Source: Desulfobacteraceae bacterium (GTDB lineage Bacteria > Desulfobacterota > Desulfobacteria > Desulfobacterales > UBA11574). From it: DNA of 37,494 bases. The position numbers were made by a program, and so were the translations under genes. The first letter of the stretch is position 1. Each line of letters opens with the position of its first letter. This document shows, in pieces, positions 1 to 37,494 of this stretch. The stretch lies in the NCBI GenBank assembly GCA_030604635.1, contig JAUVVL010000003.1:1-37494 (forward strand). The letters are read 5' to 3'. The notes under the pieces were generated by a model. It saw only the letters and a program-made list of their open reading frames with translations, was not told the origin of the DNA and made no database searches.

Positions 1-148
1 ACTCACAGGTAAAATTTGCTATTTTGCTGTTCTTTCTTAACGCTCTCTAATCCACTCAAACAGTGACCCACTTTAAAACCGGATCACCTGAATGCTTGTG
101 GAACACGTTTTTCAAAAAGCTAAATTATTACCATTCTGCAAGTTAAGA

Positions 149-1414
149 TCAAAGCGTTAATATATCATCATATGCTTTTTCGTCGGTAACCGGTCCAAGC
201 ATGGTCAGTGCAAACCGGTTTGCCTGAAGAAGGCTTTCAGCCAGGTCGAGGATGTCGTCCTCTGTAACCGATTCGATTCTATTCGCAACGTCCTGCAAAG
301 GGATATAAGACCCGAAATGGGTCTCATTCTGTGCTGTCCGAACCATCTGGTTGTCGTTATTTTCTGATGCAAGCATAAGGTTGCCTTTTGTGTATTCTTT
401 GGCTTTACGCAGTTCGTTTGGATCGACCCGCGTTTCTTTAAGCTTGCAGATTTCTTTTAGGATCAGCGTTGTGGATTCATAGGCATTTTTTGGATTAACA
501 CCCATATAGACTCCGAACATGCCTGTATCGACATAAGAGGATATAAAAGAATAGACAGAATAAGCAAACCCCCTGCGTTCGCGCACCTCCTGGAACAGCC
601 TTGAACTCATGTTACCACCGAGGATAGTGTTCATAAGCGAATAGGCATAGCGTCGAGGGTCGGTTATTGATATACCCTTTGTTCCCAGACAGACATGAAC
701 CTGTTCCAAATCCCTGTGGTGCAGATTAACCAGGCAGCGTTCGTCGGGCGTAATCCGTTCGGGAAAGCCGTTACCCGGGCGAACGGATTCGAAGACCGGC
801 CCCACAAGATCGACAAAACGTTCGTGCTCCAGGTTGCCTGCAACCGAAATGACAATACGCTCGGGCTGATAAAAGCGGCGAAAAAATCCTTTAATTGTGT
901 TTGCATCAAAACTTGCAACGTTTTCACGAGTGCCGAGAATGGACTGTCCCAAAGAATTTTCACCCCAAAAATTACTTCCTGAAAGGACGTGAACGTATTC
1001 ATCCGGGCTGTCTTCGACCATGCCGATCTCCTGAAGAATAACAGCCCGCTCGTTTTCCACCTCTTTTTCATCGAACACGGAGTTTAAAAATATATCGGAG
1101 AGGATATCGACCATGGTTTCCAGGTGGGTGACCATGACCTTTCCGTGGTAACAGGTATTTTCCGCGCTCGTAAAAGCGTTTGTATGTCCCCCGATGGCGT
1201 CAAACTCCTTGGCAATCTGAAACGCCGTCCGTTTCTCGGTTCCCTTAAAAATCATATGTTCAATAAAATGGGAGAGCCCACTTTCAGCTGATGATTCGTC
1301 ACGGGCACCCACATTTACCCATACGCCCATTGATACGGAATGAACATGGGGCATCTTTGAGGTGACAATCCTGATACCGTTTTTCAGGACGGTTTTATTT
1401 ACGTCCTGATCCAT
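149..1414 (-). CDS. M16 (pitrilysin-family) zinc peptidase
   Basis: 421-aa ORF with inverted zinc motif HFIEH (HxxEH), NAFTS and [15 protein letters not shown] motifs; typical position downstream of pnp. Confidence 0.93.
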
Positions 1415-3509
1415 TTTCCTTGGCCTCTCTTTCCTCTTCCAGGACAGCCTTGTGGCTCAGGCGGATTTTTCCATCTTTGCTGATTTCAAGAACCTTGACT
1501 TTGATGCGATCGCCTTCCTTTACAATATCTGAGACCTTCGTCACACGGTGCATGGCAAGTTGTGAGATGTGCACAAGACCGTCCGTGCCTGACATTATCT
1601 GGACAAAGGCCCCGAAATCCATGATCTTTACAACAGTCCCTTCGTAAATCTTGCCAACCTCGGGTTCCTTTGTGATTTCATTTATCATCTCTAAAGCAGA
1701 ATCTCCTTCTGCTTTGGAGGTAGCGGCAATTTTGATCAAACCCGAATCATCTATTTCAATTTTCGTATTGGTTTCGCTTTGAATCGATCTGATGATTTTC
1801 CCGCCGGGACCTATAACTTCACGTATCTTGTCGGGATTAATATTGATGGTAATTATTTTGGGCGCATAGGGAGAGATTTTGTCGCGGGGTTCCTTAAGAG
1901 CTTCTATCATCTTGCCAAGGATAAAAAGCCGGCCGACACGGGCCTGTTCAAGAGCCTTTCCCATGATATCTGTGGAAAGTTCATGAATCTTGATATCCAT
2001 CTGAAGCGCTGTTATGCCGTCTTTTGTGCCCGCAACCTTGAAATCCATGTCGCCCGTGTGATCTTCATCACCAAGAATGTCAGACAGGATAACAACATCA
2101 TCTCCTTCCTTTACAAGGCCCATTGCAATGCCTGAAACCGGGGTTTTAATGGGAACCCCCCCGTCCATCAGCGCCAGGATGCCCGAACATACGGTTCCCA
2201 TGGATGAAGAACCGTTAGACTCGAAAACCTCTGATACAAGACGGATGGTATAGTCGAATTCTTCCTTGGGGGGCAGAATCTTTTCTATAGCTCTTGTTGA
2301 CAGCCCGCCATGACCGATATCCCTGCGGCTAGGTCCAACCATGCGCCTTGTTTCTCCCACAGAATAGGGAGGAAAATTATAGTGGAGCATAAATGGCCTG
2401 TATTCTTCTCCAAGCAACGTTTCAACCCGCTGTTCATCATGGCCCGAACCAAGGGTCAACACACCGAGTACCTGGGTTTCTCCCCGTGTAAAGAGGGCGC
2501 TGCCGTGTGTTCTGGGCAATATACCGGCCTCACAGGTAATGGGTCTTATCTCATCAAATTTTCTGTTATCGATACGGCGCCCTTCTCTCAAGACAAGATC
2601 TCGGCTGATTTTTTTCAGTATATCATTAAATATATCGAATACTTCGCCCTTGCGATCAGCATAATTTTCCCCGAGTTTTTCGATTATATCCGATTTGACG
2701 GCGCGAAGTGCTGCCGTGCGTTTACTTTTTCCGGGCGTAAGCATGGCTTCGGATATCAGCGAATATGCTTCGGATTCAATTTTTCTGACCAGTTCTTCAT
2801 CCCTTTCGGGCGGTACAAAGGGCCGTTTCGGCACTCCATTGATCTCTTTGAGTTTTATTTGCAGATCTATGACCGGCTGCATGGCCTGATGGCCGAAAAA
2901 GATGGCTTCAAGCATATCGGCTTCACTGACAATGTTGCCGCCGCCTTCTACCATGACGACACCGGTTTTTGAGCCGGCAACAATGATGTTGATGTCAGAA
3001 CTTTCGTATTCGTCGATTGTAGGATTGATTTTCAATTGACCGTCTATCCTGCCGACACGAACACATGCAATGGGTCCGGCAAACGGAATGTCTGATATTT
3101 CAAGAGCAGCAGACGCTCCTATCATTGCCAGGATATCAGGGTCATTTTCTTGGTCCATGGAGAGTACTGTTGCAATAACCTGAGTTTCGCAGCGATACTT
3201 TTTAGGGAAAAGCGGCCTGATGGGGCGGTCGATGAGGCGGGCGGTTAAGGTTTCCTTTTCAGAAGGTCTCCCGATTTCACGCCTAAAATAATTACCCGGT
3301 ATGCGGCCCGCTGCATAAATTTTTTCCTGATATTCAACAGTAAGCGGCAGAAAATCTGCCATACGCTCTTCATGAGAAGATACAACGGCAACCAGTACAA
3401 TGGTGTCTCCATATTGAACCATAACCGAACCGGATGCCTGCTTGGCAATTTTACCGGTCTTGATACTCAGGGTTTTCCCCCCGATTTCTGTTTTAAGTAA
3501 AGTTTCCAT
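1395..3509 (-). CDS. pnp: Polyribonucleotide nucleotidyltransferase (PNPase)
   Basis: RNase PH domains ([28 protein letters not shown]) plus KH and S1 domains; start moved to ATG 3509, which has AGGAG upstream. Confidence 0.97.
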
Positions 3510-3583
3510 ATATGCTCCTAAAAGTAGAGTAACTTCAGAACTGCAACTGCCCTCCAGGCATCTGAGCATGCAAAGTTTGTCAT

Positions 3584-3853
3584 CTATTTTCTCAGTCCCA
3601 GGGCTTCGATGATTTTTCTGTATCGTTTTACATCTTTGTTTTTCAAGTAGTTTAAGAGCCTGCGCCGTCTACCGACTAAAATCAGCAAACCCCTTCTGGA
3701 GTGGTGATCCTTTTTATGAACCTTTAAGTGTTCAGTGAGATAAGAAATACGATGAGTCAGAAGTCCGGCCTGCACTTCGGGTGAACCGGTATCGTCTTCG
3801 TGCCGCTGAAACCGATCAATCAACCCTTTTTTGTCCTCCGCTGTTAAAATCAA
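3584..3853 (-). CDS. rpsO: 30S ribosomal protein S15
   Basis: DTGSPEVQ and [11 protein letters not shown] motifs; TTG start at 3853 with GAGGAGG upstream gives 89 aa. Confidence 0.97.
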
Positions 3854-3891
3854 TTTTTTTGCCTCCTCTTGTTGAAATAAAAAATAATATT

Positions 3892-3969
3892 GATGAACTC
3901 GTAAAAAGTCTTTTGAGAGCGCCAAAATGCTCACCCAGGTGAGTAAAATAGACTTTTTACGAAACCATC
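3892..3969. mobile_element. Miniature inverted-repeat element, family A (GATG..TCGTAAAAAGTC ends)
   Basis: GATGAACTCGTAAAAAGTC ... GACTTTTTACGAAACCATC inverted ends; the same ends recur at 17079, 17969-18158, 29999, 31662-31864 and 37357. Confidence 0.75.
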
Positions 3970-4879
3970 AATTGTCGAATACACAACAATAACCATACCT
4001 GTTGCTCTCTTTTGTATACTTTAATACGGCAACAAGATCGTTATTTGTATTAACAATCTTGATAAAGCCTTGCGGGCTTCCTATCTGTCCGGGAACAAAA
4101 TCCTTTTTTGTTATGATATTGCCATGCATTATTTTTTCAGCCAGAACTTCATCGGCAATATGTTCGGGCAGATCCTGCAAGGCGTTTGCCATGCTTATCA
4201 GCCGATCAGACAATTTTTCAGATCGAGCCAGTTCTTCGAGATCCGACAATGTTACAGCCTCCGTAATTGAAAACCCGCTGCTTTCGATCCTCCTGAGTTC
4301 CTTAAGGTGCCCCCCGCACCCGAGAGATGCGCCGATGTCTGCACAGAGTGTTCTTATATATGTACCAGCAGAGCAGGAGACGATAAAACGTATTAGCGGC
4401 AGATTAATCTCAAGTATTTCAATATGTGAAATTGAGACACGTCTTGCCGGTTTCTGAACGGGCTTGCCGCTGCGCGCAAGCTTGTAAAGGGGAAGCCCCT
4501 TACATTTCAATGCCGAATAAACCGGCGGAAGTTGCTCAATCGTTCCTTCAAACCGTTTTAATACGGATCGTATCGTTATATCAGAAAATTCTATTGCATC
4601 ACACGTGGACGTAACGGTTCCGGTTGAATCCTGTGTGTCTGTCTCAACGCCCAGCTGAAGGACAGCCTGGTATTTTTTGTTACCGTGCAGGAAAAACCTG
4701 GCAAGCTTTGTTGCACGGTTGATACAGCACACCAGGACACCCGTTGCAAAAGGATCAAGTGTGCCGGTGTGCCCCGCCTTTCTTGCTCCAAGCAGTTTCT
4801 TTACACGGGCCACCACTTTAGCGGAGGTTATATCTACGGGCTTGTCAACAACTAAAAGTCCGCTTAATTCATGCTGCAT
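3968..4879 (-). CDS. truB: tRNA pseudouridine(55) synthase
   Basis: GHTGTLDP, QLPPVYSALK and CSAGTYIRTL motifs; conserved position between rbfA/DHH and rpsO. Confidence 0.97.
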   Translation of the reverse strand: MQHELSGLLVVDKPVDITSAKVVARVKKLLGARKAGHTGTLDPFATGVLVCCINRATKLARFFLHGNKKYQAVLQLGVETDTQDSTGTVTSTCDAIEFSDITIRSVLKRFEGTIEQLPPVYSALKCKGLPLYKLARSGKPVQKPARRVSISHIEILEINLPLIRFIVSCSAGTYIRTLCADIGASLGCGGHLKELRRIESSGFSITEAVTLSDLEELARSEKLSDRLISMANALQDLPEHIADEVLAEKIMHGNIITKKDFVPGQIGSPQGFIKIVNTNNDLVAVLKYTKESNRYGYCCVFDN

Positions 4880-4985
4880 ATATCTGGATTACATTTTTTG
4901 TAACAGTTTAGTTCTTTGAAACAAATCGATTTCAAAATAAATTTAATTATACCTGAAGCGGAAATAATTTTAAAAAGCTAAAATG

Positions 4986-5954
4986 TTACCATTTTTCAGC
5001 AAGGTTAATAATTTGTGATTTTATGTTAGAAAGCGTCGATTCAATACTGAATCCGGCGGCACTGGAGTGGCCGCCTCCGCCAAACGAAGATGCGATTGTA
5101 GCCACATCAACTGATCCATCGGAACGGAGGCTGACATGAAACTTGTTAAAATCTTTTGATTTTCCTTTACCGTTCTGGTGTTCCTGTATTAGCGCTGCGA
5201 CTTTAACATCCTCTATACGTTTTGCGTAATTGATAAGGCCGTCTACGTCTTCAGGCTGCGTATTTGTTTCATCAAACATATCTTGAGTAAGTGTCATAAT
5301 TGACAGTTTGCCGTTAGATGAGATTTCAATAGAGTCAAGGGCCAGATTTAGGAGCTTTATTCGACCCAGAGAGTATGTTCCATATACATGCTTGGCAATA
5401 CTGTAAGGATCGACACCCAGTTCCACCATTTCTTGACAGATTGCAAAAGCAGCCCTGTTTGTATTTGAAAAGCGCAACGAACCTGTATCTGTCAGAATCC
5501 CCGTATATATTGAAGTGGCAATGGCCTTGTCAATGGGGACGTCCATCTGTTTTATCAGACGGTATATGATTTCCGCTGTGGCACATGCGGACGTATCTAT
5601 AAGTTGAAAATGACCAAAACGGGTATTGGTAATATGGTGGTCAATGTTGATAATGACCGGTATCTGTCTTACGGCCGAAACAGCCTTCCCGATCCGCTCC
5701 AAGTCAGCGCAATCAAGCATAACGGCAATGTCGTAACCTGCACTGTTAATGTGCCGCACAATACGATTGACCGATGGCAGAAAACGGTACACAGCAGGAA
5801 TGGGACTTTCATTGTATAAGGTTGTTTTTTTATTCAATGCATCAAGAGAAAGTCCCATGGCGATCAGTGATCCAATCGCATCCCCGTCCGGCTTGGCATG
5901 ACTAGCAACTAAAACATGGGTACTATTTTTCAAATGACGTATTATTTGATCCAT
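4986..5954 (-). CDS. nrnA: DHH/DHHA1 family bifunctional oligoribonuclease/pAp phosphatase (NrnA-like)
   Basis: HxxPDGDAIGS, NIDHH, TDTG, SLRS and GGGGH motifs. Confidence 0.9.
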   Translation of the reverse strand: MDQIIRHLKNSTHVLVASHAKPDGDAIGSLIAMGLSLDALNKKTTLYNESPIPAVYRFLPSVNRIVRHINSAGYDIAVMLDCADLERIGKAVSAVRQIPVIINIDHHITNTRFGHFQLIDTSACATAEIIYRLIKQMDVPIDKAIATSIYTGILTDTGSLRFSNTNRAAFAICQEMVELGVDPYSIAKHVYGTYSLGRIKLLNLALDSIEISSNGKLSIMTLTQDMFDETNTQPEDVDGLINYAKRIEDVKVAALIQEHQNGKGKSKDFNKFHVSLRSDGSVDVATIASSFGGGGHSSAAGFSIESTLSNIKSQIINLAEKW

Positions 5955-6300
5955 TATCTGTTTTTATAGCCTTCAGAACTTTGCTTATGTGTGATCCGTA
6001 GTCAAAAGATTCATCGTATAAAAATTTAAGATCCGGCATATAACGCAAACCGAGCTGACGGGCAAGTGTACGTTTTACATACCCAAGAGCGCTTTTGAAA
6101 CCTTCAACAGCCTCTTCCATGTTTTTTTTGCCACCAGATGTAGTGAAGTATATCCGCGCAATTCTTAAGTCCCGGGATACCTTTACACTCGTAATGGTAG
6201 CCGTTTCAAGACGAGGATCTTTAATTCTTTTCTGCAATATATCCGACAGCACTTTTTGGATATGGCCGCCAACTCTGTCAGATCGTGCAAATGGTTTCAT
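5923..6300 (-). CDS. rbfA: 30S ribosome-binding factor
   Basis: IKDPRL, VSRDLR and LRYMPDLKF motifs; conserved position. Confidence 0.95.
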   Translation of the reverse strand: MKPFARSDRVGGHIQKVLSDILQKRIKDPRLETATITSVKVSRDLRIARIYFTTSGGKKNMEEAVEGFKSALGYVKRTLARQLGLRYMPDLKFLYDESFDYGSHISKVLKAIKTDNGSNNTSFEK

Positions 6301-6584
6301 AGATTGATAATTTCCATCTCACTGTCGATGATTTCGGCCAGTCCCAACTCGTCTGCCAGATTGAAAATCTTATCTATTTTAGAATTTATCACCGCCCGAT
6401 CGTTGCCGACCAGGGCAAACCCTATCATTGCCCTTTGATGGATATCGTTTGATCCGACCTCTGCAACCGAAACATTAAAATTGTTGCGCAACCGGTTGAT
6501 GATCGATTTTACAATCTTCCTCTTGCCTTTTAATGAACGGCATTCATGCAACCTGAATGTGATAATTCCTAAACCCGCAACCAT
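6297..6584 (-). CDS. DUF503 (YlxP) family protein
   Basis: SLKGKRKIVKSI..RLRNNFNVSVAEV signature; typical position between infB and rbfA. Confidence 0.9.
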   Translation of the reverse strand: MVAGLGIITFRLHECRSLKGKRKIVKSIINRLRNNFNVSVAEVGSNDIHQRAMIGFALVGNDRAVINSKIDKIFNLADELGLAEIIDSEMEIINL

Positions 6585-6740
6585 AATCGCTTCAACGTTT
6601 GTTATTTATACTTTAAACTGACTTATTCGGAGCTCACTTTAGCCCCGCCTGCCATAGCCACTTACCCGCTCATTGCTTAAGACAGCCAAAGAGTTAAAAG
6701 CAGACAGGCATTGGCGGGCAGGTTCACTTCAAACTTTACT

Positions 6741-9446
6741 TTACTCTTCAAGCTCAGGCTTGATCTCTTCCAGATAGTAGCATTCTATTATATCACCAAC
6801 CTTGAGGTCATTGTAATTTTCAACGCCGACTCCGCATTCATAACCGCTTTGGACTTCTTTGATGTCGTCTTTGAAACGACGAAGGGAAGAAATCTTACCG
6901 TCATAACAGACAACCCAATCCCTGAGAACCCGTGCAAGCTGTCCACGTTCCATTTTCCCTTCGGTCACATAACAACCTGCGACGGCGCCTACTTTGGGAA
7001 TGTGGAACACTTCGCGGATCTCAGCTCTGCCCAGGATCCGTTCTTCAAAAGTAGACGACATCATGCCGACAATGGCATCTTTGACGTCTTTGATAACATT
7101 GTAAATGACATTATAAAAACGTATGTCCACGTTTTCTTCACCGGCAAGAGCCTGAACTTTAGAACTGGGACGGATGCTAAAGCATATAATTATGGCATCG
7201 GAAACGGCGGCCAGGGAGATGTCCGATTCGGTCAGGGTCCCGGTAGCTGAATGGACCACATTGATTCTGACTTCTTCGTTGGAAAGTTTTGTCAGAGAAT
7301 CCACAAGGGCTTCGATAGAACCATGAACATCGGCCTTTATTATGAGGTTCAGATCCTTAACCTCGCCTTCCTGCATCTGCTCATAAAGTTTTTCAAGGCT
7401 TAATCTGCTGGTTTTGCCCAGTTCTTTTGACCGATGTTTCTGGATCCGATGAGCACTGACCTGCTTGGCGTTTTTTTCGTCCGACAGCGCAATCAACTCA
7501 TCTCCGGCATTGGGAACACCGGAAAGACCGATGATTTCCACCGGAATTGAAGGACCGGCCGACTTTACCTGTTTCCCCCTGTCGTTCAGTAAGACACGTA
7601 CTTTGCCGTAGTGTACGCCACAGACCACAGGTTCATGAGTTTTAAGGGTGCCTTGCTGCACAAGAACTGTGGCAACAGCACCTCTGCCCGAGTCCAACTT
7701 GGCTTCAACCACGTAACCCTTGGCAAGCCTTTCCGGATCGGCTTTGAGTTCCAATATTTCGGTCTGAAGGAGTATCATTTCTAGCAGATCATCAATTCCC
7801 TGATTCTCTTTTGCAGAAACCATAACAAAGATGGTGTCGCCGCCCCAATCCTCAGGCACAAGTCCTGCATCAGCAAGTTCGCGTTGAACACGCTCAGGTT
7901 CAGCATTTGCTTTGTCGATTTTGTTAATTGCAACAATGACCGGAACGTCTGCGGCTTTGGCGTGGTTGATCGCTTCGATAGTCTGCGGCATGACACCGTC
8001 ATCGGCAGCAACAACCAGGATGACCAAATCCGTAACCTTGGCGCCGCGGGCACGCATTTCAGTAAAAGCTTCATGTCCAGGGGTATCCAGAAAGACAATC
8101 TGGCCTTTATCTGTGGAAACATGATAGGCGCCGATGTGTTGCGTGATTCCTCCGGCTTCATTTTCTGTGACTTTGGTTTTTCGTATTACATCAAGAAGAG
8201 ATGTTTTACCGTGATCCACATGCCCCATAACGGTAACCACCGGGGGCCTTTGGATGAGCTTTTTCGGGTCATCCTTTTCTACCTTTAAAACAACTGCTTC
8301 CTCAAAAGAGGCTTTTTCCAGTTCATACTCGAATTCTGCGGCAACAAGAGCGGCAGTGTCAAAGTCTATGGTCTGATTAACAGTCACCATAACACCTAAA
8401 TCCATTAGCTTTTTGATCATGTCACCGGCTTTTATTCCCATACGCTTTGCCAGATCAGACAGGGCAATGGTGTCATCGATTTTTACTCTACGTTTGATGG
8501 CTTTAGGTGTTGTTATCAGGGTTTTTTGTTTAACGACTTTCTTATCCCTAGCAGCCTTTCGGCCTTTACGGCCCGAATACCCCTTGGTATAAAGGTCTGC
8601 CCCCTCAACAACTTCTTTTTTGCGGAAGGAAATTTTCTTTTTGAAAAACTTTTTATCCCTGACGCCTTCGTCGTACTTTTTTACCCATTTCTTTTTCTTT
8701 TTATCTTTTACCAGCAAATCTTTCTGCGGCACTCTGTTTTCAGAAACAGCTTTCTTTGACGCGGGAACTTTGGCGACTTTTGCTTTTGGTTTTTTAAACC
8801 GATCTTTTTTGACCTCGGGTGTTTTCTCTTCAGTAGGAGGCTTTACCGGCAGCTTTATAATCTTTGCCGGAGTATCTTTTTTTACTTTCTTGGCTACTTT
8901 TTTAGGTTTTAATTTCTTTAACTCAGCAGGTTTCTTAAGTTTTGATACAACCGGCCTCTTGGGTTTATGTTTCTCTTTAAGAACGGATTGGTTAACACCA
9001 CCATCGGGCGTATCGACTTTCTCAGGCGCTTCTTTCTCTACAGCCATTTCTTCCTTTTTCTTAACGGTTTTATCCTCGATTTTATCTTTCTTTTGCAGTT
9101 CTTCTGGTTCTTTTTTTGCGAGGAGTTCTTTGTCTTTGGGAGATGGTTGCTCAGCAGCTTCAACCTTTTCAGGATACTTTTCCGGTTCAGAAGTCGCCTC
9201 TGCCTCAACAGGTTCTTGCTGCACACATTTTTTACGTCTGCGGATAACAGTCGACTTTACGCGCGTTTCCTCGACATCTTCCGCTAGTGAGCCAAAAAGA
9301 TTTGTTTTGATCATGGCTACTGCTTCATCATCCAGAGAACTCATATGGCTTTTTACGGAAATATCCATCTCCCGTAATCTGTCGAGCATCGCCTTGTTTG
9401 TCATGTTAAGATTCCTGGCAAGTTCATATACTCTGATATTTACCAT
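6741..9446 (-). CDS. infB: Translation initiation factor IF-2
   Basis: IF2-N (RVYELA), Lys/Glu-rich linker, [13 protein letters not shown] and NKID GTPase motifs. Confidence 0.98.
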
Positions 9447-9679
9447 CCATCCCCCTTAAGTTTGGTTGCTTTGCGACTTTTACATATGTGGCCCCCCCCC
9501 ACATTCTATAGATCCAACTTCTAATCCGGATAAACCGGAAAACTCGAAGCACGAAATTCGAAACAAATCCTAAATACAAATTTCATTATTAAGCGCCTAA
9601 AGTGCTTGCTCGTCGTCTGTTGATACATTGTCTGATGAATGAAGCCTGCCCGGACAACTAAGGCGAGCATAATAAAGTG

Positions 9680-9867
9680 GACATGTCTTCTCAGATTGCC
9701 CTCGGCAGGCGCATCCGTGCGGGATGGTTCTAAGGCTCACTACGGGCGTCCCGTGAACTCGGCCCCGCTTTCAGCGGTGGCTCAGACAGCACGGGACGCT
9801 GTCCTGCGTTTCGCCAAGAACCATCACCGTCCGGCTGCAATTTGCCTCGGGCAACCCGCTCCATGTC
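9680..9867 (-). other. 188-nt long imperfect palindrome (candidate structured RNA or REP-like element)
   Basis: Nested inverted repeats 9680-85/9862-67, 9696-707/9843-54, 9723-31/9817-25, 9746-55/9790-99, with apical hairpin 9765-77. Confidence 0.6.
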
Positions 9868-11249
9868 TAAATCAAAACGCTTGGATTAGTATCTTCACCA
9901 TCACCTATATCTTCTTCAGAGACTTCCTGAACATCCGAGACGGCTGAAATCTCATCGCCCTTTGCCCCATCATCCGGCAAAACTTCTTTAGATGTTTTAT
10001 CGACTTTGTCCAGTTTTGCCGCATAATTTTTTGCGGTTTCGATCAGTTTCGTGGCTTTTCCCTCGGCAATACCTCTGATCTTAATTAGATCTTCAATGGA
10101 AGCTTTGCTAAGTTCCCCAACAGAAAAGAAGCCCTTTTCATACAATGCATCAGCAAGACTAATACCAATACCGGGCAATGCCACCAGAGAATCGTAGCCT
10201 TCTTGCATGGCCTCGCTGTATCGTGCTTCACTGATAACATCAAGATGCCATTTGGTCAGTTTTGAGGCCAGCCGCACATTCTGCCCTTTTTTCCCGATCG
10301 CTATTGAAAGAAATTCATCAGGGACAATAACTTCCATGGAATTGTTCTCTTCATCAATAATAACCCTGGATATTTCAGCAGGCGCCAGTGCATTGCACAC
10401 AAATTTTGCAGGGTCAATATGCCAGGGTATAATATCTATTTTTTCACCCCTCAGTTCCTGCACAACGTTCTGTACACGGCTGCCTTTCATTCCCACGCAG
10501 GCGCCAACCGGGTCTATATCGGAATCGTTTGAGGTTACGGCAAATTTCGACCGGATTCCGGACTCACGGGCCGCGCCCATAATAGTAACGATACCTTCGC
10601 TGATTTCGGGCACTTCTGTTTTGAAAAGATTGATCAGAAAGTTAGGATGCGTTCTCGAAAGAACAATCTGAGGACCGCGTGTGTCATAAAGTACATCGAT
10701 TATATATGCTCTGATACGATCACCACGTCGATAGGTTTCCTTTGGAATTTGCTCTCGAGTCGGAAGGATACCTTCTGTGTGTCCCAGATTAACAATAATG
10801 TCATTGCGGTCCAAACGCTGAACAATTCCGTTTATGATTTCGCCTTTCCGGGCAATAAAGCTGGAATAAACCGCATCCCTTTCAGCATCCTTCATTTTCT
10901 GGATAATGACCTGTTTGGCCGACTGGGCAGCTATGCGACCGAAAGTGGAAGTATCCATTTTTGTGCCGAGGCTGTCGCCGACTTCGCATTCCGGATCTAG
11001 TTTACGCCCCTCTTCAAGACTGATTTGAATGTCAGGCTCTGTAACCTCTTCGGTTACATCTTTAAACTGGAAAACCTCGATCTCACCGGATTCTTCATTG
11101 TATTGAACCTCAATATCGACCTTGGTCCCGAACTTTTTTCTGGCAGCAGATCCCATAGCCTCCTCAAGAGCCTTGATAAGGACCTTGCGGTCAATACCCT
11201 TGTCTCGACTAACCTGTTCAACGACACGTTTTATATCGGTTATAAGCAT
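9867..11249 (-). CDS. nusA: Transcription termination/antitermination factor NusA
   Basis: FGRIAAQSAKQVI, S1 and KH domains, GKKGQNVRLA, C-terminal HhH repeats. Confidence 0.98.
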   Translation of the reverse strand: MLITDIKRVVEQVSRDKGIDRKVLIKALEEAMGSAARKKFGTKVDIEVQYNEESGEIEVFQFKDVTEEVTEPDIQISLEEGRKLDPECEVGDSLGTKMDTSTFGRIAAQSAKQVIIQKMKDAERDAVYSSFIARKGEIINGIVQRLDRNDIIVNLGHTEGILPTREQIPKETYRRGDRIRAYIIDVLYDTRGPQIVLSRTHPNFLINLFKTEVPEISEGIVTIMGAARESGIRSKFAVTSNDSDIDPVGACVGMKGSRVQNVVQELRGEKIDIIPWHIDPAKFVCNALAPAEISRVIIDEENNSMEVIVPDEFLSIAIGKKGQNVRLASKLTKWHLDVISEARYSEAMQEGYDSLVALPGIGISLADALYEKGFFSVGELSKASIEDLIKIRGIAEGKATKLIETAKNYAAKLDKVDKTSKEVLPDDGAKGDEISAVSDVQEVSEEDIGDGEDTNPSVLI

Positions 11250-11270
11250 CTGTTTTCTCCGTTATAATTC

Positions 11271-11428
11271 GAGACCTTTGCAAAACGCCCCCTTTTGCCT
11301 CCCGCCGTTGGCGGGATGTCAGGCTCAAATTTTAATCCTCAAAATACTCAATGTATTCCTGTGGTTAAAATTTTCGCCTTCCTTTAACTTGAATCCCGCT
11401 TTAGCGGGAAGCATTTTTCAAAGGTCTC
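11271..11428. mobile_element. 158-bp MITE with IS5-like ends (family B)
   Basis: GAGACCTTTGCAAAACGC ... GCATTTTTCAAAGGTCTC ends, flanked on both sides by AATTC; no transposase ORF. Confidence 0.75.
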
Positions 11429-11474
11429 AATTCATTTCCACCCATAAATGGCGCTCTGATTTATGAAATTCGGG

Positions 11475-12011
11475 CTAATCGGCAAGCTGCGCCTTGGTAA
11501 TTTCCTGATATGGAATAGTGACTGTTTTATCGTCAACCGATAGTTTTACAATCCCGTCTGATATGCCCAACAGGACACCTTTGAAATTTTTTTGCCCATC
11601 AATAGGTTGAGCGGTCATGATTCTTGTCCGGCTTCCTTTGAATCTCTCAAAGTCGAGCTTTTTCACCAAAGGACGACTCGGTCCTGGCGATGAGACTTCC
11701 AGGCTGTATGGCCCGGTGTTTTCAAGATATACATCCAGGAGATCGCCCGATTGGCGGCTTACAAATACACAGTCATCAAGTGTAACCCCGCCGGGACTGT
11801 CTATGTAGAGGCGGAGTATCCTGCCTCTGGCCTCCCGTTGAAACACAAGATGCACCAGTTCAATTCCCTCGGCTTCACACAGCGGTTCTATTAAATCTTT
11901 TACCCGGGCAATAATTTTTTCCTTTCTTTCCAGAGACCAATTTTCATGTTTCTGGCTCTTGCCCCTGGATTCCGTTCTTTTTTTCTTTGTTTTTTTTCTT
12001 TGACCTTTCAC
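11475..12011 (-). CDS. rimP: Ribosome maturation factor RimP
   Basis: LRLYID..GGVTLDDC and YSLEVSSPG motifs; GTG start uncertain (basic N-terminal extension). Confidence 0.95.
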   Translation of the reverse strand: MKGQRKKTKKKRTESRGKSQKHENWSLERKEKIIARVKDLIEPLCEAEGIELVHLVFQREARGRILRLYIDSPGGVTLDDCVFVSRQSGDLLDVYLENTGPYSLEVSSPGPSRPLVKKLDFERFKGSRTRIMTAQPIDGQKNFKGVLLGISDGIVKLSVDDKTVTIPYQEITKAQLAD

Positions 12012-12034
12012 CGGTCTCTTTACTTGACTCCTAG

Positions 12035-12063
12035 AAAAACAAAAAACGGGCTGTCGCCCGTTT
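12035..12063 (-). terminator. rimP-leader hairpin followed by a U-tract (intrinsic terminator/attenuator)
   Basis: Minus strand AAACGGGC-GACA-GCCCGTTT then TTTGTTTTT, about 25 nt upstream of rimP. Confidence 0.7.
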
Positions 12064-12210
12064 CATTCCGTACAGGTAGATCTTTTGGTGGATCGAGAAA
12101 CTTTAACTGTTCATGTAAATAACCATAAGCAAAAAATTAACTCCAAACCACACATACATAGCCAAAAGCTTTACCCCATAACCTTTACAACGAAAAAGGC
12201 GAACTTTTAA

Positions 12211-12285
12211 TGGAGCGGGCAACGAGATTTGAACTCGCGACTCCAAGCTTGGGAAGCTTGTACTCTACCACTGAGTTATGCCCGC
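12211..12285 (-). tRNA. tRNA-Gly (anticodon CCC)
   Basis: Minus strand GCGGGCA..CAAGC-TTCCCAA-GCTTG..GTTCAAAT..TGCCCGCTCCA; 75-nt cloverleaf with encoded CCA. Confidence 0.97.
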
Positions 12286-12299
12286 ACATTAACAAACAT

Positions 12300-12328
12300 T
12301 AAATATTACAAAAATGTTTCCTTGTCAA
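12300..12328 (-). promoter_or_regulatory. Probable sigma70 promoter for tRNA-Gly
   Basis: Perfect TTGACA (12328-12323) followed by an AT-rich -10 region whose exact hexamer is ambiguous. Confidence 0.5.
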
Positions 12329-12351
12329 TATATTTCGGTAATAAATCTAAT

Positions 12352-12449
12352 TGAGGGGTCGGGGAGTTTTATCGAAAAGTTGCCCTCAATTAAGCATAAT
12401 GGGTGATCAGATGTAAAAGCGTGTGCTGTTTAACTCCCCGACCCCTCAT
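12352..12449 (-). ncRNA. Candidate ~100-nt small RNA with 17-bp paired ends
   Basis: Perfect inverted repeat TGAGGGGTCGGGGAGTT at 12352-68 / 12432-48, directly downstream of a TTGACA-16-TATTCT promoter. Confidence 0.45.
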
Positions 12450-12455
12450 ATGAAC

Positions 12456-12483
12456 AGAATATATTCTATTTGATAGTTGTCAA
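12456..12483 (-). promoter_or_regulatory. Sigma70-like promoter
   Basis: TTGACA (12483-12478), 16-nt spacer, TATTCT (12461-12456); predicted +1 near 12449. Confidence 0.55.
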
Positions 12484-12504
12484 GGTGGATTGACCCGAAA
12501 TAAA

Positions 12505-12578
12505 GTGAAGCTCCCCGCCCTAAAGGGCGGGGGTTCTGCCTTCCGGCAGTGCTTCGCGGCGGGGAGCAGACCGGTCAA
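12505..12578 (+). mobile_element. Non-autonomous IS200/IS605-like remnant (family C), internally deleted copy
   Basis: GTGAAGCTCCCCGCCCTAAAGGGCGGGG hairpin ... GGAGCAGACCGGTCAA; near-identical to 18250-18387 in inverted orientation. Confidence 0.65.
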
Positions 12579-12591
12579 AAGGCAGGTTTTA

Positions 12592-12939
12592 TCAGGAAAT
12601 AAGGTCCAGGATGCTTTCGAGTTCGGAGCGGATCTCATCGAGTGTGATGGTTGAAGATTTTTTCATTTTTTCAGCAGGTTTGGTTTTAAGGTGTCGCTTT
12701 GCGCCCTGGATCGTATATTTTTTTTCATAGAGGAGATGCTTGATCCTTAGAATCAGCTCAATATCACTTTTTCTGTAAAGCCTCTGGCCTGAAGGAGTCC
12801 GTTTGGGATTTATTTTTTTAAATTCGGTTTCCCAGAATCTTAGAACATATGCCGGAACCCCCGCTATTGCACTGACTTCTCCAACCTTGAAGTACAGCTT
12901 GTCTGGCAATTCTTTTTGATAGGACGTATTGTTTTGCAT
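12592..12939 (-). CDS. MerR-family transcriptional regulator
   Basis: PDKLYFKVGEVS, VLRFWETEF and GQRLY motifs; the type normally found after pheT-ihfA. Confidence 0.92.
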   Translation of the reverse strand: MQNNTSYQKELPDKLYFKVGEVSAIAGVPAYVLRFWETEFKKINPKRTPSGQRLYRKSDIELILRIKHLLYEKKYTIQGAKRHLKTKPAEKMKKSSTITLDEIRSELESILDLIS

Positions 12940-12965
12940 TTTAAGGGCAACAGCTTCAAAGGAGA

Positions 12966-15386
12966 CTATTCGGCCGGCAAGGTTGCATCAAACTCTTTTA
13001 GAAGCCTGTCTGTAATATTTTTATGAATGTGATTTACCTTGTCATCTTCCAGGGTTTCATAGGAAGATCTGTAGGTTATTCTAACCGAGATGCTTTTTTT
13101 CCCCGCAGGAATCGGATCACCTTCAAAGACGTCAAATAAGTGAAAATTTTCCACCAGTTCTTCATCAAGAATTTCAACGCTTTTCAGGATCCTGAACGCT
13201 TCAATATCCTTATTTATAATCAGTGTAATATCCCTCGACGTTGCCGGAAACTTCGGAATGGGCTGTGCTGACTTCGTGTCAGGCATGAGGGTGATAAGTT
13301 GGTCGAAATTGAGTTCAAAAATAAAAGCTGTTTGCTTCAGATTATAATTGCGGAGCACTTTAGGATGTATTTCTCCTACAAGGCCTATCAAATCGTTTTC
13401 AACGAAAATCCGGACCGAATATCCGGGTTTCGTGTAAGAACAGGATTCCGGCGGCATGCGGGTAAACGTGATGTTAACGATATCCAGGTTCATTAACAGC
13501 TCTTCAACAACGCCTTTTAAGTCATAGAAATCACAATTGATTTCCTTGGAAAACCAAACAGAATCGACCCTTGCCCCTGTCCAGAGGCAAGACAGCATTT
13601 CAACCTCATCAGGCTGACTGTCCTCCTGGCCGGTGTTATAAAAGACATTGCCGATTTCAAACAGTTTGAGATTTCTGTTTTGCACCGAAATGTTGTAATT
13701 CATTGTTTCAAGAAGTCCGGGTATCAGAGACGTTCGCATCACCGACTGATCTTCAGACAGCGGATTTAATATGTCTACTATGTGTCTTCTGGGATCATCA
13801 GGTTCGAGTTCGAGACGATCACATGATAATTTGCTGATAAAACTATAATTTATTGCTTCGGCAAACCCCAGACCAACCATCAGACTCCTGATCCGATCTC
13901 TTGCATCGATCTTTATTGAGGGCTGTCTGTTGTCGGCAGGTATTAGCGGATAGGTTGTTTCGATGTTGTTATAACCGTACAGGCGTGCGATTTCTTCTGT
14001 AAGGTCTTCAAATCTGCTGATGTCGACTCTACAGGAGGGGGGAGCGACCTGAAGTTTGTCATCGTCAATTTTCTCAACGCCAAATTCAATCGATTTTAAG
14101 TGGTTTTCAATTTCAATTGCGTCCAGACGGGTGCCGAGTCGGCGATTTAAGGCTTTGACGCTAAGAGGGATCATCCTGTCAGGAATAGGGTTTGGATACT
14201 CATCGATAACACCCTTAATAAGCTTGCCGCCGCCGATTTCAGCTATAAGTTGCGTTGCTCGATTTAATGCCGTGATGGTGCCGCCGGGATCAACGCCACG
14301 TTCGAAACGGTGTGATGCGTCTGTATTTAACCCTGTTTTTTTTGAAGTTTTTCGAATGCAGACCGGATCAAAATATGCACTTTCAAGGAGAATTCTTGTG
14401 GTGGAATCTTCAATTTCCGAATCTAGCCCGCCCATTACGCCTCCAATGGCAACCGACTTTTCACCGTCACAGATCATAAGCATTTCCGGGTCAAGTTGGC
14501 GTTCTTTTCCGTCCAGGGTAGTAAGGGTTTCACCTTTCTTGGCTGTGCGGACTACAATCCGGTTTTCGGCAAGGCGGTCAAAGTCAAAGGCATGAAGAGG
14601 CTGACCTGTCTCCATCATTACGAAATTGGTTATATCAACAATATTGTTGATCGGCTTTAAACCCACTGAAATCAAGCGGTCCTGAAGCCAGAAAGGGGAC
14701 TCTCCAACTGTAACATCAAAAACAAGGCTGGCGGCATATCTCGGACAAAGATCAGGGTCTATTATCGTTACAGAGGTGAAATTGGTAATGTCATCGAATG
14801 ATTCCGGCAGGCGGATTTCAGGGTATTTAACCTTTGTTTTCTGAATCCCCGCAATTTCGCGAGCCGTTCCGATGATACTGAGACAATCCGGTCTGTTCGG
14901 AGTCAGGTCAATTTCAATTTCAAAGTCAGACAATCCAAGGGCCTGGTTAAGGGGATCACCCACCGAAAGATTCCGGACAAATTCCATAATACCGTCACTT
15001 TTAGCACCGAGTCCCAGTTCGATTTCGCTGCAAAGCATCCCTTCAGATACCTCTCCATGGATTACACTTTTTTCGAGGATGGTTCCTTTCGGCAGACAGG
15101 TGCCGGGCAGGGCGCAGGGCGCAAGCATATCCTTTTTGACATTGGGCGCACCGCAAACAACAGGGATTGTGTTGCTGCCGACATCCACGAAGCAGAGTTT
15201 CAGCTTATCGGCATTGGGATGGGGGCTAATCTCGACAATCCGGCCAATGACAACACTGTTAAGATAATCATAGCGGTCTGAAAAGGCTTCAACTTCAAGT
15301 CCGACCATGGTGAGGGCATCAGCCAGGTCGTTTACATCTAAATCGACATCAACGTATTTTTTTAACCAGTTTAAGCTGACCTTCAT
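12966..15386 (-). CDS. pheT: Phenylalanine--tRNA ligase beta subunit
   Basis: HPNADKL, SEGMLCS, TPNRPDCLS, GQPLHAFD, FERGVDP motifs and C-terminal FDX-ACB domain. Confidence 0.98.
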   Translation of the reverse strand: MKVSLNWLKKYVDVDLDVNDLADALTMVGLEVEAFSDRYDYLNSVVIGRIVEISPHPNADKLKLCFVDVGSNTIPVVCGAPNVKKDMLAPCALPGTCLPKGTILEKSVIHGEVSEGMLCSEIELGLGAKSDGIMEFVRNLSVGDPLNQALGLSDFEIEIDLTPNRPDCLSIIGTAREIAGIQKTKVKYPEIRLPESFDDITNFTSVTIIDPDLCPRYAASLVFDVTVGESPFWLQDRLISVGLKPINNIVDITNFVMMETGQPLHAFDFDRLAENRIVVRTAKKGETLTTLDGKERQLDPEMLMICDGEKSVAIGGVMGGLDSEIEDSTTRILLESAYFDPVCIRKTSKKTGLNTDASHRFERGVDPGGTITALNRATQLIAEIGGGKLIKGVIDEYPNPIPDRMIPLSVKALNRRLGTRLDAIEIENHLKSIEFGVEKIDDDKLQVAPPSCRVDISRFEDLTEEIARLYGYNNIETTYPLIPADNRQPSIKIDARDRIRSLMVGLGFAEAINYSFISKLSCDRLELEPDDPRRHIVDILNPLSEDQSVMRTSLIPGLLETMNYNISVQNRNLKLFEIGNVFYNTGQEDSQPDEVEMLSCLWTGARVDSVWFSKEINCDFYDLKGVVEELLMNLDIVNITFTRMPPESCSYTKPGYSVRIFVENDLIGLVGEIHPKVLRNYNLKQTAFIFELNFDQLITLMPDTKSAQPIPKFPATSRDITLIINKDIEAFRILKSVEILDEELVENFHLFDVFEGDPIPAGKKSISVRITYRSSYETLEDDKVNHIHKNITDRLLKEFDATLPAE

Positions 15387-15387
15387 G

Positions 15388-16395
15388 TTAAAACTGCCTT
15401 AAAAATCTTAAATCATTTTCAAAATACTTTCGGATGTCATCAATGCCGTATTTCAGCATGGCAATCCGTTCTACGCCCATTCCGAAAGCAAAACCGGTAT
15501 AGCGGGTTGTATTGTATCCGACGTTTTCAAACACCGCTGGGTGAACCATTCCGGCGCCGAGTACTTCAAGCCAGCCGGTATTTGAGCACACCCTGCATCC
15601 TTTTCCTTTGCATATTACGCATCGGATGTCGACTTCGGCGCTCGGCTCGGTAAAAGGAAAAAAGCTGGGCCGGAATCTGAGACTGGTCTCTTTGTCAAAC
15701 ATCTGGTGGGCAAATGTGGTCAGTATCCCCTTAAGGTCGCCGAATGATACATTTTCATCAACAAGAAACCCTTCAACCTGATGAAACATGGGAGTGTGCG
15801 TCAGGTCGGAATCACAGCGGTAAACCTTGCCGGGTGCAACAACTCTCACCGGCGGTTTCTGCTTTTCCATTATCCGGGGCTGGGTGGGGGAGGTATGTGT
15901 TCGAAGGACAACATTCTTTGAGATGTAGAAGGTGTCCTGCATATCCCTTGCCGGGTGATTTTTGGGAATATTGAGGGCTTCAAAGTTGTAATAATCTGTT
16001 TCAACCTCAGGCCCTTCAGCAACATCAAACCCCAGCCGGATAAAAATGTTGCATATCTGATGGGAAATCTGAGTAATCGGATGCAATGATCCTTGATGGA
16101 GGGCTCTTCCGGGCAGTGAAACATCAATCTCGCCGGCTACTTCATAAGAGGCTGTTGCAAATTGTTTTAAGGCTTTATTGAATAATGCCTCTAAAGTTTT
16201 TTTTGTCTCGTTTGCCTTTTTCCCGGCTTCTGGCCTGATTTCCAGGGGCAGACTAGAGATATTTCTCAAAAATCGAGTGACCGCGCCCTTGCGGCCAAGA
16301 TATCGGACTGAAATGGCTTTGATGCTTTCACTATCTGAAGCAGCTTCAAGCTCCTTCAGTGCTTCTTCTTTAATCTGTTCAATGGTTTTTTCCAC
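15388..16395 (-). CDS. pheS: Phenylalanine--tRNA ligase alpha subunit
   Basis: [24 protein letters not shown] and [10 protein letters not shown] motifs. Confidence 0.98.
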
Positions 16396-16434
16396 TGCTG
16401 TGCTCTATTTATAACCGCATATATAATATTCGAG

Positions 16435-16785
16435 TTAGAGCTGTTCTGACGCTAAACCGACAATCCGGGCAAATCCCGAAGGATCAGATATTGCCAATTC
16501 AGCAAGGACTTTTCGATCCAGCTCAACACCGGCAAGTTTTAACCCGTGAATGAATTTGCTGTAGGATAGATTGTTCATGCGTGCCGCCGCATTAATCCTT
16601 GCGATCCAGAGTCTACGGAAATCACGCTTGCGTACCCTGCGATCCCGATAGGCGTACATGAGTGCCTTGTCTACAGCGTCGGTTGCGGTGCGAAATAATT
16701 TGCTACGGCCTCCGCGATACCCTTTGGCCAGTTTTAAAACCTTTTTTCGACGTTTTCTTGCTTTATATCCTCTTTTGACTCGCAT
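16435..16785 (-). CDS. rplT: 50S ribosomal protein L20
   Basis: MRVKRG, YAYRDR and LWIARINAA motifs. Confidence 0.98.
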
Positions 16786-16846
16786 ATATCTTCTCCATTA
16801 ATACAGAGCTGCTTTTATCTCCCTACAAAGAGTGAACATCCACTTA

Positions 16847-17044
16847 CTATCCATTCGGAAGGAGCAACCTTATCCCCTTTTTATTGGTTTTGTCAACGAT
16901 TTGGCTTTGCCTTAAAGACCGTTTCCGTTTGGTGGTTTTTTTTGTTAAAATATGACTTGCATGTGATTTCGCAAAGACGATTTTACCTGTACCAGTTTTT
17001 TTAAAACGCTTTGCGGCAGATCGATTTGTCTTTATTTTCGGCAT
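16847..17044 (-). CDS. rpmI: 50S ribosomal protein L35
   Basis: [21 protein letters not shown]; position between infC and rplT. Confidence 0.98.
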
Positions 17045-17078
17045 GTTTTCTTCTCCATTTTTTCAATTCTTTATTTGT

Positions 17079-17134
17079 GATGGTCTCGTAAAAAGCCAAA
17101 ATTGCGATGGCAAAGTAAAAAGCTCTAATTCAAA
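17079..17134. repeat. Truncated family-A element end
   Basis: GATGGTCTCGTAAAAAGCCAAAATTGCGATGGCAAAGTAA matches the reverse complement of 18119-18158. Confidence 0.65.
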
Positions 17135-17264
17135 CATATATGGCGCGAGCCATAGACAGATACAAGCCCACGCCATCTTCATGAAAAAACAATCAACTTG
17201 GCAACACTTTGTAATAAAAAGATTTGTTTATCGTTTGCAGGAGAGGATTGTATAACCTCTTAAA

Positions 17265-17816
17265 TTATTTGGGCAATTGTTTTGGCGCTAGAACCATAAC
17301 CATGGAGCGGCCGTCCATTTTTGGATTCTGCTCCACCGATGCAATTTCTTCGGTTTCGTTAATAATCCTTTCTAGCAAATCTTTGCCGAACTGGGCAAGT
17401 GTAATTTCGCGTCCCCTGAAAACGACTGTTACCTTAACCTTGTCCTTTCTTTCAATAAACTTTTTGATATGATTGATCTTGGTTTGCAGATCGTGTTCGC
17501 CGGTCTTTGGTCGTACCTTTATTTCCTTGAGCTGAAACGTAGCCTGTTTCTTTTTTGCTTCCTGTCTCTTCTTGGTCAGTTTATATTTATACCGACCATA
17601 ATCCATTATCTTGCAGACAGGAGGATTGGCGTTGGGAGAAATTTCCACCAGGTCAAGACCAAAATCATTGGCAACAGCAATTGCCTTGTAAGTGGGGATA
17701 ATGCCGATCTGCTTGCCTTCAGGGTCTATTACTCTGACCTCTTTTGCCCTGATATTTCTATTAATATTTATTCTATTTGATCTGTTTGGCCTATTTTTAT
17801 GTTTTGGTAAAACTAT
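17265..17816 (-). CDS. infC: Translation initiation factor IF-3 (non-canonical AUA start)
   Basis: Frame stays open upstream of the listed ORF (INRNIRAKEVRVID...LDLVEISP) to ATA at 17816, preceded by AAGGAGGTGA; 183 aa. Confidence 0.93.
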   Translation of the reverse strand: MVLPKHKNRPNRSNRININRNIRAKEVRVIDPEGKQIGIIPTYKAIAVANDFGLDLVEISPNANPPVCKIMDYGRYKYKLTKKRQEAKKKQATFQLKEIKVRPKTGEHDLQTKINHIKKFIERKDKVKVTVVFRGREITLAQFGKDLLERIINETEEIASVEQNPKMDGRSMVMVLAPKQLPK

Positions 17817-17968
17817 TCCTTCACCTCCTTAGCTGTAATTTGTTAGCAACGAAGTCGCAAAAACTAAAAGAAATATTTAATATGATTTTCTAAGTTCCTT
17901 CGTGCCTTGATAGCGGAAATCCGCCAAAGTTCGGTGGCGGACTGTCATAAAGTTATGAAATTAATTAT

Positions 17969-18158
17969 GATGGCTTCGTAAATCACGCTTGAGCGGGACT
18001 GCGTTGCGCTTCATTTCGTTGTCATTGCGGCGTACGCTAAGTACGCACCCTTCGGGTACCGCGTTAGCGGGATGACACAAAATTCGTGCGCCTTGAATTT
18101 GGTCCCGCCCAGGCGGGATTACTTTGCCATCGCAATTTTGACTTTTTACGAAATCGTC
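17969..18158. mobile_element. 190-bp family-A MITE with 6-bp target duplication
   Basis: GATGGCTTCGTAAA ... GACTTTTTACGAAATCGTC ends; AATTAT at 17963-68 and 18159-64. Confidence 0.75.
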
Positions 18159-18249
18159 AATTATTAACGGACTAAAATCCTTGCCTATATAACAACATTA
18201 ATAAATGCAAGAAAAAAATGCAAGGAAATAAAACTCGATATTTCAGAAT

Positions 18250-18387
18250 TTGACCGGTCTGCTCCACGCAATCCCCGCCTTTTAAGGCGGGGTCGAGGGG
18301 AGCTATATGAAATTGAAAAAATCCTTACCGGGCTGCGAAGCACTGCCGGGAGGCAGAACCCCCGCCCTTTAGGGCGGGGAGCTTCAC
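18250..18387 (-). mobile_element. 138-bp non-autonomous IS200/IS605-like element (family C, PATE-like)
   Basis: Two subterminal hairpins, CCCCGCCCTAAAGGGCGGGG and CCCCGCCTTAAAAGGCGGGG; ends in GGTCAA; no TIR, no transposase; second copy at 12505. Confidence 0.7.
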
Positions 18388-18568
18388 ATCCGGCACTAAT
18401 ATTTGACAATGTCTCGGTTACGTCAACAAATCAGCAATGAATTTGGTATGATGCATAGGTTCTATATCAAAAACATAATCGAGTCGCGGCAGGGCGGGCA
18501 CTTTAGGCACTCATTTATATTTTATCACCAGTGGGCTCCAACAATTTGTATAGAAACTGCTAAATTCT

Positions 18569-19078
18569 TCATGAGATATCCGAGCTGAGCGTATATCTTG
18601 CTAAAAGGCTTCCCTGCCAGTATGAATTTTCCGGATTTTGAAAAAAAGCCTTGAAAAGTTCCAGGCTCTCTTTGCGCAAGATATTCGGCACAATTGAAAT
18701 CCGATGATTTTTATAAAGTGGCGACAGTTTTGTCAAATCACACCTTGTTCCTCCTCCCATTACGTCTTCATAGGCGTAAACGATTTCGCTGATACCGCTT
18801 AGAATCAGGGCGCCCATGCACATCAGGCAGGGTTCTAAAGTGGTAAAAAGGATGATTCCGTTTTTGTCCGTATTTATTTCCAGATTGATCAGGCGCTTTA
18901 ATGCTATCATTTCGGCATGTTCAATTTCATTTGGAAAATCTCCTGCGGTACCTTTTCTAGAACCGGTTGCCAGAATCTTGTCTTGATGTACCATCACACA
19001 GCCTACCGGAAATTCGCCCACAGAAAGTGCTTTTTTTGCCTGGTCCAGTGCTTTTCCCATGAAGTGCTCATAATTCAT
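18569..19078 (-). CDS. Nucleoside/cytidine deaminase-family protein (TadA-like)
   Basis: GEFPVGCV, HAE and EPCLMC zinc motifs; start moved to ATG 19078. Confidence 0.88.
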   Translation of the reverse strand: MNYEHFMGKALDQAKKALSVGEFPVGCVMVHQDKILATGSRKGTAGDFPNEIEHAEMIALKRLINLEINTDKNGIILFTTLEPCLMCMGALILSGISEIVYAYEDVMGGGTRCDLTKLSPLYKNHRISIVPNILRKESLELFKAFFQNPENSYWQGSLLARYTLSSDIS

Positions 19079-19103
19079 AATAACTATACGCCTCTTTTTA
19101 TAA

Positions 19104-19657
19104 TTAACATATGTTGTCATCACACAGACAGCTGTCGTCGACTTCAAAAGCATAAATAATTTTAGATTCCATTGTAGCCTGTTTGGCCGAAATCGGATTA
19201 AAATGTGTATCGGCAACTCTGTCAATGAGTTCGGATCTGTCAGGTATCGATTCAAGGCCGGATGAAATTACCTTACCTGTCGCACCTTCAATAATATCTG
19301 CCTCCTTACCGTTTGTAACAACAACCACCGGCACCTGATAGGGCGCCACAAGTCTCGATGCTGCAAGTGCAGGGCGGTGCCTGGTTACCAGAGAGCCGGG
19401 GCCATATTTTACCATCATGCAGATTCTGCCGGACAGGGTAACTTTAAAATCAATCTTTACAATAGCTTTTTGTTTTCAGCCTTTACAATAAGTTTACAGC
19501 GGGGTTCGATTTCCTTCTTAAGGTATCCTTTATTATTTACAAGCAGGCGAGCCAGTTTCTGTCTGTACCTTTCGTCATGAGTATCTTGAATGGTTGTGCC
19601 GGAGGTAAAATCGACCAGTTCGCCGAGTATGAGATGATGGCTTTGTGTTTTTTTCAT
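19104..19657 (-). pseudogene. HsdR N-terminal-domain (HSDR_N_2-like) protein, frameshifted
   Basis: Two ORFs (DTHDERYRQKLARLL..KGY and KIDF..KY..VVTNG) join if one A is added to the A5 run near 19467-71. Confidence 0.7.
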
Positions 19658-19750
19658 TACGATTAAGTGAGGACGGGGTTTTCAGGACATAATAAAAAAT
19701 GGTTTTCAGGATGTAAAGTGCCAAATACTTCTTTACAATTTATTTTGCCT

Positions 19751-20824
19751 ATGAATAATTGCAATGTTATGAGTATTCGTGAAGAATTTGAAAAACGTGA
19801 AAGTGGTTTTATTTCTCCTTTTGGATGTCTTAGCGGCGAATCCCGGGGCCGGATGAGGCCGGAAGAACCCTGTCCTATCAGAACCATTTTTCAGGTGGAC
19901 AGGGACCGAATTATATATTCCAATGCATTCAGGCGCTTAAAACATAAAACACAGGTTTTTCTATCCCCTTTGGGCGACCAGTACAGAACCCGTCTTACCC
20001 ATACACTTGAAGTTGCTGAAATAGCAAGAACAATAGCACGTGCCATGCATCTTAACGAGGATCTGGTCGAAGCCATCGCCCTGGGCCATGACCTGGGACA
20101 TACCCCGTTCGGACATAGCGGCGAAACGGTTCTTAAAGAGATATATTCACCGGATTTTACACATAGGGAACAGAGCCTGCGTGTCGTCGACATCCTGGAA
20201 AATAACGGCAAGGGGCTCAATCTCACATATGAAGTTCGTGACGGAATCTTAAAGCATTCCAAGGGTTATGGAAAGATTATTTCAGATGATCCCGATGAAC
20301 AGGCCTGCACCATTGAAGGGAATATTGTCCGGATTGCCGATATTATGGCATATCTTAATCATGATCTGGACGATGCTATACGAAGCGGTGTCATCAAGCA
20401 GGATCAAGTGCCTGATTCATGTATAAGAATTCTTGGACGCACGCATTCGGAGCGTGCCAATACAATGATAAAGGATCTTGTATTTTCAACTTATGTTCGC
20501 GACGAAGAGCTGTATCTAAATATGAGTGATGAAGTCTATTCCACCATGACCGAATTGAGACAATTCCTTTATGAAAATGTGTATCGGTCACCCCATGTCC
20601 ATGGTGAATTTGTAAAGGCCAAGAAGATTCTGACCGAACTTTACACATGTTTTATTGACAATGAAAAGATGCTTATAAAAGAACTTGCCGATATGGAGAT
20701 GTCAGAGTGTAATAATTATAACCAGCCCAATGAGAGGATCATTTGTGATTTCATTGCCAGTATCACAGACCAATATGCGCTGACGCTCTATGAAAGAATC
20801 TTTTTTCCTTCGCCACAGTTTTAA
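19751..20824 (+). CDS. dgt: Deoxyguanosinetriphosphate triphosphohydrolase (HD-domain dGTPase-like)
   Basis: FQVDRDRII, RRLKHKTQV, RTRLTHTLEV and GHDLGHTPFGH motifs; start at 19751 or 19769. Confidence 0.92.
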   Translation: MNNCNVMSIREEFEKRESGFISPFGCLSGESRGRMRPEEPCPIRTIFQVDRDRIIYSNAFRRLKHKTQVFLSPLGDQYRTRLTHTLEVAEIARTIARAMHLNEDLVEAIALGHDLGHTPFGHSGETVLKEIYSPDFTHREQSLRVVDILENNGKGLNLTYEVRDGILKHSKGYGKIISDDPDEQACTIEGNIVRIADIMAYLNHDLDDAIRSGVIKQDQVPDSCIRILGRTHSERANTMIKDLVFSTYVRDEELYLNMSDEVYSTMTELRQFLYENVYRSPHVHGEFVKAKKILTELYTCFIDNEKMLIKELADMEMSECNNYNQPNERIICDFIASITDQYALTLYERIFFPSPQF

Positions 20825-20864
20825 GCTGTGTTCTCTTTACGCGCAAACATTTCGTGAAGAAACT

Positions 20865-21467
20865 ATGGACTCACTATCCAGAATCCAGCATAATACCTAT
20901 GCACCTTTTTTAGACCGGTTTAAAATAATTTTTGCATCCATGGATCTAAAATACAAAGAAGCTGCCGATTATTACGATTTTAATTGTACAGGATGCGAAG
21001 ACAATTGCTGCTTTACCCGTTTCTTTCATCATACCCTTTTGGAATACCTTTATATTATGGAGGGGTACGGCACTCTTGATCATGAAAAACAGGTAGAGGT
21101 AAAGCGCAGGGCGTTGGAAGTATGCCGAAAAAACGATGAGGCTGAAGAAAAAGGAATGTCTCTGCGGGTGATGTGTCCGCTTAATTTTGACGGATTGTGT
21201 CTGATTTATGATTATCGCCCTATGATATGCAGGTTACACGGTATCCTTCACGAACTCCATAGACCCGGTCAGAGCATAATGTATAGTCCTGGCTGCGATA
21301 CTTTTACCAAACAGTGTCAAGAAAAAGAGCTTTTTAAGTTTGACCGGACGCCATTTTACGTTGAAATGGCCGAGCTGGAAAAGGAGCTGAAACAGGCGGC
21401 CGGCATGAGACAAAAGATCAAAATGACCGTTGCGCAGATGATAAAAACGTTAACCCATTACCAATGA
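20865..21467 (+). CDS. Cysteine-cluster protein (YkgJ/CxxCxxCC-like)
   Basis: CTGCEDNCC and CPL..GLC.IY..RPMICR motifs; start taken at ATG 20865. Confidence 0.8.
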   Translation: MDSLSRIQHNTYAPFLDRFKIIFASMDLKYKEAADYYDFNCTGCEDNCCFTRFFHHTLLEYLYIMEGYGTLDHEKQVEVKRRALEVCRKNDEAEEKGMSLRVMCPLNFDGLCLIYDYRPMICRLHGILHELHRPGQSIMYSPGCDTFTKQCQEKELFKFDRTPFYVEMAELEKELKQAAGMRQKIKMTVAQMIKTLTHYQ

Positions 21468-21471
21468 CTTT

Positions 21472-22266
21472 TTGTATAACAGCTTGAAATACTTAGACAT
21501 AGAGAATCTTGACAGCTTGCCCGGTATAAGACTTGAAGATGGTGACACGTTTTCATTTCGTTGCTGTCCGGGAATTGCCTGTTTTAATCGATGCTGCCGC
21601 AATCTCAATCTTTTTTTATACCCCTACGATGTAATCTTTTTGAAAAACCGGCTCAATCTGCCCTCGGATCAATTTTTGGACAAATATGTGGATATCGTTT
21701 TGCGGAATTCTAACTTCTTCCCCGAAGTACTCCTTGGTATGTCCGGGGACCAGGAGCGAACCTGTCCTTTTTTAAGTGACGCCGGCTGTACGGTTTATCC
21801 TGACCGCCCGGATACCTGCCGGACGTTTCCGGTGGAACAGGGTGTTTATTACGATGCTGCCAGTAAAACAACAAAACTTATCCATTTCTTCAGACCCCCG
21901 GATTTTTGTATGGGGCAGCACGAGAAGAAAGTGTGGACGATCCAAGCATGGGCTCAGGATCAGGGAGCTGTTGTTTACAATCAAATGACTTTGCTCTGGT
22001 CGGAAATAAAGCGCATGTTCCAGGACAACCCCTGGGGTCTTGAAGGTCCGGAAGGGCCCAAAGCCAAAATGGCTTTTATGGCTACCTACAATGTCGATCA
22101 GTTCCGCGATTTTCTGTTTAACAGCACTTTTCTGAAACGCTACAAGCTTAAATCGGCAATCCGCAAAACAATCCGCAACGACGATGTGGAATTGATGAAG
22201 TTTGGATTTGAATGGGTAAAATTTTTCATCTGGGGAATACAAACCAAATCTTTCAAACTCAGGTAG
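21472..22266 (+). CDS. YkgJ-family cysteine-cluster protein
   Basis: FSFRC.PGIACFNRCC, LYPYD and CPFL..GC.VY..RP..CR motifs; start may be TTG 21484. Confidence 0.88.
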   Translation: MYNSLKYLDIENLDSLPGIRLEDGDTFSFRCCPGIACFNRCCRNLNLFLYPYDVIFLKNRLNLPSDQFLDKYVDIVLRNSNFFPEVLLGMSGDQERTCPFLSDAGCTVYPDRPDTCRTFPVEQGVYYDAASKTTKLIHFFRPPDFCMGQHEKKVWTIQAWAQDQGAVVYNQMTLLWSEIKRMFQDNPWGLEGPEGPKAKMAFMATYNVDQFRDFLFNSTFLKRYKLKSAIRKTIRNDDVELMKFGFEWVKFFIWGIQTKSFKLR

Positions 22267-22527
22267 TTTTCGATTAAAATAAAAATTCAGCCATGGGCAG
22301 ATAGGCAAGGCACGCTCAAGCTTGCTGAAAATCTTAGAAGATGAAAAAATCGATCTTGACAATCAATCCCGCCTTCGCTATTTGGATTTCGATCTTTCCG
22401 TTTCTTTCATATTTCCATATGTTGGGGTGAACCAGGAAACACTACATAATTTGAAATTTTCGATTAACCGCTCTCAAAAAGCGAGTTCTTATCAATTAGA
22501 ATAAGCCACAGGAGGTTCCCCAAAGCC

Positions 22528-23239
22528 ATGCCAGAGTTCCTCAATACCTCTCGTCATGTGCAGCAGAAAGATTATCCTTATTTCCGGCAGCTGCGGAACA
22601 AGGTGGTGATGGCGCTCCTGCTGGTCTCTTTGCTGCCACTGCTTACCATCGGCAAGATATAATGTATTACTCCGCCACTAAAGCGCTGGAGCAGAGAACC
22701 TTGGAATCCCTCCGCCTGGAGGTTGCCAAACACAGGGAAGCCACCGACCGGTTTTTGTTAGAGCGCACCAGAGGCCTGAACCTGCCGGCCCTGACCCAGC
22801 AGGGAGCACTGAAGCGTGTTTTTCGCTCGCTCCAGGACGTCGTGCCATGTTTTGTGGACCTGGGGATTATCAATGGTCAGGGGCGGCATCTGGCCTATGA
22901 GGGACCTTACCAGTTACTGTCAAAAAATTACAAGGATGCCAAATGGTTCAAGGCTGTTATGGAGCATGGCTTCTATATCAGCGATGTTTTTTCTGGTTTC
23001 AGAAAAGTGCCTCCACCGTAGCCGATACCGGTCCAGGCATCCCTGAGGAAAATCTCAAGCAAATCTTTGAGCCTCTTTCCACCGCGAAGCCGACAGGAAC
23101 AGGGCCGGGATTGGGACTCCCCAGATCTGCCAGCATTATAGAAAAATTGGGAGGGAGCATTTCCGTGGAGAGTAAACCGGATAAGGGGGCGTCATTCATC
23201 GTAGAGCTCCCATTCCGGGTGAAATATCCCGGTCCATAG
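22528..23239 (+). pseudogene. Cache-type sensor histidine kinase, frameshifted and internally deleted
   Basis: SD and N-terminal TM (LLLVSLLPLL); frameshift near 22660; Cache segment (DLGII..G..LAY.GPY.L..NY...WF); out-of-frame jump near 23013 to HATPase boxes (VADTGPGIP..IFEP..GLGL). Confidence 0.8.
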
Positions 23240-23291
23240 AGATCTTTTCCACAGGTGTGAACTGCTGTTTTTCTGCCTGAATGCGTGTGCC

Positions 23292-24683
23292 ATGATTAAA
23301 AGAGAGATCATCAAGCAGGCCATTGACGCCATATCCAGGAGGTCCCCCGACATAGGGTATTCTCTGGATGAGATGCTCGGTGTGGGTCTCATAGACGCTC
23401 CCCCAAAATCAGACATGACTGTCGACGGGGATGAGTTTTGGTTCCTTTTCGAAAACCAAATAGTACCGGTCACCAAGTACGTCTATATCCACGAAGCCAC
23501 TGTTCCCATAGAACAGAGCCTGTTGATTAAATATGGTGAGACCCTCAAAAAGCAGGAACTTGAGGATGAAGGAAACCATCTGGATTATCGAGTAGTTGCC
23601 AGAGAGATTCGCTCGGCAGGCCTAAGGTTCATGGTCACCCATGAAATCGATTATGCGCTGGCGCGCCTCAGGGAGTCCCTGGGAAGGCCAGAAAGCCGTG
23701 CTGATTTTCCATCCGCTGCCCCCCGGTCCAAAGATCGCATCAGGTCAACCTTTTCAAAAACCGGGAGGAACACAGTATCTTATCAGGATCTCATTCTCTT
23801 TCTTGAGAAACTTAAGCACGACAGCCGATGCCTTGACATAGGAAAAGATGAGGCTGACCCGGCCATTCTATTTCGCGGGCTGGTTGATATTTCTATCCCG
23901 GCCTATTTCATACGGTTTCCCTATTGTATGGACAGCCTGATGCAGGTGGCAGAGGCCAACATGGAATTTTTCCATGTCCGTTTTCTCTTAAACTGCCTGT
24001 TGCGGGGACTGGAAAGGAATCTGTTCGCCTGCGTGGTGCAGCAAAGAATTGTAGGGCTGACCTATCTTATTATTAAATACCGGGGGTTTTACAAGCAGCT
24101 GTACGGTGAATATATAGCCACCCTGCGCGGCAGGTCCGCAGCCCGGGCAGGGCCCTCCTCTGAGCCACCCCTTAAAGGTGTGGGCACCTTTTTGCTGGCC
24201 GGGGTCTGGCTGCTGTGGAAAAACGTCCTTGTAGGTATCAAGGAACTGGTCATTGACACAGAGGTGGAAGCCAGGCATGTCTACGAGTCTGCCGGTTTTC
24301 AGAGCAGGGGGCTTTCCGTCTTGGTGTTGAATCGTCCCAAAGGTTATCTGTTGAAGAGCATCCTGGTGATGATCAATAATTGCCGGGATCTCAGGCTGAA
24401 GGTGATTAAAGAGATCGAGGCAATCATCAAAAGACAGATTAAAGCTCTGCGGAAGAAGGCCAAGAGCGACGGAGAGAAATCAGCGAGGAAAGTGGTAATT
24501 GAGGCCGTTAAGGAGTGTCTGAAATCAAGGACACCTCCGGAATTGTCCAAAATAGCGGTCACTAATCTTTTGAGGTACAAAAAAAAGATTCCGGAATCAG
24601 AAGAACTCATGCAGTTTGCCTTGAAACACGCCTCCGGTGAAATAAAGGCCTATATTAGACATGCAGCAGGTACTTGTCGTTAG
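23292..24683 (+). CDS. Large protein with GNAT-like acetyltransferase domain
   Basis: 463-aa ORF; PLKGVGTFLL (motif A-like) and EARHVYESAGF (motif B-like); overlaps the start of the HDAC remnant. Confidence 0.72.
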   Translation: MIKREIIKQAIDAISRRSPDIGYSLDEMLGVGLIDAPPKSDMTVDGDEFWFLFENQIVPVTKYVYIHEATVPIEQSLLIKYGETLKKQELEDEGNHLDYRVVAREIRSAGLRFMVTHEIDYALARLRESLGRPESRADFPSAAPRSKDRIRSTFSKTGRNTVSYQDLILFLEKLKHDSRCLDIGKDEADPAILFRGLVDISIPAYFIRFPYCMDSLMQVAEANMEFFHVRFLLNCLLRGLERNLFACVVQQRIVGLTYLIIKYRGFYKQLYGEYIATLRGRSAARAGPSSEPPLKGVGTFLLAGVWLLWKNVLVGIKELVIDTEVEARHVYESAGFQSRGLSVLVLNRPKGYLLKSILVMINNCRDLRLKVIKEIEAIIKRQIKALRKKAKSDGEKSARKVVIEAVKECLKSRTPPELSKIAVTNLLRYKKKIPESEELMQFALKHASGEIKAYIRHAAGTCR

Positions 24684-24918
24684 AGACGAACGGTTTGCAC
24701 GCCCCCTTGGAACAGTTTCCCTAATTAGAGAGTCCCAGACTGATCAAGGCGATTCATTCAGTTTTGCTTAATGCCACCCTGGAGGGGAAATCAGTTGAAG
24801 TTCCGCCGGGACCGGCTTCAGCGAAAAAACTCGCCTGGGTGCACACCTCCAGTCATATTGAGCGCGTGGCCCAAAGCGCGGGCAAGCCGCTTACCTCTTT
24901 TGATGATGAAACCTCCAT
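24661..24918 (+). pseudogene. Histone deacetylase-family (AcuC-like) protein, N-terminal remnant
   Basis: MQQVLVVRDERF.. (frameshift and stop) ..LESPRLIKAI..PAS..LAWVHT..HIERV..FD.ET resembles the HDAC N-terminus; the rest is absent. Confidence 0.7.
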
Positions 24919-25114
24919 TGAAAGTTGGAACACTCGAAGTTACCACTCGAAGAACTGAGTATTATAATGACCACTATTGTCTCTCCACAGTTTGCACTCG
25001 CCGTTTTGAATCTGCGATTTTTTTCGATATTCACAATAAACCAGGCTAAATCAATGAGTTTTGATGGCTGCCTTTTGCAGGCATCCATGGCATGATTTTT
25101 GACTAATCATACCA

Positions 25115-25372
25115 TTATGCTTTAACGCCTAATTTTCTGCATGTTTTTTGCGCATTTAGGGGGCAAACTTTTCGAACACGACATGGATACTGATTATAAG
25201 TAGCGGTATGGAATCTACGAAAGCTGAAATGAAGGGCATCCTCAAATATTGCTGATCTCGCTACCATTAGAATCTGGTGTTCTTTTGGGAGCTTTTGAAA
25301 TAAGGTGCCAATGCCACACATATCATACGGCATGGGCGGCGGAGGTGAGCATCCTGGTGCAGGTTCAGGCAT
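25115..25372 (-). CDS. Hypothetical Cys/Pro-rich small protein or gene fragment
   Basis: 85-aa ORF with no recognised motif; the frame stays open about 110 nt further upstream without a clear start. Confidence 0.3.
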   Translation of the reverse strand: MPEPAPGCSPPPPMPYDMCGIGTLFQKLPKEHQILMVARSAIFEDALHFSFRRFHTATYNQYPCRVRKVCPLNAQKTCRKLGVKA

Positions 25373-25534
25373 GCTGAAGTCTGTTAACCCTGACGCGGTG
25401 GGAAAATGGATAACTGAGTTGAGGGAGAACCAGTAGGTTTCCGTGCAGCTATGTGATCTTATGGCTTTTCCTGTAATTACTGTTTCTTAAGAGAGAGAGA
25501 GACCTTTATAATCCAAAACCTGCATTCTAAAATC

Positions 25535-26374
25535 CTAAAGCACTCCTTTCGGCATGGGCGGAACTTTTTCCCCGCCCAAAACATAACCGCCGTCCAGCCG
25601 CAAAACGCTTCCGGTCATATACGGCGCATCTTTGATAATATAAAGCACCGCCTTGACCACATCTTTGATGGTGCCGGTGCGTCTTAGCAACGTGTGGTCG
25701 ATGAGGGACTCTTTCTGTTCATCGCTGAGCAAATCCCAGCCCATGGTTCTTTCTCCATGCCGGGTTTCAACAAATCCCAACATGATTTCATTGACGCGCA
25801 CCTGAGGCGCGCCGATGCGGGCCCATGTTTCGGTTAATAGCGAAGTCCCGCGGTTTGCGGCTGCATAGCCGTCATTGAATATGTAGCCGGCAGGACCTGA
25901 CCGTCCAACAATGCCTGCAATAGAAGAAAGGTTTATGACAACACCGTCTCCAGATGCCTTGAGATGCGGCAGGGCATATTCAAAAATCCACCTTTTTGCA
26001 CGCAGAGTGGTTGCCATTTCAAGGTCCCACTGTTCCTGGGCATAAGGCCCGTGAACCACCGGCCAACCACCACGTTCGATGTTATTAATCAGAATGTCAA
26101 GGCGGCCAAAATGATCCACAACATTCTTAATAAGACCTGGAATTTTGTCGGTCCTAAGCAGGTTGGTTCTGATAATCAGGTGATCCCGACCGGTTTTGGC
26201 AAAGTCCTGCTGCATTTCATCAAGACTTTCTTCCCAGTCGAAATAGTTTAAGGCGACTTTTGCCCCTCCCTGTGCAAGGGCAAGCCCGATCCCCTTTCCT
26301 ATCCCTTTAACAGCCCCGAGCACCAGGGCTACTTTGTCTTTGATTTCCATAAGCGTAACCTTATTTTTTGCCAA
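25535..26374 (-). CDS. Short-chain dehydrogenase/reductase (atypical catalytic motif)
   Basis: LGAVKGIG Rossmann motif, FGRLDILINN, NLSS, YAAAN, TG..LRLDGG; start may be 26350. Confidence 0.9.
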   Translation of the reverse strand: MAKNKVTLMEIKDKVALVLGAVKGIGKGIGLALAQGGAKVALNYFDWEESLDEMQQDFAKTGRDHLIIRTNLLRTDKIPGLIKNVVDHFGRLDILINNIERGGWPVVHGPYAQEQWDLEMATTLRAKRWIFEYALPHLKASGDGVVINLSSIAGIVGRSGPAGYIFNDGYAAANRGTSLLTETWARIGAPQVRVNEIMLGFVETRHGERTMGWDLLSDEQKESLIDHTLLRRTGTIKDVVKAVLYIIKDAPYMTGSVLRLDGGYVLGGEKVPPMPKGVL

Positions 26375-27089
26375 AAAGCTTATATTTTATCCATTTAAGA
26401 CCTAGCTTTAAAAGCGCTTCATCATCATTCTTTACGGCATCTAAAGTGCCGGAGTCTAAACTAAGGTCATCTAAGATTCCTTTTTCGAATATATGTGATC
26501 CGAACTTGTCAAGATCATAACATGCCATGTGAAAAATGAAACTTGCCTTGATATCAAGCTGACCCGGCGCAAGGCGATTCTTGAGGCTGATGATTTCCAT
26601 CAGCATGTCGTTCATTTGATTATAAATTCTAATCCCCTGATCTTCTACCCATTCTTCGACGGTCTGGATTTGCTCCTGTCTAAATCCTAAACAATGCGGT
26701 TCTTTTAACAGCATGTACTGCTCGATGATTTTGCCTGTTTCTCTGGATCGTGATGCAATTCGGACCAGGGGGTAAGCACGGCACGAAGACGGGCGGTCTT
26801 CATAAACACTGCATCCTGATGAGGTCACAAACGGGCATTTAAATTCACGAGCATAATCTGTTTTGAGTGTTATGATAGGAAGCCCGGATTCGGGACCTGT
26901 GTGCTGTGCGGTAAAACGCTCCAAAAAAAGACTCGACGTCATGCCCAGGTGATTTTTAAGGCGCAGTATATCGTAAGGCGTAAGACACTGGTTCAGATCT
27001 TTGCAGCATTCATTGAAACAGGGCACACGCTCCGAGCATGAAAACCTGAACGTATCGCTAAGAGAAAGGGGTATCATGTTGTTATCCAT
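26361..27089 (-). CDS. YkgJ-family cysteine-cluster protein
   Basis: FRFSC...VPCFNECC, LTPYD and CPFV..GCSVY..RP..CR.YP motifs; paralogous to 21472-22266. Confidence 0.88.
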   Translation of the reverse strand: MDNNMIPLSLSDTFRFSCSERVPCFNECCKDLNQCLTPYDILRLKNHLGMTSSLFLERFTAQHTGPESGLPIITLKTDYAREFKCPFVTSSGCSVYEDRPSSCRAYPLVRIASRSRETGKIIEQYMLLKEPHCLGFRQEQIQTVEEWVEDQGIRIYNQMNDMLMEIISLKNRLAPGQLDIKASFIFHMACYDLDKFGSHIFEKGILDDLSLDSGTLDAVKNDDEALLKLGLKWIKYKLFGKK

Positions 27090-27176
27090 ATAAACTATTC
27101 CTAATAAAAAAGAACCCTTGAATAATGCAATAGTAACATCTCAATAAGTTCTGGGGTATTAGCCGCGAAAGACTCG

Positions 27177-27377
27177 CCCACTGATAATAAAATGTAAAAT
27201 ATCTGAAACTCGCATGTAAGTGCGCCTAAAGAAAAAACAGTGGCCCACATTTATAATAATAATTGTTTAAACGCCACTTTTTTATATGTTTAAAAGATGG
27301 ATTATCTTTCGCTTTTTTTCTTAAGGCTTACTAACACGCTCAAACAGTCAGATCTTTTACATTTTATCACCAGTGGG
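27177..27377. mobile_element. 201-bp MITE-like element (family D)
   Basis: 30-bp inverted ends CCCACTGATAATAAAATGTAAAATATCTGA / TCAGATCTTTTACATTTTATCACCAGTGGG; a solo end at 18514-18535. Confidence 0.65.
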
Positions 27378-27418
27378 ATAAAACAATTTATTGAGAAGTT
27401 ACATGCAATAAAAGTGTT

Positions 27419-27853
27419 TTACCAGGCCGTTCCGGTGATGGTCACCTCAACGGTACGTGATCTTGGACGGTTATCATGGTTGATTGCTACAACCTGCTGC
27501 CAGGTTCCCAACTTCAGTCGCCTGTTTCTTACAGGCAGAACAACTGAAGGCCCAAGCAATGCAGCCTGAACATGGCTGTGTCCGTTGCCGTCATGCCAGG
27601 CCTTTTCATGTTCGTATTCCAGGTCGGGAGGGGCCAGCCTGTTTATGGCCCTTTTCAGGTCTTCCACGACTCCGGGTTCGAATTCAATGGTTGTAATCGA
27701 TCCGGTTGATCCGACCATCGTGGCACAAAGACTCCCGTTTCCAATATCAGATTTGCTGATCAATCGGTCGAGTTCTGACGTAATATCGCAAATATCCGGC
27801 CCGGTATTAAGTCTAACATCAATCGATTCGGATAATATTGATACGGATCTCAT
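27419..27853 (-). CDS. yjbQ: YjbQ/UPF0047 family protein
   Basis: GSTGSITTIEFEPG, WHDGNGHSH and LGTWQQV motifs. Confidence 0.92.
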   Translation of the reverse strand: MRSVSILSESIDVRLNTGPDICDITSELDRLISKSDIGNGSLCATMVGSTGSITTIEFEPGVVEDLKRAINRLAPPDLEYEHEKAWHDGNGHSHVQAALLGPSVVLPVRNRRLKLGTWQQVVAINHDNRPRSRTVEVTITGTAW

Positions 27854-27975
27854 AATTGTCCTCCATATAATCTGAAAGATCTATACTACACATCGGGGCT
27901 TATTTTAATTCCTTATATACCTTAAATACTTTAAACGATCTTATTTGCAGCTTTTTGATTTGTCACTAATGGAAA

Positions 27976-29958
27976 CTAAAGTAGATCTATCTCCCAGTTC
28001 CACAAGCCAGGCCTTTTTTTCAGCTTCACCTCTTTAGGCAACTCTTCCACAAGATGAACGAACAGACTGTATCCTTCCTTCTCAAGCTCATCCTGTTTGG
28101 CCTTTATGTCGAGTATCCAGTTGGGAAAGACCCAGTAGTCAGATCCAAATTTACTGGCCCAGGCTTTCTCGCCTTTTGGGCTGGCAAATGGCCTGTCTGT
28201 TTTCAGGTTTTCAGAAAGGGTGCGGGAAACACACAGAGGCCAGTAACCTGATATAACAATCCCCAGAGGCAGGGGACTCTGTTTCGGCAGCAGGAAATAA
28301 TCATCTCGACTAAGTTCCGGGCTGACAATAACCCCTTTAAAGCCCAGAGAAGCCAGAGTACTAATGGCCAGGACATTGGCTGTGTTGCAAAAAGGTCCTG
28401 CCCAGAAATTCAAGCCTTTTTTGACCGAAAAAAGGGCTATCTGCCATGGGGCGTTAAGTACGAAATTTCGGCCGCCATTATTGAGGACAAAATCAATATC
28501 CGCCTTGATTTTTTTTTCCGCTTCGGGCCAGATAACCGGTGGAAGCCACCACCAGAGTCCGGACACGAAGTTCCTGGACAACCCTTTTTGGGATTCGATC
28601 GGCAGCCAGAGCCCTGTCCGGTCGCGGGGTTTCGCCTTGCCAGGTTTACGGTAAACATGAAGATCAAAGACCGTTGCTCTTTTTCTTGACCTTTTTGGGA
28701 GCCTGGCATTAAACGCTGAAGGGGAAATTTTTAATCCTGGTGTTTTGATCAGCTCCTCTTCAAGTTTGGATAACATGTCTTCAAGTGACTTTTCAAGCCG
28801 GTCTGTTAGGAAAACCGGAACTCCTTTTGCAGGGCGTCTTTTTGAAGAAGGCTTCAGAAAAAAGCGCCCTCCTTTTGGTACGTATTTGCCGACCCTGTTG
28901 ATACCGTGCCATGACTCGTCTTCATATCCAAGGCGCAGGACGTCGCCCGGCAGCAGCTCCTCTCTGGGGATTAAATAAGGCTTTTGATTGGCACCCTTTA
29001 CTGTTCCGACCAGCAAGCCTGATCCGGTTTGAATGTCAAGCTTTACAGGATCCTGGGGCCTTTGGGGCAGAAAATTATAATGTGTGCCTGTACGGCCCAG
29101 GGCCCGAGAAAGGAGTTGCAGGGCCACCTTCTTCATCTTGGAATCGCTTCCATGGTCCCTTAAAATCTGGTAGGCCTTGACTGTATAGAAAACGTAATGG
29201 GGGCCTTTTTTGCGGCCTTCAATCTTCCAGGCTCGCACTTTGGGAATAGGCAGAAGGACCTTGACCAGAACATCCAGGCTAAGATCCTGGCAGGAAAAAA
29301 ATCGTTTGCTTTGTTCATTTTGTGTATAAACCCTGCGGCAGGGCTGGACGCATCTGCCCCTGAGTCCGCTTTTGCCGCCAAAATAACTGCTCCAGTAGCA
29401 CCTCCCGGAAACACCATAGCAAAGCGCACCGTGTATGAACACTTCCAGATCGAGGCCTTTCGGGCAGGCCAGGGCCAGGTCCTTGATCTCGTCTATGCTA
29501 AGTTCCCTGGGGACGACAATCCGATCGACTTTGATATTTTTTCGAACCAGTTTTAGGGCCGTTGCAAAACTTACATTAGACAGGGTCGATAAATGCAGCC
29601 CGCCTGAAAAACCGGTTTGTCCGGCCAGCTGCACAAGAGACAGATCCTGGATGATGAGGGCATCAGGTCGTACCCACCGCTTCAACTGTTCCAGAAGTCT
29701 ACCTGCCCTGTCAAGGTCGCCGGGCTTTAAAAAGGAATTCAAGGCCACATAAACTTTTATCCCCTTGTCATGGGCCAGAAGCGTTAACGGAACCAACTCT
29801 TCAACCGAGAAATTCTTGGCCTCCATGCGCGCTGAAAATTGTTTCAGACCGCAATATACGGCATCAGCCCCGGCTGCCAGGGCCGCCAGAAATGAAGCCT
29901 TGTTCCCGGCTGGTGCCAGAATGGAAGGGCGTGAAAGTGTTTCTGTCTCATTGCTCAT
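27976..29958 (-). CDS. Peptidase U32-family Fe-S protein (RlhA/TrhP-related)
   Basis: ILAPAG, GADAVYCG, HGALC..SGRC..S..RGRCVQPCR and KIEGR motifs. Confidence 0.92.
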   Translation of the reverse strand: MSNETETLSRPSILAPAGNKASFLAALAAGADAVYCGLKQFSARMEAKNFSVEELVPLTLLAHDKGIKVYVALNSFLKPGDLDRAGRLLEQLKRWVRPDALIIQDLSLVQLAGQTGFSGGLHLSTLSNVSFATALKLVRKNIKVDRIVVPRELSIDEIKDLALACPKGLDLEVFIHGALCYGVSGRCYWSSYFGGKSGLRGRCVQPCRRVYTQNEQSKRFFSCQDLSLDVLVKVLLPIPKVRAWKIEGRKKGPHYVFYTVKAYQILRDHGSDSKMKKVALQLLSRALGRTGTHYNFLPQRPQDPVKLDIQTGSGLLVGTVKGANQKPYLIPREELLPGDVLRLGYEDESWHGINRVGKYVPKGGRFFLKPSSKRRPAKGVPVFLTDRLEKSLEDMLSKLEEELIKTPGLKISPSAFNARLPKRSRKRATVFDLHVYRKPGKAKPRDRTGLWLPIESQKGLSRNFVSGLWWWLPPVIWPEAEKKIKADIDFVLNNGGRNFVLNAPWQIALFSVKKGLNFWAGPFCNTANVLAISTLASLGFKGVIVSPELSRDDYFLLPKQSPLPLGIVISGYWPLCVSRTLSENLKTDRPFASPKGEKAWASKFGSDYWVFPNWILDIKAKQDELEKEGYSLFVHLVEELPKEVKLKKRPGLWNWEIDLL

Positions 29959-29998
29959 ATATTAAATTGGTTTCAGAAATCAACGTTGTCCGGGCGTA

Positions 29999-30017
29999 GA
30001 CTTTTTACGAAACCATC
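29999..30017. repeat. Solo family-A end
   Basis: GACTTTTTACGAAACCATC, identical to 3951-3969, followed by AAGTTT. Confidence 0.7.
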
Positions 30018-30030
30018 AAGTTTTGTCTAA

Positions 30031-31413
30031 TTATATCTCTAACCATTCATCGGGAGGTTCTTCTTCCTCAATTTCAGCTTTCTTTTCTTTTTGAGGCTGA
30101 AGGATTTGCTTGGCGGACTTCTTTTCTTCAGGGGCTTCGAGGTCTACTTCGAGCTTTTCCTCGGCTTTGAGAAGGTCGGTTTCGGGCTTTTCTTCCTCGT
30201 CACGCAGTTGGGCAACGTGCTGCTTCTCCAGTTCAGCCTGCTTTATGGCGGCCGCGTGTTGATTTTGTAGCTTGGCGATCTTGGCTTCAAAGTGCTGGCG
30301 GGTTTTCTTGTGCGCCTGTCGTTCCTTGGTTAGCATATCTGATACCAACTGCGCCTCCTCGGTTGATCTATGTTTGAGCGCCTCAATTTCGGACTTCGTC
30401 TCGTTTTGGAGTTGAGCGATCTCTGAGGCGTACTTCATTTTGAGGGCTTGGAGGTCGTGCTTATGCTTTTCCTCCGTGGCGTGTAACTGGGTAAGGCTCT
30501 TCTTCTCCGCTTTACTGACAGCGCCCTGGAGCTTGGCGATCTTGGCTTCAAAGTGCTGGTGCGCCTGCTGCTGCTCCTCGGTCAATTTCTGTTCCAGCGC
30601 ATTGAGCGACTCCTGTGCTCTGTTGATCTCGTTATGCCTGGTTTGAACAAGAGCCGCAAGTTCCTTCTCTCGTTTCTGCCCCTTGCCTATTTCCCTTTTG
30701 AGCCAGTTCACCTCCTTGGCGAATTCTTTAAGCCTCTTATTGTCTGAGAGAATCTTGCGGTTACTATCGTGAAGTTTCTTTGTGAGACGGGTGATCTCTA
30801 AATCCTTCTTAACTGTCTGGTCATCCATGACATCTGTCTGAACCGGGACAGCAAGGTTCGCATTACCTTCGCTTTCTATTGTCTCATCAAGGAATTCAAA
30901 GATCGGGGCAAGTTCATCATCGGCAAGCTCTTCCAGGTTGATTGTATCTGCATCCTCGTTTACTTCGGCAGATGACCCTCCCAACCGGCCGGATACGTCC
31001 TCATTGTCCTCCGGTGGAAGCGGTCCTGTCCGGGATTCCAATCCAATAAGCTCATGGAGTTTGTGGAGGAGCTTTTTACGGGATAAGCTTTTCTTGTCCA
31101 GGTAAACGTCCGCGCGCATCTTCGTTTTTCCGTGCAAGGCAAAATCGCGCGGTGAGATCGTTGTCGTGGCGAGGATAATCGGTATTTTGTTCCCGACAGC
31201 TTTCCTGACTTTAGTGTAAAGCGTATAACCAAACTTGTCGGGGGAGTCGACAGCGATGAAAATGGCATTAGGTTTGAGTGCTTTTACCCTGTGGATATCG
31301 TTGGACCGGGGGTCTGCAACCTGAACTTCAAATCCGTACGCACCAAGAGAGCTTTTGAGGAGGGTTAAAAAAGCTATGTCATTATCGAAGACCAGAACGC
31401 GGCGGGATGCCAT
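30031..31413 (-). CDS. Pseudo-receiver domain plus coiled-coil protein (FrzS/AglZ-like architecture)
   Basis: N-terminal receiver-like segment with Ala at the phosphoacceptor position (PNAIFIAVD), acidic linker, long heptad-rich C-terminus. Confidence 0.8.
   Translation of the reverse strand: MASRRVLVFDNDIAFLTLLKSSLGAYGFEVQVADPRSNDIHRVKALKPNAIFIAVDSPDKFGYTLYTKVRKAVGNKIPIILATTTISPRDFALHGKTKMRADVYLDKKSLSRKKLLHKLHELIGLESRTGPLPPEDNEDVSGRLGGSSAEVNEDADTINLEELADDELAPIFEFLDETIESEGNANLAVPVQTDVMDDQTVKKDLEITRLTKKLHDSNRKILSDNKRLKEFAKEVNWLKREIGKGQKREKELAALVQTRHNEINRAQESLNALEQKLTEEQQQAHQHFEAKIAKLQGAVSKAEKKSLTQLHATEEKHKHDLQALKMKYASEIAQLQNETKSEIEALKHRSTEEAQLVSDMLTKERQAHKKTRQHFEAKIAKLQNQHAAAIKQAELEKQHVAQLRDEEEKPETDLLKAEEKLEVDLEAPEEKKSAKQILQPQKEKKAEIEEEEPPDEWLEI
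30269..30559. repeat. 30-bp exact intragenic direct repeat (QHFEAKIAKL)
   Basis: AGCTTGGCGATCTTGGCTTCAAAGTGCTGG at 30269-30298 and 30530-30559. Confidence 0.9.
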
Positions 31414-31610
31414 AGATATACTCCTTCCGGTCTAAGGCCTCAGTTAGTTTCAATATATTATTTTAAGGCAGATGCTAATATTTTTCTTTATTATTATTGA
31501 TACTTATTTAACCGTCCAAAAGCAAGTGGGAGACGAATTTTAAACGGACTGAAAAACCCAATAATAACATTAAATTAATGACATAGTAATTTCAGATTGT
31601 CAAAACTCTT

Positions 31611-31922
31611 GGTAACGTTCAAAAATTGCGGCATCAATTTTTACTTTTACAAACTACGTTTGATTGTTTCGTAAAAAGTCCAAAAATTCTCAAAGTCGCT
31701 CCCAAAAGACTTTTTACGTCACAATCAAGTTTGATACCCATGTAAAAAGTCCTTTTTACATGGATTAAGGAATTTAGGGATTAAGGAATTGCGAATTATT
31801 TAAAGACATTACGAATGCGTAAAATTGAATAATTCAGCAAGTTTTCACTTTTTACGTCACAATCAAGTTTAAAAGGAAATACTTTCTATATTTTAAAGAT
31901 GCCGTAACTTTTTAACGTTACC
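31611..31922. mobile_element. 312-bp MITE with GGTAAC ends (family E) containing nested family-A elements
   Basis: GGTAACGTTCAAAAATTGCGGCATC / GATGCCGTAACTTTTTAACGTTACC; flanks AAACTCTT / AAATTCTT (8-bp duplication, 1 mismatch). Confidence 0.75.
31662..31864. mobile_element. Two tandem family-A elements
   Basis: 31662-31726 and 31733-31864, bounded by ACGTTT, AAGTTT and AAGTTT; right end ACTTTTTACGTCACAATC occurs twice. Confidence 0.65.
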
Positions 31923-32046
31923 AAATTCTTAAAGTTATTTCCAGCAATTATAGGTAAAAAGATAAATTTTTGTTATTTAAGGGCTGGTCGATTCTATTCG
32001 ATATTACTATTTATCTGATCGGCTTTTTTGGGTGAGATACTCTTGT

Positions 32047-33465
32047 TTACCACCCCAGAGTCAAATATTTATGAATGGAATTGGCAGCCTCTCTGCCGGC
32101 ACCCATTGCCAAAATAACGGTGGCCGAACCGGTTACAATGTCACCGCCGGCCCAGACACCTTGCTTGCTGGTCTTTCCGGTTTCAGGTTCCGCTACGATA
32201 TAGCCCCATTTGTTTAGATTCAGCCCTTCAGTGGTTTTCGCCAGCAGAGGATTGGCCCCGGCGCCCACGGCAATAATGGCAAGATCGCACTCAAGCTCGA
32301 ATTCCGAGCCTTCTATGGGAACCGGACGGCGTCGCCCGGAATCATCAGGTTCACCAAGCTCCATCTTGAGTCCTTCCATACCGATGAGGCGTCCATTTTC
32401 GTCCCCGATGAATTTCATCGGGGCGGTAAGAAAATAGAATTCCACCCCTTCTTCTTCGGCATGGTGGACTTCCGCACCCCTTGCAGGCACCTCTGTTCTT
32501 GAACGTCGGTAAACAATAAGGGATTTTTCAGCACCAAGACGAATGGCGGTTCGGGCGGAATCCATGGCCACATTACCCGCACCGAGCGTAATCACCTTTT
32601 TACCTCTGACAATTGGCGTATCATACTCGGGGAAAAGATATGCTTTCATAAGATTGGTCCGGGTCAGATATTCATTGGCAGAGAATACGCTGATAAGGTT
32701 TTCGCCCGGGATTCTCAAAAAGGTGGGCAGACCGGCTCCGACACCTACAAAAACGGCATCAAAGCCCTCTTCAAAGAGTTCATCCACTGTTACAATCCGG
32801 CCCACCACCGCATTGCGCACAAGTTTTACACCAAGCCTTTCCAGGAAATTAACTTCAGAGAAGACGATTTCCTTTGGAAGCCTGAACTCTGGAATTCCGT
32901 ATACCAGGACTCCGCCTGGCTTGTGAAACGCTTCAAAAATCGTCACTTCATGGCCTTTAAGAATAAGATCTCCGGCAACGGTCAGCCCGGCCGGTCCGGA
33001 GCCGACAACAGCCACCTTCTTCCCGGTTGATTCCGCTTTGGGAGGCAATTCACCCTTGCCGTACATTCTCTCGTAGTCGGCAACAAACCGCTCAAGGTTG
33101 CCTACGGCAACAGGGTCATCTTTTTTACCAACGATACACTTGCCTTCACACTGTATTTCCTGGGGACATACCCTGCCGCAGACAGCAGGAAGCGCATTCG
33201 TTTCCCAAATCTTTCGGATGGATTCGGCAAACTTACCTTCAGCTATGAGCTTGACAAATCCGGGGATATCGACTTCCACAGGACAGTCAGTAATACAGAG
33301 CGGTTTTTTGCATTGCAGACATCTTTCCGCCTCTTTCATGGCCGCTTCCTGGCTGAGTCCAAATGGAACTTCGTCAAAGTTTCTGGCCCTGACAGCCGGT
33401 TCCTGTTCCGGCATTGGTTGCTTGGGTATTTTTTCTTTTTTAGGTTTTTTACCTGGTTCCGCCAT
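32047..33465 (-). CDS. nfnB: NfnB/SudA-type flavoprotein (glutamate-synthase-beta-like; large subunit of transhydrogenase NfnAB)
   Basis: CLQCKKPLC..CP, CGRVCPQE.QCE, GSGPAG, GAGNVAMD and GGDIVTG motifs; adjacent to nfnA; start at ATG 33465 after GGAGG. Confidence 0.9.
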   Translation of the reverse strand: MAEPGKKPKKEKIPKQPMPEQEPAVRARNFDEVPFGLSQEAAMKEAERCLQCKKPLCITDCPVEVDIPGFVKLIAEGKFAESIRKIWETNALPAVCGRVCPQEIQCEGKCIVGKKDDPVAVGNLERFVADYERMYGKGELPPKAESTGKKVAVVGSGPAGLTVAGDLILKGHEVTIFEAFHKPGGVLVYGIPEFRLPKEIVFSEVNFLERLGVKLVRNAVVGRIVTVDELFEEGFDAVFVGVGAGLPTFLRIPGENLISVFSANEYLTRTNLMKAYLFPEYDTPIVRGKKVITLGAGNVAMDSARTAIRLGAEKSLIVYRRSRTEVPARGAEVHHAEEEGVEFYFLTAPMKFIGDENGRLIGMEGLKMELGEPDDSGRRRPVPIEGSEFELECDLAIIAVGAGANPLLAKTTEGLNLNKWGYIVAEPETGKTSKQGVWAGGDIVTGSATVILAMGAGREAANSIHKYLTLGW

Positions 33466-33552
33466 AATATCCTCCATCCAAAAAGCGCCTAAAGTTACGA
33501 TTGCGTTTGATTCTTTAACCTTTTAACAACTTTTAACCTTAGGCACTACTTA

Positions 33553-34395
33553 TCAATTAATCCGACGCCAGTTTTTGCTCTCCCACTCATGCAAAGAACG
33601 GATCTCTTCATCTTGATAACCTTTTTGCCGGGTCAGGAGAATGTCCCAATCTACTTGATGACCGTCAAATTCAGGGCCATCAACACAAGCGAACTTTGTT
33701 GTACCACCAACTGATACCCGGCAGCAACCACACATGCCGGTACCATCTACCATTATGGAGTTAAGGTGAACTATTGTCTTAATACCTAAAGGCTTAGTCG
33801 CCTCTGAACAAGTTTTCATCATATAGGTACAGCCAATGGCAAAAACAAGATCTATCTTATCTCCTTCATCCACTATTTGATTAATCCGATCAGAGATCCA
33901 TCCTTGAGGGGCATGTGAACCATCACCTGTAGTTACTAAGAACTGATCGCTCACCTTGCGCAATTCATCTTCCCAATAAAGGAGATATTTGCTCCTTGCT
34001 TCGATAATTGTAATAACCTTGTTGCCTGCCTCCTTCATGGCCCGGGCAATTGGCATAATAGCAGCTATGCCATAACAACCACCGACACAGGCGAGCGTGC
34101 CGATTTTATCGATATGTGCCGGAATGCCGAGAGGTCCCACAACGCTCTCAATGGAATCTCCAGCATTTAATGTGGCAAAACGATGGGTTGTAGTCCCCAC
34201 CTCCATGAACACAATGGTGATAGAGCCCTCTTTACGATCCCAATCAGCAATCGTCAGCGGAATCTTTTCTCCTTTCTCGTCAAGAATAATAATAACAAAC
34301 TGACCGGGCTGGGCTTTTTTAGCTATACCCGATGCTGCAATTTTAACCAAATGTATATTTGGCGCTAACTCTTGCTTTACTAATATCTTAAACAA
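33553..34395 (-). CDS. nfnA: NfnA/SudB-type FAD/NAD-binding [2Fe-2S] subunit
   Basis: PGQFVI, GEKIPLTIAD and MVDGTGMCGCCRV..CVDGPEF motifs; TTG start at 34395 after GGAGGT. Confidence 0.92.
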   Translation of the reverse strand: MFKILVKQELAPNIHLVKIAASGIAKKAQPGQFVIIILDEKGEKIPLTIADWDRKEGSITIVFMEVGTTTHRFATLNAGDSIESVVGPLGIPAHIDKIGTLACVGGCYGIAAIMPIARAMKEAGNKVITIIEARSKYLLYWEDELRKVSDQFLVTTGDGSHAPQGWISDRINQIVDEGDKIDLVFAIGCTYMMKTCSEATKPLGIKTIVHLNSIMVDGTGMCGCCRVSVGGTTKFACVDGPEFDGHQVDWDILLTRQKGYQDEEIRSLHEWESKNWRRIN

Positions 34396-34411
34396 TTTGC
34401 ACCTCCAAATA

Positions 34412-37231
34412 TTACTGCGCCGCAACCTTCTCCAACCTAACTGCGCAAACCTTAAACTCAGGAATTTTAGCCACAGGATCAAGAGCCGGATTTGTTAGTT
34501 GATTCGTGGGGCTTTCGGCAAAGTGAAAGTTCATACTCACAACATTAACCGGCGAAACATCCGTCACTTTTGCTTTGGCCTTAACAGCCCCCCTCCTTGA
34601 TATAACCTGTATCATCTCGCCGTCACTTATATCCAATTGGGAAGCATCCTTTGGATTTATCTCCACCATACCTTCGCCATCCAGCACATTCAGACCCCTT
34701 ACCTTGCGTGTCATGGTGCCGGTATGAAAATGGTACAGGCTTCTTTCGGTGGTAAGGATCAGTGGATATTCATCATCTGGTAGTTCTGCCGGCGGTTTGT
34801 ATTCTAATGGGATAAATTTACCCTTACCCCTGGCAAATTTTTCGGTATGCAGTATAGGTGTACCAGGATGATCCTTGGTCGGGCACGGCCACTGAATACT
34901 GCCATCCTCAAGCCTGTCATAGCTGATGCCTCCATAGCTTGGCGTCAGCCCGGAAATTTCCTCCATAATCTGAGACGGTTTTTCAAAATCAAAACCCTTG
35001 GCTCCCATCCTTTGTGCAATCTGGCAGGTAATCCACCAATCGGACTTAGAGATCCCAATAGGCTCAATAGCCTTTCTAACCCTCTGAACTCTTCTGTCAG
35101 TATTAGTAAATGTTCCATCCTTCTCAGCAAACGTTGCACTCGGTAGAACCACGTCAGCCAATTGGGCGGTCTCTGACATGAAAATATCCTGGACTACAAG
35201 AAAATCAAGCGTTTCCAAAGATTCCTGTGCATGCTGTGCATCAGGGTCGCTCAATACCGGGTTTTCACCAATAAGATAGAGCCCTTTTATTTCCTTTTTG
35301 TGGGCTGCCTCGAGCATCTCAAGCAAGGTAAGCCCGATTTCACCAGGCAATTGAGCACCCCAGGCATTTTCAAACTTTTTCCTTATTTCTTCATTCACTA
35401 CCGCTTGATAACCGGTAAATACATTAGGCAAGCCGCCCATATCGCAGGCGCCCTGAACATTATTCTGGCCCCTTAAAGGATTTACACCCGTTGACGGCTT
35501 CCCGACATTTCCGGTAAGCATGGCAAGGTTTGCTGTAGCCATTACATTATCTGTACCGTGAGTGTGCTGGGTGATTCCCATTGCATAGAGAATTGTGGAA
35601 GGTGTATCAGTGGCATATATCCTTGCCGCCTCAATTATCTTGTCCTTGGGAATCCCGGTAAGCTCTTCAACCCTTTCCAGGTCAAACTCTTTAAGAGAAT
35701 CCTTGAAGGCGTCAAAGTCTTCGCATTTCTCTTCAATAAAATCCCTGTCAAGGAGATCTTCCTCTACTATGACCCTCATCATTCCCATGAGAAGGGCAAC
35801 GTCACTTCCGGGTTTTTGCTGGAGCCAAAGATCAGCATGTCGTACCAGTTCTATTTCCCTTGGATTGGCAACAATGAGCTTTGTCCCATTTTTAGAGGCC
35901 TGCTTTACCTTCATACCGATTACAGGGTGTGCATAGGTAGTATTAGTACCTATTGCCAGGATACATTTGGCATGCTCGATTTCCTCTATGCTGTTAGTCA
36001 TTGCACCGGCTCCAAAAGAGGCGGCCAGACCGGCCACCGTTGAAGAATGTCAGAGCCGCGCACAGTGGTCGAGGTTGTTGGTGCCAAGCACTGCCCTCGC
36101 AAACTTCTGGATAACATAGTTTTCTTCATTGGTGCACTTTGCCGAAGTTATTACAGCCATCTCATTAGCATTGTAAGTGCCCATTTTTTCAGCGACTAAA
36201 TCCAATGCTTCATCCCAGCTTGCCTCCTCAAAATTCCCATTTTTACGGATAAGAGGAACCGTTAGCCTGTCTGTATGGTGAACAAATTCAGCTATCCCGA
36301 ACCTACCTTTTACACATGCCTGGCCTTGATTTACGGTTCCATCTCCTTTGGGGCTGACGCCGATAATTCTATCTTTCTTAACCAGAAGCTCTAACTGACA
36401 ACCTACTCCGCAATAGGGGCAGGTAGATAATACCCGTGTATCTGCAACGCCATCCCACTTGTTATTCCATTCTGTTAAAGCTCCTGTTGGGCAAACATCA
36501 ACACATGCCCCACAAAATTGGCATCCGGATTCTTCCAAACTAGGCGCTTTGCTTCCGATTGTTGCGTTGCCGTCTTGAAAAACGTAACCAACAGTATTAT
36601 TGACTCTTACTTCCTGACATGCCCTTACACACCTGGTGCAAGCAATACAGAGGTTGTAGTTTCGCTCAAAAAAGGAATCACTTTTTAACGAAGGCGTTCC
36701 TTTATATTCATAGGGTGGCAGTGATTCGTCTACACCTATATATGCGGATACCTCCTGTAACTCGCACTTAAAGTTATTGGGGCAGAATTCACAGCCGGTT
36801 ATTATTGAGGCCTTGCGTATACCTCCCCTAAAGGGATCACAGTCCTCCTTTCGATCACAGGCGAGACAGACATTTGGGTGTTCAGCTAAAATAGTATTTA
36901 GATTCCCCCTGCGTTTTTGCTGGATTTCCGGGGTATTGGTCTGAACAACCATGCCCTCACCAACCTCGGTGGTGCAGGCGGTAGGGAGGTCATCCTTACC
37001 CTCTATTTTGACCAGGCAGAGCTGACAACCCTCATACTCGCTTGATGAGTTATCATTCTTTACCTCTTCTTTACCCCGATAGACAGCTTCGAAGGGTTTA
37101 ACTTGCCTTGATGGCGGCAAATTAGGGTGAGAACACAGTGCTGGAATATAAATGCCGGCACTCCGCGCTGCCTCTAAAATCGTAGCTCCTTGCTCAACAG
37201 TAACCTTGGTATTATCAATGGTTAAATTCAT
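34412..37231 (-). CDS. fdhF: Selenocysteine-containing cytoplasmic formate dehydrogenase alpha subunit with N-terminal Fe-S domains
   Basis: Two ORFs are in one frame across TGA 36052-36050 in DHCARL-U-HSSTV; CPYCGVGC, PLRGQNNVQG and PEFK motifs; no Tat signal; start at 37231 or 37240. Confidence 0.93.
36020..36052 (-). promoter_or_regulatory. UGA-Sec codon and bacterial SECIS hairpin
   Basis: UGA, 11 nt, then GGUGGCC-GGUCU-GGCCGCC stem-loop; same spacing and similar loop to the E. coli fdhF SECIS. Confidence 0.88.
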
Positions 37232-37315
37232 TTTTCCCATCACCTTCAATAAAATTATTTTCAAGACTTGTTGGTTGATAGATTATGAAATGCTCGGACA
37301 AATTTAATTGCTGTG

Positions 37316-37344
37316 TCTATATTATTCAGTTTATGAATTGTCAA
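37316..37344 (-). promoter_or_regulatory. Sigma70-like promoter for fdh-nfnAB
   Basis: TTGACA (37344-37339), 17 nt, TATAGA (37321-37316). Confidence 0.5.
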
Positions 37345-37494
37345 GAATAAAACTTGACAAACTCGTACCCAACTTTTTCAAGGCAGCCACGCCTCCCTGA
37401 AGATTGTATGTTTGTTGCACTCCCATCTGGTCCAGTCACCTGGGCCTTGCAGGAACGGACGCCTGTGTTGCAGATAAGGACTATTTTCTTATCT
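37331..37494 (-). pseudogene. C-terminal rhodanese domain (CoA-disulfide-reductase type), frameshifted and cut by the window edge
   Basis: DKKIVLICNTGVRS.KAQVT / DQMGV..TYNLQGG, with a frameshift near 37433. Confidence 0.6.

What the first reader, a model, noticed from the sequence alone, without database searches (positions are those of the whole stretch)
32047..37344. Selenocysteine formate dehydrogenase in an operon with NfnAB: candidate formate-coupled electron-bifurcating complex
Seen: promoter, fdhF(Sec), 16 nt, nfnA, 87 nt, nfnB on one strand, with no NuoE/NuoF-like (HylBC), FdhB or membrane subunit in the unit. The Fdh has NuoG/HydA-like N-terminal [2Fe-2S], His-ligated and 2x[4Fe-4S] motifs and no Tat signal. 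Known: NfnAB couples reduced ferredoxin and NADH to NADP+ reduction by flavin bifurcation. Inference: the Fdh ferredoxin-like domain could feed NfnB directly, linking formate/CO2 to NADH and NADPH. This is the best protein-level candidate for an uncharacterised system in the window.
Basis: partly seen in the sequence, partly recalled or inferred. Interest (0 to 1): 0.72.

Follow-up and report, generated by a model that had tools for sequence, protein, structure and literature searches.

The report
Formate dehydrogenase wired to specialised NfnAB
Three adjacent genes most likely build one enzyme in which a selenium-containing formate dehydrogenase is plugged into a remodelled small subunit of the NfnAB transhydrogenase, so that formate may take the place that NADH normally has in this energy-saving enzyme.

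Summary
On the minus strand lie a Sec-type formate dehydrogenase with a NuoG-like Fe-S front end, then nfnA after 16 nt, then nfnB after 75-87 nt.

The window's NfnA belongs to a distinct clade, here called NfnA*. Two residues of the nucleotide-binding domain are replaced together (Gly to Cys, Pro to Cys), with no intermediates in 170 loci. Every NfnA* with enough flank (39 of 39 rows) sits directly behind a NuoG/FdhA-like gene. In three loci the two are one polypeptide.

Where that upstream protein has lost its catalytic residues, NuoE/NuoF genes precede it (17 of 17). Where it is a competent FDH, as here, they do not (0 of 11).

NfnB is of the ordinary local lineage, so the FDH's specific partner is NfnA*, not NfnB.

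Best reading: formate/CO2 replaces NADH/NAD+ as the third substrate of an Nfn-type enzyme.

One paper predicts an fdhF2-nfnB enzyme in one sentence. This scan has already met the five-gene NuoEF form on other DNA.

The parts
34412..37230 (-). fdhA: cytoplasmic selenocysteine formate dehydrogenase with a NuoG-like N-terminal Fe-S domain (frame open from TTG 37264; likely start ATG 37230)
   Evidence: TIGR01591 891 bits; Fer2_4, NADH-G_4Fe-4S_3, Fer4_Nqo3, Molybdop_Fe4S4, Molybdopterin, Molydop_binding; U405-H406 and the catalytic Arg are present
36050..36052 (-). in-frame TGA read as selenocysteine (U405)
   Evidence: Cys stands at this column in 12 of 13 competent homologues next to NfnA*, and TGA in L012
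35997..36055 (-). SECIS-like hairpin starting at the TGA
   Evidence: Rfam SECIS_3 48.4 bits, E 4.5e-9 (below gathering 63); hairpin with GGUCU loop; fold energy not unusual (z -0.45)
36440..37231 (-). N-terminal Fe-S domain of FdhA: [2Fe-2S] with a 25-residue insert, a His-ligated cluster motif with a Cys-rich insert, and two ferredoxin-type [4Fe-4S] motifs
   Evidence: invariant Cys columns in 56 homologues; the 25-residue insert is shared, among the 30 rows displayed, only with L018 and L012
34396..34411 (-). 16-nt fdhA-nfnA spacer with GGAGGTG ribosome-binding site
   Evidence: gaps of 0-48 nt between the upstream gene and nfnA* in 21 related loci
33553..34395 (-). nfnA*: NfnA/NfnS-type FAD and [2Fe-2S] subunit of the variant clade (Cys107, Tyr108, Gly at the first Asp of TDDG, Cys189)
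   Evidence: 341 bits to 5jca_S; member of a 39-row clade (99* SH-aLRT)
33479..33552 (-). strong hairpin followed by U5 in the nfnA-nfnB spacer (possible attenuator, partial terminator or processing/stability element)
   Evidence: -23 kcal/mol, z -3.25, 0 of 200 shuffles fold as well
32047..33477 (-). nfnB: NfnB/NfnL-type subunit (two [4Fe-4S], bifurcating FAD, NADP(H) site); alternative start 33465
   Evidence: 597.9 bits to 4ylf_B; invariant Cys, Glu and Y-R-R columns in 71 sequences
37316..37344 (-).
   Evidence: letters present; not called by the scan; count of sites equals chance

Best explanation
The three genes encode one soluble complex, FdhA-NfnA*-NfnB.

Roles of the parts:
- FdhA oxidises formate or reduces CO2 at a W/Mo-bisPGD-selenocysteine site. 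It passes electrons along its NuoG-type chain of Fe-S clusters.
- That chain is docked on NfnA*. This small Nfn subunit keeps the [2Fe-2S] ligands and the flavin-side Asn, but its NAD(H) pocket is remodelled, so it no longer needs NADH.
- NfnA* passes electrons to the bifurcating FAD of an ordinary NfnB. NfnB holds the NADP(H) site and the two [4Fe-4S] clusters that lead to ferredoxin.

Proposed reaction: formate + reduced ferredoxin + 2 NADP+ gives CO2 + oxidised ferredoxin + 2 NADPH, and the reverse when formate is kept at micromolar level. Formate/CO2 thus stands where NADH/NAD+ stands in canonical Nfn.

Shown: genes, domains, Sec machinery, synteny, clade structure, fusions, the NuoEF/competent-FDH dichotomy.

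Inferred: physical contact, loss of NADH use, the reaction.

Setting: a sulfate reducer with the Wood-Ljungdahl pathway.
For: 1. Synteny. Of 78 loci sampled by FdhA similarity, 15 carry nfnA and nfnB next to fdhA, in Desulfobacteraceae, Chloroflexota and Methanotrichaceae. Contig ends make this a lower bound.

2. nfnAB is normally stand-alone. Of 80 loci sampled by NfnB similarity, only 3 have an Fdh-like gene directly before nfnA.

3. The NfnA* signature. In 170 loci the two positions read Gly/Pro in 128, Cys/Cys in 41 and Asp/Pro in 1, never one Cys alone. The residue after the first Cys is Tyr or Phe in 41 of 41. The TDDG motif is changed in 41 of 41, against 126 of 129 kept in canonical rows.

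4. Upstream gene. All 39 Cys/Cys rows with flank have a NuoG/FdhA-like gene directly upstream; 2 lack flank. Among canonical rows with flank the figure is 7 of 97.

5. Monophyly. The 39 distinct NfnA* rows form one clade (99* SH-aLRT).

6. Fusion. L224, L245 and L246 are single ORFs of 830-845 aa that join the NuoG-like part to NfnA*.

7. Dead scaffolds. Fifteen upstream proteins have lost Cys/Sec-His-Arg yet are kept 0-48 nt before nfnA*.

8. Dichotomy. NuoF-like genes lie directly upstream in 17 of 17 dead or fused loci with flank, and in 0 of 11 competent-FDH loci (L224 read by hand).

9. NfnB history differs. The window's NfnB is 79% identical to stand-alone Desulfobacterota NfnB and 57-59% to Chloroflexota fdh-linked ones. 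Holding the NfnA*-partnered NfnB together costs 423 lnL, p-AU 0.0003.

10. Parallel case. P. furiosus NfnII carries an aromatic residue in the same Gly loop, and its NAD site is reported occluded (passages of PMC12221290 and PMC12506544).

11. Precedent. A purified FDH with an NfnB-like NADP subunit uses NADP and ferredoxin (T. onnurineus Fdh3, PMC8965080, abstract and sections 12 and 17).

12. Host genome. It has Fhs, AcsB/CdhC and DsrA.
Against: - No protein-protein evidence exists. Complex prediction could not be run.
- That the changed motifs line the NAD(H) pocket is recalled from the FNR/PyrK fold, not measured here. Loss of NADH binding is inference.
- At standard potentials, formate and ferredoxin are both stronger reductants than NADPH. 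Coupling is therefore only needed or useful when formate is micromolar (my own Nernst estimate: about -310 mV at 10 uM formate and 0.1 bar CO2).
- This nfnAB is the only nfnAB found in a 92.7%-complete genome, so it may also have to do the ordinary Nfn job.
- A hairpin with a U-run lies between nfnA and nfnB, and the spacer is 140-373 nt in four relatives. nfnB may therefore be expressed partly on its own.
- The genome has two orphan NuoE-NuoF-small NuoG sets (domains shown for C341 only) that could join in trans.
- NfnII, the parallel case, was concluded to be non-bifurcating.
- The clade was defined by the two Cys, and the AU group was named after seeing a tree.
Confidence: 0.5

Rival explanations
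1. Two separate enzymes that are merely co-transcribed. A ferredoxin-dependent FdhA uses its N-terminal Fe-S domain to talk to free ferredoxin. An ordinary NfnAB exchanges electrons among ferredoxin, NADH and NADPH. They are linked only through shared pools in the Wood-Ljungdahl pathway.
For: - It is the only nfnAB in the genome.
- NfnB is of the ordinary lineage.
- nfn genes lie beside C1 genes in acetogens (Liang 2019, PMC6405883, passages).
- In L017 and L034, NfnAB sits beside FDHs that already have their own GltD-like NADPH module.
- The catalytic subunit of T. onnurineus Fdh3 works with ferredoxin by itself.
Against: It does not explain four things:
- why NfnA here belongs to a clade found only behind NuoG/FdhA-like genes (39 of 39);
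- why that clade changed three nucleotide-site motifs together;
- why catalytically dead homologues are kept in the same place;
- why scaffold and NfnA* are fused in three loci.
Confidence: 0.2
2. FdhA replaces ferredoxin on the low-potential branch and docks on the [4Fe-4S] domain of NfnB. NADH stays the substrate of NfnA: formate + NADH + 2 NADP+ gives CO2 + NAD+ + 2 NADPH.
For: - It is thermodynamically the most natural swap. CO2/formate and ferredoxin have similar standard potentials (established values, recalled).
- GltD-like modules are fused to NuoG-like Fe-S domains and to FdhA in other loci (L036, L017, L014, L034) and in Stn/NfnABC structures (8oh5_C and 9bov_A).
Against: - NfnB shows no co-inheritance with FdhA.
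- The fused GltD-like modules are a different paralogue, about 42% identical to NfnB.
- The changes, the fusions and the tight spacing all concern NfnA, not NfnB.
- The NAD-site motifs of NfnA are not conserved.
Confidence: 0.1
3. The three proteins are the visible part of a larger enzyme that recruits a NuoE/NuoF (Bfu-type) core encoded elsewhere (C341 or C123). This would match the five-gene relatives, so that formate, NADH, NADPH and ferredoxin all meet in one complex.
For: - In 17 of 17 dead-scaffold relatives NuoEF is part of the operon.
- The genome has two NuoE-NuoF-small NuoG sets without a catalytic partner (domains confirmed for C341 only).
- The window ends 230 nt upstream of fdhA.
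Against: - 0 of 11 competent-FDH relatives with flank have NuoF upstream.
- In L175 and L012 the three genes are bracketed by genes on the other strand.
- The orphan sets carry their own small NuoG-like subunit.
Confidence: 0.15

Closest known systems
NfnAB / NfnSL (Thermotoga maritima 4YLF, Pyrococcus furiosus NfnI 5JCA)
   Same: NfnB scores 597.9 bits to 4ylf_B, with all cluster, FAD and NADP(H) columns kept. NfnA scores 341 bits to 5jca_S, with the [2Fe-2S] ligands and the flavin-side Asn kept.
   Different: NfnA has Cys/aromatic in the Gly loop, Cys for Pro in the xGP motif, and a changed TDDG. It is always preceded by a NuoG/FdhA-like gene. NADH use is doubtful.
Pyrococcus furiosus NfnII ('Xfn', 5VJ7)
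   Same: An NfnSL pair whose small subunit has an altered Gly loop (aromatic residue at the third Gly) and does not use NAD(H). A redox protein or oxidoreductase was once considered as third substrate (passages of PMC12506544).
   Different: NfnII is blocked by an extra loop and an Arg, and has His instead of Asn over the flavin. It was concluded to be a non-bifurcating ferredoxin:NADP+ reductase. The window's NfnA* keeps Asn and has a dedicated partner gene.
Stn / NfnABC (Nfn-Bfu) transhydrogenases (8OH5, 9BOV, 9N5U)
   Same: They join a NuoG-like Fe-S/pterin-like subunit to a GltD/NfnB-like NADPH flavoprotein (Schut 2022, PMC9304861, passages).
   Different: There the GltD-like module is inserted in the NuoG-like chain. 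The pterin-like domain is called catalytically dead only in this scan's unchecked notes, which I did not verify. NuoEF form the bifurcating core and there is no NfnA. Here the pterin domain is a competent Sec-FDH, NfnA* is present and NuoEF are absent from the unit.
NADP-dependent formate dehydrogenases with a GltD/NfnB-like subunit: Thermococcus onnurineus Fdh3; Moorella thermoacetica FdhAB
   Same: FdhA works with an NfnB-like NADP(H)-binding flavoprotein. Fdh3 was purified and uses NADP+ and ferredoxin (PMC8965080). Moorella FdhB is described as having 4Fe-4S, ferredoxin-binding and NADP-binding domains (Sewell 2017, passage).
   Different: Those enzymes have no NfnA-type subunit; Fdh3 uses two small Fe-S proteins as links. 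I could not compare the Moorella sequence directly.
HylABC-FdhF2 / Fdh-Bfu bifurcating formate dehydrogenases
   Same: FdhA with a NuoG-type wire. The same genome has such a cluster on C205: NuoE, NuoF, a Fer2/HdrA-like 1081-aa protein and a second Sec-FdhA.
   Different: Those depend on NuoE/NuoF (FMN, NADH). The window's unit has none and has NfnA*B instead.
Five-gene unit NuoE-NuoF-dead NuoG/FDH scaffold-NfnA-NfnB
   Same: Same NfnA* clade, same scaffold architecture, same order scaffold-NfnA*-NfnB, and scaffold-NfnA* fusions.
   Different: The window's scaffold is a catalytically competent selenocysteine FDH, and the NuoEF genes are missing. The electron-input module seems to have been exchanged.
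Predicted fdhF2-nfnB enzyme of Seep-SRB1g (Murali et al. 2023, PMC10553843)
   Same: [quoted passage not shown]
   Different: No analysis of NfnA, of partners or of distribution. Its S11 Fig was not seen, so I cannot say whether it is the same gene order.

Membership tests
Formate dehydrogenase alpha (FdhF type, TIGR01591) | Whole-protein score over the curated cut-off | tested here: met
   891.1 bits against cut-off 666.25
Formate dehydrogenase alpha (FdhF type, TIGR01591) | Sec or Cys metal ligand followed by His, plus the catalytic Arg | tested here: met
   U405-H406 and the Arg of NPLRGQNNVQG; the same columns were used to sort relatives
Formate dehydrogenase alpha (FdhF type, TIGR01591) | Means to read TGA as Sec: SECIS, selA, selB | tested here: met
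   SECIS_3 48.4 bits, E 4.5e-9, below gathering; selB 374.7 bits and selA 598.3 bits over their cut-offs
NfnAB / NfnSL | Large subunit: GltD-like, two [4Fe-4S], FAD, NADP(H) site | tested here: met
   Fer4_20 and Pyr_redox_2; 597.9 bits to 4ylf_B; invariant Cys, Glu and Y303-R304-R305 in 71 sequences
NfnAB / NfnSL | Small subunit: PyrK-like, FAD, Asp/Cys3 [2Fe-2S] | tested here: met
   NF004862 394 bits; 341 bits to 5jca_S; D217, C222, C225 and C237 conserved in 84 rows
NfnAB / NfnSL | Small-subunit NAD(H) site: GGGxG loop, TDDG and xGP motifs as in NfnI and T. maritima NfnA (their role in NAD binding is recalled from the FNR/PyrK fold) | tested here: not met
   GGCYG, TGDGS and IGC in the window. 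The same three changes occur in 41 of 41 NfnA* rows, against Gly/Pro in 128 of 129 others
NfnAB / NfnSL | [quoted passage not shown] | not testable with these tools
   needs enzyme assays
Bfu-type (HylABC/NuoEF-dependent) formate dehydrogenase | NuoE- and NuoF-like subunits encoded with FdhA | tested here: not met
   None lies downstream in the window. Upstream is cut by the contig end. 0 of 11 competent relatives have NuoF upstream. NuoF-like genes exist elsewhere in the genome
NuoG/FdhA-like scaffold + NfnA* + NfnB family (undescribed; defined here and in earlier notes of this scan) | NfnA inside the Cys/Cys clade | tested here: met
   The window falls in the 39-row clade, 99* SH-aLRT
NuoG/FdhA-like scaffold + NfnA* + NfnB family (undescribed; defined here and in earlier notes of this scan) | NuoG-architecture gene directly before nfnA*, nfnB directly after | tested here: met
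   16-nt and 75-87-nt spacers; the same order in all 39 rows with flank
NuoG/FdhA-like scaffold + NfnA* + NfnB family (undescribed; defined here and in earlier notes of this scan) | Physical complex of the three proteins | not testable with these tools
Fusions in L224, L245 and L246 are indirect support
NADP-dependent FdhAB (Moorella type) / Fdh3 (Thermococcus type) | FdhA plus a GltD/NfnB-like NADP(H) subunit and no NfnA | tested here: not met
   An NfnB-like subunit is present, but an NfnA-type subunit stands between the two genes. Fer-GltD 'FdhB-like' genes as in L014 and L034 were not found next to an Fdh in this genome

The most novel reading that the evidence does not exclude
A formate-dependent Nfn. 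An NfnSL-type flavin-based electron-bifurcating enzyme has given up the NAD(H) pocket of its small subunit in favour of a hard-wired catalytic subunit. CO2/formate becomes the 'high-potential' couple of NADPH bifurcation at the micromolar formate levels of sediments.

The window would be one of two natural versions of a single modular family. In that family the same NuoG-type wire into NfnA* is fed either by NuoEF (NADH) or by a W/Mo-selenocysteine site (formate). The paired Cys107/Cys189 would form part of the new junction, for instance as ligands or a dithiol at the subunit interface.
Probability: 0.35. Interest if true: 0.82.

Novelty: new variant of a known kind. Interest (0 to 1): 0.68.

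Why it matters
Nfn is the textbook flavin-based bifurcating enzyme, and its three substrates have been taken as fixed. A natural series in which the NADH site is traded for a wired-in module would show that NfnSL is modular, as Bfu and Hdr enzymes are. The module would be NuoEF in some lineages and a live formate dehydrogenase in others.

It would also give sulfate reducers, Dehalococcoidia and Methanothrix a direct link between formate/CO2, ferredoxin and NADPH in the Wood-Ljungdahl pathway. That would change how their energy budgets and formate exchange are modelled.

The two-Cys signature is a simple marker for annotating such genes, which are now named ordinary NfnA or 'dihydroorotate dehydrogenase electron transfer subunit'. 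It also offers a testable candidate for the old question of what 'X' could be in Xfn-type enzymes.

Tried and rejected
- Complex prediction (FdhA residues 12-275 + NfnA + NfnB, with alignments A1-A3). No verdict was obtained, and I did not try again.
- RNA evidence for co-transcription. No RNA holder was listed.
- AU test on the full 87-row NfnB set. It did not finish in three calls. I replaced it with a 35-row subset of my choice under LG+G4.
- Promoter.
- Terminator after nfnB. None was convincing.
- SECIS by fold energy alone. Not distinctive (z -0.45); the Rfam model was more telling.
- Papers. Demmer 2015 (PMC4571952) is not held. 'Moth_2314' gave 0 papers. I could therefore not check the NAD-site residues of NfnA or the nature of Moorella FdhB at source.
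- Literature for the combination. Eight searches found one predictive sentence (Murali 2023). They found nothing on an NfnA clade tied to NuoG/FdhA-like genes. Supplementary figures (S11 Fig of Murali 2023) were not seen.
- Considered and rejected: that a Fer-GltD 'FdhB' for this Fdh is encoded elsewhere in the genome. The three other GltD-like genes are an RnfB-GltD fusion behind rnf genes and two HdrL-like giants.
- Considered and rejected: that the window's nfnAB is a spare copy. No other nfnAB was found.
Full report
**What is in the window.** The window is a whole contig (C234, 37,494 bases) of a 3.55-Mb, 376-contig genome that is 92.7% complete.

- On the minus strand a frame of 950 codons runs from 37264 to 34412 with one in-frame TGA at 36052-36050. 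ATG 37230, behind GAAGGTGA, is the likely start.
- After a 16-nt spacer with GGAGGTG comes a TTG-started gene, 34395-33553.
- After 75 nt (ATG 33477) or 87 nt (ATG 33465) comes a third gene, ending at 32047.

Domains and scores:
- The first protein has the NuoG-like set Fer2_4, NADH-G_4Fe-4S_3 and Fer4_Nqo3, followed by Molybdop_Fe4S4, Molybdopterin and Molydop_binding. It passes TIGR01591 (891 bits, cut-off 666).
- The second matches NF004862 (394 bits) and P. furiosus NfnI small subunit 5jca_S (341 bits).
- The third matches TIGR01316 (598 bits) and T. maritima NfnB 4ylf_B (597.9 bits).

Selenocysteine is credible. An Rfam SECIS_3 match starts at the TGA (48.4 bits, E 4.5e-9, under the gathering score). 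selB and selA are present. The codon is followed by His, and the catalytic Arg is in place.

The rest of the contig holds housekeeping genes. Upstream of fdhA only 230 nt remain.

**Is the order unique?** No.

- Sampling by FdhA (78 loci) gave 15 loci with nfnA and nfnB beside fdhA:
 - 8 have the window's order (L012, L018, L032, L037, L042, L044, L050, L063).
 - 1 has an extra Fer-GltD gene between (L034).
 - 3 have nfnA-nfnB in front of a Fer2-GltD-FdhA fusion (L017, L021, L081).
 - 3 are Methanotrichaceae with fdhA-nfnA and a divergent nfnB (L069, L070, L083).
 - Many loci are cut by contig ends.
- Sampling by NfnB (80 loci, 63-79% identical, mostly Desulfobacterota) showed that nfnAB is normally stand-alone. 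Only L130 (the L018 contig), L116 and L123 have an Fdh-like gene directly before nfnA.

**The small subunit is special.** The window's NfnA is about 50% identical to the NfnA of those Desulfobacterota whose NfnB is 75-79% identical to the window's NfnB. It is 53-62% identical to the fdh-linked NfnA of most Chloroflexota loci, though only 46-49% to the Methanotrichaceae ones.

- In a tree of 87 NfnA, 18 of 20 fdh-linked rows fall on one side of a 97* branch.
- In the NfnB tree the window sits among stand-alone Desulfobacterota.
- The alignment shows a subclade with three joint changes in the nucleotide-binding domain:
 - GGG[TV]G becomes GGC[YF]G.
 - TDDGS loses its first Asp.
 - xIGP becomes xGC.

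A third sampling, by NfnA (80 loci), tested this independently.
- 32 loci carry the Cys/Cys form. Of these, 30 have a P0001-like gene (29-86% identical) directly upstream. The other two have 61 and 866 nt of flank.
- Of the 48 canonical loci, only L208 and L212 have one.

Pooled over 170 loci (L018, L130 and L179 are one contig):
- The two positions read Gly/Pro 128 times, Cys/Cys 41 times and Asp/Pro once, never one Cys alone.
- The residue after the first Cys is Tyr (31) or Phe (10).
- TDDG is changed in 41 of 41, against kept in 126 of 129.
- In a tree of 84 rows all 39 distinct Cys/Cys rows form one clade (99*). The window lies in an 11-row Desulfobacteraceae clade (99*). For that tree I dropped the two duplicate rows, rows with stops or under 230 aa, and two of every three canonical rows without an Fdh.

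I call this clade NfnA*.

It keeps the [2Fe-2S] ligands and the Asn that lies on the flavin in NfnI (the role of that Asn comes from PMC12506544, passages).

**What stands in front of NfnA\*.** All upstream proteins tested have the NuoG/FdhA architecture (14 of 14). They fall into groups:
- 15 rows keep Cys or Sec-His and the Arg. These are the Desulfobacteraceae relatives at 79-86% identity, L050 and the three Methanotrichaceae. All are Cys-type except the window and L012.
- 15 have lost these residues.
- 9 are cut by contig ends or are fusions.
 - L224, L245 and L246 are single ORFs of 830-845 aa: NuoG-like Fe-S domains, a truncated pterin domain and NfnA*.

The dead and fused forms are preceded by NuoE- and NuoF-like genes on the same strand in 17 of 17 loci with flank. 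Sixteen were found by script; L224 was read. The competent forms have none in 0 of 11 loci with at least 1.2 kb of flank. L177 has a NuoEF pair on the other strand downstream.

In L175 and L012 the three genes are bracketed by genes of the other strand.

**NfnB goes its own way.** Holding together the nine NfnB that are partnered with NfnA* costs 423 log-likelihood units (p-AU 0.0003). This used 35 rows chosen by me, under LG+G4, with the group named after seeing the tree. The window's NfnB is sister to that of L095, a stand-alone pair (97*).

So fdhA and nfnA* are inherited together, and they work with whatever NfnB lineage is at hand.

**The genome around it.**
- This is the only nfnAB found. 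The other three GltD-like genes are an RnfB-GltD fusion and two HdrL-like proteins.
- A second Sec-FdhA without the N-terminal extension lies on C205, with NuoE, NuoF and a Fer2/HdrA-like 1081-aa protein. A third, periplasmic-type enzyme lies on C178.
- Two NuoE-NuoF-small NuoG sets stand alone on C341 and C123. Domains were confirmed for C341 only; C123 is read from the NuoF hit, ORF sizes and a P0001 N-terminal tblastn hit.
- Fhs, AcsB/CdhC and DsrA are present. The organism is therefore a sulfate reducer with the Wood-Ljungdahl pathway.
- Four of five close relatives have a second NfnB-like gene at 62-63% identity. In the three I fetched, it follows an NfnA* and a truncated scaffold of the fusion type.

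**How it most likely works.**

Shown: a competent Sec-FDH of NuoG architecture, an NfnA* and an ordinary NfnB in a conserved, tightly spaced order; exclusive association of NfnA* with such scaffolds; fusions; retention of dead scaffolds; and the either/or of NuoEF and a live active site.

Inferred: the scaffold's Fe-S chain docks on NfnA*, whose NAD(H) pocket is no longer used. Electrons enter the 'NADH branch' of Nfn either from NADH through NuoEF, or, as here, from formate through the pterin site. The reaction would be formate + reduced ferredoxin + 2 NADP+ = CO2 + oxidised ferredoxin + 2 NADPH.

By my own Nernst estimate, CO2/formate rises from about -430 mV to about -310 mV at 10 uM formate and 0.1 bar CO2, close to the cellular NAD couple. 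NADPH bifurcation to CO2 and ferredoxin then becomes feasible only at such low formate. At higher formate the enzyme would simply funnel formate and ferredoxin electrons into NADPH.

That the three motifs line the NAD(H) site is recalled from the FNR/PyrK fold. The nearest documented case is P. furiosus NfnII, with an aromatic residue in the same loop and an occluded NAD site. NfnII, however, was concluded not to bifurcate.

**Rivals.**
- Separate enzymes sharing an operon. This does not explain the NfnA* pattern.
NfnB phylogeny, the fusions and the motif changes speak against it.
- Recruitment of a NuoEF core in trans. This remains open.

No complex prediction could be made.

**What is known.**
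- FDHs with an NfnB-like NADP subunit are established: T. onnurineus Fdh3, purified, NADP- and ferredoxin-linked (PMC8965080, abstract and sections 12 and 17); and Moorella FdhAB as described in Sewell 2017 (passage).
- Stn/NfnABC join NuoG-like and GltD-like modules with NuoEF (passages of PMC9304861).
- Murali 2023 predicts in one sentence a bifurcating fdhF2-nfnB enzyme in Seep-SRB1g (its figure was not seen).
- Eight literature searches found nothing on an NfnA clade tied to NuoG/FdhA-like genes.
- Earlier notes of this scan describe the five-gene NuoEF-dead scaffold-NfnAB unit, its fusions and a remodelled small subunit on other DNA. I reached the same unit independently, before reading them.

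New here:
- the live, selenocysteine, NuoEF-less three-gene form;
- the two-Cys marker;
- the clean dichotomy between NuoEF and a competent active site;
- the discordant history of NfnB.

**Verdict.** This is a new variant of a known kind. Confidence is moderate (0.5) in the proposed mechanism and higher, about 0.7, that the three proteins form one complex.

Noticed in passing
window 33479-33552 (-): The nfnA-nfnB spacer folds into a long hairpin followed by U5 (-23 kcal/mol, z -3.25). In four relatives this spacer is 140-373 nt. It may attenuate or process the transcript, so that nfnB is expressed differently from fdhA-nfnA.
   Followed up: partly
window 31414-32046: The 630-nt AT-rich gap behind nfnB holds several copies, in both orientations, of a 20-24-nt motif (exact 24-nt copies at 31709-31732 and 31847-31870). 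A 27-nt inverted repeat at 31609-31635 / 31898-31924 (89%) lies around them. It could be a regulator-binding array or a small mobile element remnant, and it sits before a response-regulator gene (30031-31413).
   Followed up: partly
window 36990-37070 (-), FdhA residues about 51-77: A 25-residue insert in the [2Fe-2S] loop of FdhA is shared with L018 and L012 and absent from the other 27 of the 30 homologues displayed.
   Followed up: partly
window 36770-36870 (-); also about 15 of the other 29 displayed rows of alignment A1 (e.g. L034, L042, L050, L069; about 16 of 30 with the window): The His-ligated cluster motif of the FdhA front end carries a Cys-rich insert that adds three Cys. It is present in about 16 of the 30 rows displayed, whether or not NfnA* follows. 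It might bind a further cluster or metal.
   Followed up: no
window 37380-37494 (-), contig end: The end of a rhodanese-like gene (a C-x2-G-x-R-S active-site loop, then a typical C-terminal part in another frame) seems to be frameshifted. This was read only, and the contig ends here.
   Followed up: no
G000 C205:1646-11134 (L090): A second cytoplasmic Sec-FdhA (679 aa, no Fe-S extension) lies in a cluster with NuoE, NuoF, a 1081-aa Fer2/4Fe-4S/HdrA-like protein and a CCG-domain protein. This is a candidate Bfu/Hdr-linked FDH.
   Followed up: partly
G000 C112:5994-8084 (L091): A 696-aa fusion of an RnfB-like Fe-S domain with a GltD/NfnB-like NADPH flavoprotein lies directly behind rnf genes. 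It is a possible NADPH-linked Rnf.
   Followed up: no
L036:6983-11080; L017:6983-11122: Dehalococcoidia encode single polypeptides of 1365-1380 aa joining a [2Fe-2S] domain, a GltD-like NADPH module and a competent FdhA (Cys in L036, Sec in L017). In L017 this is preceded by nfnA-nfnB. The architecture is that of StnC/NfnA(Bfu), but with a live FDH.
   Followed up: partly
L254, L255, L256 (G001:C31, G003:C38, G002:C6): Close relatives carry two NfnA*-type modules: the fdhA-nfnA*-nfnB operon and a truncated scaffold-NfnA* form with its own NfnB at 60-63% identity. No further NfnB above 47% identity, hence no canonical nfnAB, appeared in the NfnB search of those genomes. The window's genome has only the first.
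   Followed up: partly
L014:1673-4756: A 1027-aa fusion of NuoF (FMN, NADH_4Fe-4S) with a GltD-like NADPH module lies in front of a Fer-GltD gene and an FdhA in Dehalococcoidia. L184 and L193 show adjacent or slightly overlapping NuoF-like and GltD-like tblastn hits that may be the same fusion; their reading frames were not checked.
   Followed up: no
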